From contig JADJKL010000006.1 in the NCBI GenBank assembly GCA_016706055.1, forward strand, positions 21,265-85,264: a stretch of 64,000 nucleotides of DNA, written 5' to 3'. Positions 1 through 64,000 of this stretch are shown in pieces. Every line of letters begins with the position of its first letter. Position 1 is the first letter of the stretch. Source of the stretch: Chitinophagaceae bacterium (GTDB taxonomy: Bacteria > Bacteroidota > Bacteroidia > Chitinophagales > Chitinophagaceae). The notes under the pieces were generated by a model. That model worked only from the letters and a program-made list of their open reading frames with translations. It was not told the origin of the DNA and ran no database searches. Position numbers and translations under genes: made by a program.

Positions 1-296
1 CCGAGTTTATAACCCTGTATCACATCTTCCTTCATGGTTTTTGCACTCAAAAAGAAAAGAGGAATATCAGGGTCTACATCTCGTATTTCTTCAGCCAGCG
101 TAAAGCCATCCATATTAGGCATCATTACATCCAGCAGGCATAGGTCAAATTTTTCCCGTTGAAAAGCAGCAAGACCAAGGCGGCCGTCTCTTTCAAGGGT
201 TACATCATAATCGTTTAGTTCAAGATAATTCTTAAGAACACTTCCAAGATTCGGATCGTCTTCGCACAATAATAATTTAGATTTCTTTGCTTCCAT
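1..296 (-). CDS. OmpR/RprY-like response regulator, receiver domain (runs off window edge)
   Basis: Manual translation MEAKKSKLLLCEDDPNLGSVLKNYLELNDY...DLCLLDVMMPNMDGF...FLSAK shows receiver motifs EDD, D-x-MMP and K. Confidence 0.88.
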   Translation of the reverse strand, partial: MEAKKSKLLLCEDDPNLGSVLKNYLELNDYDVTLERDGRLGLAAFQREKFDLCLLDVMMPNMDGFTLAEEIRDVDPDIPLFFLSAKTMKEDVIQGYKL

Positions 297-405
297 TTTC
301 TGGTGGTTTTATATTGATGACAAATAAAGTTAAAGCATTTCAAGGGTTCAAGTATCGGGGCTGAATATTTTGTTAAAAGACCTTCATTTCAAACCTTTTG
401 CTGCC

Positions 406-413
406 TACTTTTG
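406..413 (+). promoter_or_regulatory. Bacteroidota -7 promoter box TACTTTTG
   Basis: Matches TAnnTTTG upstream of the small ORF at 437 and the DUF853 gene. Confidence 0.5.
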
Positions 414-436
414 CATAATATAGTAAAAATTGTGCC

Positions 437-559
437 ATGCATAACACAAATGACAATGGGCGGAAGAAATAAATAATAATCGACGACCGCTTCTTGATAA
501 AACTCACTCGTCTTGATGAACGAACTAACACTATAAAAGCACAAAAAAGAGTATATTAA
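437..559 (+). pseudogene. Possible 40-codon small ORF interrupted by an in-frame TAA at 470-472
   Basis: MHNTNDNGRKK*IIIDDRFLIKLTRLDERTNTIKAQKRVY*; follows a -7 box. Confidence 0.3.
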
Positions 560-580
560 CACCCAATAAAAAAAATTGAA

Positions 581-2125
581 ATGGCGGATACAACTACTTT
601 TCTCGAAACTATAAATACAGGCTACACTTTCAAAGGTGAATCATTTAAAATCGGCTGTGCCATGATGGATGGAGCAGTGGTAAGTGGAGCAGATGTTTTG
701 ATTCCTTTTAAAACCTTAAACCGGCATGGATTAATTGCTGGAGCAACTGGTACAGGTAAAACAAAAACGTTACAGGTATTAGCCGAAGGATTGAGCGATG
801 CAAGTATTCCGGTATTGATGATGGATATTAAAGGCGACCTGAGTGGTATTGCCGCTGCAGGTACTTCGAACGATAAAATTGCAGACAGAAGTCAGAAACT
901 GAATATCGAATTTAAGCCAACAGCTTATCCTACAGATTTACTCACATTGAGTAATCAAAAAGGCGCAAGGTTAAGAGCAACAGTGAGTGAATTTGGTCCG
1001 GTACTTCTTTCAAAGATTTTGGGATTGAATGATACACAAGGCGGATTTGTAGCAATGATCTTCAAATATTGTGATGATAATAAATTGCCATTACTCGATT
1101 TGAAAGATTTTATTAAAGTGTTGCAATATGTGAGTGATGAGGGCAAAGCAGACATGGAAAAGGATTATGGAAAAATTTCCACCACTTCAACTGGGACCAT
1201 ACTTAGAAAAGTTATTGAATTACAACAACAAGGTGCTGATGTTTTTTTTGGTGAGAAGAGTTTTGAAGTAGATGACTTGATGAGGATTAATGAGGATGGA
1301 AAAGGAATGATCTCCATCGTAAGAGTAACAGATTTACAAGACAGACCAAAATTATTCTCCACTTTTATGTTACAATTATTGGCAGAGCTTTATGCTACTT
1401 GTCCGGAAGAAGGCGATATGGATAAGCCAAAACTGGTGATGTTTATTGATGAAGCTCATCTTATTTTTCAAGAAGCAAATGATGCTTTGTTGCAACAGAT
1501 TGAAACAATCATTAAATTAATCCGTTCCAAAGGAATTGGTATTTATTTCTGCACACAAAATCCGATGGATGTGCCAGCATCTGTATTGGCACAATTGGGA
1601 TTAAAAGTGCAACATGCTTTAAGAGCATTTACTGCAGCGGATAGAAAAGTAATAAAACAAACTGCGGAAAATTATCCGGAAACAGAATTTTATAAAACAG
1701 ATGAATTAATAACTCAACTGGGAACCGGTGAAGCATTAATCACAATACTAAATGAAAAGGGAATTCCTACGCCGCTGGTACATTGCATGCTTCGGGCACC
1801 GCAAAGCCGCATGGATATTTTAAGTGATGTGGAAATTGACAGTTTAGTTAGCAAATCAAAAATTGCCGCAAAGTATAATGAAGTGATTGACAGCAAAAGT
1901 GCTTATGAAATGCTGACGGAAAAACTAGAGGAAGCTGCTAAGCGGGATGAAAAAGAAAAAATGGAGGAAGAAAAAACTACTAAAAAAACTCCAGCTAAAA
2001 AGGAAAAAGGATTTTTTGATGATCCTACTGTAAAAAGTATGACAAGGACTGCTGGAAATAGTATTCTGAGAACTTTACTTGGAGTACTTGGTCTTGGTGG
2101 CAGAAGTAAAAAGAGTTTATTTTAA
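581..2125 (+). CDS. HerA-like/DUF853 (YjgR family) P-loop ATPase
   Basis: NRHGLIAGATGTGKT Walker A, DIKGDLSG, FIDEAH Walker B, TQNP, GLKVQHALRAF. Confidence 0.9.
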   Translation: MADTTTFLETINTGYTFKGESFKIGCAMMDGAVVSGADVLIPFKTLNRHGLIAGATGTGKTKTLQVLAEGLSDASIPVLMMDIKGDLSGIAAAGTSNDKIADRSQKLNIEFKPTAYPTDLLTLSNQKGARLRATVSEFGPVLLSKILGLNDTQGGFVAMIFKYCDDNKLPLLDLKDFIKVLQYVSDEGKADMEKDYGKISTTSTGTILRKVIELQQQGADVFFGEKSFEVDDLMRINEDGKGMISIVRVTDLQDRPKLFSTFMLQLLAELYATCPEEGDMDKPKLVMFIDEAHLIFQEANDALLQQIETIIKLIRSKGIGIYFCTQNPMDVPASVLAQLGLKVQHALRAFTAADRKVIKQTAENYPETEFYKTDELITQLGTGEALITILNEKGIPTPLVHCMLRAPQSRMDILSDVEIDSLVSKSKIAAKYNEVIDSKSAYEMLTEKLEEAAKRDEKEKMEEEKTTKKTPAKKEKGFFDDPTVKSMTRTAGNSILRTLLGVLGLGGRSKKSLF

Positions 2126-4021
2126 AGAAACCAAGCCGGTTTTGTTTACGCTTATTTTATTCTCAGCCTGAAGGAATTCAATAACCTTCCAGGCTTTTTC
2201 TTTTTTAACCCCATTCAGTTTTAATAGCAAGTCTTTAGTATGTAAAGGTTCATACTTTATGATATTGATAATGCGGTGATGAAGTGTATCAAATTCTTCT
2301 TTGCTAAGGCCAGATGCTTTTTGGCGAAGACAATTATCACAAATGCCACAAGCTTTTATTTTTTCATCTCCAAAATAGTTGCCAATCATTCTGCTTCGGC
2401 ATTCAGCAGTTTCGTTTACAAAAGTTACCATTTGTTTCATTCTCTGTTGAAACTGTTCTTTTCTTTTGTTGTAAGCAGCCATATCAATTCTTACATCTTC
2501 TGCTTTGATTCTGTTTACAGATAAAAAAAGTTGTGGCGTATCTTTTTGCGGCTGGTATTCGATAATGCCCATTTGATGTAAAAGGAGTAATTGATTTTTT
2601 ACTTCTTCAAGATCTGTTTTTAGTAATCCTGCCATCATTTTTTCTGAAATAGAAGATGGCTGATCAAAGATGCCTTCGTATGCCCTTAATAAAGTCTTTA
2701 TAACATTATCAAGTTTGACGTTTTCATTCTCAATATTTCTCAAATGGTTTTTATCAGTAGTAAATACAACTGATGCCGAATTAAAAACCTGTTCATTGAA
2801 AGTAAGCAGGTTCTCTTGTTCCAATGCTTTTAGAGAATACAGTGTTGTATGACCCTGTAGCTTAAATTTTTTTAAAAAGTCAGCTAGGTCGAAATCAAAA
2901 TAATGTCCTTCACCACTGCCAGTTGGTATTTGTAAATAATTGGCAACGCTTTGATACACATTTCTAATATCTTCTAAAGATGGGAACCTAAGATCTGCCA
3001 GGTTTTCTAATTCATGAATATCCCTGTCATCGTATAATAAAACAGCATAAGCGGTTTTGCCATCTCTTCCACCGCGGCCAGCTTCCTGATAATAATTTTC
3101 CAAACAATCGGGAGCGTCCGCATGAATAACAGTTCGGACATCGGGTTTGTCAATACCCATTCCAAATGCATTGGTGCAAACAATTACTCTTGTTTTATTA
3201 TTGATCCATGCTTCTTGTCTTTTACTTCTATCTTCTTGTGCAAGGCCCGCATGATAATAGTCTGACGAAATTTGTTGTAATTGTAAAAGTTCGCTAAGCT
3301 CTTTTGTTCTTCTTCTGCTTTTGCAATACACAATCGAAGTGCCATTTACTTTTCGTAATACCTCAATTATTTTATTGATTTTAGAATCAACTTTGAATGT
3401 GCTGTAAGAAAGGTTTGCTCTTTCAAACGATTGGCGGAAAATACGATGGCTTTGAAAATCCAGCTTTTCACAAATATCTTTTTGTACTTCTGGAGTTGCA
3501 GAAGCGGTTAATGCAAGCATCGGAACATCTGGTAATTCTTCCCGAAGTGCAGCGATGCGTAAATAAGGCGGACGAAAATCATAACCCCATTGTGAAATAC
3601 AATGCGCTTCATCTACAGCAATAAGATTTATCCCTAAACCCGGAAGATATTCTTTGAACAAAGCCGACTCTAATCGTTCAGGCGAAACGTATAAAAATTT
3701 GCAATTGCTTTCGCCTGCTACTTTAAAGGTATTGATTACTTCTTTGCGACTCATACCAGAATAAACGGCAAAAGCGGTTATTCCTTTTCTCCGAAGGTTT
3801 TCTACTTGATCTTTCATCAACGCAATTAAGGGAGATACGACAAGGCATAATCCATCCAGTGCCATTGCGGGAACCTGATAGCATAATGATTTTCCTCCAC
3901 CTGTTGGCATTAGTGCTAAACTATCTTTTCCATCAAGAATTGAATTAATAATATCTTCCTGCAGCGGACGAAAGGAATCATAGCCCCAGTATTGTTTTAA
4001 TATGGAATAAATATCCGCCAT
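2117..4021 (-). CDS. recQ: RecQ family ATP-dependent DNA helicase
   Basis: PTGGGKSLCYQ, DEAHCISQWGYDFRP, GMGIDK, QEAGRGGRDG, Zn motif CRS...CGICDNC. Confidence 0.95.
   Translation of the reverse strand: MADIYSILKQYWGYDSFRPLQEDIINSILDGKDSLALMPTGGGKSLCYQVPAMALDGLCLVVSPLIALMKDQVENLRRKGITAFAVYSGMSRKEVINTFKVAGESNCKFLYVSPERLESALFKEYLPGLGINLIAVDEAHCISQWGYDFRPPYLRIAALREELPDVPMLALTASATPEVQKDICEKLDFQSHRIFRQSFERANLSYSTFKVDSKINKIIEVLRKVNGTSIVYCKSRRRTKELSELLQLQQISSDYYHAGLAQEDRSKRQEAWINNKTRVIVCTNAFGMGIDKPDVRTVIHADAPDCLENYYQEAGRGGRDGKTAYAVLLYDDRDIHELENLADLRFPSLEDIRNVYQSVANYLQIPTGSGEGHYFDFDLADFLKKFKLQGHTTLYSLKALEQENLLTFNEQVFNSASVVFTTDKNHLRNIENENVKLDNVIKTLLRAYEGIFDQPSSISEKMMAGLLKTDLEEVKNQLLLLHQMGIIEYQPQKDTPQLFLSVNRIKAEDVRIDMAAYNKRKEQFQQRMKQMVTFVNETAECRSRMIGNYFGDEKIKACGICDNCLRQKASGLSKEEFDTLHHRIINIIKYEPLHTKDLLLKLNGVKKEKAWKVIEFLQAENKISVNKTGLVSLK
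2165..2200 (+). terminator. Hairpin + U-tract terminating the DUF853 gene, lying inside the antisense recQ 3' end
   Basis: agcctgaagg...ccttccaggct followed by tttt. Confidence 0.5.
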
Positions 4022-4035
4022 GGTATGCTGTGAAT

Positions 4036-6159
4036 TTACACCACTTTCTTTACGAACAGGCGAACAGAGTTAATAGCCAGCACAACATCACTTAATCCCA
4101 TTACCAATGCACCAAAAGTTGGAGTGAGAAATCCAAAGGCAGCAACAGGAATAGCAACAATATTATAGGCAAAAGCCCAGAAAAGATTTTGTTTGATAGT
4201 GAGGTAAGTATGTTTTCCCAAGCCTAAAGCTGTTGGAAGATTTTTTAAGCCATTATTCATTAATACTACATGTGCTGATTGTACAGCTATCTGCGAAGCA
4301 TCATTCATTGAAATGCCAATAGTTGCTTTTGCTAATGCAGGTGCATCGTTAATTCCATCGCCAACCATAGCAGTTGGCGATTCGGAACTTAATTCTGTAA
4401 TCTTGGCTAACTTTTGTTCGGGTGTTTGTTCAGCAATTACAGTATCAATATTCAGTTCTGTAGCAAGTTCATTGCATTTATCCAAACGGTCGCCGCTTAA
4501 TAAAATGGTTTCAATGTTTTTGCTATGCAGATAATTAATAACTGCTTTAGCCTCTGGTCGTATTTCATCTTTTACATCAATCCATCCGATCAACGATTCA
4601 TTTTTTGTTATATAAACATTGTGTGTGTTATCTGTTGTTAACTTATCAGCAATTTTATACGAACCTGCCCACCATGTGTTGCCATCATTATCTTCTGCTT
4701 TCATACCGAAGCCTTTTACTTCTTCTATTTTTTTCCAACGGATTTCTTCTTTCGATTTCCATTCTTCTACAATTGCTTTTGCGATTGGATGATTGGAATA
4801 TTTCTCAAGGCTATAGGTTGCTAGCTTAAACTGAGCTTCTTCAACCTGAGAATTAAAACCTGCTATTTGAAATTTACCTGTTGTTAATGTTCCCGTTTTA
4901 TCGAATACAACTCTCTTAATATTCTTAAAAGTTTCGAGGCTGGTCGCATTACGAAAAAGAATTCCAGTTTTGGCTGCACGGCCAAGCCCAACAGCAATAG
5001 CGGCAGGTGTGGCTAATCCCATAGCACAAGGACAAGCAATTACCAACACAGCAATGCTTCGCATCAACGCTGGTGTAAAATCTTTTAAAACAATCCAGCT
5101 TAATATCAGCGTAAGAGCAGCAATGCCTAAAACGATTGGGATAAATATGGCACTAATCTTATCTGCCAATTGTTGCACTGGTGGCTTTTCTCCCTGTGCT
5201 TGCTTTACCATGTTTATAATGCCTGATAATACGGTGTCTTTACCTACAGCAGTTACCTGTGCTTTTGCAGTACCATCACTTATCAGACTGCCGCCAATTA
5301 ATTTATCTTTTTTTACTTTATGAACAGGAATGCTTTCACCAGTAATAATTGCTTCGTTAACTTGTACATCACCCCAGAGTATTTTACAGTCAATCGGTAC
5401 TTGCTCACCGCTTTTCAGTAGAATCAAATCACCAACTCGCAGTGCTGTGTTTTCAACTGGAAAAACTTGTTCTTTGTGTTCATCATCAAAAGCAATCATA
5501 TTGGCCATCACCTTTTGGGATTTCGCCAATTGATTCAACTCTCTTTGCGTTGCGTTTACAGATGCTTCTTCTAAATAATTCCCCAAGAAAACAAGTGTAA
5601 TGATGGTGGCAGTTGTTTCATAAAACATATACTGCTCTGCTTGTCCTGTAAGCGATCCGTATAAGCTATAAAAGAATGCTGCTGTGGAACCAATCGCAAT
5701 CAACACATTCATATTTGGCATTCCATTACGAATACTTTTCCATGCACTCTTCCCAAAGAAACTCATGCCAACTATGTAAACAGGAATGGTAAGTGCTAAT
5801 TGCACCCAATGATTCATCAACCAGTGAATATGCAATCCTGGAATCATGTGCAACATTAGTACGGCGGTAAAGGGAAGGCAAAACCAAAAACGTTGTAAAT
5901 GAGTGGACAAAAATCCGGCATGTTCATCATCGTGGCTATGCCCATGCGAATGATCATCAGACTTTATTTTATAGCCAAGATCTTTTATGCCTTTTGCCAG
6001 ATCATCTTCTTTTTTTATATCGTTTAAATCAAATGAAACATCCCCAGTGCCAAAATTCACCTTTACATTCTTCATTCCCTTTTTTTCCAGGTACTTATGA
6101 ATGGTAAGTGCACAACTGGTGCAATCCATTCCATCTACTTTCCATTGAACTGTTTCCAT
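4036..6159 (-). CDS. copA: Heavy-metal P1B-type ATPase, Cu(I)-type (CopA-like)
   Basis: N-terminal GMDCTSC, His-rich linker, TGES, CPC, DKTGT, GDGINDAP, AFAYN. Confidence 0.85.
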   Translation of the reverse strand: METVQWKVDGMDCTSCALTIHKYLEKKGMKNVKVNFGTGDVSFDLNDIKKEDDLAKGIKDLGYKIKSDDHSHGHSHDDEHAGFLSTHLQRFWFCLPFTAVLMLHMIPGLHIHWLMNHWVQLALTIPVYIVGMSFFGKSAWKSIRNGMPNMNVLIAIGSTAAFFYSLYGSLTGQAEQYMFYETTATIITLVFLGNYLEEASVNATQRELNQLAKSQKVMANMIAFDDEHKEQVFPVENTALRVGDLILLKSGEQVPIDCKILWGDVQVNEAIITGESIPVHKVKKDKLIGGSLISDGTAKAQVTAVGKDTVLSGIINMVKQAQGEKPPVQQLADKISAIFIPIVLGIAALTLILSWIVLKDFTPALMRSIAVLVIACPCAMGLATPAAIAVGLGRAAKTGILFRNATSLETFKNIKRVVFDKTGTLTTGKFQIAGFNSQVEEAQFKLATYSLEKYSNHPIAKAIVEEWKSKEEIRWKKIEEVKGFGMKAEDNDGNTWWAGSYKIADKLTTDNTHNVYITKNESLIGWIDVKDEIRPEAKAVINYLHSKNIETILLSGDRLDKCNELATELNIDTVIAEQTPEQKLAKITELSSESPTAMVGDGINDAPALAKATIGISMNDASQIAVQSAHVVLMNNGLKNLPTALGLGKHTYLTIKQNLFWAFAYNIVAIPVAAFGFLTPTFGALVMGLSDVVLAINSVRLFVKKVV

Positions 6160-6163
6160 ATTA

Positions 6164-6245
6164 CAAATTTACTCAAACAAGATTAGTCAGTATTTTAAGA
6201 AACGGAAAATGTTTACAACATGGTTGCTATAACGCTGTAAATTTG
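6164..6245. promoter_or_regulatory. Divergent -7 boxes (TAAATTTG) for copA (6164-6171, minus) and tsaE (6238-6245, plus)
   Basis: Both match TAnnTTTG just upstream of the start codons. Confidence 0.65.
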
Positions 6246-6249
6246 AACT

Positions 6250-6675
6250 ATGGAATTGACTTACTCATTGAATGAAATAAATAAAGTAGCAGCTGAGTTT
6301 TGGGTAAAAGCTGAAGGCGGAAAAGTATTCGCATTTCATGGGCAAATGGGAGCTGGCAAAACAACTTTTATTCATGCTTTGTGTGAAGTTAAAGGTGTAA
6401 TGGATGTTATCAGCAGCCCAACCTTTCCAATAATTAATGAGTATAAATATGATTGTGAAGGAACCATGCGATTGCTGCTACATATGGATTTGTATCGCCT
6501 GAAAGATGAAGAAGAAGCCATAAGGGCAGGTGTAGAAGATGGCCTTTTTAGTGGCTTTATCTGTCTGGTAGAGTGGCCTGAAAAAGCTCCGGCTATTTTC
6601 CCTGACAATACGATACATGTGTATTTAGAGGTTGTAGATGAGAAAACTAGAAGAATAAAAATCGCTAAAAATTGA
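6250..6675 (+). CDS. tsaE: tRNA threonylcarbamoyladenosine biosynthesis ATPase TsaE
   Basis: GQMGAGKTT, SSPTFPIINEY, HMDLYRL, LVEWPE. Confidence 0.95.
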   Translation: MELTYSLNEINKVAAEFWVKAEGGKVFAFHGQMGAGKTTFIHALCEVKGVMDVISSPTFPIINEYKYDCEGTMRLLLHMDLYRLKDEEEAIRAGVEDGLFSGFICLVEWPEKAPAIFPDNTIHVYLEVVDEKTRRIKIAKN

Positions 6676-6749
6676 GTACATTTGAAATAGCTAAAAAACT
6701 TCTTAATTAATACTTTCGACTCCCGAATTCTTAACCAGCAATCAACTTA

Positions 6750-7964
6750 ATGAGTCAGCAAAAGCCTAAAATAAGTACTTCATTCAGTTATGAAACTTTG
6801 GAAGAAACGTTGGATATTAAGCCCAAAGTAGAGGGAATGATGATTGGTATACCAAAAGAAATTGCTTTTCAGGAAAACAGAATTGCACTAACTCCTGATG
6901 CAGTAAGTGTATTGATTAATAACGGCCATCAGGTAATGATTGAACACAATGCCGGAGAAGCCTCACATTTTAGAGATAAGGATTATAGCGAAGCTGGTGC
7001 AAAAATAGTTTACGACAGAGAGTCGGTTTTTAAAGCTCCCATACTTGTAAAAAGTGCACCAATTATTGATGAGGACTTACCGCTGTTACAACTAAATCAG
7101 GTCATCATTTCTCCTATACATATTTCTGTAATGAAGGTGGAAATTTTGGAAACGATGATGACAAAAAGAGTTACAGCAATTTCGTTTGAGAATTTAAAAG
7201 ATGATAGTGACTCTTACCCGATCGTTCGGAGTATGAGTGAAATAGCAGGAAGTGCTGTAATGCTGATTGCCGCACAATATTTAGGTTCTGCCAATCATGG
7301 TAAAGGTGTTTTATTAGGAGGTGTTTCTGGTATTGCACCAACAAAAGTTATTATAATTGGCGCCGGAATAGTAGGAGAGTATGCTGCAAGAGCCGCCTTA
7401 GCCTTAGGAGCTTCTGTAAAAGTATTTGATAATAGTGTATACCGGTTGAAGCGGTTGCAAAATAATATAGGGCAAAGATTATGGACTTCAGTAATAGAAC
7501 CACGGATGCTAGCCAAACAATTAAAAACTTGTGAAGTGGCAGTTGGTGCATTAGGTTCGCAAACAGGCAGAACACCTATGGTGGTGAATGAAGAAATGGT
7601 AAGTAATATGCGACCCGGTTCGGTAGTGATAGATGTTAGTATTGATAGAGGTGGCTGTTTTGAAACATCAGAGATTACTTCTCATGAGCATCCCATCTTT
7701 ATGAAATATGGTGTAATACATTACTGTGTGCCAAATATTCCATCCGGGTTTTCTCGCACAGCATCGCAGGCAATAAGTAATGTTTTAATGCCGCTGCTAT
7801 TAGAAGCAGGCGAAGAAGGTGGCTTTGAGAATCTTCTCTGGCACCAGATCCATTTGCGGAATGGTATTTATCTTTTTAAAGGCTCATTGACAAATTTTTA
7901 CCTCAGTCAGCGTTTTGATCTGAAGTATACAGACTTGAATTTGCTGATTGCAAGTCAGCGATAA
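6750..7964 (+). CDS. ald: Alanine dehydrogenase family protein
   Basis: IGIPKE...ENRIALTP, MSEIAG, IIGAGIVG, IDVSIDRGGCFETS, HYCVPNIP. Confidence 0.85.
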   Translation: MSQQKPKISTSFSYETLEETLDIKPKVEGMMIGIPKEIAFQENRIALTPDAVSVLINNGHQVMIEHNAGEASHFRDKDYSEAGAKIVYDRESVFKAPILVKSAPIIDEDLPLLQLNQVIISPIHISVMKVEILETMMTKRVTAISFENLKDDSDSYPIVRSMSEIAGSAVMLIAAQYLGSANHGKGVLLGGVSGIAPTKVIIIGAGIVGEYAARAALALGASVKVFDNSVYRLKRLQNNIGQRLWTSVIEPRMLAKQLKTCEVAVGALGSQTGRTPMVVNEEMVSNMRPGSVVIDVSIDRGGCFETSEITSHEHPIFMKYGVIHYCVPNIPSGFSRTASQAISNVLMPLLLEAGEEGGFENLLWHQIHLRNGIYLFKGSLTNFYLSQRFDLKYTDLNLLIASQR

Positions 7965-7982
7965 AATATTTAATGCAAAAGA

Positions 7983-8017
7983 AAAACCCCGTTCAACATT
8001 TAGCTAAACGGGGTTTT
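7983..8017. terminator. Bidirectional intrinsic terminator between ald and dksA
   Basis: aaaaccccgtt / aacggggtttt inverted repeat between convergent genes. Confidence 0.75.
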
Positions 8018-8037
8018 GTTATAATAAACAGTTAGTC

Positions 8038-8898
8038 TTATTTATTCATCGTCTGCTTCGCTTCTATGCTCAATGTAGCATGAGGAACAGCTCTTAATCT
8101 TGCTTTGTCAATTAACTGACCAGTAACACGACAAATACCATAAGTTTTATTTTCAATACGCATCATTGCTTTTTCCAAATGATCGATGAAAGTAATCTGA
8201 CGGCTTGCCATTTGGCTTAGCTGCTCTCTTTCCATACTTACACTACCATCTTCCATAGTCATGTAGCGACCTTCATCCATATCTCCACCTTCTTCTTTGC
8301 GGGTAATTAAACCTTGCAGATAAGTAAATTCTTTTTTAGCTGCATCCAGTTTTCTGGTAATAATTTCCCTGAATTCAACAAGGTCATTATCAGAATAACG
8401 CATAGTTGGGCCATTATACTGAGGAATAGACTGGTCTAATACTGATTTCGTAAAATCTGGTTCGTACTTTACTGAACTCTTGGTTGTTGTTTTTGGAATT
8501 ACAACTTTTGTGGCCTTCGGAGGTTCTTTTTTTATCACTGGTTTTACTTTTTGTTTGATAGAAACCAACGATTTCGGATCCACCTTTCCACCCTTTTTTG
8601 GAGCAGGAACTTCAGGTTTTACCTCCACTTTTGGAGCAGGTTTCGCAACTGCTTTTGGAGTAGGTTTTGCCACTGGTTTTGGAGTAGCCTTAGCTAACTT
8701 CTTAGGAGCTGCTTTTTTAGGAGCAGGCTTTTTCGCAACGGGTTTAGCTGCTTTTTTAGGAGCAGGTTTCGCCGCCTTTTTAGGTGCAGATTTTTTCACA
8801 GTTTTCTTTGCCGCTGGTTTTTTTGAAGCAGCTTTAGGTGCGGGTTTGGTAGCTTTTTTTATTGCCTTTTTAGGAGCCGTTTTCTTTTTAATAGCCAT
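8038..8898 (-). CDS. dksA: TraR/DksA family protein with long Lys/Ala/Pro-rich N-terminal extension
   Basis: C-terminal LEKAMMRIENKTYGICRVTGQLIDKARLRAVPHATLSIEAK; start placed at MAIKKK. Confidence 0.85.
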   Translation of the reverse strand: MAIKKKTAPKKAIKKATKPAPKAASKKPAAKKTVKKSAPKKAAKPAPKKAAKPVAKKPAPKKAAPKKLAKATPKPVAKPTPKAVAKPAPKVEVKPEVPAPKKGGKVDPKSLVSIKQKVKPVIKKEPPKATKVVIPKTTTKSSVKYEPDFTKSVLDQSIPQYNGPTMRYSDNDLVEFREIITRKLDAAKKEFTYLQGLITRKEEGGDMDEGRYMTMEDGSVSMEREQLSQMASRQITFIDHLEKAMMRIENKTYGICRVTGQLIDKARLRAVPHATLSIEAKQTMNK

Positions 8899-8902
8899 AA
8901 TA

Positions 8903-11900
8903 TTACCCTTTTTTTGAAACAATCACATTTAGAAAAACTTCATTAATATCTATACTAATACCATCAATTTTAGTTGATGAAAACTCTAACTCATCAGCTA
9001 GAATTTCGGCGCAAATATAGTCTTTATACTTTGTCAATGATTCTTTTAACCCATCTGCCTCAGATACAGTCACTTTCACCCTGTCTGTTAGTTCAAAACC
9101 GCCTTCTTTGCGGATTTTTTGAATCCTGTTTACAAACTCCCTGGCATTACCTTCTGCGGCTAATTCAGGTGTTATCGTTATGTCTAAAGCAACGGTTAAA
9201 CTGCCTTTATTTGCCACTGTCCAGCCAGGAATATCTTCACTACTAATATCAACATCGGCAATCTGTAATATTACATTTTCGCCATCAACTGGCAAACTAT
9301 ATTGTCCTTCTTTTTCCAACAAAGCAATGTCATCCTGTGTGAATAATGCTAACGCTGCCGACACGGCTTTCATCTTTGCTCCGAGTTTTTTACCAAGGGC
9401 AACAAAGTTTGGTTTTATCTTTTTACTGATGAAAGTATTGTCAGGATTCAGGTATTCAATCTCCTTCACATTCACTTCGGCTTTTATCAGGTCTTCCACT
9501 TTTTGTATTTGCTGTTTCATAGAAGCAGTCATTGCCGGAATCAATACCTTTTGCAATGGCTGACGGACTTTGATGTTCACTTTTTTTCTTAATGAAAGTA
9601 TCAATGAAGATGAATCCTGTGCCAGTTGCATTCTTTCTTCTAATAAAACATCTATTACCGATTCGTCTGCTACAGGATAATCTGTATGATGAACTGATTC
9701 TACGTTGAATCTGTTGGTAACAGCATTCAAATTCTGGAAAACAGTATCACTGAAGAATGGAGAAATTGGTGCTATTAATCTGGTAATTGTTTCCAAACAT
9801 TCATATAAGGTCTGATAAGCACAAATTTTATCCTGCTCATATTCTCCTTTCCAGAACCGGCGACGGCAAAGACGAACATACCAGTTACTTAAATGTTCAT
9901 CCACAAAATCTTCAATTACACGGCCTGCTTGAGTTGGTTCGTAGTCATCCATATAAGCAGTGGCTTTCTTCACTACTGTATTTAAGGAGGAGAGAATCCA
10001 GCGGTCAATTTCAGGACGGTCTTTTAATGGTATATATTCTTCTTTGAATGCAAAGCCATCTACATTGGAATACAATGCAAAGAATTGGTACGTATTATAA
10101 AGTGTGCCAAAGAATTTGCGTTGTACTTCTTTAATACCATCAAGGTCAAACTTCATATTGTCCCAAGGAGATGCATTGGTTACGAGATACCATCTTGTTG
10201 CATCTGCACCAAAAGTTTCAATGGTGGTGAACGGGTCAACAATGTTGCCCAATCGTTTACTCATCTTTACTCCATTCTTATCCAATACGAGGCCATTTGA
10301 CACACAGGTTTTGTACGCAACACTGTCGAATAGCATTACAGCAATTGCATGTAATGTATAGAACCAACCTCTTGTCTGATCTACACCTTCGGCTATATAA
10401 TCAGCAGGGAAACTCTTTTCAAATATTTCTTTATTCTCAAAAGGGAAATGCCATTGTGCATAGGGCATAGCGCCGGAATCAAACCAAACATCAATTAAAT
10501 CAGGAACCCTTTTCATTGGTTTGCCTGACTTGCTGACTAAAATAATATCGTCAACATATGGTTTATGTAAATCTAAAATCCCTTCATGTAAATAATGCTT
10601 GTTTACATCACCGCCTAACACTTCATTTGCTTTTCTTATTCCTGCATTTAACTCTTCAATAGAGCCAATACAAACTTCTTCATCTCTTTCTTCTGTTCTC
10701 CAGATTGGTAATGGTGTTCCCCAATATCTTGAACGGCTGAGATTCCAGTCGACAACATTCTCCAGCCAGTTGCCAAAACGTCCTTCGCCGGTTGATTTAG
10801 GTTTCCAATTAATGGTTTTATTCAGCTCCACCATTCTTTCTTTTACCGCAGTGGTTTTAATGAACCATGCATCCAACGGATAATAAAGAATAGGTTTATC
10901 TGTCCGCCAACAATGCGGATAGTTGTGTTCGTATTTTTCTACTTTGAAAGCCCGGTTCTCTTTTTTCAGTTTTACACTGATGTCAACATTCACATCCACA
11001 TAGTCCGGGTCGTCTTTATAATTCTTTACATATCGGTTACTAAACTCACCAAGGCCATCAATAAACTTACCCTGCCTGTCCACCATCGTCAGAATTCCGA
11101 TATTATATTTTTTACCTACTTTATAGTCATCTGCACCAAAAGCAGGAGCAGTGTGAACGATACCAGTACCATCTTCTGTAGTAACAAATGTGTCCACCAT
11201 TACCTGGAATGGGTTTGCATCGGGAGTTATTTCTTGTATTGCTTTTAGTGAGTTGGCTTCGTAAGGAAGCAACTGCTCATATTCACAGCCTTCTATTTCC
11301 TTTCCTTTGAATTCTGCAACAACTTTATACGGAAGATTCTTACCGTCATTCTTATACTCTGCAAAGTCTGCATTCTCTTGCTCAGGTTTGAAATATTTAC
11401 CAAGCAATGCTTTTGCCAGAACAATATTTACTTCATTGTGTAAATACGGATTAATTGTTTTTACCAAAACATAATCAATGTTTGCACCAACAGTTAACCC
11501 AAGATTGGATGGCAAAGTCCAAGGTGTGGTCGTCCATGCTAGGAAGAAGACCTCACCCCGACCCTCTCCTTCAGGAGAGGGAGTCGCAGACTCTGCCAAT
11601 GCAGAAAACATTTTTTGAATGCCGGGGTTTTTGTAAGCCCCTCCTTCGGAGGGGTTTGGGGAGGCTTTGAACATCGCCACTGCACTCGTATCCTTTACAT
11701 CTTTATATGTTCCAGGTTGGTTTAGTTCATGCGAACTTAAACCTGTGCCTGCTGCTGGTGAATATGGCTGTATGCTTACACTTTCGTACAGCAATCCTTT
11801 TTTATACAATTCACTTAATATCCACCAAAGTGTTTCGATGTACTCATTCTTGAATGTGATGTATGGGTCGTTCAAATCAACCCAATAACCCATTTTCTTG

Positions 11901-12310
11901 GTGATGTCATCCCACTTGTCTTTATACCGCAACACTGCTTCACGGCATTTCTGATTATATTCTTCTACTGATATTTTTTTACCAATATCTTCTTTAGTAA
12001 TACCGAGTTCCTTTTCCACTCCAAGTTCAATCGGCAGACCATGTGTATCCCAACCGCCTTTACGTTTTACCTGAAAACCTTTCATGGTTTTGTAGCGGCA
12101 AACCAAATCCTTTAATGTCCTTGAAATAACATGGTGAATGCCGGGCATACCGTTTGCACTGGGTGGGCCTTCATAAAATACAAAAGGCGTAGCACCTTCC
12201 CGTAGGGACACACTTTTCTCAAATGCCTGTTTTTCAGACCATTTAGCCAGTATTTCCTGCTCGAAAGCTGGTAGATTTAAGCCCTTAAATTCATGGTATT
12301 TTACACTCAT
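8903..12310 (-). CDS. ileS: Isoleucine--tRNA ligase (IleRS2 type)
   Basis: FYEGPPSANGMPGIHH, GWDTHGLP, WTTTPWTLP, WNLSRSRYWGTP, KMSKR. Confidence 0.98.
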   Translation of the reverse strand: MSVKYHEFKGLNLPAFEQEILAKWSEKQAFEKSVSLREGATPFVFYEGPPSANGMPGIHHVISRTLKDLVCRYKTMKGFQVKRKGGWDTHGLPIELGVEKELGITKEDIGKKISVEEYNQKCREAVLRYKDKWDDITKKMGYWVDLNDPYITFKNEYIETLWWILSELYKKGLLYESVSIQPYSPAAGTGLSSHELNQPGTYKDVKDTSAVAMFKASPNPSEGGAYKNPGIQKMFSALAESATPSPEGEGRGEVFFLAWTTTPWTLPSNLGLTVGANIDYVLVKTINPYLHNEVNIVLAKALLGKYFKPEQENADFAEYKNDGKNLPYKVVAEFKGKEIEGCEYEQLLPYEANSLKAIQEITPDANPFQVMVDTFVTTEDGTGIVHTAPAFGADDYKVGKKYNIGILTMVDRQGKFIDGLGEFSNRYVKNYKDDPDYVDVNVDISVKLKKENRAFKVEKYEHNYPHCWRTDKPILYYPLDAWFIKTTAVKERMVELNKTINWKPKSTGEGRFGNWLENVVDWNLSRSRYWGTPLPIWRTEERDEEVCIGSIEELNAGIRKANEVLGGDVNKHYLHEGILDLHKPYVDDIILVSKSGKPMKRVPDLIDVWFDSGAMPYAQWHFPFENKEIFEKSFPADYIAEGVDQTRGWFYTLHAIAVMLFDSVAYKTCVSNGLVLDKNGVKMSKRLGNIVDPFTTIETFGADATRWYLVTNASPWDNMKFDLDGIKEVQRKFFGTLYNTYQFFALYSNVDGFAFKEEYIPLKDRPEIDRWILSSLNTVVKKATAYMDDYEPTQAGRVIEDFVDEHLSNWYVRLCRRRFWKGEYEQDKICAYQTLYECLETITRLIAPISPFFSDTVFQNLNAVTNRFNVESVHHTDYPVADESVIDVLLEERMQLAQDSSSLILSLRKKVNIKVRQPLQKVLIPAMTASMKQQIQKVEDLIKAEVNVKEIEYLNPDNTFISKKIKPNFVALGKKLGAKMKAVSAALALFTQDDIALLEKEGQYSLPVDGENVILQIADVDISSEDIPGWTVANKGSLTVALDITITPELAAEGNAREFVNRIQKIRKEGGFELTDRVKVTVSEADGLKESLTKYKDYICAEILADELEFSSTKIDGISIDINEVFLNVIVSKKG
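11551..11582 (+). repeat. REP-like GC-rich palindrome A inside ileS
   Basis: cctcaccccga-ccctctcc-ttca-ggagaggg-a; 8-bp stem. Confidence 0.8.
11635..11665 (-). repeat. REP-like GC-rich palindrome B inside ileS, inverted relative to A
   Basis: aag-cccctcc-ttc-ggagggg-tttggggaggc; reverse complement starts cctccccaaacccct, like A. Confidence 0.8.
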
Positions 12311-12353
12311 AGCCGTTCTAAAATGGGTGCGAAGTTACGAAAAGTAAAGCCTG

Positions 12354-12382
12354 AAAAAAACCGCATCCCAAAGAATGCGGTT
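12354..12382 (-). terminator. Intrinsic terminator after hmuY
   Basis: aaccgcat / atgcggtt stem with an A-run on the + strand (U-tract on minus). Confidence 0.7.
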
Positions 12383-12407
12383 AAGTATATCTTTTGGTAC
12401 AATTAGA

Positions 12408-12995
12408 TTAGAAAGCTAGGCTGCCATCTCCCTGGTAAGCCACTCTGATTTTGTATTTAATTTTTGTAGGTCTTGTTGGTGGAACTACCAGATTACCTAA
12501 ATCATCAGTAGGGTCTGCACTAATCATTTCAAGCTTGGCATACTTGCCGGTAGCAGTGCGGAATACAAAAGTTTTTCCGGCTATGGGTGAAAAGCTACGG
12601 GTTGTTGGATTGTATGTGTACCAGTCTGCACCTTTTATTGCTTTTTGAGAAACAGTTGTATCATATCTGTAACTGTTTGCTGGAGCTGTAGTGATTGCAT
12701 CAAATGGTTGGTTGATAATCTGCACACCTGCATTACCCGGTCCGCTTGCATTGCTATTAACAATAAAAGTCTCAAAGCGAATTGCAAAATCCCATTTAGA
12801 GCTTGAAGAATCAGCCTCGTTTATTTCAGCAGAATTTGCGAAACTGAAAAAATTATAATTACCTCCCGAAGGATCACCGTTTACGAGAAAATCTTTTGTA
12901 TTTATCTCGGCAGGTTTTGGATCTGTTGTATCTTTTTTGCAGCTTGCAAAAACTACAATCATTAACACTGCAAAAATCACATTTCTCTTGTCCAT
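12408..12995 (-). CDS. HmuY-family lipoprotein
   Basis: Lipobox FASC; YNFFSF, WDFAIRF, WYTYN, FVFRTATGKYAKLEM; directly downstream of a TonB receptor. Confidence 0.8.
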   Translation of the reverse strand: MDKRNVIFAVLMIVVFASCKKDTTDPKPAEINTKDFLVNGDPSGGNYNFFSFANSAEINEADSSSSKWDFAIRFETFIVNSNASGPGNAGVQIINQPFDAITTAPANSYRYDTTVSQKAIKGADWYTYNPTTRSFSPIAGKTFVFRTATGKYAKLEMISADPTDDLGNLVVPPTRPTKIKYKIRVAYQGDGSLAF

Positions 12996-13005
12996 GTTTC
13001 TCTTT

Positions 13006-15107
13006 TTATTTTTTAAATGAATAATGTATTCCTAAAAACCAATTGATGCCCGGTATGTTGGGTAAGTCTTTTGCATTTATCTGGTTCAATAAATTGTTTA
13101 CACCAGCCTGTAGACTAAATGATTTATTGAGTTGATAACCAATTGTCATGTTTGTTTGTAGCATTTCTTTCGCAAACTCTTCTTTCATATTTGCAAAGCC
13201 GTTACCATCCTTATCAGTAACGCCGAACCTGCTGCGGTAAATAAAACGTAAGGAAGCATTCCATTTATTATTATCCTTCTCCCAGAATAACCGAAGGTTT
13301 GCTTGGTGTTTACTTCTGTTGAGTAAGCCGCTATAATCAGATTTTATCATCAGCCTTGCCACACCGTTTATTTTATCACGGCCATAAACTTCATTATTTT
13401 TTATTTTTTCTAAAAGATCTTTATCGCCAGTAGAAAGCAGCTGATAACCTCCGCTGATTTGTAGCGTTTTTATTTTATAACTGATGTTTAATTCAGCGCC
13501 TTGTGTAAAGGCTCTGTTTACATTGATATAACTAAAAACCGAACTGCCATTGGTATTGGTGGCAACCGGTATATAATTAATTAGATTATTTACATCGTTG
13601 CGAAATAAATTAATATCAATTTTTAAAGAAGCTATGGGATTCAAGGTTGTACCAATATTGAAGCCATCTGATATTTCCGGTTTAAGCTTTTGATAAGATT
13701 TGCTGATGGGAAGATGGTTGAAATAAGTCCAAGGTTTTGCTGTTGCTGAAGAAAGGCGATTGAAAATTCATTACTGCCGTAAATACTATATCCTTCCGCT
13801 GCATTATTGGTAAAATTCAAATACAACTGTCGAAAATCGGGGGCTTTAAATCCAGCGCCATACGAAGCGATTAATTTTATTTTTTCATTGATGGCATAAT
13901 TAACTGCGACTTTTGGGCTTAACCTTGACGCAAAATCGGTGTTGTAATCATATCGTAATCCTGAAATAAGGATTAAGTTTTTTACAGCCCGCCATTCATG
14001 TTGAGCAAAGCCATGCCACATTTGCTGTTCCTGTTTTTTGCTGTAACGGGTTGTATTGACAGTTTGTAAAGTAAATCCTCCGCCAATCGTCAGCGTATTA
14101 TTGGTGTTCCAGGAAAAGTCAGTTTGATTTTCAACTCTGTAAAAACCCTGATTAAAACGATCGTAATAGTATTGTTTATTATTATTGATGCTATCTAATT
14201 GCTGCGTAAAGCTGTATCCGCTCGCCATCAACCGCAAGTTTGTTTGTAAACGATTATTAAAACGGTGTGATAGAACAGGGTTTATAAGAAAATCTTTTGT
14301 ACGTCCATCACCGTTTACATTTAACTGGCTACTGTTAATAGCATAACGACTTTTTTGTAATCCGTAGTATAACCGGCTGTTTGTTGTCAATTTTGTTTTT
14401 GGAGAAAATTGATAACCAAATTTTAATTGACCTGTATAATTAAAATAAGGTTCCTGCGTTTTTTCAGGAGTTGATTTATCTAGTTCATAGCCATTACTAC
14501 TGTTCCTATTCAGAAAATAAAGTAATGAAGTTTTATTTTTGCTGATATTCCCCGATGTATAAATATCTGTATTTAAAAATGAGCCGCTTCTTATACCAGC
14601 AGTAAAATTATTTCCCTTTGCTGGTTCAGTAATTATATTGATAACACCACCCATTGCATCACTGCCATATAAACTCGATGATGGGCCTTTTACAATTTCT
14701 ATTTTACGGATATTGCCAACAGCAAACCTCGATAAATCCATTACACCACCTTGACGTCCGATTAATGGTTCTCCATCTAATAGTATAATTGTATGATCAG
14801 GAGAAAGGCCTTGTAATTGAACACCATTTCCAAATACGCCACCACCAACTGCATTGCTTCCAGTACCACCGGTAATCTGCAAGCCTGTTTGCTCTTGCAG
14901 AATATCATTTAGCCTTAATGAACCTGAAAGCTGAATGGTCTTTTTATTAATAATACTGACCGGCACTGCTACGTTTCCAATCTTTCTTTCAGTTCGGGTA
15001 GCTGTAACAACAATTTCATCCATTGTTCTGTTGAACAAGGTGTCATTCTGTGCAAATGCGGAAATTCCAAGTAAGAAAGTGATTAAAATTGCAGCCGATC
15101 TCTTCAT
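13006..15107 (-). pseudogene. TonB-dependent receptor (HmuR/CirA-like) split by a -1 frameshift at T4 13688-13691
   Basis: Plug motifs EIVVTATRTE, LLDGEP, IEIVKGPSSSLYGSDAMGGVINIIT; adding one base joins LIKKLKPEISDGFNIG to the C-terminal ORF ending in F-K-K (about 700 aa). Confidence 0.85.
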
Positions 15108-15163
15108 CTGTTCTAAAATTGGCTGCAAAGGTTCTTTAGGAATAGTTGAGATTTATCATACTA

Positions 15164-15227
15164 TTGTCAAGAAGTGAAGATGAATATTTCTTTGACAAAA
15201 AAATGACATCATTTTTTGAAATGTCAT
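15164..15227. promoter_or_regulatory. Two inverted repeats built from TGACA half-sites upstream of the receptor promoter
   Basis: ttgtcaagaa...ttctttgacaa (15164-15198) and atgacat-N11-atgtcat (15203-15227). Confidence 0.45.
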
Positions 15228-15273
15228 ATTGGTTGTTGAGGAAAATCATATTTTATTTTGGAAATGGGCAAAC

Positions 15274-15303
15274 AAAAAGCTGTTCAAGATTGAACAGCTT
15301 TTT
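15274..15303 (-). terminator. Perfect hairpin terminator after the DUF4920 gene
   Basis: aaaaagctgttcaa-ga-ttgaacagcttttt. Confidence 0.8.
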
Positions 15304-15321
15304 TAATAAGTAGTGGAATTA

Positions 15322-15801
15322 TTATTCTACTATTATAATGCCTTTTGCAGTAACCCGAACTTCTTTTTCAGGTTTAGTAATAGCATCAATTTCTGCTTTT
15401 GATTTTTTTGCATCTTCTGCATAGTGCTTTAATTCAGCAACAGAAGTTGTTTTCATCTTTACCTCACCATCAATAACCACTGTTTTACCTTTGGCAGCTA
15501 CTGGAAGAAAAAAACCATAGTCTTTCATTTTAACCATAGCTGTTTCGCCGTTTTCTAATTCTAGCTTTAACCAACATCCTTTGTTCGGGCAAACTTCAAC
15601 AATTTTTGCTTTTATTTTTGCGTCCAGAGAACTGGCATCACTATTTTGTAGCCTTGCTGCTACTTATGTTAATGCAACCGGACCATCTGTTGTTACTTTT
15701 TCTCCATACCATTCGCCAACTTTTGCATCGCCTGCTGGTGGTTGTGCATTTACAATAAAGGCCAATCCTACAATTGCAAGTGTAAATAATAATTTTTTCA
15801 T
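15322..15801 (-). pseudogene. DUF4920-like exported protein with an in-frame TAA at codon 46 (15664-15666)
   Basis: Signal peptide MKKLLFTLAIVGLAFIVNAQ; the frame continues past TAA through EVCPNKGCW into the 71-aa ORF (YGFFLP...HYAEDA). Confidence 0.8.
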
Positions 15802-15865
15802 GGTTATTTTTTTATTTGTTTTTAAGTTTGGTACGCAAAGATAACTTTTCAGTTGAAATAGTTGC

Positions 15866-16918
15866 TTATTTGGGTAAAACTGGTTTTTTAAACTCTACAG
15901 GCGATACAGAAATGGCTTTTAAAAAGGCCAGTAAGTCATTTTTCTCTTTTTTTGAAAGGCTTAGTGGTCTTATCAAGGGGTTATTATTGGTGATTAAATC
16001 AGCCGAATTGAGCTTTTCTATAATTTCTTCCATGCTAGTCGACTTGCCATTATGCATCCATGGACCGGTTTTCATAACATCCCTCAATGATGGAGTTTTA
16101 AATTTTCCTAGATCTTCATCTTTATGTGTTACTTGGTAATATCCATTATCATTAAGTGAAAACCCAATATTGTGAAACTGATTATCGGTCAACAAAGGGC
16201 CGTTGTGGCAATTCATGCATCTGGCTTTGGTGCGAAACAAATGAAGACCTTTTAATTCACTATTCGTAAGTGCTTTTTTGTCTCCTTCCAGAAATTTATC
16301 GAACCTGTTCTTATTGCTTACAACTGTTCTTTCAAAAGTGGCGATGGCTTCTGTTAAATTATGTGGATTGATTGCAGGTGAACCGAAAGCCTTTTGAAAT
16401 AAAACAGCGTATCCATTTATGTTTCTTAATTGTCCTACCAACTCAGGCATTTCATGATGCATTTCAGATTCGCTGTTAATTGGACCAAAAGCTTGATCTT
16501 CTAAACTACTGCTTCTACCATCCCAAAAAAGTTTAGCATAAAACCAGGTGTTTTGAATTGTTGGGGAGTTTCTTTTGTTAATCGTCCCTTCATGACCGAT
16601 AGATTTTTCTTTTCCATCTGTCCAGTTCAATTCAGGATTATGACAGGTGGCACAGGATATTTTTCCTGAACCGCTTAATCTTGTATCGAAGAATAATGCT
16701 TTACCCAGCTCAATAACATCTTTCAGGGAATCTTTTTTATTTTCTAACGGACTCGAAGGAAGTATTCCTAGTTCTTTCCATTTAATACCATCATCAATTG
16801 TAGGTTTTGGCCATTGTGAGGCTGGACGAGAGTAAATGTCCCGCAAGTTTTCTTTACTGAAGGATACAAAAAAAAGAACACTGATAAACAAAGCAAGTAT
16901 GACAAGAGTTTTTTGCAT
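15866..16918 (-). CDS. Di-heme cytochrome c peroxidase/MauG family
   Basis: Two CxxCH motifs (CATCH, CMNCH), LFWDGR, FKTPSLRDV, PWMHNG. Confidence 0.9.
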   Translation of the reverse strand: MQKTLVILALFISVLFFVSFSKENLRDIYSRPASQWPKPTIDDGIKWKELGILPSSPLENKKDSLKDVIELGKALFFDTRLSGSGKISCATCHNPELNWTDGKEKSIGHEGTINKRNSPTIQNTWFYAKLFWDGRSSSLEDQAFGPINSESEMHHEMPELVGQLRNINGYAVLFQKAFGSPAINPHNLTEAIATFERTVVSNKNRFDKFLEGDKKALTNSELKGLHLFRTKARCMNCHNGPLLTDNQFHNIGFSLNDNGYYQVTHKDEDLGKFKTPSLRDVMKTGPWMHNGKSTSMEEIIEKLNSADLITNNNPLIRPLSLSKKEKNDLLAFLKAISVSPVEFKKPVLPK

Positions 16919-16975
16919 AGTAATAAGCAAATAAATAAAATTTCAGTTTATTATTTGGTGACTTTTATCATCTAA

Positions 16976-17407
16976 CTAAATAAATCCTCTGCAGTTTTTA
17001 GCACCACATTTGCACGGCAATTTACCTTCATGATGTGTTTCTCCATAGTCGCAGCTCAACTCTTCTCCTTTCTTAATATTTTTTAAGGCATAAAACTCAA
17101 CCCGGTCTTTCATTACCCGCATAAATGTATTCGGACCGCAGGAATGATTGATGAAACGCATATCGTTTGGGTTGGCAGAAGCATTTAAAGCAAGGTTGTT
17201 ATCCAGCTCAACACAATTAATAACTTTTAAATCTCTTATCAAACGCATAGCCTCTTTCATAGTGATTATAACGCCGCCGAGATCGCCTATCTTTCTTTTT
17301 GCCGGAATAGATTGCAATGCATAAGCACCTTTACCAGCAATCCTACTTTTTGCAACTTTTACAGGATAGTGAATATGATATTCAGGAGTAATGATTTGTT
17401 TTGCCAT
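16976..17407 (-). CDS. SET-domain protein-lysine methyltransferase with post-SET Cys motif
   Basis: SRIAGKGAYA, RFINHSC, ELSCDYG, CKCGAKNCRG; upstream ATG at 17425 also possible. Confidence 0.9.
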   Translation of the reverse strand: MAKQIITPEYHIHYPVKVAKSRIAGKGAYALQSIPAKRKIGDLGGVIITMKEAMRLIRDLKVINCVELDNNLALNASANPNDMRFINHSCGPNTFMRVMKDRVEFYALKNIKKGEELSCDYGETHHEGKLPCKCGAKNCRGFI

Positions 17408-17412
17408 AATTA

Positions 17413-17994
17413 TTAATTGATCCATTTTACTTTTTCTTCCAATGGTTTTCTTGTTGCTCCGGTTGTTGGAATAGCAATATGTCCGATATAAAAGAAACCC
17501 ATTAGCTTATCTTCTTCACCCAAACCAAAAAAATCTTTTGCCTTTTCTTTATAGGTGACTCCACCCGTTGTCCAATAGCCGCCAAGACCATAAGCAGTAA
17601 CAGATAAATAAATATTCTGCACAGCACAAGCTACTGCAGCCACATCTTCCACCTCTGGAATATTTTTATTAGCAGTTTTTTTCATGCACAAGGCAATAAC
17701 ATGTGAAGCTTTCAAAGGATTCTGTTGCAATTTAGAATAAGTAATCTCTTTAAAATTTTCACCTGCCAGTTCTTTATAAAGTTCACTTTGATAAGTTGCA
17801 AGCTTTTGTAAACCATCTCCACTAAATACAGTAAAATGCCAGGGCTCTTGTTTACCATGATTGGGTGCCCAGCAGGCATTGGTAATTATTTCTTTTATAA
17901 TATCATCATCTACTTTTTTCCCTGCTACAAACTGGTCGGGAAATGTAGAACGGCGATTTCTTGCCAACTCATTAAATAATGCTGCGTTCATCAT
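17413..17994 (-). CDS. Nitroreductase family protein (YdjA-like)
   Basis: RNRRS, WAPNHGKQEPWHF, ACAVQNIYL, GGYWTTG. Confidence 0.88.
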   Translation of the reverse strand: MMNAALFNELARNRRSTFPDQFVAGKKVDDDIIKEIITNACWAPNHGKQEPWHFTVFSGDGLQKLATYQSELYKELAGENFKEITYSKLQQNPLKASHVIALCMKKTANKNIPEVEDVAAVACAVQNIYLSVTAYGLGGYWTTGGVTYKEKAKDFFGLGEEDKLMGFFYIGHIAIPTTGATRKPLEEKVKWIN

Positions 17995-18020
17995 GTTCTT
18001 ATTTCAATATTTATAAATTA

Positions 18021-20012
18021 TCAATTTTGTTTTGATTTATATCCAAGGAGCCGAAGTGCATTTAAAACCACAAGCAGTGTAGAGCCTTCATGGCCTATTA
18101 CTGCTGGTCCCATACTTGCTACTCCTGACATCGTTAATGGAATAAGAACAGCTACCATTCCTAAGCTAATAAAAAGATTTTGACGGATGATCGATTTACT
18201 TTTTCGGCTGAGGCCAATCGCAAAAGGTAGGAGGGAAAGTTTATCACCCATTAATGCAATATCAGCTGTTTCCAATGCAACATCACTACCAGCGGCTCCC
18301 ATAGCGATACCGACAGTACTTTTTGCCATCGCAGGTGCATCGTTAACGCCATCACCTATCATCGCTAATTTATTTTCCTTTTCCATCAATTTGTCAATTG
18401 CTGCTACTTTTTCTTCAGGCAATAAATCTCCGTATGCTTCTGTTATTCCAATCTGTTTGGCAACAGCGTCTGCTACCCGCTGGTTATCGCCGGTAAGCAT
18501 CACCATTTTTTTAATACCGGTTTTTCTTAATTGCTGCAAAATTTCTTTTGCTTCTGGCCGGGGAATATCCATTACACCAATGATACCAATATAGTCGTCA
18601 TCTTTTTTTATAATCATTGTTGTGTTGCCTTCGTACTGCAATGCAGTAACTTGTTCAATTATTTCCTGCGGCAATAATGATTGGTTATTTTCTTTAAATA
18701 TTTCATCATTGCCAATAATAATTTTGCTCCCGCCAATATCGGCCTGCACTCCTCTACCCATTACAGCTTTCAGGTTAGTAGCTTCGGGAATAATCTTCCC
18801 ATTTAATTTTTGCATTCCGCCTTTTACTATCGCTGATGCCAATGGGTGATCGCTTAGTCTCTCCACGGCAACTGCCATCGTTAGCAGATATTCTTCTGTT
18901 GTACTATTTAAAACAATTATTTTATTGAGTACCGGTTTGCCTTCTGTTAGTGTTCCTGTTTTATCAAATGCCAATGCGGTTAAAACACCAAGATCTTCTA
19001 ATGGCTTTCCACCTTTTATTAATACACCCTGTCGAGCCGCTCTTGCCACACCACTCAATACAGCACTGGGAGTAGAAATGGCTAATGCACAGGGACTGGC
19101 TGCCACCAATACTGCCATCGCCCTATAGAAACTTTTACTGAATGGCTCATCAATAACTAAAAAGGCAAATATTAGCAAGGAAACCAATATTAAAACTGCA
19201 GGTACATAATACCGCTCTATTTTTTTAGTAAACTGTTGTGTGGGAGATTGCTGTTGTTCGGCTTCTTTTACCATTTGCACAACTCTTGAAAGTGTTGAAT
19301 CTTTTGCTTCCTTCAGGACTTTTATTTCTAACACTCCTGCACCATTGATGGAGCCTGCAAACACAGTATGAGCGGCATCTTTTTTCTTGTCATCGCTAAA
19401 ATCTGCATCAGGATTATCAACAGGCATTTTATCTACCGGTACACTTTCTCCGGTTATAGGCGCCTGGTTTACGCTGCTATTTCCCGCCACTACCACACCA
19501 TCCGCAGGCATTTTGCTGTTCGGTTTTACGATTACAATATCACCTATCTGTAATTCTTCCACTGGGATTTCTTCTTGTATACCGTTACGTCGAACAATAG
19601 CCGTTTTTGCAGATAATCCCGCAAGTGCTTCAATGGATTTTCGGGCTTTATTCATTGCCATATGCTCTAACGCATGCCCTAGGCTAAAGAGAAATAAAAG
19701 TAAAGCTCCCTCTGGCCATTGACCTAGAGCTGCCGCCCCAATGGCAGCTACCAGCATCAAAAAATCTATTTCAAATTTTCCTTTACTGATAGCAGTGTAA
19801 GCTTCAATGAACGTATAATATCCTCCGAAAATGTATGAGAAAATGTAGAGAAGAATACTAACCCATCCTGGAATTTGGGGAAATACATTTTGAATGAGAA
19901 AACCTACGCCAAGAAAAAGGCCGCATATAGCTGATAAAATGATTTCAGTCTTTTGACCGAATATGCCAACATTGTGATTATGATCTTCTTCCTCATGATT
20001 GTTTGTCTGCAT
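18021..20012 (-). CDS. Heavy-metal P-type ATPase, P1B-4 subclass
   Basis: SPC in the transmembrane metal site, HEGST near the C-terminus, DKTGT, TGES; no N-terminal CxxC. Confidence 0.85.
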   Translation of the reverse strand: MQTNNHEEEDHNHNVGIFGQKTEIILSAICGLFLGVGFLIQNVFPQIPGWVSILLYIFSYIFGGYYTFIEAYTAISKGKFEIDFLMLVAAIGAAALGQWPEGALLLFLFSLGHALEHMAMNKARKSIEALAGLSAKTAIVRRNGIQEEIPVEELQIGDIVIVKPNSKMPADGVVVAGNSSVNQAPITGESVPVDKMPVDNPDADFSDDKKKDAAHTVFAGSINGAGVLEIKVLKEAKDSTLSRVVQMVKEAEQQQSPTQQFTKKIERYYVPAVLILVSLLIFAFLVIDEPFSKSFYRAMAVLVAASPCALAISTPSAVLSGVARAARQGVLIKGGKPLEDLGVLTALAFDKTGTLTEGKPVLNKIIVLNSTTEEYLLTMAVAVERLSDHPLASAIVKGGMQKLNGKIIPEATNLKAVMGRGVQADIGGSKIIIGNDEIFKENNQSLLPQEIIEQVTALQYEGNTTMIIKKDDDYIGIIGVMDIPRPEAKEILQQLRKTGIKKMVMLTGDNQRVADAVAKQIGITEAYGDLLPEEKVAAIDKLMEKENKLAMIGDGVNDAPAMAKSTVGIAMGAAGSDVALETADIALMGDKLSLLPFAIGLSRKSKSIIRQNLFISLGMVAVLIPLTMSGVASMGPAVIGHEGSTLLVVLNALRLLGYKSKQN

Positions 20013-20194
20013 TATTAATTATTATTTAACATGGCAAAAATATCGGTTTAAAAAACAATAGAAGAATAGCTCTGAACAAATTGTTTTATAGTTTGAATCT
20101 GATAAGCCATTTGCCACAAATTCGGTATTATAATTTAATCAGTTTCCAAAACTGGGGCTAAACATTTAGATTTGTCTTATTTAAAATTAGAACG

Positions 20195-21076
20195 ATGAGG
20201 ACTTTTTTTGTTTCATTCTTTTTATTATCATTTCTATTTTCATTTTCCCAAAATGGAATTGAAAAGCATTTTAAGGTATACAACACAAACACAAAAGAGA
20301 TTACAACGATTGAGCAAATTGCTATTAATGCTAAAAATGCTGATGTTATATTTTTTGGGGAAGAACACAATGACAGTGCGGGACATTTTCTGGAAGCAGC
20401 TATTTTTAAAGCATTGCATAAAGAATATGGTGATAAACTTGCGTTAAGCATGGAAATGTTTGAAACAGACTGTCAGCTTGTATTGAACGAATATCTCGAT
20501 GGATTTATCAGTGAAAGCCGGATGATAAAAGAAGCAAGAGCCTGGAATAATTATAAAGATTATAAGCCTGCTGTTGAGTTTGCCAAGGAGAATAAATTAT
20601 CAGTTATTGCTGCCAATCCACCAAGACGATATGTGAGTATGGTAAGTAGTAACGGTATGAATTCGTTAGCAGGTTTACCCAAAGCATCGAAGAAATATTT
20701 GCCACCACTACCATACGATACTTTGTCTGGAAGATATTATGAAAAGTTCCAGGAGTTTATGGGTGGCGGAAGTCCCGGCACTAATAATCCAAAAATCTAT
20801 TATAGCCAAAATCTTTGGGATGCCGGAATGAGTAATAGTATTTATAAATTCTGGAAGAAGAATAAAGGCAAAAAGATATTTCATATGGTGGGCCGTTTTC
20901 ATGTTGATGAAAAACTTGGAACGGCGGCACAACTTCAAAACAGAAGCTCAAAGTTGAAAATTCTAAACATCAGCTGTTTCAGTGATGATTCATTTGCAAA
21001 TCCTGAGTGGGAAAAATTTAAGCAGCTTGGTGATTATATTATTATTACTGATCCTGGGTTGAAGAAAACCTTTTAA
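20195..21076 (+). CDS. ChaN-family (heme-uptake-associated) exported protein
   Basis: FFGEEHND, LSMEMFE, AQ-type QNLWDAGM, VGRFH; signal peptide. Confidence 0.75.
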   Translation: MRTFFVSFFLLSFLFSFSQNGIEKHFKVYNTNTKEITTIEQIAINAKNADVIFFGEEHNDSAGHFLEAAIFKALHKEYGDKLALSMEMFETDCQLVLNEYLDGFISESRMIKEARAWNNYKDYKPAVEFAKENKLSVIAANPPRRYVSMVSSNGMNSLAGLPKASKKYLPPLPYDTLSGRYYEKFQEFMGGGSPGTNNPKIYYSQNLWDAGMSNSIYKFWKKNKGKKIFHMVGRFHVDEKLGTAAQLQNRSSKLKILNISCFSDDSFANPEWEKFKQLGDYIIITDPGLKKTF

Positions 21077-22020
21077 TTACGGAGCAATAGCTCACATGGC
21101 TTCAATCCTGTATGTTTTTTAAATGCTGTGGAGAAGTGAGAAATGGATGAGTAGCCCAAAAGCATCGAAACTTCTGTTACGCTTAGTCCTTTTTCATACA
21201 AAAGATATTTTGCATGTTCCATCCGCTGGCTTTGATAGAAATCAAAAACGGTAGTGCCGAACAATTCTTTAAATCCTTTTTTCAGATAACATTCGTTGAT
21301 GGCAACTTTACGGCTTAATTCTTTAATGGTAATCGGGTCGCCGATATGTTCAATCAGAATTTGTCTAGCTTTTACAATTTTTTCTCTGTCCAGTTCATTT
21401 GCAAGGAACTTACAATTCACTACATCAATTTCTTTTTCGCCAATCATGCAATCAAGGCTGTACAATAGTAACATCTGCGTTTGCGCATTGATGTAGATAT
21501 TCTCTAGAGTGTCAGAATAGGTATGATTTAATACACCTTCCAGTACCATTCTCGTTTTACCACAGAGCGGCAGAATTTTTGTGAATGAAGAACGATGTGA
21601 GAAATTCAATATATCGTCAGTAAGATTGGAATCCCCTTTTCTTGGTTTCAAAAACTGGCTAAGATGTGTTGGCGAAAATTTGAAACTAACCACATCCACA
21701 CTGTCCACTCTTTCTACACAAGTTTTTGATGCACTAAACTGGCACTTATCACATTCTGTATTTTTCTTACGGCAATACACATTTCCACTTACACAAAAGC
21801 GAAGCTCTAGATAATTTTCTTTAGCAGCCTTTTTCTCATAATGATATACTAACATACCAGTGTCTTCAATATTCCACTGCTGATTACGGTTATAGCGATT
21901 AATAGTGTATTGAACCGAACCCGGAATCTCTTGTACTCTTTCTTGCAAAAGAACCAATTGATCCTGCATCAGGTTCTGATTATAGGCTAGTGCTAGTATG
22001 TCTTGTGAATTTTGCATCAA
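21073..22020 (-). CDS. AraC family regulator (PchR/YbtA-like HTH) with a Cys-rich N-domain
   Basis: TIKELSRKVAINECYLKKGFKELFGTT...GYSSISHFSTAFKKHTG. Confidence 0.9.
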   Translation of the reverse strand: MMQNSQDILALAYNQNLMQDQLVLLQERVQEIPGSVQYTINRYNRNQQWNIEDTGMLVYHYEKKAAKENYLELRFCVSGNVYCRKKNTECDKCQFSASKTCVERVDSVDVVSFKFSPTHLSQFLKPRKGDSNLTDDILNFSHRSSFTKILPLCGKTRMVLEGVLNHTYSDTLENIYINAQTQMLLLYSLDCMIGEKEIDVVNCKFLANELDREKIVKARQILIEHIGDPITIKELSRKVAINECYLKKGFKELFGTTVFDFYQSQRMEHAKYLLYEKGLSVTEVSMLLGYSSISHFSTAFKKHTGLKPCELLLRN

Positions 22021-22187
22021 TGTATGCGAATTTACGACTTATCCAGCAATTTCAATGGTGCAACTTTGAATTAATAGATTGTCCTCTGATTTTTAACATA
22101 ATATGTGTAAAAAAACTTCTGTTTTTGATGGTATCTATTACCTTTGCCAGTCTTCTGATCTCTAGTGGAGGTACTTTAAAATATTGC

Positions 22188-22994
22188 ATGATTCATCCGC
22201 ATACATATATCCATCCCAACGCAAAGCTGGCAACAAATGTAAAAATTGATCCTTTCACCGTAATCCATCAGGATGTGGAAATTGGTGATGGCACCTGGAT
22301 TGGTTCCAACGTAACCATTATGGAAGGGGCAAGGATTGGAAAAAATTGCCGCATTTTTCCCGGAGCAGTAATTGCCGCAGTGCCGCAGGATTTGAAATTT
22401 CAGGGAGAATATTCCAATGTATTTATTGGTGATGGCACAACCATCCGTGAATTTGTAACCATAAACCGTGGAACCAAGGACAGGGAAAAAACTATGATAG
22501 GTAAGAACTGCCTTATCATGGCGTATTGTCATTTTGCACATGATTGTTTTGTTGGTGATAATTGCATAACCAGTAATAACACACAAGTAGCGGGTCATGC
22601 TACTATTGGCGACTGGGCAATTATTGGTGGCATGTGTGCCATACATCAGTTTGTAAAAATCGGACAGCACTCTTTTATTAGTGGTGGATCATTAGTTGGT
22701 AAAGATGTACCTCCATATATAAAGGCAGGCCGAAATCCTTTAAGTTATGCCGGTGTAAATTCTATTGGTTTAAAACGTCGTGGTTTTAGTATAGAGAGAA
22801 TTAACCATATACTTGATATATACAGAGTATTATATAATAAAGGACTTAATACCAGTCAGGCTGTAGAATATATTGAAGAAGAAATGCCAGCTACGGATGA
22901 GAGAGACGAGATTGTAACTTTTATTCGGGAAAGCGGTCGTGGTATTATTAAACGTTTTACCAAAGGCAATAATGATGATGATCTCCCTATCTGA
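22188..22994 (+). CDS. lpxA: UDP-N-acetylglucosamine acyltransferase
   Basis: Hexapeptide repeats, PQDLKF, REFVTINRGT, HFAHDC; start placed at MIHP. Confidence 0.95.
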   Translation: MIHPHTYIHPNAKLATNVKIDPFTVIHQDVEIGDGTWIGSNVTIMEGARIGKNCRIFPGAVIAAVPQDLKFQGEYSNVFIGDGTTIREFVTINRGTKDREKTMIGKNCLIMAYCHFAHDCFVGDNCITSNNTQVAGHATIGDWAIIGGMCAIHQFVKIGQHSFISGGSLVGKDVPPYIKAGRNPLSYAGVNSIGLKRRGFSIERINHILDIYRVLYNKGLNTSQAVEYIEEEMPATDERDEIVTFIRESGRGIIKRFTKGNNDDDLPI

Positions 22995-23598
22995 TGCGGG
23001 TAAACGCTACAACAGGGAATGGATCTTCCGCCATTTCAATTACAATTTTGAATCGGGTCAATCGTATGCTATTACCGGACCTAATGGATCAGGGAAGAGC
23101 ACCTTGCTGCAAGTGATAAGCGGCTCGATGTATGCCAACGAAGGAAAAATTCAATTTACAATAGATAACAAAGTATGTGCAGATGAAAATGTGTATAAAC
23201 ATGTTTCAATATGTGCACCCTATTTAGAAGTAATTGAAGAAATGACACTGACTGAATTTTTAGATTTTCATCAGGGTTTTAAATCTTTTATTCCCGAGAT
23301 GTCATCCGACAAGGCCATTTCAATAATTGGACTTGAAAATGCTAGAAACAAACAAATCCGTTATTTTTCTTCGGGAATGAAACAACGAATAAAACTGGCG
23401 CAATGTATATTTTCCGACACGGCAATTGTTTTGTTAGATGAGCCATGCACAAATCTTGATAAAGAAGGTATTGATATGTATCATTCTTTAATAACTAATT
23501 ATTGCAAAGACAGGCTGGTGCTAGTAAGTAGTAACGATGAAGTGGAATATAGCTTTTGTAATCATCTTATCAATATCAATAATTATAAAGTACGTTGA
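22972..23598 (+). CDS. ABC transporter ATP-binding protein
   Basis: GPNGSGKST, FSSGMKQR, LLDEP; overlaps the lpxA 3' end. Confidence 0.9.
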   Translation: MMMISLSDAGKRYNREWIFRHFNYNFESGQSYAITGPNGSGKSTLLQVISGSMYANEGKIQFTIDNKVCADENVYKHVSICAPYLEVIEEMTLTEFLDFHQGFKSFIPEMSSDKAISIIGLENARNKQIRYFSSGMKQRIKLAQCIFSDTAIVLLDEPCTNLDKEGIDMYHSLITNYCKDRLVLVSSNDEVEYSFCNHLININNYKVR

Positions 23599-23653
23599 TG
23601 TCTTTAATCATGTTTTAAGCTGATAGAAGTCAGGAAAATCCTTCCTTTTTGCA

Positions 23654-24040
23654 ATGACTTTTGCCTTCGTGAAAAGGGTTATTGCTCTCATATTATTAAT
23701 TACATTCTCGCTGCAATCGTTTTATTCAGCATCAGTTACTGCATGGTTTTTTGTAAACCGTGCTAGTATTGCAAAGGAAAAATGCGTTAATAAAGAAAAA
23801 CCTCAGCTTCATTGTAATGGTAAATGCTATCTAAGCAAGAAATTAAAAGAGACAGAAGAAAAAAAAGATGAGAACAGTTCACAACAATTAAAACAATGGG
23901 TGGAAACTGGTCCATGCATTATTTCAAGCATCAATTTCAATTTACAATATGATAATGAGAATAGCATAAGCTATTCCGAACTTACAGATGCCTATTCTTT
24001 TTTCCACTTTGCTGAAGTCTTCCATCCACCGTCTGTTTGA
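23654..24040 (+). CDS. Small exported Cys-rich protein / candidate regulatory upstream ORF
   Basis: N-terminal hydrophobic segment, C44-x9-C54-x3-C58 (CVNKEKPQLHCNGKC), C-terminal EVFHPPSV. Confidence 0.8.
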   Translation: MTFAFVKRVIALILLITFSLQSFYSASVTAWFFVNRASIAKEKCVNKEKPQLHCNGKCYLSKKLKETEEKKDENSSQQLKQWVETGPCIISSINFNLQYDNENSISYSELTDAYSFFHFAEVFHPPSV

Positions 24041-24207
24041 CTTTCATAATCATTTACGGGGATTAAAATCGTCTGGCGATATGCCAAACTGATTTTCCTG
24101 CAACATTATTAATTACTCAAATTTTAATCAGAATGGCAGTATTTCCTGTCCGTTGCATTCAGGCGGGCATGGGCATGTGTCAGGATGTTTTAATAAAAAA
24201 TATACAG

Positions 24208-25026
24208 ATGAAAAAAATAATATTGTCTTTAGCTATTGTTATAGCTATCACATTTGGTTTATATTCTTGTTCAAAAGATGTTATTCAAGAACCCGATCCA
24301 ACTGAAGGATTAATTAAGTTGACTGAAGGTTATGTTCCAGGGGCAGCTGTTAAGATGGAGTTGTACTCAAAAGAAGGGACTATTAACAGTGGCTTTTCAA
24401 AATTTTATATTGCCCTTTATGATTCTGTAACAGGTAACAGAGTTGACGATGCAGCAATTCAGCTTATGCCGATGATGGACATGGGAATGATGCAGCATTC
24501 TGCACCATATGAAAATCCTGCAAGCTCAAAAGCGGACAATCACTTATTCCCATGTAGCGTTGTTTTCATTATGCCATCTACAGCTGGTTCATGGACAGTG
24601 AAAGTAAATGTCAAAAATCTGTTGAATAATAAAGAAGGAGCTCTGACTATTCCCTTAACGGTAACAGAACCAGTAAAATCAAAACAAAAATCATTTACTG
24701 CTACGCATAATGGAGGCAAATATTTTATTTCATTAATTGATCCTGTTGCACCAAAAGTTGGAATTAACGATATAGAAATTGCAGTGTATAAAAAAGTTTC
24801 AATGATGAGTTGGCCTGCAGACAGCTCACTTTCTGTAACACTTACACCGGAAATGCCAACAATGGGCCATGGCTCACCTAATAATGTAAATCCGGTTCAT
24901 ATTGGTAAAGGTCACTACAAAGGAAAAGTAAACTTTACCATGACAGGTTATTGGAAGTTAAATCTTGATTTTATGGAGGGTACTGCAGTGGCAGATAGCA
25001 CTCAGTTTTTTGACATTGAATTCTAG
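24208..25026 (+). CDS. FixH/YtkA-like lipoprotein with Met/His-rich motifs
   Basis: Lipobox LYSC; MPMMDMGMMQHSAP and PEMPTMGHGSP; start placed at MKKII. Confidence 0.75.
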   Translation: MKKIILSLAIVIAITFGLYSCSKDVIQEPDPTEGLIKLTEGYVPGAAVKMELYSKEGTINSGFSKFYIALYDSVTGNRVDDAAIQLMPMMDMGMMQHSAPYENPASSKADNHLFPCSVVFIMPSTAGSWTVKVNVKNLLNNKEGALTIPLTVTEPVKSKQKSFTATHNGGKYFISLIDPVAPKVGINDIEIAVYKKVSMMSWPADSSLSVTLTPEMPTMGHGSPNNVNPVHIGKGHYKGKVNFTMTGYWKLNLDFMEGTAVADSTQFFDIEF

Positions 25027-25033
25027 AAAAATC

Positions 25034-25058
25034 AGGCAGGTCTTTATACGGCCTGCCT
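25034..25058 (+). other. Intra-operon hairpin between the lipoprotein and receptor genes
   Basis: aggcagg...cctgcct stem with no strong U-tract. Confidence 0.45.
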
Positions 25059-25072
25059 TAAAATAAGTTGTA

Positions 25073-27094
25073 ATGAAAAAAACATTTTTATTCATTTTGC
25101 TTTTAAGTTATTGCTGGCATGCAAAAGCTCAAACATATATTTCACAAATGAGCGACGACAGCAGTCGTATTGTAGCGCTAAATGAAATAATAGTAAACAG
25201 CATTCAAAAAAACCCGCAGCATTATCTTGTCAGATTTTTTAAAGCAAATAGTGCGGCAACATTGGAAGATATCTTAAGTCGATTACCAGAAGTCTCATTA
25301 ATACGTAGGGGATCTTATGGCATGGAGCCGTCTATTCGTAGTTTTTCCGGAGGCCAGATTAATGTACTGGTGGATGGAATGAGAATACATGGTGCTTGCA
25401 CAGATAAAATGGATCCAGCAACCATTTATATCGAGCCAATTAATTTAGAAAATCTGCAAGTGCAAACAACAGCAAGTGGATTTATGAGTGGCTCAACAAT
25501 TGGCGGAACAGTTGATATGAAAATGGCTGAGCCGGATTTTCTTCAGAATAAAAAACTCACAGGTATTGTTAGCAGTGGGTATCAATCTGCAGCTAAAAGC
25601 TTTTTTGAATCAGCAAAACTTAATTATTCGTCCAACAGATGGGCTTTTAGAGCAAGTGGCACTTACAGAAAAAGTAATAATTACAGAAGTGGTGGTGGAG
25701 AAGAAATTAATTTTTCTCAATATGAAAAGTTGAATTATTCTTTATCTGCAAAATTTCAGCAAAACAACAATACATATATAAAAGCTGATTTACTTGCAGA
25801 TGATGGTTGGAATATTGGGTATCCGGCTTTACCGATGGATGTAGGCTTGGCAACTGCGAGAATAGCATCTGTCAGCATTCATCATAGCGATTTTTCGAAA
25901 TTGATTTACAAATGGCAGATGAAAGTTTATGCCAATAAGATCAGCCACTTTATGGATGATACTAAACGGCCTTTTGTTCCTATTCATATGGATATGCCGG
26001 GTTTAAGTAAAACATTTGGTGCCTTTGCAGAGGGAGAAATGAAGCTTAATAAAAAACAACGTTTATCTGTAAGAGCAGATGGTTCATCTACTTATTTAAG
26101 TGCATCTATGACCATGTATCAGCCGGGTCAATTACCAATGTATATGCTTACATGGCCAGATAACAGAAAGGGACAATATGGTATCGCTGCTTCATGGATA
26201 ACTGAAATTGATAGTACCTTGAAATTACAATTAACTAGTCGGGCAGATATAATTACTTATAGTCTTACATCTACAGCCGCAAAAGACCAGGTAAGTATTT
26301 TTGGATATTCATCTGCTAACAGAAATGATTTATTGAAAAATATTTCCACGCAACTTTCAAAAAAAATTACAAAAAAACTGAAAGCCACCGGAAGTATTTC
26401 CTATTCTGAAAGGATGCCGACGGCAAGTGAGTTGTATGGATTTTACTTATTTAACAACAGCGATGGGTTTGACTATATCGGAAGCCCTAATTTAAAAAAG
26501 GAAAATTCATGGCAGGCGGACGCATCAATTTTATATACTAAAGGAAGGAACAGGGTTCAATTCAATTATTTCTATTCCAGATTAGCTAACTATATAATGG
26601 GTAAGGTTGATCCAACGTTGAGCACCATGACAATAGGAGCAAATGGAGTGAAATCTTATATCAATATTTCAAAGGCATCTATTTCTGGATTCGAAGCAAG
26701 TGCTTTTTTAAAGCCCACCGTCGATTTAGATATTGTTTCAACCATCCGATATACAAAAGGTAAGGATGCTGAGGGGAATCCGCTTCCATTTATTGCACCA
26801 TTCAAAAATCTTACTTCATTGCGGTATCAACCGGGAATTATTTCTATACAGTTAGAAAGTGAAACATCACTACAACAAAATAAGGTGAGTTATTTGGCGG
26901 GTGAAGACCAAACTCCAGCGTATTTTCTACTGCATACAAGATTAGGATATGCTACATCAATAAGAAAAAGCAGCGTTGAATTACAAGTGGGAGTTGAAAA
27001 CATTTTTGATAAAAAATATTATGAGCATCTTGATTGGGGGAATATTTCCCGGCCTGGTAGAAATATATATGCACAGGTAAAGATTGGATTTTAA
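25073..27094 (+). CDS. TonB-dependent receptor, OprC/NosA-like (copper)
   Basis: Plug IHGACTDKMDP (CxxxM), HMDMPG, C-terminal GVENIFDKKYYEHL...PGRNIYAQVKIGF. Confidence 0.8.
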   Translation: MKKTFLFILLLSYCWHAKAQTYISQMSDDSSRIVALNEIIVNSIQKNPQHYLVRFFKANSAATLEDILSRLPEVSLIRRGSYGMEPSIRSFSGGQINVLVDGMRIHGACTDKMDPATIYIEPINLENLQVQTTASGFMSGSTIGGTVDMKMAEPDFLQNKKLTGIVSSGYQSAAKSFFESAKLNYSSNRWAFRASGTYRKSNNYRSGGGEEINFSQYEKLNYSLSAKFQQNNNTYIKADLLADDGWNIGYPALPMDVGLATARIASVSIHHSDFSKLIYKWQMKVYANKISHFMDDTKRPFVPIHMDMPGLSKTFGAFAEGEMKLNKKQRLSVRADGSSTYLSASMTMYQPGQLPMYMLTWPDNRKGQYGIAASWITEIDSTLKLQLTSRADIITYSLTSTAAKDQVSIFGYSSANRNDLLKNISTQLSKKITKKLKATGSISYSERMPTASELYGFYLFNNSDGFDYIGSPNLKKENSWQADASILYTKGRNRVQFNYFYSRLANYIMGKVDPTLSTMTIGANGVKSYINISKASISGFEASAFLKPTVDLDIVSTIRYTKGKDAEGNPLPFIAPFKNLTSLRYQPGIISIQLESETSLQQNKVSYLAGEDQTPAYFLLHTRLGYATSIRKSSVELQVGVENIFDKKYYEHLDWGNISRPGRNIYAQVKIGF

Positions 27095-27125
27095 TTAGAG
27101 CAAAACTTAGCTTATAAATCTCATT

Positions 27126-27170
27126 GTGGCTGCATCTTTTCTAAACGAAAGGGGCAGCCACTTTCTTCTT
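27126..27170 (+). terminator. Intrinsic terminator after the OprC-like receptor
   Basis: gtggctgc / gcagccac stem followed by tttcttcttt. Confidence 0.65.
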
Positions 27171-27310
27171 TTTGGGTCGTCATTCTGTTTTATTTTTGAT
27201 TTAAAGCCTGTGTTGGAAATCTGTTCACTAAATAATATTACAATTTCGTCACTTACATCAGGAACACATACATTTGGTGTTTCAGAGCAAAAAAATCTTA
27301 ACTAAATAGT

Positions 27311-27927
27311 ATGAAAAAATTAATCTATGGAATAGTAGCGGTCGCCTTTATTTTAATTGGTGCCTGCAATAATCAAAAGGACAATTCAGAAAAAAATCTG
27401 AAAACAATTTGAATATTGAATCAAGTAAAATTGCAACGAATGATACGGCAGAGATAAGTTCAGTGGTTCTTGAATTTTATAATTGGTACAATACGAATTA
27501 TGAAAAATTCCAGGACTATAATTTATATAGTGGGTTAAAGAAAAAAGACGTTCCTCCCTATAAAATAAACTGGGAAGAAGTAAAAAAATACCAGGATTTT
27601 ATTAAGTCTTCAGTTCCGAACCTAGGAGAAGAGTTTTTAACTGATCAGTTGGCTTTCTTTAAACAATGCGATTCTGCTTTTAAAGTTGATGTAAATGACG
27701 AAATACCCTATGGTTTTGATTATGACTGGTACACAAATAGCCAAGAAGACCCCCAATACCTGTTAGATGAGATTAATAAAAAGGAGAATAAATGGCAGAT
27801 AAATGTAAATGGTAACATTGCGACGGTAAAAGTGAATGATAATCAAAACAAGGATTATGCTATACTTACTATGCTCCTTAAAAAGGAAAATGACAAATGG
27901 TTGATCGTTAAAATAGGAAATGAATAA
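27311..27927 (+). pseudogene. Hypothetical lipoprotein split by a -1 frameshift at A7 27390-27396
   Basis: MKKLIYGIVAVAFILIGAC lipobox; A8 gives EKKSENNLNIE and joins the 172-aa ORF. Confidence 0.75.
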
Positions 27928-28417
27928 TATTGCAGCCATGACAATTTATTTTGGGTACGAAAAAAAGAAAGTGTTGCAGGCTTTGCGTTATCATTTTATC
28001 AGTAGGCGGGAGATTCGTTTAATGATAATTCTTGTAAATGTATTTGCGATACTCACTTTTACGCTTTACTTTCTAAAAATAATTCAACCATTGGCATTTC
28101 TTGTTGGATCGTTATTATGGATTGTATTAATGATAAGCTTCTGGTATATACTTCCGGCAATGGTATATCGAAAGGCTGTTACCTTTAAGCATGAATTCAG
28201 TATGTCTTTTGACGAGGATGGCTTTAGTCTTGGCCATGAAAACGGATCTAAGTCATGGAAATGGGCATCTCTGAAAAACTATCTGGAGAGTCCACATTTT
28301 TTTCACTTGTATTTTGATAGCCGTTCTTTTCTATTAGTACCCAAAAGCGGATGTAAGGATACTGATGAAGTATTTGAATTAAGAGGGCTGATAAAAAGTA
28401 AAGTAAAAAAGGGGTAG
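27920..28417 (+). CDS. YcxB-family membrane protein
   Basis: Two TM segments followed by W...ESPHFFHLY...LLVPK. Confidence 0.7.
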   Translation: MNNIAAMTIYFGYEKKKVLQALRYHFISRREIRLMIILVNVFAILTFTLYFLKIIQPLAFLVGSLLWIVLMISFWYILPAMVYRKAVTFKHEFSMSFDEDGFSLGHENGSKSWKWASLKNYLESPHFFHLYFDSRSFLLVPKSGCKDTDEVFELRGLIKSKVKKG

Positions 28418-28420
28418 GAG

Positions 28421-28849
28421 TTATAATTTTTTCTCCATTACATAGTGAGGAATTGTTACCTCATGAAATTCTTCGCTGGCAACTACATAACCCATCTTTT
28501 CATAAAAGCCCAACGCATTTTTACGGGCATGCATAGATAATATTTTATAGCCTCTGTCTCTGGCAATGTTTTCTGCAAAACTCATGAGTGCTCTTCCGAT
28601 GCCTTTACCTTGCAAATCATTTAATACAGCCATTTGACGAAGACGAACAGTTTTTGCATTTTCTTCTACCAACATGCAACATCCAAGAATATCTTCATCT
28701 TCAAATGCAGCAATAAGCATATTGTTAGTTTCAGATTCCAGTTCTTGTTCGGAGAAGCCTAAGCCGAGTGGTTTGCGCAAAATATCATTCCGCAGTTTGA
28801 CCATCTGCCAATATTCCGGAGTTCCATGATCAATAATTTTCAATGCCAT
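28421..28849 (-). CDS. GNAT family N-acetyltransferase
   Basis: RLRQMAV...QGKGIGRALM, ARKNALGFYEKMGY. Confidence 0.9.
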   Translation of the reverse strand: MALKIIDHGTPEYWQMVKLRNDILRKPLGLGFSEQELESETNNMLIAAFEDEDILGCCMLVEENAKTVRLRQMAVLNDLQGKGIGRALMSFAENIARDRGYKILSMHARKNALGFYEKMGYVVASEEFHEVTIPHYVMEKKL

Positions 28850-29028
28850 AACCTGTAATTAAACCGCCTGAAGTTCAAAATACAAAGAACTTACAATACT
28901 GCCAACGGTTTGCTTACTTTTTTAAATGGGGCGAACTAAAGTTTTCTGGACCTTAATAACTAATTTTCAGCCTTTTGGAATAAATATGGAAAATTATAGC
29001 TTTACGATGCTTATTAATTCAAAAAGTA

Positions 29029-29036
29029 TATTTTTG
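29029..29036 (+). promoter_or_regulatory. -7 box TATTTTTG for acpP
   Basis: Matches TAnnTTTG 27 nt upstream of the ATG. Confidence 0.6.
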
Positions 29037-29062
29037 CACCCAATAAACAAAACTTTAAGAAC

Positions 29063-29299
29063 ATGTCAGACATTGCATCAAGAGTTAAAAAAATCATCGT
29101 AGACAAGCTAGGCGTTGACGAAGGAGAAGTAACCAACGAAGCTTCATTTACAAATGACCTGGGCGCCGATTCATTAGACACGGTGGAATTAATTATGGAA
29201 TTTGAAAAAGAATTTAATATTTCTATTCCTGATGAGCAGGCAGAGACCATAACTTCAGTTGGTCAGGCTGTTGCTTACCTGGAAGAACATGCCAAATAA
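29063..29299 (+). CDS. acpP: Acyl carrier protein
   Basis: [20 protein letters not shown]. Confidence 0.98.
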
Positions 29300-29337
29300 G
29301 AATTGGAATGTCCCGCATTAACGGGAAAAATTTTTAT

Positions 29338-29377
29338 ACCGCCTTCTGACTGTCATTAGCAGCGAAGGCGGTTTTTT
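29338..29377 (+). terminator. Intrinsic terminator between acpP and fabF
   Basis: accgccttc / gaaggcggt stem followed by ttttt. Confidence 0.7.
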
Positions 29378-29428
29378 ACTTTAGTATTACGTCTTGTATT
29401 TTATATAAATACACTATCTTAACATTAT

Positions 29429-30643
29429 ATGGAATTAAAAAGAGTTGTAGTTACAGGAATGGGTGCTTTAACACCGCTTGGGAATAATGTTCCTGAATAC
29501 TGGAACGGGTTAATTAATGGAGTATCGGGTGCCGATATGATAACTCTATTCGATGCTTCTAAATTCCGTACAAAATTTGCCTGCGAAATAAAAAACTTTC
29601 AAGCTACTGATTTCCTTGATCGAAAAGAAGCAAGGAAAATTGATCGCTTCACACAATTGGCTTTGGTTGTTAGCGACCAGGCAATGACTGATGCTGGTTT
29701 GAATAAGGACAATATTAATCCTGACAGGATAGGCGTTGTTTTTGCCAGTGGTATTGGCGGTTTGATAACCTTTCAACATGAAGTAACCGACTTTGCAAGA
29801 GGAGATGGAACTCCCCGTTTTAATCCCTTCTTTATTCCAAAAATGATATTGGATATAGCCGCAGGGCAAATCAGTATGCGGCATAATCTGCGGGGTCCAA
29901 ACTTCGCTGTTGTTAGTGCTTTGATTCGCCTTGGCAAATCAGATATTATTGTTACCGGAGGAAGTGAAGCTGTTATTAGCGAAGCAGGTGTTGGCGGCTT
30001 TAATGCAATGAAGGCAATGAGTGAAAGAAATGACGATCCCAAAACTGCCAGCCGTCCTTATGACAAAGACAGAGATGGTTTTGTAATGGGAGAAGCTTGC
30101 GGGATTCTGATTCTTGAAGAACTGGAACATGCAAAAGCAAGAGGTGCAAAAATTTATTGCGAAATAGGTGGTTGCGGAGCCACAGCCGATGCACATCATA
30201 TTACAGCACCACATCCGGAAGGATTAGGAGCAAGAAACGTAATGATCGTTGCTTTAGATGATGCAGGAATGCAAGCAAACGAAATTGATTATATAAACAC
30301 ACATGGCACATCTACTCCAATTGGTGATGGGGCAGAAGTAAAAGCAATAACAGCGGTTTTTGGTGAACATGCTTATAATTTAAATATCAGTGCTACCAAA
30401 TCAATGACAGGACACTGCCTTGGTGCAGCTGGAGTTATTGAAGCTATTGCAAGTATACAGGCGGTTCTTACGGGTATCATTCCACCAACAATTAATCATT
30501 TTACGGATGATCCTGAACTAGATCCAAAACTTAATTTCACTTTCAATAAAGCACAAGAACGGAAGGTACGAGCAGCACTCAGCAATACATTTGGGTTTGG
30601 CGGGCATAATGCTTGTGTGATTGTGAAGGAATTCAAAGGTTAA
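29429..30643 (+). CDS. fabF: Beta-ketoacyl-ACP synthase II lacking the catalytic-Cys segment (in-frame gap at 29920/29921)
   Basis: RVVVTG, THGTSTP, KSMTGH, NTFGFGG present; reads GPNFAVVSA|LIRLG. Confidence 0.9.
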   Translation: MELKRVVVTGMGALTPLGNNVPEYWNGLINGVSGADMITLFDASKFRTKFACEIKNFQATDFLDRKEARKIDRFTQLALVVSDQAMTDAGLNKDNINPDRIGVVFASGIGGLITFQHEVTDFARGDGTPRFNPFFIPKMILDIAAGQISMRHNLRGPNFAVVSALIRLGKSDIIVTGGSEAVISEAGVGGFNAMKAMSERNDDPKTASRPYDKDRDGFVMGEACGILILEELEHAKARGAKIYCEIGGCGATADAHHITAPHPEGLGARNVMIVALDDAGMQANEIDYINTHGTSTPIGDGAEVKAITAVFGEHAYNLNISATKSMTGHCLGAAGVIEAIASIQAVLTGIIPPTINHFTDDPELDPKLNFTFNKAQERKVRAALSNTFGFGGHNACVIVKEFKG

Positions 30644-30653
30644 TTTATAAATC

Positions 30654-30790
30654 AGTTAATTGGGAAATTGAAATAGAGAGATTGAACGAAAATTGACTAC
30701 TTTTTTAAAGTGAATGATTTGAAAAAATAAGGCTTTTGGATAAAAGCACTAATCAACCAATTAACAATTTAACTAATCACCCAATTTTCG
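30654..30790. repeat. Inverted arrays of degenerate 8-mers between fabF and rnc
   Basis: Right arm ctaatcaa ccaattaa caatttaa ctaatcac ccaatttt (30749-30788); left arm ttaattgg gaaattga...gaaaattg. Confidence 0.6.
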
Positions 30791-30803
30791 TAGCTTAACG
30801 CCT

Positions 30804-31541
30804 GTGGATTTTCTAAAATTTTTTTCCGGTAAATACACCGGCTCATCTTTTAAGAAGGAATTAAAAAATATTCTTGGCTTTAAGCCTGGAAATATTTCTT
30901 TATACCAGACAGCACTCACACACCGATCCATTAGAGAAAATGCAGACGAGAATAATGAAAGGCTTGAATATCTTGGCGATGCCATCCTTAGTGCATTAGT
31001 AGCCGATTATTTGTTTAAACGTTATCCATATAAAGAAGAAGGGTTTCTTACAGAAATGCGGAGCAAGATGGTGAACCGCCAGCAGCTAAATGAAATAGCA
31101 GTTCGGATGGGATTGAAAAAAGTTACCCTTTACAATAAAATGGACGGCGCATTAAAAGTGAGCCAGATATTTGGTAATACATTGGAAGCATTGGTTGGAG
31201 CTATATACTTAGATCATGGATATAAGAAAACATCCAAATGGGTAATGGAATGTATCATTTTGCCGCATATGTTTATGGATGATTTGGAAAATCTGGAGAT
31301 CAATCATAAAAATAAACTCTATGGTTGGGCAAATAAAAATGGTAAAGTGCTTGAGTTTGAAACGCTGAATGAAAAACTGGAAAATGGCCGTCGCTTGTTT
31401 ACGGTTGCAGCAATGGTTGATGGAAAAAATATTGCTGAAGGAAAGGCCTTTAATAAAAAAGATGCTTCTCAGATAGCAGCACAAGTTGCTGTAGATAAAT
31501 TAGGAATTGTAAATGCAGATTCAGTAGCAGAAGGTTACTGA
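30804..31541 (+). CDS. rnc: Ribonuclease III
   Basis: NERLEYLGDAIL, LEALVGAIYLD, C-terminal dsRBD; GTG start. Confidence 0.95.
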   Translation: MDFLKFFSGKYTGSSFKKELKNILGFKPGNISLYQTALTHRSIRENADENNERLEYLGDAILSALVADYLFKRYPYKEEGFLTEMRSKMVNRQQLNEIAVRMGLKKVTLYNKMDGALKVSQIFGNTLEALVGAIYLDHGYKKTSKWVMECIILPHMFMDDLENLEINHKNKLYGWANKNGKVLEFETLNEKLENGRRLFTVAAMVDGKNIAEGKAFNKKDASQIAAQVAVDKLGIVNADSVAEGY

Positions 31542-31573
31542 TTTTAATATTTAATCAAAACAAAAAATTGAAA

Positions 31574-32107
31574 ATGAAAAAATTAGTCTTGGTTATGGTT
31601 GTGGCCATAGGTTTTATGGCATGTAACAGTCCTGAAAAAGGAGAAAACGGTGTAACCTATAAAACACCGGTAGAATACAATGATTATATAATAGGAAAAC
31701 AAACTATACTGCTTGAAAAAATAATGAAGTTTGCTGATGCTGCAAAAGTTGATCTTGATTCAGCAGATAAATTATTGGACAAATACGCTTTAGAAGCTAC
31801 AGATGTCCTTAAAGATATAAAAGGAATGCCGGGCTTCAGGAAAGACACTACATTTAGACAAGCAGCTGTAAATTCTTTTACCTTTTACAAAAAAGCTTTT
31901 ACTAACTATTACAAGGATATTGTTCGCATTCGTAAGGAAGCTGCAGATGATGCAGATGCCCAAATAGATAAAGTATTGGAAAAACTGACAGTGGAAGAAG
32001 AAAGGGTTGATAAGGCGTTTCATAATGCGCAGAAAGACTTCGCTACAAAGAATAAAATGAAACTGATGGAGAATAAAATGCAGAAAGATATAGATAATAT
32101 GGAATAA
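31574..32107 (+). CDS. Hypothetical helical lipoprotein
   Basis: Lipobox FMAC; open frame with helical periodicity. Confidence 0.75.
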   Translation: MKKLVLVMVVAIGFMACNSPEKGENGVTYKTPVEYNDYIIGKQTILLEKIMKFADAAKVDLDSADKLLDKYALEATDVLKDIKGMPGFRKDTTFRQAAVNSFTFYKKAFTNYYKDIVRIRKEAADDADAQIDKVLEKLTVEEERVDKAFHNAQKDFATKNKMKLMENKMQKDIDNME

Positions 32108-32157
32108 GAACCGATTAGCTAATTTCTCCGGGAGAAGTATTTTTCTTCCGGAGATTT

Positions 32158-32565
32158 TTATTTAGTAGGCTTTTCCATACATAATTCTATCAGTACTCCG
32201 TTGGTTTGTTTGGGATGAAGAAAACATACCAGTTTATTATCAGCACCTTCTTTTGGAGAATCGTTCAGCAACACAAAGCCTTCATTTTTTAACCTTTCCA
32301 TTTCTGCATAAATATCAGCTACATCAAATGCAATATGATGTAAGCCTTCGCCTTTTTTTTCGATGAACCGGGCAATCACACCATCAGGGTCGGTGCTTTC
32401 CACCAGTTCTATCTTTGTTTCTCCCTGGCGGAAAAAAGCAGTATTCACTTTTTCTGAATCAACTTCTTCTGTTTTATAACAGTTTGTATTGAGCAGTTTT
32501 TCAAACAAAGGAATTGATACGGAAAGTTTTTTTACTGCTATTCCGATATGTTCTACTTTTTGCAT
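32158..32565 (-). CDS. mce: Methylmalonyl-CoA epimerase
   Basis: EHIGIAV, KIELVES, GEGLHHIAF, FLHPKQTNGVLIELC. Confidence 0.93.
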   Translation of the reverse strand: MQKVEHIGIAVKKLSVSIPLFEKLLNTNCYKTEEVDSEKVNTAFFRQGETKIELVESTDPDGVIARFIEKKGEGLHHIAFDVADIYAEMERLKNEGFVLLNDSPKEGADNKLVCFLHPKQTNGVLIELCMEKPTK

Positions 32566-32651
32566 GATGTTGTTGACCTGTTTATTTTCAGATATTCAAA
32601 TTTAAGGTAACAGTGCGGAAGTTGTAAATTAGAGAAATAAAACAAGGCCAA

Positions 32652-33188
32652 ATGAAATGTTTTTTTATTATTAAAATGCTTCTTCTTTTATCTTTTTTTC
32701 TTGGATGCACTACCTCAGATCAGGCTATTCTACAGACTAAAACTAAATGTTATGCAGGCAAACTAATTGATTTAAAGAAATCGGAAATTTATAATGAAGT
32801 AATGGAAAAATTTGTTGACACTTTTAAAGTAATGAAATCTGATAAACGATATTTTGGTGTTTCAGAAGTTGTAAGTAATAAAATAGATGAAGCAATCTTT
32901 TTTAATGAGGGTCAATCCGAATGTCTATTAATTGTTTTGCAAAAGAATAATTACGGACTTGTATTTGGTAGTGCAAGGATTATAAGAGGTGAACAAAATA
33001 GTGGAAGATGGATATTTAAACCAAGCATTGAATACACATATAGCAAAGATTATTTTGAAAAATATCCTGATAATAATTTTGACAACATATCTGAACTTGC
33101 TTGCTATAGTGTATTGACAGACGGAGAGGTTAAAAAAAGAAGCTGTGAAATTGATGAAAAGTACTGGTTTGAGGAATTAAAAAGATAA
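32652..33188 (+). CDS. Hypothetical lipoprotein
   Basis: LLLSFFLGC lipobox-like segment; 178-aa open frame. Confidence 0.65.
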   Translation: MKCFFIIKMLLLLSFFLGCTTSDQAILQTKTKCYAGKLIDLKKSEIYNEVMEKFVDTFKVMKSDKRYFGVSEVVSNKIDEAIFFNEGQSECLLIVLQKNNYGLVFGSARIIRGEQNSGRWIFKPSIEYTYSKDYFEKYPDNNFDNISELACYSVLTDGEVKKRSCEIDEKYWFEELKR

Positions 33189-33248
33189 CTCACACTATTA
33201 AAAACTGAATTGTAGGCTAAAAAGCTGAACAACGATATGTTGCCCAAA

Positions 33249-33320
33249 GGCTGCCGGATGGAAGCGGAAAGCCCGGAATGCAGCGTAGCGAAATGAGGAC
33301 TTGCAGCGGACAGCCGGAAC
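33249..33320 (+). ncRNA. GC-rich structured RNA/repeat candidate (Flavo-1-like by recollection)
   Basis: ggctg/cagcc closing stem; internal repeat gcggaaagcccgga (33264) and gcggacagccgga (33306); strand uncertain. Confidence 0.45.
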
Positions 33321-33467
33321 AGAAGATGACCAAAGAACCGGAAGATGACAGCCCCAAAATTTCTTTATTGCTCTAAATCGCCCAACACCTGTGGTTTATG
33401 CCTTTGCGATTTCGGTAAAAACAGCCTGTAAAGGGAAAATAGCCCTTTCTCTTAGAATGATTTGGGT

Positions 33468-33475
33468 TAAATTTG
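33468..33475 (+). promoter_or_regulatory. -7 box TAAATTTG for iscS
   Basis: Matches TAnnTTTG upstream of iscS. Confidence 0.65.
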
Positions 33476-33508
33476 CAGTTAGAAACAAAAACGAATAATT
33501 ACTAGATT

Positions 33509-34726
33509 ATGTTGAATTTTCCTATTTATTTAGACCACAATGCTACGACACCCTGCGACCCAAGAGTAGTGGATGCAATGATTCCTTATTTCACCAATAA
33601 TTTCGGAAATGCGGCAAGCCGTAACCATCCGTTTGGTTGGCAGGCAGAAGAGGCAGTTGACTACGCAAGAGAGCAAGTGGCAAAACTGATTGGTGCTGAT
33701 CCAAAAGAAATAATTTTTACGTCTGGTGCTACAGAAGCCGATAACCTTGCCTTGAAAGGTGTGTTTGAAATGTATGCAAGCAAAGGCAATCATATCATCA
33801 CTTGTAATATTGAGCACAAAGCAGTATTAGATACTTGTAAGCATATTGAAAAAGAAGGTGGCGAAGTTACTTATCTGAAAGTAAAAGATAATGGACTGGT
33901 AGATCTGGCAGAACTGGAAGCGGCTATCAAACCAAACACTATTTTGATTGCATTGATGTATGCGAATAATGAAATAGGTACCGTGATGCCGATGAACGAA
34001 ATAAGTGCTATTGCGAAAAAGCATGGTGTACTTGTTTTTAGCGATGCGGTGCAAGCTGTTGGTAAAATACCAGTTGATGTAAACAAAGACGGCATTGACC
34101 TGATGGCATTTACTGCACATAAAATGTACGGACCGAAAGGTGTTGGTGCATTATATGTTCGCCGTAAGAACCCAAGAGTGAAAGTAACAGCCCAGTTAGA
34201 TGGTGGCGGACATGAAAGAGGAATGAGAAGTGGTACATTGAACGTTCCAGGCATAGTTGGTTTTGGAAAGGCTTGTGAAATTTGTATGAACGAAATGGAA
34301 GAAGAAACAGCAAGAGTAAGCAAGCTGAGAGATAAATTACAAACTGAATTGTTGAAAGTAGAAGAATCATATTTGAACGGCGATAAAGAACATAAGCTGC
34401 CACATGTAACCAATATTTCTTTCAAGCATGTGGAAGGCGAAGGATTGCTGATGGGCTTTAATAAGAATATCGCTTTATCATCTGGTTCGGCTTGTACGTC
34501 TGCTTCATTAGAGCCTTCGTATGTATTAAAAGCATTAGGCCTTGGGGATGATCTGGCACACAGTTCGCTGCGTTTCGGATTGGGAAGATTTACAACAGAA
34601 GAACAAATTGATTATACAGTTGAACAAGTAACAAATACAGTGAACAAATTAAGAGAGATGAGTCCGCTGTGGGAAATGTATAAGGAAGGCATTGATTTGG
34701 ATACAATAGAATGGGCGCATCATTAA
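33509..34726 (+). CDS. iscS: Cysteine desulfurase IscS
   Basis: [27 protein letters not shown]. Confidence 0.96.
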
Positions 34727-34727
34727 T

Positions 34728-34821
34728 ATTTCAGATTTACGATTGCAGATTTTAGATTTTGGAGCTGCAATTGTAAAAAGCAAGATAAATCCGAAATCGA
34801 AAATCTTAAATCTAAAATTAG
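34728..34821. repeat. Inverted heptamer arrays (5+5) filling the iscS-iscU spacer
   Basis: atttcag atttacg attgcag attttag attttgg ... aaatccg aaatcga aaatctt aaatcta aaattag. Confidence 0.75.
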
Positions 34822-34825
34822 CATT

Positions 34826-35245
34826 ATGGCATATAGCGAAAAAGTAATCGATCATTATCAGAACCCTAAAAATGTAGGAACACTTGATAAAAGTAAAGCA
34901 ACGGTAGGTACAGGTCTTGTTGGTGCACCTGAGTGCGGCGACGTAATGCGTCTGCAAATTGAAGTAGACGAAGCTACTGGTGTTATCAAAGACGCTAAAT
35001 TCAAAACATTTGGTTGTGGTTCTGCCATTGCCTCTTCTTCTTTAGCTACAGAGTGGTTGAAAGGAAAGTCAATTGATGAAGCAATGACAATTGATAACAT
35101 GACTATCGTGGAAGAATTAAACCTTCCTCCGGTAAAAATTCACTGTTCTGTATTGGCAGAAGATGCTATTAAAGCGGCTATTAATGACTATCGCCAAAAG
35201 AATGGTATGGAAGCATTGAAGTTTGAAGAAAGTGTAGTTCATTAA
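34826..35245 (+). CDS. iscU: Fe-S scaffold IscU
   Basis: APECGDVM, FGCGSAIASS, LPPVKIHCSVL. Confidence 0.96.
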   Translation: MAYSEKVIDHYQNPKNVGTLDKSKATVGTGLVGAPECGDVMRLQIEVDEATGVIKDAKFKTFGCGSAIASSSLATEWLKGKSIDEAMTIDNMTIVEELNLPPVKIHCSVLAEDAIKAAINDYRQKNGMEALKFEESVVH

Positions 35246-35262
35246 GAGAAAAGGATAAGAAC

Positions 35263-35616
35263 ATGAGTGTTGCATTAGAAAACAGTATTTATATAAGTGA
35301 TAAGGCGAAAGAAAAAGTGCATCAGTTGATGAAAGATGCTGGTGTAGGAGAAGATTCTTCTTATTTCGTTCGTGTTGGTGTGGTAGGTGGTGGTTGTTCA
35401 GGTCTTAGTTATAAACTGGACTTTGACAATGAAACAAAACCAATGGATCAGGCATTTGAAGACAACGGAATAAAGATTGTAACTGATCTAAAGAGTTTTC
35501 TTTACCTTGTAAATACAACGCTGGATTTTTCGGATGGATTAAATGGAAAGGGATTCTATTTCAGCAATCCCAATGCTAGCCGAACCTGTGGATGTGGAGA
35601 AAGTTTTGCCGTATAA
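35263..35616 (+). CDS. iscA: HesB/IscA family Fe-S carrier
   Basis: GGCSGLSY, CGCGESF. Confidence 0.93.
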   Translation: MSVALENSIYISDKAKEKVHQLMKDAGVGEDSSYFVRVGVVGGGCSGLSYKLDFDNETKPMDQAFEDNGIKIVTDLKSFLYLVNTTLDFSDGLNGKGFYFSNPNASRTCGCGESFAV

Positions 35617-35646
35617 GATATTAAATCCCAAGCATGAAAATAAATG

Positions 35647-35670
35647 TCCCTCTTTTTAGAGGGATTTTTT
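35647..35670 (+). terminator. Terminator of the isc operon
   Basis: tccctct-tttt-agaggga-tttttt. Confidence 0.7.
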
Positions 35671-35738
35671 AATGTCCATAAACAAGCCATTGGATTGAAA
35701 TATAAATGCTTTGGCTTATTTTGCATCATACCAAGCCT

Positions 35739-36458
35739 ATGTGGTCAGTTTGTAAAAAAGAGCTCCGTCAATTTTTCAGTAGCCTTACTGGTTATATTGC
35801 CATTATCGTTTTCCTGTTGGTAAACGGACTGGTACTTTTTGTGTTTGACGACAATATCCTCGATTTTGGATATGCCACACTAGACCGCTTCTTTCAATTA
35901 GCTCCTTGGATACTTTTATTATTGATTCCTGCTATTACGATGCGAAGTTTTTCGGAAGAGTTTAAAACAGGAACGTATGAAATATTACAAACAAGGCCAT
36001 TAAGTCGCTGGCAGATTATTGGCGGTAAGTATCTTGGAAGTCTGATAGTCGTTTTCATTGCATTACTACCAACCATTATTTATATTTTTTCTATCCAGCG
36101 CCTTTCTACCAATGAAGGGTTGGATATGGGAGCAACAATTGGCGCCTATATTGGTTTGTTTTTCTTGGCTGCTGTATTTACGGCAATCAGCATTTGTTGC
36201 AGCAGTTTTACAAATAACGCAGTAGTTGCCTTTATTGTAAGTCTTATTGGGTGTGCTTTATTATACTATGGCTTTAGTGCTATCAGTAAATTACCAGCTT
36301 TAAGCAATGGTCCTGATTATTATACAGAGATGTTAGGGATAGATTTTCATTACAGAAGTATTAGCCGTGGATTGATTGATACAAGAGATATAGTTTATTT
36401 CTTGTCTGTCATATTATTGTTTTTAAGTATTACTAATCGAAACTTATTAAAGCGATAA
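35739..36458 (+). CDS. gldF: Gliding-motility-associated ABC permease GldF
   Basis: KKELRQFFSS, PAITMRSFSEE...GTYEIL, RGLIDTRD. Confidence 0.9.
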   Translation: MWSVCKKELRQFFSSLTGYIAIIVFLLVNGLVLFVFDDNILDFGYATLDRFFQLAPWILLLLIPAITMRSFSEEFKTGTYEILQTRPLSRWQIIGGKYLGSLIVVFIALLPTIIYIFSIQRLSTNEGLDMGATIGAYIGLFFLAAVFTAISICCSSFTNNAVVAFIVSLIGCALLYYGFSAISKLPALSNGPDYYTEMLGIDFHYRSISRGLIDTRDIVYFLSVILLFLSITNRNLLKR

Positions 36459-38207
36459 ATGAAGAACATCGTAAATAAAATATTTGCTTCAAAATACTGG
36501 TGGCTGTTGCTACTGGTTATTTTATTTGCCGTTAACTATATTGCTTCAACTTTTTATGCCCGGTTTGATCTTACTAAAGAAAAGCGATATACACTTAGTA
36601 AGGCAACTAAAGATTTATTAAAAAATCTTGATGATGAAGTGCAGATTGATGTTTTTCTGAAAGGAGAATTTCCGGCAGGATTTAAAAAACTGGCGAATAG
36701 TACAGAAGAGTTCTTAGGATTGATGAAAGACAGGAATAGTTCAAAAGTTCATTACCGGTTTATTTCTCCGCAAGATGAAGTTGTGGGTTCAAGTACTTTG
36801 TATGGCGATTCTTTAGTTTCGATGGGAGCGGTGCCAATAAATCTTACGGTACAGAAAAAAGCTGGTGAAAGCAGCAATATTATTTTCCCAGTAGCTGTAA
36901 TGCATTATAAAGACAGGCAAGCATTGGTTAATTTATATCCTGGTGCCAGTGGAAGAATATCTCAGGAAGAAATCAATAGTGCTGAAGCGTTAATGGAATA
37001 TCAGTTTGCCAAGACGCTTGATAAACTGGTTAAAGATAAAAAACCAGGAATTGCATATTCAATTGGTAATGGTGAAGTGACAGATGGCAGAACATACGAT
37101 TTAGTACAAACACTGGAGCAGGAGTATGTTTTTAAAACAGTAAATATAAAATCACAACCACGAATTCCTGAAGGTGTAGATGTATTATTAATAGTAAAGC
37201 CAACTGAAACATTTACAGAAGAGGAAAAGCTAAAGATTGATCAGTTTGTAATGAATGGTGGAAAACTGTTATGCTTTATAGATAACCTGATTGCTGAACA
37301 GGATAGTCTTGCTATTAAACCTGAAACAATTGCGTTTGACAGAAACCTGAATTTGACTGATCTGTTTTTCAGATATGGTTGTCGCATTAATACTGACCTA
37401 GTAATGGATCTGCAATGTGATTTAATACCAATTGTGGTAGGAGGTACAATGGAGAATCCGCAAATGGAATTTTTGCATTGGAATTATTTTCCCATACTTA
37501 ATCAGGTTAACAGCAGTAGTAATAAGAATTTGGGGTATGTAGCAAGCCGGTTCGCTAATTCAATTGATACAATACAGGTAGAAGGAATTAAAAAGCAACC
37601 ACTATTGGTATCGTCGCCCAATTCAAGAATAATCAGCACTCCTGCATTGATTAGTTTAAATGAAAACAAGAATACACCAGAAGATGAAAAGTTTAAACGA
37701 AATGCAATTCCTGTAGCAATGCTGTTAGAAGGTGAGTTTACATCGCTGTACAGAAACAGGGTGTCTAAGTCTCAGCAAGATAGTTTAAGTGCTTACGGTT
37801 CAGTTTTTAAATCGGCGTCTGCACCAAATAAAATGATAATTGTTGCAGATGGTGATATTGTGTTGAATGAATTTATTCCTCGAGGTAATGATGGGCAACC
37901 TGAACCAATTCCAATGGGCTGGAATAAGTACACTTATACAGAATATTTAAAAAAGAGTGACTTTGGTAAATATTTTATCCCAGTAGCTAATAAAGATTTT
38001 TTGACAAACTGTCTTGATCAGCTGGTGAACAACCCAGCAATTAGTGAAACTCGTAACAAGGATATAGTGCTGAGGTTGATTGATAGTAAAAAGGTAAAAG
38101 AGCAGAAAACAACTTGGCAGTTTATCAATATTGCACTTCCAGTTTTACTAGTTTTATTGTTTGGCTGGGTGTATCAGCAGGTAAGAAAACGTAAATATGC
38201 TGCATAG
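36459..38207 (+). CDS. gldG: Gliding-motility-associated ABC auxiliary protein GldG
   Basis: RFDLTKEKRYTLS, IVVADGDIV, IALPVLLV; follows gldF. Confidence 0.9.
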   Translation: MKNIVNKIFASKYWWLLLLVILFAVNYIASTFYARFDLTKEKRYTLSKATKDLLKNLDDEVQIDVFLKGEFPAGFKKLANSTEEFLGLMKDRNSSKVHYRFISPQDEVVGSSTLYGDSLVSMGAVPINLTVQKKAGESSNIIFPVAVMHYKDRQALVNLYPGASGRISQEEINSAEALMEYQFAKTLDKLVKDKKPGIAYSIGNGEVTDGRTYDLVQTLEQEYVFKTVNIKSQPRIPEGVDVLLIVKPTETFTEEEKLKIDQFVMNGGKLLCFIDNLIAEQDSLAIKPETIAFDRNLNLTDLFFRYGCRINTDLVMDLQCDLIPIVVGGTMENPQMEFLHWNYFPILNQVNSSSNKNLGYVASRFANSIDTIQVEGIKKQPLLVSSPNSRIISTPALISLNENKNTPEDEKFKRNAIPVAMLLEGEFTSLYRNRVSKSQQDSLSAYGSVFKSASAPNKMIIVADGDIVLNEFIPRGNDGQPEPIPMGWNKYTYTEYLKKSDFGKYFIPVANKDFLTNCLDQLVNNPAISETRNKDIVLRLIDSKKVKEQKTTWQFINIALPVLLVLLFGWVYQQVRKRKYAA

Positions 38208-38235
38208 CCAATAATTACAACTTCCCCATTACAAC

Positions 38236-38243
38236 TATCTTTG
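38236..38243 (+). promoter_or_regulatory. -7 box TATCTTTG for terC-alr
   Basis: Matches TAnnTTTG. Confidence 0.6.
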
Positions 38244-38264
38244 CACATCGTATAAATTCAAAAA

Positions 38265-39257
38265 ATGACAACCGATCAGATTACTTATATAGTTTTTGGA
38301 GTTGTGCTTACTGTGGCATTGATCTTTGATCTTGGGTTAATGAGTAAGAAAGGGCAGAAGGTAACTATCCGTCAGGCATTATACCAGACATTTTTTTGGG
38401 TAGGGCTTGCATTGGCTTTTTTCATTTTTATGTGGATTGAGAAAGGTCAGGGGTTAGCATTGGAGTATCTCAGTGCCTATCTGATGGAGTGGAGCCTGAG
38501 CATTGATAATATTTTTGTTTTCATACTCATATTTTCAGCTTTTGGAGTAAAAGAAAAAAACTATGGCCGAGTGCTACTTGCGGGAATTTTAATGGCTATT
38601 GTTTTCAGAATCATCTTTATTACGGTTGGTGTTGCACTCGTAGAGCAGTTCCATTGGATACTTTACATCTTTGGTGTTTTTCTTGTTTATACAGGGTATA
38701 AAATGTTTGTAGCCAAAGGTGATGAAGAATTCAAACCAGAAGAAAGCAAAGTATATAAATGGCTTAAAAAAATTTTTCCCTTAGTGCCACATGACGGCGA
38801 CGGCAAGTACACCGTTAGAATTGACGGCAAAAAGTTTTATACAAGTCTTTTCGTTGTGGTAATAATGTTGGCAGCAATTGACTTGGTATTTGCTTTGGAT
38901 TCTATTCCGGCGGTAATGGGTATTTCAAGAGATAAGCTGGTGATTTATACCTCAAATATTTTTGCAGTATTGGGTTTGCGGTCATTGTTTTTCCTATTAA
39001 GAGGAGCTGTGAGTAAATTCGATTACCTGCAACAAGGAATAGCCATAGTGCTTGTATTTATCGGAGTTAAAATGCTTTGTGAAAAATGGATAAATGAAAT
39101 AGTGGATAAACAAATTCAAGTATTTATTTCTCTCGGAGTAATTATGGTTTGTATTACCGGGTCTATCTTCTATTCCTTATTTATTGATAAAAAAAATTCG
39201 AAGGTAAAAGCTGGAGAAGTAGAAGATATACCAGACGATATTGATGTAAACTTTTGA
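38265..39257 (+). CDS. TerC/Alx family membrane protein
   Basis: EWSLSIDNIFVF, DLVFALDSIPA, SNIFAVLGLRSL. Confidence 0.92.
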   Translation: MTTDQITYIVFGVVLTVALIFDLGLMSKKGQKVTIRQALYQTFFWVGLALAFFIFMWIEKGQGLALEYLSAYLMEWSLSIDNIFVFILIFSAFGVKEKNYGRVLLAGILMAIVFRIIFITVGVALVEQFHWILYIFGVFLVYTGYKMFVAKGDEEFKPEESKVYKWLKKIFPLVPHDGDGKYTVRIDGKKFYTSLFVVVIMLAAIDLVFALDSIPAVMGISRDKLVIYTSNIFAVLGLRSLFFLLRGAVSKFDYLQQGIAIVLVFIGVKMLCEKWINEIVDKQIQVFISLGVIMVCITGSIFYSLFIDKKNSKVKAGEVEDIPDDIDVNF

Positions 39258-41638
39258 TATACACTATTAAAAATATTGCTTCAGTTATCAAGAGAGAAGC
39301 GGTAATAACAAATGATGTACAAATTGAACATCTTTTGTTTGATAGCCGTAAAATCTATTCTCCTCAGTCATCTCTTTTTTTTGCAATTGTTGGAAGCCGT
39401 CGGGATGGGCATCAGTTTATACCAGAAGTATATAAAAAAGGCGTAAGGTCTTTTGTAATTAGTCAAGAAGTTGAGGTAAATAAATTCCCCGAAGCAAATT
39501 TTATTAAAGTGGATGATTGTTTGCAAGCACTGCAAACATTAGGGGCTGAACATAGAAAAAAGTTCACTATACCGGTTATTGGCATTACAGGAAGCAATGG
39601 AAAAACCATTGTAAAAGAATGGCTTTATCAATTACTGCATCAGGATTATAATATTGTTCGAAGTCCAAAAAGTTTTAATTCTCAAATTGGTGTGCCATTG
39701 AGTGTTTGGCAAATGAATGAGCAACATACTTTGGGAATTTTTGAAGCCGGAATTTCTAAACCGGGCGAAATGGATAGACTAGAAAAAATCATCCAACCAA
39801 CGATTGGGGTGCTAACTAATATTGGCGAAGCTCATAGCGAAGGATTTAGTTCGTTAGCACAAAAAGAAAAAGAGAAACGATTATTATTTCGCAATGCAGT
39901 CATTCCGGAATCGGTTGTTTTGAATAGTGTAAAAAAGGAACAGCGTTCAACTATTATTTCTGCCATTTATAAAACCTTCGGTATTACTATAACGATTCCT
40001 TTTAATGATGATGCTTCCATACAGAATGCAATTATCTGTTGGCAGGTAATGTTACATTTGGGATATGACAATAAAGTGATAGCGGAAAGAATGAAGCTCT
40101 TAACACCCGTCAATATGCGACTGGAGTTAAAGAAAGGAATCAATAATTGTTCGATAGTAAATGATAGTTATAGTGCCGATACAAGTTCCTTAGAAATAGC
40201 ACTCAACTTTTTAGATCAGCAAAGTGCTGATGGAAATAAAGCTGTTATTCTATCTGATTTTTTGCAAAGCTCAGTGCCGGATAAGTTGCTGTATGCACAG
40301 ATTTTTAAAAGCCTGCAAAATCATGGAATAAAACGGCTGATTGGAATTGGAGAAAATATTTCTGCTTTTTTCCAATCTCCAAACAAGAGTGAGAATATGC
40401 AGATTCAGCTTTTCTCATCAACAGATGAATTTCTAACGCAATTCCTTTCTTCTCAGTTTAAAGAAGAAGTAATATTGATAAAAGGAGCCAGAGTTTTCGC
40501 TTTCGAACAGATTGTTCAGTTACTAGAACAGAAAGCACATCAAACGGCACTGGAAATCAATCTCAATGCGATTGTTCATAATCTGAAGGAGTATCAGCAA
40601 TGTTTGAACCCTGAAACAAAGATTATGGCAATGGTGAAAGCCTTTGCATATGGAAGTGGCGGTGCAGAAATAGCTGGCATTTTACAATATCATAAAGTAG
40701 ATTATCTGGGAGTGGCTTATGCTGATGAAGGTGTTGAATTACGAAAAGCTGGTATCATGTTACCGATTATGGTAATGAATCCTGAGGAATATGCATTTGA
40801 AACAATCATTGAGCATAATTTAGAACCTGAATTATACTCCTTTGAATTATTACACTCGTTTGATGATTTTTTGCAGCAAGAAGGTATCAAACATTATCCT
40901 GTTCATCTTGAAATTGAAACCGGAATGAACAGACTTGGTTTTTCTGGTGATGATATTGAAAAGCTTTCAGAAAGATTAATTGAAACAAGTTCTTTTAAAG
41001 TTCAAACTGTATTTACTCACTTTGCTGCCAGCGAAGATGTATCTCAAGATGAGTTTACACAGCAGCAATTTTTAATATTTAAAAAAGCGATAAAAAAAAT
41101 AAAGAAAAACCTTGGCTATCCATTTTTAAGTCATATCGCTAATTCGGCGGCCGTTGTTCGCCATCCCGAAATGCAAATGGATATGGTTCGCTTAGGCATT
41201 GGCCTTTATGGAGTGGATAGTACAGGCAGCAATCAATTGAACCTTCAAACAGTTACTACTTTAAAATCAACTGTTGCTCAGATAAAAAATTTAAAGAAAG
41301 GCGAATCTGTAAGTTATAACCGTAAAGCAATTGTAGAAAGAGATTCGGTAATTGCTACCATCAGAATCGGATATGCAGATGGCTATCCAAGAAGGTTGGG
41401 TAATGGAATTGGTAGGGTTTGGGTGAATGGAAAATTAGCTCCTGTAATTGGAACAATTTGTATGGATATGTTTATGATTGATATAACCGACATTGAAAAT
41501 GTAAAAGAAGGTGATGATGTAATCATATTCGGCACCCAACTGCCAGTACAGCAAATTGCAAAATGGGCTAATACAATTCCGTATGAAATAATGACAGGAA
41601 TCTCTCAACGGGTAAAAAGAGTTTATTTTGAAGGATAA
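39254..41638 (+). CDS. alr: Bifunctional MurF-like ligase domain/alanine racemase
   Basis: ITGSNGKT, NDSYSAD; MVKAFAYG, VRLGIGLYG, IGYADG, CMDM. Confidence 0.93.
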   Translation: MIYTIKNIASVIKREAVITNDVQIEHLLFDSRKIYSPQSSLFFAIVGSRRDGHQFIPEVYKKGVRSFVISQEVEVNKFPEANFIKVDDCLQALQTLGAEHRKKFTIPVIGITGSNGKTIVKEWLYQLLHQDYNIVRSPKSFNSQIGVPLSVWQMNEQHTLGIFEAGISKPGEMDRLEKIIQPTIGVLTNIGEAHSEGFSSLAQKEKEKRLLFRNAVIPESVVLNSVKKEQRSTIISAIYKTFGITITIPFNDDASIQNAIICWQVMLHLGYDNKVIAERMKLLTPVNMRLELKKGINNCSIVNDSYSADTSSLEIALNFLDQQSADGNKAVILSDFLQSSVPDKLLYAQIFKSLQNHGIKRLIGIGENISAFFQSPNKSENMQIQLFSSTDEFLTQFLSSQFKEEVILIKGARVFAFEQIVQLLEQKAHQTALEINLNAIVHNLKEYQQCLNPETKIMAMVKAFAYGSGGAEIAGILQYHKVDYLGVAYADEGVELRKAGIMLPIMVMNPEEYAFETIIEHNLEPELYSFELLHSFDDFLQQEGIKHYPVHLEIETGMNRLGFSGDDIEKLSERLIETSSFKVQTVFTHFAASEDVSQDEFTQQQFLIFKKAIKKIKKNLGYPFLSHIANSAAVVRHPEMQMDMVRLGIGLYGVDSTGSNQLNLQTVTTLKSTVAQIKNLKKGESVSYNRKAIVERDSVIATIRIGYADGYPRRLGNGIGRVWVNGKLAPVIGTICMDMFMIDITDIENVKEGDDVIIFGTQLPVQQIAKWANTIPYEIMTGISQRVKRVYFEG

Positions 41639-41723
41639 TGGTTCTTTAAACCCTTTTCCTTCTAACATTTAAGAGTTTCTTGACCTTCTCACTGCCGCTT
41701 TCTTTCCTATATTTGTGCCTTAT

Positions 41724-42434
41724 ATGAAGACACTAAAAGTCCGGCATGTTGCTTTAATTATTGCCACAATTATACTTATCGATCAGGCATTAAAGATCTG
41801 GATAAAAACATCATACCCAACTGGTGAAGTGGTAAGGGTTTTTGGTATGGACTGGTTCCGCTTGCATTTTATAGAAAACCCGGGAATGGCTTGGGGTTGG
41901 AAGTTTGGCAATGAAACAGGAAAAATGATTTTGACTTTGTTTCGTCTTGCAGCGGTAATTTTTGGAACATGGTATATTGGTAAAATAATAAAACAGAAAT
42001 ACAGTCGTGGGTTTATTATTTGTGCCGCACTTATCTATGCAGGTGCTTTAGGTAATTTAATTGATAGCATGTTTTACGGGATGATATTTGACAAAGGCCT
42101 TCACTACGATGCTGCTTTAAATGATTATTTGACTTATCCAGGAATCGCAGCATTTTCTGGTAGCGGATATTCCTCTTTTTTGCATGGCAGTGTTGTTGAT
42201 ATGCTCTACTTCCCGATGTTTAACGGAAACTTTCCAAGCTGGTTACCTTTTGTAGGTGGACAACAGTTTGAATTTTTTAGCCCAATTTTTAATATTGCAG
42301 ACGCATCAATTTCTGTTGGTGTAATTACATTGTTGATTTTTCAAAACCGTTTTTTCAAAAAAAATATTACTGAGGAAAACATAACAACAGTAGAAACGGA
42401 ATCACAAACGAGTGATAATGCTCATGTTTTGTAA
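41724..42434 (+). CDS. lspA: Lipoprotein signal peptidase II
   Basis: DQALK, ENPGMAWG, GALGNLIDS, VVDM, FNIADASI; the -7 box at 41708-41715 favours ATG 41724. Confidence 0.92.
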   Translation: MKTLKVRHVALIIATIILIDQALKIWIKTSYPTGEVVRVFGMDWFRLHFIENPGMAWGWKFGNETGKMILTLFRLAAVIFGTWYIGKIIKQKYSRGFIICAALIYAGALGNLIDSMFYGMIFDKGLHYDAALNDYLTYPGIAAFSGSGYSSFLHGSVVDMLYFPMFNGNFPSWLPFVGGQQFEFFSPIFNIADASISVGVITLLIFQNRFFKKNITEENITTVETESQTSDNAHVL

Positions 42435-42457
42435 GTATAGAATAATAAGTATTTTTA

Positions 42458-44775
42458 TTATTTATTCTGTTTCAATATTATTTTTTGAATAAGTGTTCCT
42501 GCAGATTCTGCTCTTAAAAAATAAATTCCGTTACTAAGTAATTCCGTTTTATCTATTACAAGAGTATTCACTCCTTCGGTAATAGTAAATTCTTTTTTTC
42601 TTACAACTTTTCCTGACTGATCTAGAATTTCCGCTTTAACGATTCCTGTTTTCACGGACGATACATCAAAACTAACTTGGTTGTTGAATGGGTTAATAAC
42701 GGATAGCAAGGTGAATATTTCCTGCTTGGACGATAACTGTATTATCCTCGAATAAGTAATATGGCCACTCTGGCTAATCATTTTATGCGATAGAATGTTT
42801 TACCGCTTAATTGATTTGGATCTGTAAACAAATAAGTATTTTTTTCAGTAGAATAATCAGTATAGCTACTTACTATACTTATTTGGCTAAAGCTGGTGCC
42901 ATTCAAACTTTTTTCAATAGCAAATTCTATTGGCTCCGTTTCGTCAGTTGTTGTCCATTGCAAGGCAGCTTTGTCATTAGTGTTTCGGCCTGTAAATGAA
43001 ATAAGTTTTGCACTTAGAATAGGTCCACAATTAATAACTTTTAATCGAATTCGTAGCGGATCAGTAAAGCTGCAATTAGTGTTTGAAAGATTAGCAATTG
43101 TGGTTGCAGCTACTACTCTGTACATATCGCCATTATTAATCATCTGGGTGAATGCTACAGGCACTGTATAAAGTGTTACATATTCCCATGCTGTGCCGTT
43201 CCATACCGGCGAGCCGACACCTGTAGCTCCGGCAATATCATTCCATATTGTACCGCCATCGGTACTTCGTTGCCATTTGTATTGTGTATAATTATTAAAG
43301 AAAGAACGAATAGTATCTGATAATACAATCACATTACTATCACATACTATTGGATTATATATTGGACCATATTTCATATTTGGAGAGCAAGTGGCAACTG
43401 TAATATCATCGAGTGCCCAGTCATTGCCTCCTCCGCCCGGTGCATTATTAAAGTATTTTAATGTAAAGCTTGTTTGTGCTGCACCGGTTAAAAAGGTAAA
43501 CCCTTTTTTAACCCATCGACCAGAATACAACAGATTGCCAGTGGTATAATAATCAATTCCATCTACTTCAAATGTAATATTAGGTGCTACACCCGAAGAG
43601 TCTCCAGGTCCGGTTGGAATGTAAAATGTAGGACCGCTGCCATTCGTTGCTCCTTTTCCATTGGAATCACATCCGCATTTAGAACAGATGTTTCTCATCC
43701 AACAGGATATTTCATAATAAGTATTTGGGCAAAGACCTGAAATTGTTTGCTGAAATGCAGAGTCAATCCGATAAGCAGCATTAATGACTAACATATATCC
43801 GGCATTGGGATTGGCGACTGTATCTGCAGCAGGGTTACCTGCAATAGGATCGGCAGCACCGGTATGATCGCCAATAATATCCCACACTCCAAAAACTCTG
43901 TGTGTGGGTGAAGAATTATCAGGGTAAGCCCATGCATTCGATGTTGTATAATTAACTCTTGTTGAAGTATTGTTCGCTATACCATAATAATAGTCTTGTG
44001 GTGAATTGAGATCAAAATAATTATAAGTGTATCCTACAGGCACATTAGCAGACGTTCCCCTGTTTCTGGGTTGTCCACTACCAAATGTTCCATTAAACTC
44101 CGTGCCGATTGCATTACCGCCAATAGTATTTGAACAAATGCCATAGTTAGGATAAACTTTTAGAATATTGTCTGGGAATGTAAAAGTTCTAACTGAAGAT
44201 GCACCACTTTTATAAGTCATGGTACCGCCGCCAGTACTAATGTTAGTGCCTGTAGCAGCCGTTACTCTTACTCGGAATGAGCCAATCATAATACAAGCAC
44301 TACCATAAAATGATGGCTTGTGAGAACTTCTTATTTGTCCTCTTCGAAAAGCTGTTGAAGGAGAGTTTGCAGTATTATATCCAAGGTTTATTGTAATAGT
44401 TGATCCTGTTATCCAACCTTGATCGTCTCCATAAGCATTTGTAAAGGCTTTATAAACCTTTCCTTCGTTTGTAAGAACTTTAATTGTATTATTAATATAT
44501 GTAGTTCCAGCTGGTATCACATCTTGATAGCGGCAACTGTCGTAGGTTCCTGAACGAACAACAAAAGCTGCCCTAATCTCTAATGTATCTCCTGTCTCAA
44601 CAGTTCCACCATTTTGGCCTTTTGTTATATTGATATAGCTTTTTCCGAAATCAATATTCTGCGCATTGGAATATTGAGTACTAAAAACCATCAACAATAC
44701 TGATGAAAGTAACAGGCGCAATCTAAAAACAATGTTGGGTACAGTTTTTTTCATAGACAGGATTTTCGGGTTCAC
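42458..44775 (-). pseudogene. T9SS type-A CTD secreted protein split by a -1 frameshift at T4 42781-42784
   Basis: Signal peptide; ...TFYRIK|MISQSGHITYS... then a CTD (NPFN, LSNGIYFL, IQKIILKQ). Confidence 0.8.
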
Positions 44776-44976
44776 TAATCTTACTCCTGAATATAAAATT
44801 AGATTAACCTAATGCATCTGTCAATAGGATTTTTTAGTATTTCGGCACAAAATTCCCCGTGGGTTTTACAGGGTAGTATTAGCAATTTGCATCAGAAAAT
44901 ACGGGACACTTTTTTTAAAAATTAATTTCTATCACTCATTAAATATTTCTGTTGATATTTTATAGGGTAATATTGA

Positions 44977-45000
44977 AAAACCCCCAATATTGGGGGTTTT
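44977..45000. repeat. Perfect 24-bp palindrome
   Basis: aaaacccccaatattgggggtttt. Confidence 0.8.
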
Positions 45001-45067
45001 ATAATGGTTAAATGCTCAAGGGTACTAGTTATAATACCTTAGTGTAATTGCTTGTTTGAGAAGAGTA

Positions 45068-45286
45068 TTATCTTTTAAGTAATGAACTTTCTTTTATGTA
45101 ACGCAAAGCTGCATTTAGGTCAGGAGTAGAAAGATTGATTTTCTTTTCGGCATTAACCGGCGACGGTGTTGCGGAAAGGATAGCTTTTAAATAAGGCGTT
45201 TTCTTTTCTTCAGTCCTTGGTAGCTCTGACTTAATTATTTTTAGTGGAGCTGCGAATAAATTTCGCAAGGGAACAATACTTTTCAT
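45068..45286 (-). CDS. Small hypothetical protein (72 aa)
   Basis: ATG start after an A-rich leader; isolated in the spacer between terminator-like hairpins. Confidence 0.45.
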   Translation of the reverse strand: MKSIVPLRNLFAAPLKIIKSELPRTEEKKTPYLKAILSATPSPVNAEKKINLSTPDLNAALRYIKESSLLKR

Positions 45287-45382
45287 ACGGTGGGTGTTTT
45301 GTTTTTAAAAGGTGTTGGATTAAATCGGATGTTAAATTAGATTAAAGAATAATTATTTGCAAGTTTTCATATCAAAAATATT

Positions 45383-45407
45383 AAAAGGGAAGACAAGCTT
45401 CCCTTTT
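45383..45407 (-). terminator. Terminator after fumC
   Basis: aaaagggaag / cttccctttt. Confidence 0.7.
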
Positions 45408-45429
45408 AATATCGTTATTTTACTATTAT

Positions 45430-46830
45430 TTAACTGAGTTTGCCAACCATATCAACAGGTCTTACCCATTGATCAAACTCGGCAGCTGTTACATAGCCAA
45501 GTTTAACGGCCATTTCTTTTAGTGTAGTTCCTTCTTTATGTGCTTTTTGTGCAATTTCAGCGGCTTTATAGTACCCGATTTTTGTGTTCAGCGATGTAAC
45601 CAGCATCAGGCTGTTATCAAGATGCTTCTTAATATTGGCTTCAATCGGCTTCAGGCCAACGGCACATTTATCATTAAATGAAACGCATCCATCTCCAATT
45701 AATCTTGCACTATGCAAAAAGTTGTAAATCATTACTGGTTTAAAAACATTCAGTTCAAAATGACCATTGCTTCCTCCAATACTTATCGCCACATCATTCC
45801 CCATTACTTGTGCAGCAATCATTGTAAGTGCTTCACATTGTGTTGGGTTTACTTTGCCTGGCATAATAGATGAGCCTGGTTCATTATCTGGAATAAAAAT
45901 TTCTCCAATACCACTTCTTGGTCCGGAAGAAAGCATTCGTATATCGTTTGCAATTTTCATCAGACTTACTGCAACGGTCTTTAATGCACCATGTGCTTCT
46001 ACTATTGCATCATGTGCAGCCAAAGCTTCAAATTTATTCTCGGCAGTTTTAAATGGCAAGCCAGTAAGCTTAGCAATTTGCTTTGCTACATTCTCTGCGT
46101 ATTTCGGCGGAGTGTTGATGCCGGTACCAACAGCAGTTCCACCCAAAGCCAATTCGCTTAAATGGGCCAATGAGTTTTTAATAGTTTTCATGCCATGATC
46201 TAATTGAGAAACATAACCACTAAATTCTTGCCCAACTGTTAAAGGAGTTGCATCCATAAAGTGAGTACGGCCAATCTTTACCACTTTCATGTATTGCTTG
46301 CTCTTCTTTGCCAGCGTATCTCTTAATTTTTTTATTCCAGGCAATGTTGTTCCAACTAAAATTTTGTAGGCTGCAATGTGCATAGCAGTAGGAAAGGTGT
46401 CGTTTGATGATTGTGATTTATTTACATCATCATTTGGATGCAGAAATTTTTCTTTATCTGTTAGCTTGCCGCCTTTTAATACATGACCACGGTAAGCAAC
46501 AACTTCATTCACATTCATATTGCTTTGTGTGCCACTTCCTGTTTGCCAAACTACCAATGGAAAACTATCGTTCAGTGTTCCTTTTAATATTTCATCACAC
46601 ACTTTACCAATAAGTGCTGCTTTATTTTTTGCCAAAACACCAGCTTCGCTATTTGTAATAGCCGCAGCTTTTTTCAAGTAAGCAAATGCCTCAATAATTT
46701 CTTTCGGCATTTTATTAATATCCTGTGCAATTTTGAAATTATCAATGCTGCGTTGTGTTTGGGCACCATAAAGTGCATCAGCAGGCACTTTTACTTCTCC
46801 CATGGTGTCTTTTTCTATTCTGTAGTCCAT
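45430..46830 (-). CDS. fumC: Class II fumarate hydratase
   Basis: [34 protein letters not shown]; true start MDYRIE. Confidence 0.97.
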
Positions 46831-46951
46831 ACTATAAATGTGTTTTATTGTGGTGCAAAGGTAATTCAATTGACGAAAGTAATTTACTGTAAATCGTATC
46901 TGGAATTCCGTACTTTTAGAAGCCTTCTTAATCAAATAAATTACGCAGACT

Positions 46952-48046
46952 ATGAAGTTTTTGAGTTTATTTATTTCGCTAATAATTACAATATCTTCTG
47001 CTGCACAACGGCAAACAGAGAATATTATAATCATAACAACTGATGGTTTTCGCTGGCAGGAAGTTTTTAAAGGCATGGATTCTGCTATTGCAAATAATCC
47101 AAAGTTTAACCAGGGAGATAGTGAATATATTTTCAAAACCTACTGGAGCAATGATGAAATGGAAAGAAGGAAAAAGCTAATGCCTTTTTTATGGAATACG
47201 GTAGTAACAAAGGGACAGGTTTTTGGAAACAGAACCGCTGGAAGTAAAGTAAATAATGCTAATCCTTATTGGTTCAGTTATCCAGGGTATAGCGAAATAT
47301 TTACTGGTTATACAGATACGGCAATCAATAGTAATGGCTATCCTCCCAATCCAAATGTTACAGTATTAGAATTTTTAAACAAGCAGCCGAAACTAAAAGA
47401 CAAAGTAGCTGCCTTCGGAGCATGGGAAGCTTTTGATAGAATATTAAATGAGGAAAGAAGTGGCGTACCTGTTTTTTCTGCCTTTGATATTTTTGGAGGG
47501 AAAAGCCCAACAGCAAATGAAAAGTTGATGAATGCAATGTTGGAGAATTCGCATAAACCATGGGGAGAAGATGAATGTTTGGATATGTTCACTCATTATG
47601 GAGCTGTTGAATATTTAAAAGCAAGAAAACCCAAAGTGCTCTACATTGCTTATGGCGAAACGGACGAATTGGCACATGCTGGTCAATATCGTTTTTATTT
47701 GGATGCCGGAAAGCAAGTAGATACATGGATTAATGAGATATGGAATTATGTGCAGTCAGATCCGGTGTATAAAAACAAAACAACGTTGCTAATTACATCA
47801 GATCATGGAAGGGGAGATATGGTGAAAACGGAATGGACAAGCCATAATAATAAGATACAAGGCGCTGATGAAATATGGTTTGCTGCTATTGGGCCAGATG
47901 CTCCTGCAAGAGGAGAAATAAAATCAGATATGCAACTTTATCAGCAGCAATTTGCTCAAACTATAGCCAAAATTTTGGGATATACGTTTACAGCAAAGCA
48001 TCCTATAGCTGACGAAATTCTTTATCTATTTAAAATGAAGAAATGA
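46952..48046 (+). CDS. Alkaline-phosphatase/sulfatase superfamily exported enzyme
   Basis: [37 protein letters not shown]. Confidence 0.8.
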
Positions 48047-49461
48047 GAAAAATCTCGATAGGGATATTTTTGCTTTTATCAATAAATAGCATTGCACAAA
48101 ACAATTTTCAATCGCCTTTGCCTACAAGGCAACAATTGGCCTGGCATGAAAAAGAATACTATCTTTTTATGCACTTTGGGCCAAATACTTTTACAAGTAA
48201 GGAATGGGGCGAAGGAAACGAATCGCCGGAATTATTCAATCCTTCTGAAATGGATACCAGGCAATGGTGTCGCATTGCAAAAAAAGCTGGTGCAAAAGGC
48301 ATCATTATTACGGCGAAACATCATGACGGATTTTGCCTTTGGCCAAGTAAATATTCAGAGCATACGGTAAAAGAAAGCAAATGGAAAAAAGGTGATGGCG
48401 ATGTCTTAAAAGAGCTATCAAAATCCTGTCGGGAGTTTGGATTAAAATTTGGCGTTTATATTTCCCCTTGGGACAGAAATCATCCCGATTACGGAACAGA
48501 AAAATACAATGATGTTTTTGTAGGAATGCTAAAAGAGCTTTTAAAAAATTACGGACCCATTTGGGAACTATGGTGGGATGGTGCAAATGGCGAAGGTCCA
48601 AATGGTAAGAAGCAAGTTTACGATTGGCAGCGATATGAAAAAACAGTAAGAGACATTTCTCCTTCCACCCTTATTTTTAGTGATATTGGACCCGATATTC
48701 GCTGGGTAGGAAATGAAAAAGGAATTGCCGGTGAATCCAATTGGAATTTTTTAGATACGGCTGGTTTTAAACGAGGCTTGGGTGCACCACCAACCGATAC
48801 ATTGAATCATGGGAATTATTATGGCAAACAATGGATACCTGCTGAATGTGATGTTAGCATACGACCAGGTTGGTTTTGGCATGAAAAAGAAAATGATAAA
48901 GTAAAAACTGGAGAACAACTCTTTGATCTTTATTTAAAATCCGTTGGCCGTGGAGCAAACTTGTTACTGAATGTGCCACCCGATAGCAGAGGATTAATAC
49001 ATGAAAAGGATTCTGCTTCATTAATTACTTTTAAAGAATTGCGAGAAAATAGCTTCAAAGAAAATATTCTAAAAGGAGCTGATACATATTATCAATTCAG
49101 CCAGAAAGATTTCAGAAATAAACCATTATTACTTCGGGGGTTTGATACTACATCGGCTTATTATGGCATCAACTTGCAAAATTTTATAGTTGACTTTAAA
49201 AAGCCGGTTACAATTAATTGTATAGCCTTAAAAGAAGCGATTCATTTAGGGCAAACTGTAAGGAAATTCAGTATCGTCTTATACAATGGTGATAAGCCAG
49301 TTGGTGAAGTGCAAGGAACCAGTGTAGGTAGAAAAAGGATTTTGACATTCCCGACAACGACTGTTACCTCAGTTAGGGTTTATTTGGAAGATGCTCAGGG
49401 CAATGATAATATAAGAGGAATAGCTGCTTACTTGATAGATGAAAAGCTGATAGAGAAATAA
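48043..49461 (+). CDS. Alpha-L-fucosidase (GH29)
   Basis: FMHFG, TAKHHDGFCLW, WWDGA, PAECDVSIRPGWF. Confidence 0.92.
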   Translation: MRKISIGIFLLLSINSIAQNNFQSPLPTRQQLAWHEKEYYLFMHFGPNTFTSKEWGEGNESPELFNPSEMDTRQWCRIAKKAGAKGIIITAKHHDGFCLWPSKYSEHTVKESKWKKGDGDVLKELSKSCREFGLKFGVYISPWDRNHPDYGTEKYNDVFVGMLKELLKNYGPIWELWWDGANGEGPNGKKQVYDWQRYEKTVRDISPSTLIFSDIGPDIRWVGNEKGIAGESNWNFLDTAGFKRGLGAPPTDTLNHGNYYGKQWIPAECDVSIRPGWFWHEKENDKVKTGEQLFDLYLKSVGRGANLLLNVPPDSRGLIHEKDSASLITFKELRENSFKENILKGADTYYQFSQKDFRNKPLLLRGFDTTSAYYGINLQNFIVDFKKPVTINCIALKEAIHLGQTVRKFSIVLYNGDKPVGEVQGTSVGRKRILTFPTTTVTSVRVYLEDAQGNDNIRGIAAYLIDEKLIEK

Positions 49462-49499
49462 ATGTGGCAGAATTATTGCCCTTCATATTGAATAAATGA

Positions 49500-50120
49500 A
49501 TGCTTAAATACATAACCATATTTACAAACAAATTACTTCTTGTTTTTTTAATCTTTCAACTTTTATCAGGTTGTATAGATGCACAAAAACCTGCGGAGAA
49601 ACCATCGTTAAATAAAGACACCGTAAAAACTTCTACAGTAAACTATCCTGCAAAAAAAACTGTTGAGCCATACAGAAATGCCGGTATTATTGAAACAGCA
49701 GATACAAAACCAGCTGAAGTACTGTCATTTGCAAAAAAACTAATTGGCATTCCATATCTATATGCATCTACAGACCCAGTAAAAGGATTTGACTGCTCTG
49801 GTTTTATCACTTACGTATTTAATCATTTTAATATTGCAGTTCCTCGTTCATCGGTTGACTTTACGAATGTTGGAAAGGAGGTGAATTATAAAAATGCTAT
49901 GCCCGGGGATTTAATATTGTTTACCGGAACTGATAGTACCATACGAATTGTAGGACATATGGGGATTGTAGAGAGTGTTGATAACGGCACACTGAAATTC
50001 ATTCACTCCACATCGGGAAAAGCAAAAGGAGTAGTAATTACTGAGTTTGGAACTTACTATAAGAGCAGGTTTGTAAAAACAATCCGTATTTTCCCTGACC
50101 AATTCTTTACTAATAATTAA
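49500..50120 (+). CDS. NlpC/P60 (C40) peptidase lipoprotein
   Basis: GFDCSGF, GHMGI, FIHSTS. Confidence 0.92.
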   Translation: MLKYITIFTNKLLLVFLIFQLLSGCIDAQKPAEKPSLNKDTVKTSTVNYPAKKTVEPYRNAGIIETADTKPAEVLSFAKKLIGIPYLYASTDPVKGFDCSGFITYVFNHFNIAVPRSSVDFTNVGKEVNYKNAMPGDLILFTGTDSTIRIVGHMGIVESVDNGTLKFIHSTSGKAKGVVITEFGTYYKSRFVKTIRIFPDQFFTNN

Positions 50121-50137
50121 ATCCAGCGTTTACTATA

Positions 50138-51355
50138 ATGAGAAGTAAGTTTCTTTTTGTAGCTGTATTATGTTTATCTGTCTTTTTTGTGTTGGGTAAT
50201 ACTAGTTATGCTCAGCAAAAAGATGAGGCGATGGAAAAACTAATCAATGAGAATTTTTCCTTGGCAACATCTCAATATAAACTACTGGCAAAAAATACAG
50301 CGGCAGGTGAAATGCCAAGAAATTTTGTATCAAAGGAAAATAAATTAGTTACTAGTAACACCAGTTGGTGGACAAGTGGTTTTTTCCCCGGTTCTTTGTG
50401 GTATATCTATGAATATACAAAAGATACTGCTATAAAGAGTGAGGCCGAAAGAAGATTGACAATTTTAGAAAAGGAAAAATATCATACAAAAGATCATGAC
50501 CTTGGATTTATGATATATTGCAGTTTTGGAAATGCCTACCGGATTACCGGAAATCCTGTTTATAAAGAAACGGTACTAACAGCATCAGAAACATTGATTA
50601 AAAGATACAGACCTACAATTCGGGCAATCCAGTCATGGGATTCAAGTTCAAATTTTAGTTGTCCGGTAATTATTGATAACATGATGAATCTTGAAATGCT
50701 TTGCTGGTCGGCTGATGAGTTAAGGGAACCAAAATTTAAAGTAGTGGCAATTGATCATACAGCTACAACTTTAAAAAATCATTATCGGCCAGACTATAGT
50801 TCTTATCATGTGGTAGATTATGATAAAGCAACAGGAAAAATTTTAAAAAAGAAAACTGCACAAGGATTTTCTGATGAATCTGCATGGGCAAGAGGGCAGT
50901 CATGGGGTTTGTACGGATTTCTTATCATGTACCGTTTTACAAAAGAGCCATCATACCTGCAACAAGCAAAAAATATCGCATCATTTTTATTAAATCATCC
51001 AAGGCTTCCAAAAGATAAAGTGCCTTATTGGGATTATGATGCAACCGATATTCCCAATACTTACCGTGATGTATCTGCTGCGGCAATTATGTGTTCTGCA
51101 TTATTGGAATTGGGTCAGTATACTGAAGGAAAAGAAAAAGAGAACTATGTAAAAACGGGAAAGAAGCTTTTGCAAAGCCTATCTAGTAATGCATACAGGA
51201 ATAAGCCAGAAGAGAATGGCGGTTTTATTCTGAAGCACAGTGTTGGTTCTATACCTCATAAGTCAGAAGTAGATGTGCCGCTTACTTATGCTGATTATTA
51301 TTTTCTTGAAGCATTATTGCGGTATAAAAAATGGTACCTGCCGGCGAAAAAATAA
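50138..51355 (+). CDS. Unsaturated glucuronyl hydrolase (GH88)
   Basis: WTSGFFPG, HDLGF, IIDNMMNL, WARGQSW, YADYYFLEAL. Confidence 0.92.
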   Translation: MRSKFLFVAVLCLSVFFVLGNTSYAQQKDEAMEKLINENFSLATSQYKLLAKNTAAGEMPRNFVSKENKLVTSNTSWWTSGFFPGSLWYIYEYTKDTAIKSEAERRLTILEKEKYHTKDHDLGFMIYCSFGNAYRITGNPVYKETVLTASETLIKRYRPTIRAIQSWDSSSNFSCPVIIDNMMNLEMLCWSADELREPKFKVVAIDHTATTLKNHYRPDYSSYHVVDYDKATGKILKKKTAQGFSDESAWARGQSWGLYGFLIMYRFTKEPSYLQQAKNIASFLLNHPRLPKDKVPYWDYDATDIPNTYRDVSAAAIMCSALLELGQYTEGKEKENYVKTGKKLLQSLSSNAYRNKPEENGGFILKHSVGSIPHKSEVDVPLTYADYYFLEALLRYKKWYLPAKK

Positions 51356-52132
51356 TTATTCCCCTTTAAAGATTGCTTTTCTTTTTTCTAAAAAGGCGGT
51401 TGTTCCTTCTTTCATATCCTCAGTAGCGAAGGCATTGCCAAATTCTTCTATTTCCAATGCATAGCCATCTTTTGTCTCATCATACACTGCATTAGCAGCT
51501 TTTATGCAGCCTGCAATGGCCAATGGAGCTTTTGAATTAATGATGTCCAGAATTTTCTTTGTATGATCTAATAATGTTTCAGCCGTTGTAACATAGTTCA
51601 CTAATCCCAATTGCTTTGCTTCGTTAGCATCTATCAGATGTGCAGACATTAATAATTCCATCGCCTTCCCTTTCCCAATTAATTGAACCAAACGCTGTGT
51701 GCCACCATAACCAGGAATTAAACCAAGGGTTACTTCCGGTTGACCAAACTTTGCATTTTCGCTTGCCACTCTAAAATGGCAAGCCATTGCTAACTCACAT
51801 CCGCCGCCGAGTGCAAAGCCATTTACCGCTGCAACAATTGGCTTAGAACAGTTTTCTATTCTTGCAAAAATATCTTGCCCTCTTTTAGCCAGTTGCATTG
51901 CATCTTCTTTATTCAATCCACCAAACTCAGAAATGTCTGCACCGGCCACAAATGCTTTTGGCCCGGCACCAGTAATGATCACTGATTTTATTTCAGCATT
52001 GGTTTCTATTTCATCTAATGCTGAAGTCAAATCGGAGAAAACATCTTTATTTAGTGCGTTAAGTTTATCTGGACGATTGATAGCAATGGTATAGATCCCG
52101 TTGTCTAAGGAGGCAAGTAGTGTTTGATACAT
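51356..52132 (-). CDS. Enoyl-CoA hydratase/isomerase
   Basis: AFVAGADI, ALGGGCELAMAC, GQPEVTLGLIPGYGG. Confidence 0.93.
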   Translation of the reverse strand: MYQTLLASLDNGIYTIAINRPDKLNALNKDVFSDLTSALDEIETNAEIKSVIITGAGPKAFVAGADISEFGGLNKEDAMQLAKRGQDIFARIENCSKPIVAAVNGFALGGGCELAMACHFRVASENAKFGQPEVTLGLIPGYGGTQRLVQLIGKGKAMELLMSAHLIDANEAKQLGLVNYVTTAETLLDHTKKILDIINSKAPLAIAGCIKAANAVYDETKDGYALEIEEFGNAFATEDMKEGTTAFLEKRKAIFKGE

Positions 52133-52137
52133 TAGTT

Positions 52138-52248
52138 TCAAATTTTATCAAATGTAACAAATAAAAATGCACCTGCTTTGACAGGTGCTGGTTGCCCGAA
52201 GCCGCAGATAGCAAACAACAAGGGGAGAATAGTTAGTTTTAATTTCAT
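52138..52248 (-). CDS. Possible 36-aa small protein/leader peptide
   Basis: MKLKLTILPLLFAICGFGQPAPVKAGAFLFVTFDKI; signal-peptide-like; below the ORF-track cutoff. Confidence 0.3.
   Translation of the reverse strand: MKLKLTILPLLFAICGFGQPAPVKAGAFLFVTFDKI
52163..52188 (-). terminator. Hairpin + U-tract upstream of the enoyl-CoA hydratase gene
   Basis: Minus strand gcacctg-tcaaag-caggtgc-atttttattt. Confidence 0.65.
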
Positions 52249-52421
52249 GTTGGTCTTGGTTTAGTGGAAGCACAAATATGCACAAACTTGAGCATATTTG
52301 AAGATGAAGGCCGCGGTAATAATCTTTCTGTGGGGTAACAAACATAAAATATTCAAGGAAATACATTTTCTGCTCTTCAAAATGGTTTGAATATTTTTAT
52401 TTCCCGTTTCATTATATAAGT

Positions 52422-52829
52422 TTAAAAATTTCTATTTGCTTTCACCCATCCTTTTATATAATCTGCAATTTCCGAAGTGGGTGTTCCCGGCGCAAATAAT
52501 TTTCCAACGCCCATTTCATTCAGCGTTTTCATGTCGTCTTCCGGAATGATGCCACCGCCAGTTAACAACACATCATCCATTCCTTTTTCTTTCATCATTT
52601 CAATTACCTTGGGAAATACCGTCATGTGAGCACCGGAGAGAATACTGATGCCAATTGCATCCACATCTTCCTGTAAAGCTGCATTCACCACCATTTCAGG
52701 AGTTTGGCGAAGACCTGTATAAATTACTTCCATGCCTGCATCTCTCAATGCAGTTGCAATTACTTTAGCACCACGGTCATGACCGTCCAAGCCAACTTTA
52801 GCAACGAGAACTCTTACAGGTCTTTTCAT
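52422..52829 (-). CDS. Cobalamin-binding domain protein (methylmalonyl-CoA mutase small subunit)
   Basis: [27 protein letters not shown]. Confidence 0.93.
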
Positions 52830-52878
52830 ATTGTATCAAAAATACATTTCTTTAAGCAACTGATTCGTAAATTACAAT

Positions 52879-53868
52879 ATGCAATATAGAAAATTCGGAA
52901 ATACTGATTTACTGGTAAGCGAAATTGGATTTGGTGCATGGGCCATTGGTGGCGGAGCCATGATTGGAAATACTTCTATTGGTTGGGGAGATTCGGATGA
53001 TACTGTTTCTAAAGAAGCAATAAATGCTGCAATCAATAGCGGTATTAATTTCTTTGATACAGCAGATATCTATGGATTAGGGCATTCGGAAAAACTGATT
53101 GGCGAAGTAATTGGCAACAGGTCAGATATGATTATTGCAACAAAAGTGGGCAATGTTTCCCGTAATGACCAGTTTACGGTTGATTATTCAAAGGAATATA
53201 TTTTCACGGCTTGTGATGAAAGTTTGAAACGTTTGAAAAGAGAAACGATTGATTATTATCAACTCCATACTGCCCGTTTGGAACATTTGCAGCAATCTGA
53301 TTGTATTGAAGCAATGACTGTGTTGCAACAGCAAGGAAAAATTAGGTATTGGGGTTTGTCGTTGAATACATTTGACCCGTTGCCGGAGGTGGAATTTTTA
53401 ATGCAACAGAATTACGGAAATGGGTTTCAACTGGTGCTAAATATAATCAATCAAAAGACAGTACCTTTTCTAAATGAGATGAAAGAAAAGGGATATGGCG
53501 TTATTGCTAGAATGCCTTTGCAATTTGGATTACTCACTGGAAAATTTGACAAAGGCGTTTCATTTCCTGATAATGATCATCGAAAAAAAAGAGTAACGAA
53601 GGAAGTGATTGATAAAACAAATGAAGAATTAAAACAGGTTTGGGATTTATGTAAAAATTATTCCTGCACAAAAACACAATTGGCTCTTAGCTATATTCTA
53701 AGTTATGATGCAGTTTCAACAGTAATTCCTGGGATAAGAAATCCGTTGCAAGTAGAACAGAATACGACCGGTTTATTTCCTTTATCCTCAAAAGATAGAG
53801 AATTGATAGAAGCACTGGGGAATACAAAACTATTGGAAGTAATGGATTTGATAAAGCAACAAGGGTAA
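52879..53868 (+). CDS. Aldo/keto reductase
   Basis: SEIGFGAW, FFDTADIYG, IATK, IDYYQLH, IPG. Confidence 0.92.
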   Translation: MQYRKFGNTDLLVSEIGFGAWAIGGGAMIGNTSIGWGDSDDTVSKEAINAAINSGINFFDTADIYGLGHSEKLIGEVIGNRSDMIIATKVGNVSRNDQFTVDYSKEYIFTACDESLKRLKRETIDYYQLHTARLEHLQQSDCIEAMTVLQQQGKIRYWGLSLNTFDPLPEVEFLMQQNYGNGFQLVLNIINQKTVPFLNEMKEKGYGVIARMPLQFGLLTGKFDKGVSFPDNDHRKKRVTKEVIDKTNEELKQVWDLCKNYSCTKTQLALSYILSYDAVSTVIPGIRNPLQVEQNTTGLFPLSSKDRELIEALGNTKLLEVMDLIKQQG

Positions 53869-53916
53869 CTATACGCCAATAATTGATGAGCATCTTTAAT
53901 ATTGATAGTTGCCTTT

Positions 53917-55446
53917 TTAATGTGTTGAAAAAATATCCAACGCTGTTTTAATTCGGTTAATTGTTTCTCCTTTTCCAAGAACATTCGCAATATCAAAAAC
54001 CCCAGGACCGAATTTTCCACCAACCAGCATAATGCGAAAGGGCAACATGAGTTCGCCTGGTTTTAAACTATTAACTGAAGCAATTTCTTTGAAGTTGCTT
54101 TCAAGTGTTGCTGTATTCCATTGTTGAGTTAATTCATAATTACGAATCAGTTCAACAAAAAAAAGTTGTTTGGCATCATTCCATTTTGGTTTAACGGAAT
54201 CAGTGTCTAATGTTTCAGGTGCTTTAAAAAAGAAAGAAGATTGTTGTACAAAATCCGGCAACAATGTGCAACGGTCTTTTACTAATTCAATAACCTTGTC
54301 CAATAAAGCTTCATCAGCAACAGTAACACCACTTTGCTCCAGCAGTTTTTTAACTCCCGACTTAAGACTCCCAACTCCCGACTTCTTTATCCATTCATGA
54401 TTGAACCATTTCGCCTTTTCATAATCAAATTTTGCTCCGGCACTATGTACTCTTTCCATTGAAAAAGCTTCAATCAATTCTTCTAATGAAAAAATTTCTT
54501 TTTCTGTTCCATCATTCCAGCCGAGTAATGCAAGAAGGTTTATAAATCCTTCGGGTATAAATCCTTTTTCTTTAAATCCTTCAGTCAGTTCATTAGTTTT
54601 TGGATCCATCCAGTTCATAGAAAAAACAGGGAAGCCATATTTTGAACCATCTCTTTTACTTAGTTTGCCATTAGGTCCAAGTATCAATGGAAAATGTGCC
54701 CATTGCGGCATATTTTCAATTCCGAATAAATATTTCCATAATAATATATGAACCGGAGCCGATGGCAACCATTCTTCTCCCCGAAAAGCATGAGTGATTT
54801 GCATAAGACAGTCATCTACAACAACTGCGAGATGGTAAGTGGGCATGCCATCAGCTTTAAGCAATACCTTGTCATCCAGTAAAGATGAATCGAAGTGTAC
54901 TTCACCACGAATCATATCTGTAAAAGCAACCGTTTCATTTTCGGGAACCTTAATTCTTATTACATGTTCAGCGTTAGCTTCAAGCAATTTTTTTGTTTCC
55001 TCAGCAGATATAGTCAGGGAATTCTTCATTTTCATTCGCAATGTTTGATCATATTGCGGAGAAGGATTTTGTTCTGATTTATATTCAGCTCTCATTTTCT
55101 CTAATTCCTCCGATGTATCGAATGCATAATAAGCATTTCCTTCTTTTACAAGTTGTTCTGCATATTGACGGTAAGAATCTTTTCTTTCACTTTGGCGATA
55201 GGGTCCAAAGTCGCCACCGTGTTGCACACTTTCATCAGGCTCTAACCCACACCATTTAAGTGTATCAAAAATATATTCTTCAGCTCCGGCTACATATCTG
55301 CTTTGGTCGGTATCCTCAATACGTACTATAAAATCTCCACCATATTTTTGGGCGAACAGGTAATTATATAAAACGGTTCTTACGCCACCCAGGTGCAAAC
55401 CGCCGGTGGGCGAAGGTGCAAAACGAACTCTAACTTTCTTACTCAT
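53917..55446 (-). CDS. gltX: Glutamate--tRNA ligase
   Basis: RFAPSPTG-LHLGG, RIEDTD, KLSKR; start MSKKVRV. Confidence 0.97.
   Translation of the reverse strand: MSKKVRVRFAPSPTGGLHLGGVRTVLYNYLFAQKYGGDFIVRIEDTDQSRYVAGAEEYIFDTLKWCGLEPDESVQHGGDFGPYRQSERKDSYRQYAEQLVKEGNAYYAFDTSEELEKMRAEYKSEQNPSPQYDQTLRMKMKNSLTISAEETKKLLEANAEHVIRIKVPENETVAFTDMIRGEVHFDSSLLDDKVLLKADGMPTYHLAVVVDDCLMQITHAFRGEEWLPSAPVHILLWKYLFGIENMPQWAHFPLILGPNGKLSKRDGSKYGFPVFSMNWMDPKTNELTEGFKEKGFIPEGFINLLALLGWNDGTEKEIFSLEELIEAFSMERVHSAGAKFDYEKAKWFNHEWIKKSGVGSLKSGVKKLLEQSGVTVADEALLDKVIELVKDRCTLLPDFVQQSSFFFKAPETLDTDSVKPKWNDAKQLFFVELIRNYELTQQWNTATLESNFKEIASVNSLKPGELMLPFRIMLVGGKFGPGVFDIANVLGKGETINRIKTALDIFSTH
54352..54386. repeat. Heptamer tandem array inside gltX
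   Basis: aactccc gacttaa gactccc aactccc gacttct; encodes KKSGVGSLKSGVK. Confidence 0.65.
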
Positions 55447-55452
55447 AGTCCA

Positions 55453-55491
55453 CAAAGATAAACCCCAACCCCTAAAGGGGCTTTATATTTG
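55453..55491. promoter_or_regulatory. Back-to-back -7 boxes for gltX (55453-55460, minus) and the deacetylase gene (55484-55491, plus)
   Basis: TATCTTTG and TATATTTG, separated by 23 nt. Confidence 0.6.
55463..55483 (+). repeat. REP-like palindrome C, a shortened member of the ileS family
   Basis: ccccaacccct-aa-aggggctt versus B reverse complement ccccaaacccct-ccgaagg-aggggctt. Confidence 0.7.
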
Positions 55492-55497
55492 CAATTG

Positions 55498-56127
55498 ATG
55501 GCCAATTATTTTATAAAAACTCCATGGTGGTTAAAGAAAATTTATCCTGGAAGATTATGGAGTATGTCTGCAATTGAGAAAAAAATCTATCTCACATTTG
55601 ATGACGGGCCTCATCCTGTTGCAACAACTTTTGTTTTAGATGAACTGAAAAAGTATAATGCTAAGGCGACATTTTTTTGCATTGGCAAAAATGTAATAGA
55701 GCATCCGGCGATTTATAAACGAATTATTGATGAAGGCCATAGTACAGGCAATCACACTCAGAATCATTTTAATGGATGGAAAACAAGTAATGATATTTAT
55801 TTGCAAGATGTAACTGCTGCTTCAAAGCATATTAAATCAAATTTATTCCGGCCTCCTTATGGAAGGCTCCGTTCTAAACAAGCAAAGAAAATTGGTGATG
55901 CTATTGATGACAAATCTGCAAAAATTGTAATGTGGGATATATTAAGTGGGGATTTTGATGAAACATTCAGTAAAGAGCAATGTTTGAAAAACGTTATGAC
56001 GAAAACCGGTAAAGGCTCAATTATTGTTTTTCATGATAGTGAAAAAGCATTTGCCCGGTTGCAGTATGTATTACCGTTGTTTTTAAGTGATTTTGCTCAA
56101 AAAGGGTATGCTTTTAAGCGTCTTTAG
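55498..56127 (+). CDS. Polysaccharide deacetylase (CE4/NodB)
   Basis: LTFDDGP, GNHTQNH, FRPPYG, IVFHD. Confidence 0.93.
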   Translation: MANYFIKTPWWLKKIYPGRLWSMSAIEKKIYLTFDDGPHPVATTFVLDELKKYNAKATFFCIGKNVIEHPAIYKRIIDEGHSTGNHTQNHFNGWKTSNDIYLQDVTAASKHIKSNLFRPPYGRLRSKQAKKIGDAIDDKSAKIVMWDILSGDFDETFSKEQCLKNVMTKTGKGSIIVFHDSEKAFARLQYVLPLFLSDFAQKGYAFKRL

Positions 56128-56239
56128 CAAAGTTTTTAATGGGACAGGTCTAAAAAAAGTTAGGGCCTGGGTAGAAACCCTGGCCCGTTTTTAATCCGTA
56201 CCCTATGAAAACTGGTTTAAAGGTATAATAATTTTTTAA

Positions 56240-57136
56240 TTACCGCAAAGTAATTTGAAAGGTTACTCCATTTATGGTAATTGTAGCCTGATTGTCGCAG
56301 TTACCGTTACCAAAGTCCAATAAAGCGAACCAACGGGTATTGGCAGCAGCATTTCTGCGAACTGTCCTTACTTTCCCCTTCACAATCCAACGGCAATTAA
56401 ATCTTTTAATTAGAGGTTCAGTAATGTTTGATTCCCAAAGAACTATAAGATTGCCTCTTCTTACTTTGCCGGTAGAGTTTCCTTCTATTCTGAAAATATC
56501 ATCAAGCGGATTATTGGTGGCAAGACCTTCAAATTGAGTAATTTCTTTATGGCTATCCCATTCAACAAAGTTTCCGCTAGGCTTAGTCAATTTAGCATTA
56601 GTTACATCTACTTTAAACGAACGACTCGTTGGTGGGAAACCAGCAGGACTGGTATTGGTAATTTTATGGTTCCCTTCCACTTTTATGCTGTCAAAATAAA
56701 AACCTTCGAAAGTTGTGGTGGCTATACTCCCAGGTATAATTAGGCGACCAGTGTAGACAGTACTTACCTTTCCTTTTCTATAATGTCCGTCTCTACCAAT
56801 ACACCCAATATCTCCAAAATCAAGTGTAATTCTTACCGGAAAAGCATTTGGAAGGCCCAACCTTTCAATTATAACATCGGGACATGCTGTAACACGGCCA
56901 AATACTCCAGTTCCAGCAATTCCAACTTCATCATTTACACCCATAGCGTCATCAAAAACGCCGTTAAATACTATTTCAGCATCGCCATCTGCTTCGCTGG
57001 AGGCTTTTGCAGCTTCAACTTCTTCTTGATCAACAGTTCCTGATTGGCTATTTTCTTTCTGACAGGCTGTGAAAATCAGTAGAAATGAAAAAAATGCAAT
57101 TGCGGATAGCTTTACTGGCATTGACCTGAGTTTCAT
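56240..57136 (-). CDS. Hypothetical beta-rich lipoprotein
   Basis: Lipobox FTAC; 298-aa open frame; hairpin at 56163-56186 downstream. Confidence 0.75.
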   Translation of the reverse strand: MKLRSMPVKLSAIAFFSFLLIFTACQKENSQSGTVDQEEVEAAKASSEADGDAEIVFNGVFDDAMGVNDEVGIAGTGVFGRVTACPDVIIERLGLPNAFPVRITLDFGDIGCIGRDGHYRKGKVSTVYTGRLIIPGSIATTTFEGFYFDSIKVEGNHKITNTSPAGFPPTSRSFKVDVTNAKLTKPSGNFVEWDSHKEITQFEGLATNNPLDDIFRIEGNSTGKVRRGNLIVLWESNITEPLIKRFNCRWIVKGKVRTVRRNAAANTRWFALLDFGNGNCDNQATITINGVTFQITLR

Positions 57137-57249
57137 ATATTATTTTTTGTTTGATTATGATTTAACGGGATTATGATAGGTTTTATTAGCATAGGTTTAA
57201 CGGTTCCTGCTTTTTTTTGCGGAATTTTGTCGACTAAAGTTATTTTAGA

Positions 57250-58023
57250 ATGAACCTTATTGATACACATTCGCATATTTATCTGCCCGAATTTGCAGAA
57301 GACCGAACAGAGATGTTTGAAAGAGCTGAAAAGGAGGGAGTTAGAAAAATATTATTACCGGCCATCGACTCATCCTCTCATAGAGATATGATTAAATTAG
57401 AAACTGCAAATAAGGAGTTATGTATAGCAATGATGGGTCTGCACCCTTGTTCTGTTAAGGAAAATTTTGAGGATGAGCTCAAAATAGCCAGAGATTATTT
57501 AGAAAAACGCCGTTTTATAGCTGTTGGCGAAATTGGGTTGGATTTTTATTGGGACAAAAGTTTTACTGAACAACAATATACAGCCTTTCATAAGCAGATT
57601 GAATGGGCTTTGGAATTTGATTTACCAATTGTAATTCATTCCCGCAATTCAACAGACGAGTGCATTAGTGTGGTAAAAGAGCATCAAAAAGGAAAACTCA
57701 GCGGTGTATTTCATTGTTTTTCCGGAGATGCTAATCAAGCTAAAAAAATTATTGATCTTGGTTTCTATATAGGAATAGGAGGAGTGGTTACTTTTAAAAA
57801 TTCAGGATTAGATAAAGTGATGGAACAGGTAAGTCATGAGCATATTGTATTAGAAACAGATGCTCCTTATCTGGCTCCAGTGCCTTTTCGAGGAAAAAGA
57901 AATGAGCCTTCTTATCTTAAATATGTAGTGGAGAAATTAGCAATGATAAAAAATATTTCCACCGATAAAATAGCTGAAATAACTACTGCAAATGCTGAAA
58001 AACTGTTTCTCCTCTCGGCCTGA
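57250..58023 (+). CDS. tatD: TatD family hydrolase
   Basis: DTHSH, GLHP, GEIGLD, IHSR, FHCFSG, ETDAPY. Confidence 0.95.
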   Translation: MNLIDTHSHIYLPEFAEDRTEMFERAEKEGVRKILLPAIDSSSHRDMIKLETANKELCIAMMGLHPCSVKENFEDELKIARDYLEKRRFIAVGEIGLDFYWDKSFTEQQYTAFHKQIEWALEFDLPIVIHSRNSTDECISVVKEHQKGKLSGVFHCFSGDANQAKKIIDLGFYIGIGGVVTFKNSGLDKVMEQVSHEHIVLETDAPYLAPVPFRGKRNEPSYLKYVVEKLAMIKNISTDKIAEITTANAEKLFLLSA

Positions 58024-58050
58024 ATCTGTATTTTTGCAATCCTTTAAAAA

Positions 58051-58137
58051 GGAGACTTGTCCGAGTGGTTGAAGGAGCACGCCTGGAAAGTGTGTATACG
58101 GGAAACTGTATCAAGGGTTCGAATCCCTTAGTCTCCG
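58051..58137 (+). tRNA. tRNA-Ser(GGA)
   Basis: Acceptor GGAGACT/AGTCTCC+G, anticodon loop CT-GGA-AA, long variable arm, GGTTCGAATCC; -7 box at 58029-58036. Confidence 0.96.
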
Positions 58138-58147
58138 CTATATTTTT

Positions 58148-58181
58148 AACCCGGCACTATTTATAATAGTGCCGGGTTTTT
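58148..58181. terminator. Bidirectional terminator between tRNA-Ser and LytTR
   Basis: aacccggcactatt-tat-aatagtgccgggtt. Confidence 0.8.
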
Positions 58182-58183
58182 GT

Positions 58184-58944
58184 TTAGTATTTAAATACTT
58201 CTTTCATTTTTGTAACAAAGCTTTCTTTTTTCCTTCTGGAAACTTCAAGTTGTTTGCCGTTGGTCATCGTTACAAATCCACCTTCTCCTTTTTGGTATTC
58301 TTTGATATGCTTCATGTTTATCAAAAAGGATTTATGAATCCGGAAAAATAAAGTATCCTGTAGCATCATTTCATAATCCATTAATGGGCGGGAAGCCAAT
58401 ATTTTTTTCCATCTTTAAAATGAATATTGGTGTAGGTGTTTTCTGCTTCGCAATAAATAATATCACTTAACTCCACCACCTGAAATCCTTTTATACTTGG
58501 TATGCAAAGTTGCATAGGCTGCTGGCCTGTTTGCTGCTTCATGTTGTGCAGAAATGTTTCAATATGCTGGCTGTTTGACTTTTGTTGTATTCGCTTGGCA
58601 GCATTAGATACGGCAGTAACTAGTAAGGTTTCTTCTACCGGTTTTTGCAAATAATCTACAGCTGCAAAACGGATGGCCTGCAATACATATTTGTCATGGG
58701 CGGTAACAAATATTACTTCAAAGTTTATCTCTTCCTGTTCTTTTAAAAAATCAATTCCGTTTTTTCCGGGCATTGCTACGTCTAAAAAAACTAAATCCGG
58801 TTTTAATTCTCTTGTTAGCACATTGGCCTCAATAGTATTCTCCGCTTCTGCTATTATTTCTACTGCCGGACAATAGAGTTCTAACAATTTCCGTAATGTA
58901 AGTCGGCTCATTTTTTCGTCATCTACAAGTATTGCCCTAATCAT
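58184..58944 (-). pseudogene. LytTR response regulator split by a -1 frameshift at T7 58402-58408
   Basis: Receiver VDDE...FLDVAMP...DYLQKP; A8 gives DGKKILASRPL...FFRIHKSFLIN. Confidence 0.88.
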
Positions 58945-61028
58945 TAGTATGCATAGTTTAAGGGCAGATAAAATTTAACGATGGTTCCTTCCGCCAGTTC
59001 GGGCATTGTTTTTACGGAGAATACCGGCTGATTATTTACATCTGCCCTTCCTTTAAATAATAAATCCAATCGGCTTTTAATAACAGATAGTGAATGCGAA
59101 AGCTTATCCGTTTCTGCAATATCTTTTTTTATTCCGGTACCGTTGTCGGTTATATTAATAGCCAGCAAATTATTTTCTATTTCAATTAGTACTTTAATGT
59201 ATGGGTTCTGTACTTTTTTCAACTCTGCATGTTTTATGGCATTCTCTATAAACGGCTGAATCATCATGGGAGGTATCTGCGTTCCTTCAGCATCTTTAGT
59301 AACAGTAACTTCGAAATTAAGATTGTTACCAAACGCCGTCTTTTCAAATTCAATATACTTGTTCAGGTAGTTAATTTCTTCCTCCAGTGGTATATCATCT
59401 TTATCAGCATTGGCAAAGGTTTTACGCATCAGTTGTGCCAGTGATTGTATTTGGCTGTTCGCTTTGTTTTTTTCGTCTATCAACACAAGGCCTTGTATGT
59501 TATGCAGTGCATTGTAAACAAAATGTGGATTCATCTGGCTCTGAAACTGGGCTATTTGTTTGGCTTGCTTGCTTAATTGCAAGGCTTGTTCTTTTATCTG
59601 TTCACTTTTATACTGCAATTGAGTGTAAGCCTTTTTCTTTGCTGTTATATTGCGGTATAAAATAAATGCCAACAAACCTAATAAAGCCAGACCTCCAATC
59701 AAATAATTACGAGTTCGCTTTTGATTACTGATTTGTTTCTCTTGTAATACTCCTGCTTGTTTACCTAATTGTATTTGTTGAGAATCAGTTGTAGCTTGTA
59801 ATTGATTTTTTGCCAGTATTTGTTCTTGTTGAACCAACTCTAAATCTTGTAGCTCTTTTTCTTGAGAGAGTAATTTTATTTGATCTTCTTTTCTTTTAGC
59901 TTCCAGAAAATTACCGGCAATAACAGCTTCCTGTTTCTCCAGTTCCAGTTGTTTTATTTTTTGGTCATTATTAAGACGAGCAATTTCTCTGTCTTTTTTT
60001 TCTTTTTGAAACTGACCATCTATTAGGGCGGTAGTTCTTAATTTTTCTTCATTATTAACCACAAACAATGCTTCATCGTACAACTTAAAATACTTGTATG
60101 CCGAAATAGTATCACCCAGTTCTGCATACGATTTACTTAATCGTCCATAATATGAACTTTCAAGTCCCTTGTCATTGTCTTTTTATTAATAAAAGTCCGG
60201 TATTAAAGGCTTCTATAGCTTTAGCATATTCCTTTTTGATTGAAAAAGCCGTCCTTTGTTGAGGTAAAATTATTGTATAACCTTTGCATTTTTAGCTTAG
60301 AAATTAGCTGCTCCGTTTTATTCAGGTATAGCTCAGCAGTATCGTATCTCCCCAATTCGGTATATATGTTTGAAGTACCGTTTATTATCTGCACTAAGCT
60401 GATAGTGTCCTTAGCAGCTTCAGCTATTTTTACGGCTTTTCGAAAATAAGTTAATACATATTCATAGTCCGCTGTAGATGGGTTTGATATAGTATAATAA
60501 TAAAATGTGCCCAGATTGAAATACAATGAACCTAATCCTAGTATATCTTTTGTATTATTTTCCTGAACAGCAATAGCCTGCTTTTCATACTCAATCGCTT
60601 TGTCGTAGGCTTTGCGGGACTATACACTCCGGCCAAGCCATCTAATGCCTGTGCCTGATATTTATATAGCTTGTTCTTTTCAGCAACAGCAATTGCTTTA
60701 TGTAGATTTATAACCGCCTCGTCGCTATTCAACAAATCCCGATGCAATAAACCTATAATTCTATATCCAAGAGCAACACCTGCCGGACAATTTATTTTTT
60801 GAGATTGTTCAACTCCCCAATTATAAATAAGAAATTTTGCTTCTATATTTTTATTGGGCATTTTAAAACCTGTAAGCATTGTTGCAAATATGGTAGCACT
60901 ATCAGCTTTTAATTTTCGAAGTGCATTTTGAAGTGAATCTGTATTAATATTTTGAGACTGAGCAGGCAATACCGTAAAAGAGTACTGCATGTAAGAAGAA
61001 CGATAAAAAAAACTTTTATTTTTTTCAC
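58944..61028 (-). pseudogene. TPR-containing LytS-type sensor histidine kinase with at least 5 frameshifts
   Basis: GTG start MKKIKVFFIVLLTC; TPR-like helices, coiled coil, TM, QMNPHFVYNALHNI, QPFIENAIKH, DNGTG; breaks near 60976-60979, 60616-60618, 60266-60269, 60233-60237, 60180-60194. Confidence 0.82.
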
Positions 61029-61069
61029 TCACTAAAGTTATACAGAACCCAGCAAAAGAAAACACCCTG

Positions 61070-61140
61070 CCGAATACTGTTTGAAATCTTCCGAATACCT
61101 TCCAGTAGTGCCGTTAGCTGTTTCCCGTTGCTTCGAATCC
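61070..61140. promoter_or_regulatory. Direct repeats in 21-bp phase (candidate LytTR sites)
   Basis: ccgaatac at 61070 and 61091; tcgaatcc at 61133. Confidence 0.45.
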
Positions 61141-61187
61141 CCTCTTTTGCCTGATAAGTTTATTTTGTACTACAATTCAGTTGGCGA

Positions 61188-62447
61188 ATGAGTCGTATTC
61201 TATTACTATATCTTATATTACTTCCGGTTGTCTCCATGGCGCAAGCTATAGTAGATTTTATTCCCGCCAAACCAGCTTATACCCGCCTTTATAATGATGA
61301 AAACGCTTACGCCTACTACCATAGCCAATGGAGGAAATTGGAAGACAAATTAATCAACCATCAAAAGAAAACAGGAAATCAACTGGTAATACTTTCTATA
61401 GCTACTACCGGAGGTTATTCAATAGATGAAATAGCTACCGAAACATTCCGTAAATGGGGAATTGGAGATAAAGAGGTGAATACAGGTTTACTTGTATTGA
61501 TTGCAAGAAAAGAAAGACAAGTACGCATTGAAACCGGGTATGGGTTGGAAGGTGCAGTACCCGATATAACTGCAAATGCGATTATTGAAACTATTTTGAA
61601 ACCAGCATTAGACAGTTTTGCTTACGTACTGCCGCCACAGCATACAGCGAAAGGCTATCTGCCAGCAATGGAAAAGGCTATTGATACTTTGATAAACTTA
61701 ACAAAGGAAATAAGTACACCGGCGGTCAATAATACAAAGTCAACTACTCGACAGCGAAACAAGTATGGAATAGCAATTATAGTTGCTACAATTATTGCCT
61801 TTAGCATTTTGCTTATTAAAAGGAGAAAGCCTGATAAATTGATGGGTATTGAAAAACATAATCTTACTTCAGCTAATACTGCAAAAAGAAAGAAAGGTCG
61901 CAACAAAAGAACACTGGAAGGCCAATACTGGTACCCTTTACTAATACTACTTGCAATTGTTGGCCTTACAATTTTGTGGCCGTTGAAATGGATATACGCA
62001 ATAGTAGCCGCAATACTATTAGCAATTCGATGGATTTACTACCTGCCATCACCAAAACTAAAAGCCGAAACCATTGCCTTCAATAAAGAATGGGATGCAA
62101 AACGTAAACGACTAAAAGAAGAATACCGGGAAAAGAAAAAAATATTGGGTAGTGAGAAATTGTATGAAAATTTTGAGGCGTACATGGCCAAATATTTTGA
62201 GTTGGGTCTTGATAAATTGGAGGAGGAATTAAAAGTGGGGGTGTTTGCAGCAAGACCAGCTAATTCAAAAAAGGAATATGATGTAAAATCGTTGCTCTAC
62301 GATATTTTTTTAGGCACCACGGAAACAGAAAAGAAACGTTCCTTCTCTTCTAACAGTACGTCCGGGTATTCCGGCGACAGCACAGGCGGCCAATCCGCCG
62401 GCGACTTTGGTGGTGGTAGCAGCGGCGGCGGCGGGGCATCATCTTAG
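61188..62447 (+). CDS. TPM-domain membrane protein with Gly/Ser-rich tail
   Basis: WGIGDKEVNTGLLVLIA...RIETGYGLEGAVPD; GGGSSGGGGASS C-terminus. Confidence 0.85.
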   Translation: MSRILLLYLILLPVVSMAQAIVDFIPAKPAYTRLYNDENAYAYYHSQWRKLEDKLINHQKKTGNQLVILSIATTGGYSIDEIATETFRKWGIGDKEVNTGLLVLIARKERQVRIETGYGLEGAVPDITANAIIETILKPALDSFAYVLPPQHTAKGYLPAMEKAIDTLINLTKEISTPAVNNTKSTTRQRNKYGIAIIVATIIAFSILLIKRRKPDKLMGIEKHNLTSANTAKRKKGRNKRTLEGQYWYPLLILLAIVGLTILWPLKWIYAIVAAILLAIRWIYYLPSPKLKAETIAFNKEWDAKRKRLKEEYREKKKILGSEKLYENFEAYMAKYFELGLDKLEEELKVGVFAARPANSKKEYDVKSLLYDIFLGTTETEKKRSFSSNSTSGYSGDSTGGQSAGDFGGGSSGGGGASS

Positions 62448-62623
62448 AAAATCCTTATACATACTACTGGCCACCGTTGCCTGTTTGTTGGTTGCACCCT
62501 CTTTTTGCAACTGCTTATTTAGAGGAAATATTAAGTATGAAATGCGCCATAAGTAAAACTCACCAACTAGTAATGAATATTTACTGCGAATTCCATGTGG
62601 CTAGTTAAAATAAAAATATGCAC

Positions 62624-63774
62624 ATGAAAACTTTTTGTTTCCCTTTACTTCTATCCTTAATTACAATCACTACTATGGCACAGTTTTCACCTGCGTTAGG
62701 TCCACCACAAGCCGGCACAGCAGCTATACCCTTGCGTACCATCGACTTTGCTTTCATCACCAATCTTGTAAAACTGGCCTTGACAGGGCTGTAGTAAGAA
62801 TCAATAAAAAAATTAGCAACGCTTCTTCAGGAGTAAATGCTAATCTTTCATATCGGATAAAGTCTGTTCATCCGGCATACAAACAAACAGAATGGACAAC
62901 TTATCCTAATTCTATGTTTGTTCAATTGCGGATTTGGGTGGAATACACAATAGGCGATATTCGCTATCATAATGTCCCTTATTTTTCCCGAAAACTTTTT
63001 CAATGGATAAATGTAGAGGCCTGGTGCGACAAATGGCAAACCAATGAAGGTAAAAATAGACTGACCTATACTGCTGAGAAGCCGTACCTCGATGAAGCTT
63101 CGTTTGGCGAGCAGGCATTAAATTTTTTTGTTGGTAGTACCCTTATTTCTTATGTGGATAGCAAGCTGTCAAATTCATTAAGCAATGGCATGGCAAGTGG
63201 AGAATTGCCTATAGCCAGCCAACCTTGCAATTGCCTGAATTTTAAAAGAGGAACAGCACCCACCCATGCAGATGGCTATGTTGGCTTTTATTATTTCCCC
63301 GTAAGAAAAATAGCAGTGGAGCAACTCTATAGCGACCCCGTTTTACGATTACTTTCCATTAAGCGAATAGCTACAGTAGGCGAAATATTGCTTGATACAC
63401 AGGATTTGCAAATTGAGTACATGGCAAATTTTGATAAAGGTTTAATGCGCCCAAAACCAATAGCCGAAAATGAAACGGTGGCATTCAAAAAGGAGTATTC
63501 AGTCAAATTTGAACACCCCAACCCTTATAATCGGCTGGTAGTAACAGTAAACGTAACTGTATTAAATCAGCAGATGAGGATATACTCCGGATTTCTTCAT
63601 TTCGAAAAGGAGCAAAAATTTGGCGAAGGTGTGCAAAAGTTGACCATCATGAGAGAAGTATGGCGACCCACATCTACCGGCCCTGATGGACGACCCATTA
63701 AACCTTACACTTCTTTAATGCCTGCCTACGAGTTAGAATTTGATATTAAATACACTAAACCAAAAAGGTATTAA
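62624..63774 (+). pseudogene. Hypothetical exported protein split by a -1 frameshift (probably G3 62786-62788)
   Basis: Signal peptide MKTFCFPLLLSLITITTMAQ in one frame; the long ORF continues in the -1 frame (AVVRINKK...). Confidence 0.65.
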
Positions 63775-63790
63775 AATTAATCAATACAGT

Positions 63791-64000
63791 ATGAAAAATA
63801 AATTTCTATCATCAATCATCATTTTGTTATCTCTATTTATTTTTTCTTGCAGTGGTTCGAACGGTGCTAAGCTAAGATATCCAGTAATAACAAAGGGACA
63901 ATTATCCGACACATTAACCAATGATCTGCAATGCAGCATCATAATAAATGGAAAAGATTATACGATACCTCCTGATAGTATTACAACGGCATATACGTTT
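63791..64000 (+). CDS. Hypothetical lipoprotein (runs off window edge)
   Basis: MKNKFLSSIIILLSLFIFSC lipobox; open to the end of the window. Confidence 0.7.
   Translation, partial: MKNKFLSSIIILLSLFIFSCSGSNGAKLRYPVITKGQLSDTLTNDLQCSIIINGKDYTIPPDSITTAYTF

Follow-up and report, generated by a model that had tools for sequence, protein, structure and literature searches.

Introduction

Rickettsia palindromic elements (RPEs) are short palindromic repeats of 100-150 nt, which lie in frame in many protein genes, including essential ones, and are translated as extra surface peptides. To our knowledge, RPEs have no autonomous partner. They are mentioned in two papers (PMC1458961; PMC1779305). REP sequences carry a conserved GTAG or CGTC tag at the 5' end (PMC3733652). 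Vsr-like (EDxHD) homing endonucleases, as exemplified by I-Bth0305I and by fractured genes, are housed by group I introns or lie between the halves of split inteins (PMC3239194; PMC2677866). In the in-frame homing insertion of the ShiLan type, an HNH endonuclease is hidden in a phage methylase with neither an intein nor an intron, and the host frame is free of stop codons (PMC11855218). The Rfam motif whalefall-1 (RF01762) is composed of a UCUCUCC hairpin followed downstream by AGGGUGAGGAC (PMC2864571).

Here we describe a pair of GC-rich palindromes within the isoleucyl-tRNA synthetase gene (ileS) of a Chitinophagaceae bacterium, found in a window, the whole stretch of DNA analysed, of 64,000 nucleotides. 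These palindromes are probably non-autonomous end-units of a family of hairpin cassettes with a DUF559 endonuclease, which has spread through Bacteroidota. Like RPEs, units of the ileS type are in frame and preserve the frame of their hosts (ileS, leuS, ribD, purH, metG, aroA, argS, mfd), although they belong to another phylum, differ in sequence, are only 30-50 nt in length, and also form the ends of an endonuclease cassette. They resemble the REP/REPIN-RAYT system in that a gene is flanked by inverted hairpin repeats that are also dispersed as solo or doublet copies, but this gene encodes a Vsr-like nuclease of the PD-(D/E)XK type rather than an HUH Y1 protein, the GTAG/CGTC tag is missing, copies are few, and many of them are coding and in frame. 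An endonuclease-bearing insertion that leaves the host protein with an extra loop or domain is common to this family and ShiLan; however, the HNH gene of the latter is out of frame in a phage gene, whereas DUF559 is read in the host frame of cellular housekeeping genes and is bracketed by hairpin repeats that are also found alone. I-Bth0305I and its relatives belong to the same nuclease superfamily and are likewise selfish, site-specific elements in conserved genes, although the DUF559 inserts show no intron or intein features. TIR-like ends, one of the marks of a MITE, are present in the ileS insert, and the parent cassette encodes a nuclease and not a transposase. The hairpin of whalefall-1 with its downstream AGGGUGAGGAC is similar to the right unit of ileS, except that a spacer of 24 nt in the model is replaced by 3 nt. 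The score of this unit, 19 bits, is below the gathering threshold of 37 bits, and this sub-threshold hit is the only Rfam match, no whalefall-1 match being found in the flanks of DUF559; it is a lead only. In-frame DUF559 and hairpin end-repeats in cellular housekeeping genes are combined in none of the close known systems compared. No description of DUF559 cassettes with hairpin ends, or of in-frame DUF559 in housekeeping genes, was found in open-access full text, although such absence is not proof.

Hairpin units in ileS

Pfam detects tRNA-synt_1, Anticodon_1 and DUF5915 in the ORF product of ileS, indicating a class I IleRS. The genome is 3.97 Mb in size with a GC content of 36.6%, and two perfect GC hairpins are translated in frame as residues 217-252 of this protein (Table 1). 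The translation around them reads AMFK-ASPNPSEGGAYKNPGIQKMFSALAESATPSPEGEGRGEVF-FLAWTTTPWT, where the insert peptide ASPNPSEGGAY-KNPGIQKMFSAL-AESATPSPEGEGRGEV is followed by FFLAWTTTPWT. The hairpins lie in the beta-hairpin loop preceding FLAWTTTPWT, where the chain enters the CP1 editing domain. The first-pass annotation had reported two GC-rich hairpins that do not break the frame of ileS, encoding a peptide just before WTTTPWT at the start of the editing domain; sequence and translation bear this out, exactly so for the peptide, while the gap between the hairpins measures 56 nt instead of the approximately 52 nt given there.

Table 1. Location of ileS and of hairpin units in the window
Feature	Position	Strand	Sequence or product
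ileS, type-2 isoleucyl-tRNA synthetase	8903..12310	(-)	1135 aa, intact frame; identified by Pfam; best PDB relative 8c8w, E 2.5e-249
Right hairpin unit	11549..11596	(-)	GCAGAGTCTGCGACT-CCCTCTCC-TGAA-GGAGAGGG-TC-GGGGTGAGGTC; encodes AESATPSPEGEGRGEV, residues 239-254
Right unit, segment before hairpin	11549-11559	(+)	GACCTCACCCC
Right unit, hairpin	11562-11581	(+)	CCCTCTCC-ttca-GGAGAGGG
Middle segment	11597..11632	(-)	KNPGIQKMFSAL, residues 227-238
Left hairpin unit	11633..11665	(-)	GCCTCCCC-AAA-CCCCTCC-GAA-GGAGGGG-CTTAC; encodes (A)SPNPSEGGAY, residues 216-226
Left unit, hairpin	11638-11654	(+)	CCCCTCC-ttc-GGAGGGG
Left unit, tail	11655-11665	(+)	ttt-GGGGAGGC, outward
Third, short solo unit	55463..55485	(+)	CCCCAACCCCTAAAGGGGCTTTA, intergenic spacer

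In the alignment to the solved IleRS2 structure 8c8w, residues 17-217 of the query match residues 14-212 of the chain, and residues 250-1122 match residues 213-1019. The alignment is interrupted exactly at the hairpin segment, indicating about 32 extra residues at the beta-hairpin turn leading into CP1; most congeners have a 20-aa loop, AVQDEKSKFLHDAVHGDEVF. An AF2 model of the whole IleRS from a 36-sequence alignment (mean pLDDT 52; a helix at residues 229-241 with low confidence) was too poor for placing the insert, and the alignment to the PDB entry was used in its stead, which puts it at the turn before CP1.

In gene orientation, the insert is arranged as GCCTCCCC-AAA-hairpin and hairpin-TC-GGGGTGAGGTC on either side of the middle segment, that is, as two inverted units, each consisting of a hairpin and a tail, with the tails outward. 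A general unit comprises an inner GAGTCT-type motif, a C/T-rich stem of 7-8 bp, a loop of 3-4 nt, the complementary stem, 2-3 nt and a G-rich tail, GGGG(T)GAGG(Y)C, and a full cassette has two such units, again with the tails outward, around a Vsr-like PD-(D/E)XK endonuclease (DUF559) of about 110 aa. No target-site duplication is recognised at the ileS insert, which has TIR-like ends.

Relation to the ends of DUF559 cassettes

End models for nhmmer were built from full-length in-frame DUF559 cassettes of other genomes, without any copy from the present one. The left end of the ileS insert matches the model of cassette ends with a genome-wide E of 3.9e-5 and the right end matches that of TGAGG-type ends with E=1.1e-5. 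The left unit is nearly identical over 29-31 nt to the left ends of three cinA cassettes (L046, L048 and L049), and the inner motif GAGTCTG of the right unit is common to the right ends of full cassettes. The third, solo unit of the window shares 24 identical nt with the left flank of a DUF559 gene that stands free in a congener (L042). The pattern CCYCTCC-N2-5-GGAGRGG-N1-4-GGGG occurs 1-30 times in 30 of the 41 genomes of the genus, while the reversed pattern, used as a control, has no occurrence in any of the 41. A chance origin of the ileS palindromes is ruled out by the end-model matches together with this control, and an assembly artefact by dozens of independent metagenomic IleRS with the identical segment.

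C/T-rich hairpins flank 35 of the 40 DUF559 loci examined, on both sides in 23 of them. Their density is 2.7 per kb within 300 nt of DUF559, 0.15 elsewhere in those loci (an enrichment of about 18-fold) and 0.026 genome-wide. The first-pass annotation had inferred that palindromes of this family often flank DUF559/Vsr-like modules, and this inference is supported by these loci, by the end-model matches and by full cassettes at the same loop of ileS in other Bacteroidota. The unit pattern is present in 30 of the 32 DUF559-positive genomes and in none of the nine DUF559-negative ones (30/2/0/9; Fisher p=1.6e-7). This co-occurrence is partly confounded, since all nine negative genomes are small (1.0-2.2 Mb), and the counts were therefore re-examined within the 32 genomes that have a size of at least 2.5 Mb. 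Among these, the number of units correlates with that of DUF559 (rho 0.46, p 0.008), whereas no correlation with genome size is seen (rho 0.24).

DUF559 cassettes in conserved genes

A scan of the source genome reveals related in-frame hairpins in leuS (twice), ribD (as a doublet), the N-termini of nuoB and nuoD, and a serine-hydrolase-like gene, most of these names being assigned by eye from translations. Hairpins enclose a DUF559 domain of about 110 aa, read in the host frame, in metH and cinA, and a decayed copy of it in the trpB-trpA spacer. The domain is assigned to PF04480 at 116 bits against a cut-off of 20.6, and its closest solved relative is PDB 3hrl (E=3.6e-17). In the metH insert, Pfam finds DUF559 and MTES_1575 and no other domain. 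An intein is rejected on account of the absence of Hint from this Pfam result and of the junctions, K|A...G|D or E, which lack the Cys/Ser/Thr +1 pattern.

DUF559 is found in 32 of the 41 genomes of the genus, and about 35 of its 83 copies (approximately 40%) are in open frames of at least 398 aa. The hosts of in-frame copies in the genus are metH, cinA, leuS, aroC, an adenine deaminase-like gene (named by eye) and argB; for four copies in long open frames (L072, L073, L075 and L076), the motif search gave no host gene. The flanks of in-frame copies encode (A/S)P(L/N)NPxxGG(T/A)L on the left and xPPxxGxxG(A/E)V on the right, and at the DNA level the cassette ends are inverted repeats of the GAGTCT-type motif, the hairpin and the G-tail. 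The same arrangement recurs across the phylum, including restriction-modification enzymes and a second site in metH. At the leuS site, a solo right unit in the source genome is matched by a full cassette in another genome (G046). DUF559 domains group by host site (metH, 98/89; argB, 100/98; trpB-trpA), with one adenine deaminase-like copy nested within the cinA copies, which means long residence with rare jumps.

An exact 23-base version of the left unit has at least 120 matching stretches among the species-representative genomes scanned. Among the matches listed, the 80 loci with titles are all from Bacteroidota except one Saccharibacteria MAG, and the carriers include Chitinophagaceae, Prevotella, Segatella, Dysgonomonas, Paludibacter, Flavobacteriaceae and Aequorivita. 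Many of the copies among these matches are internal to long ORFs, for example purH, metG, aroA, argS, mfd, ileS and metH, although the host names are partly assigned by eye. Prevotellaceae have equal-sized inverted doublets in several genes, including argS and mfd. Copies in leuS, metG, argS and ileS agree with the earlier proposal that the element is tolerated in loops of aminoacyl-tRNA synthetases.

The ileS loop in orthologues

Most congeners and other family members have no hairpin units in ileS, palindromes are absent from the sampled relative that is closest over the whole gene (87% identity), and in other orders the loop is only 8 residues long. By a region-restricted search of 5.8 billion proteins, the left unit and the middle segment were found in dozens of further IleRS from Chitinophagaceae (Ferruginibacter, Hanamia and others, according to the record names), in which the right unit is variable (PSPxGEGRGEV, NPPLEGREA, IPLAGGGGAV, VSPFGGDLEGA, LSFGEGLGEV or VPSSEGFREAV, tandem copies, or an eroded sequence). 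At least six right-unit types are paired with one left unit and middle. G046 has the left unit of the source ileS with another right type, and a second left-unit type occurs with the same middle segment in P0071. In another genus, a right unit alone is present in an otherwise ancestral loop, AIRNEKSDFLF|TESSQVSPLGGDLEGAS|IFFLAW (G098), and G023 has a left unit alone, which differs from that of the source genome. More than 100 clusters of IleRS of 1255-1547 aa, retrieved with the ileS flanks plus a DUF559 insert as a query, carry PF04480, and some are named by their source 'isoleucyl-tRNA synthetase/very-short-patch-repair endonuclease'. Four of them (P0122, P0123, P0124 and P0129) have the DUF559 cassette between FK(x)K and YFLAWTTTPWT, the exact site of the ileS hairpins; other IleRS cassettes sit before FPADFIAEG. 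At the DNA level, hairpin units are found at both junctions of IleRS cassettes.

Among ileS orthologues of 68-86% protein identity, 33-41% of fourfold sites, or about 0.38, are identical gene-wide, as against 33 of 36 in the left unit and 7/7 and 4/4 in matching right units, while the loops and adjacent codons vary. The first-pass annotation would have been refuted by orthologues that keep the segment with palindromes destroyed by synonymous divergence, or by the lack of other copies in the genome. Neither is the case, in view of these fourfold sites and of the further units in leuS, ribD, nuoB, nuoD, metH and cinA. Judging from sequence comparison alone, what keeps the palindromes intact is selection, gene conversion or re-insertion. 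The unit-bearing allele is patchily distributed on a tree of ileS from which the loop was left out; it requires 9 state changes, of which well-supported branches force at least 6, and sister sequences differ in unit state. Unit-bearing alleles share the derived middle segment, from which it is inferred that the allele probably moves by recombination.

Internal copies are strongly biased in codon phase, one phase being used by 18 of 20 copies in sense and 11 of 15 in antisense orientation. The frame in use gives flexible linkers rich in Pro, Ser, Gly and Glu (SPNPSxGGA; PPxEGxGEV). Since the stems contain no stop codon, although the loop can create one in some frames (CTC-TCC-TGA in this case), the bias mostly points to selection for such benign peptides.

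Alternative explanations

The insert of 117 nt at the ileS loop might be a single DUF559 cassette that lost its ORF by internal deletion to become a MITE- or REPIN-like doublet, the right end being altered or eroded later in some lineages. The inverted ends with outward tails are those of full cassettes, full cassettes exist at the same loop of other IleRS, doublets of equal size are present in ribD of this genome as well as in argS, mfd and other genes of Prevotellaceae, and all of the segment acts as a single allele on the tree of ileS. Moreover, the spacer after the left hairpin, CCCGGcATTCAAaaaATG (KNPGIQKM), resembles CCCGGaTATCAAATG (KPGYQM) of the metH cassette, CCCGGtTATCAAA of L214 and RPGYQT of an ileS cassette, which fits internal deletion better than two solo insertions. 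Evidence against a single cassette is provided by the right-only and left-only states (G098 and G023) and by the turnover of right units, at least six types of which, in addition to the second left type, surround the same middle. G021, apparently another left-only allele, tempers this objection, as it resembles a decayed right unit rather than an empty right site. The origin of the middle segment is ambiguous. Its alignment with the ancestral loop helix RNEKSEFLFKAI of the host (N..LF.AI) speaks against a single element, while its 5' part, AAA-AAC-CCC-GGC-ATT-CAA-AAA-ATG, is also similar to the interior after the left hairpin of metH and ileS cassettes, so that an origin from either source may be considered on the present alignments. 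An internally deleted single cassette is not excluded but seems unlikely, and the occupancy of the loop points rather to two acquisitions made separately, the right unit having turned over. Given the solo states and the several right-unit types, a single REPIN-like doublet, to which the first-pass annotation had likened the pair, is improbable.

A related proposal, that the palindromes are REP/REPIN elements moved by a RAYT (Y1/HUH transposase) as in Proteobacteria, has in its favour that they are short, form inverted pairs and occur in a genome with three strong Y1_Tnp genes. The hairpins flanking these three genes are, however, unrelated to units of the ileS type, the number of units does not correlate with that of Y1 across the same 32 large genomes (rho 0.04), and units are present in four genomes without Y1. 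Neither GTAG or CGTC nor their complements are seen in either ileS unit on direct reading, and the copy number is low (5 pattern matches and approximately 20 model matches in the source genome). The comparison with REP/RAYT made at first is therefore not upheld, and such an origin is scarcely credible. Alternatively, the hairpins might be selected by the host as a feature of ileS mRNA or DNA, for example for a translational pause before folding of the editing domain or as a stability element, with the likeness to DUF559 ends being incidental or secondary. Synonymous sites of the stems are much better conserved than those of the gene as a whole, which could equally reflect such an RNA or DNA function, and the position coincides with a domain boundary. 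Nevertheless, units of the same kind are spread over many unrelated genes and spacers of the phylum, most congeners and family members do without them in ileS, right-unit types are interchangeable, and the fold z-score is only -2.0. A terminator was also rejected, as terminator-like context is absent. Host function as the explanation is thus very improbable.

Origin and significance of the units

The end-units of DUF559 cassettes remain the preferred explanation. Cassettes and solo units lie in intergenic spacers or, in frame, in surface loops of conserved proteins, and the two units of the source ileS flank a short helix within the variable beta-hairpin loop that precedes the CP1 editing domain. 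The units are translated together with IleRS, as is apparent from the open frame, while retention in the mature protein is inferred. The unit-bearing allele of the loop is inferred to spread by recombination or a homing-like process with the DUF559 nuclease acting in trans, and the palindromes might be kept intact by gene conversion or selection. Both the mobility driven by DUF559 and the specificity of the nuclease are inferences, without experimental or read-level data on movement. Because a PD-(D/E)XK nuclease alone is not a transposase, the route of solo units to new sites is unexplained.

It is tentatively proposed, with rather more reservation than the assignment of the ileS palindromes, that DUF559 hairpin cassettes constitute a distinct and widespread class of selfish elements in Bacteroidota. 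They would be of a homing type free of introns and inteins, with hairpin ends serving as stop-free linkers and the nuclease residing as an internal domain of essential proteins (IleRS, LeuRS, MetH, CinA, AroC and others), and solo and doublet units would be non-autonomous footprints or landing pads kept by nuclease-driven gene conversion. If this is true, in-frame palindromic repeats gain a candidate autonomous partner, which RPEs of Rickettsia have never had, and endonuclease genes have a third way, besides introns and inteins, of residing inside essential genes. Cassettes and units would explain the recurrent length variation and the odd Pro/Gly-rich peptides of housekeeping proteins in Bacteroidota, and cassettes the double name under which some IleRS are annotated. 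They would also mark structurally permissive insertion sites in aminoacyl-tRNA synthetases and other enzymes, and provide the large DUF559 family with a testable function.

Inserts in coding genes

In the ileS of a congener genome (G006), the loop that carries the hairpin units in the window ileS holds an insert of 197 aa (locus L017), which matches LPD3 (PF18798; E=3.4e-11), a domain found in polyvalent proteins of mobile elements. LPD3 and DUF559 occur together in some clusters of IleRS proteins (P0223, P0225 and P0230).

In the source genome, DUF559 cassettes lie in frame in two genes, a metH-like ORF of 1065 aa, where the cassette is placed before DYMGSFAVT, and cinA. A decayed near-duplicate with stop codons is present on another contig, which could be due to strain heterogeneity or assembly duplication. 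The part of cinA upstream of the cassette reads in a different frame, and the change coincides with the left hairpin's run of G; either cinA is truly split or the sequence has a homopolymer error there.

Locations of the features in the source genome (C, contig; all C positions lie outside the window)
Feature	Location	Context
metH-like ORF	C5:7052-10246	DUF559 cassette
Decayed near-duplicate	C4:~294085-294456	second copy, with stop codons
cinA	C2:370274-371590	DUF559 cassette
Doublet	C3:289715-289845	ribD-like gene
nuoD	C8:138229	N-terminal extension
nuoB	C8:139389	N-terminal extension
Short solo unit, CCCCAACCCCTAAAGGGGCTTTA	window 55463-55485	intergenic spacer
Y1 (IS200/RAYT-like) transposase gene	C3:199884-200219	
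Y1 (IS200/RAYT-like) transposase gene	C2:271250-271594	
Y1 (IS200/RAYT-like) transposase gene	C11:77387-77731	

Transposase genes and hairpin scans

Each of the three Y1 transposase genes is flanked by its own distinct family of REP-like hairpins, such as CAGGGCTGAAGCCCT and CTCCGTCCTTTAGGACGGAG. Simple GC-hairpin scans of the source genome are contaminated by long poly-G/poly-C runs (C3:~429740-429870, C6:~131200-131420 and C4:~406000-406600), which look like sequencing or assembly artefacts.

Solo units and doublets

In another congener genome (G016), a free-standing DUF559 gene has a left flank that shares 24 identical nt with the short solo unit in the window. The nuoD and nuoB genes both start with a near-identical extension of ~20 aa, M..E.KI.NDSSEASP(L/M)RGGLEGA, with a hairpin unit inside, as if the unit had brought or created their start codons.

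The ribD-like gene contains an in-frame doublet of ~42 aa (SLNPSAGGTL...APLLEGFGGGE), and its ends match those of cinA-type cassettes (E 9e-7 and 1.6e-3). At four Prevotellaceae loci (L126, L136, L150 and L163), identical left-type units form in-frame inverted pairs within argS, mfd and two further genes (gene names assigned by eye), with 81 nt from the start of one unit to the start of the other. Such an inverted pair looks like a doublet moving as a single piece.
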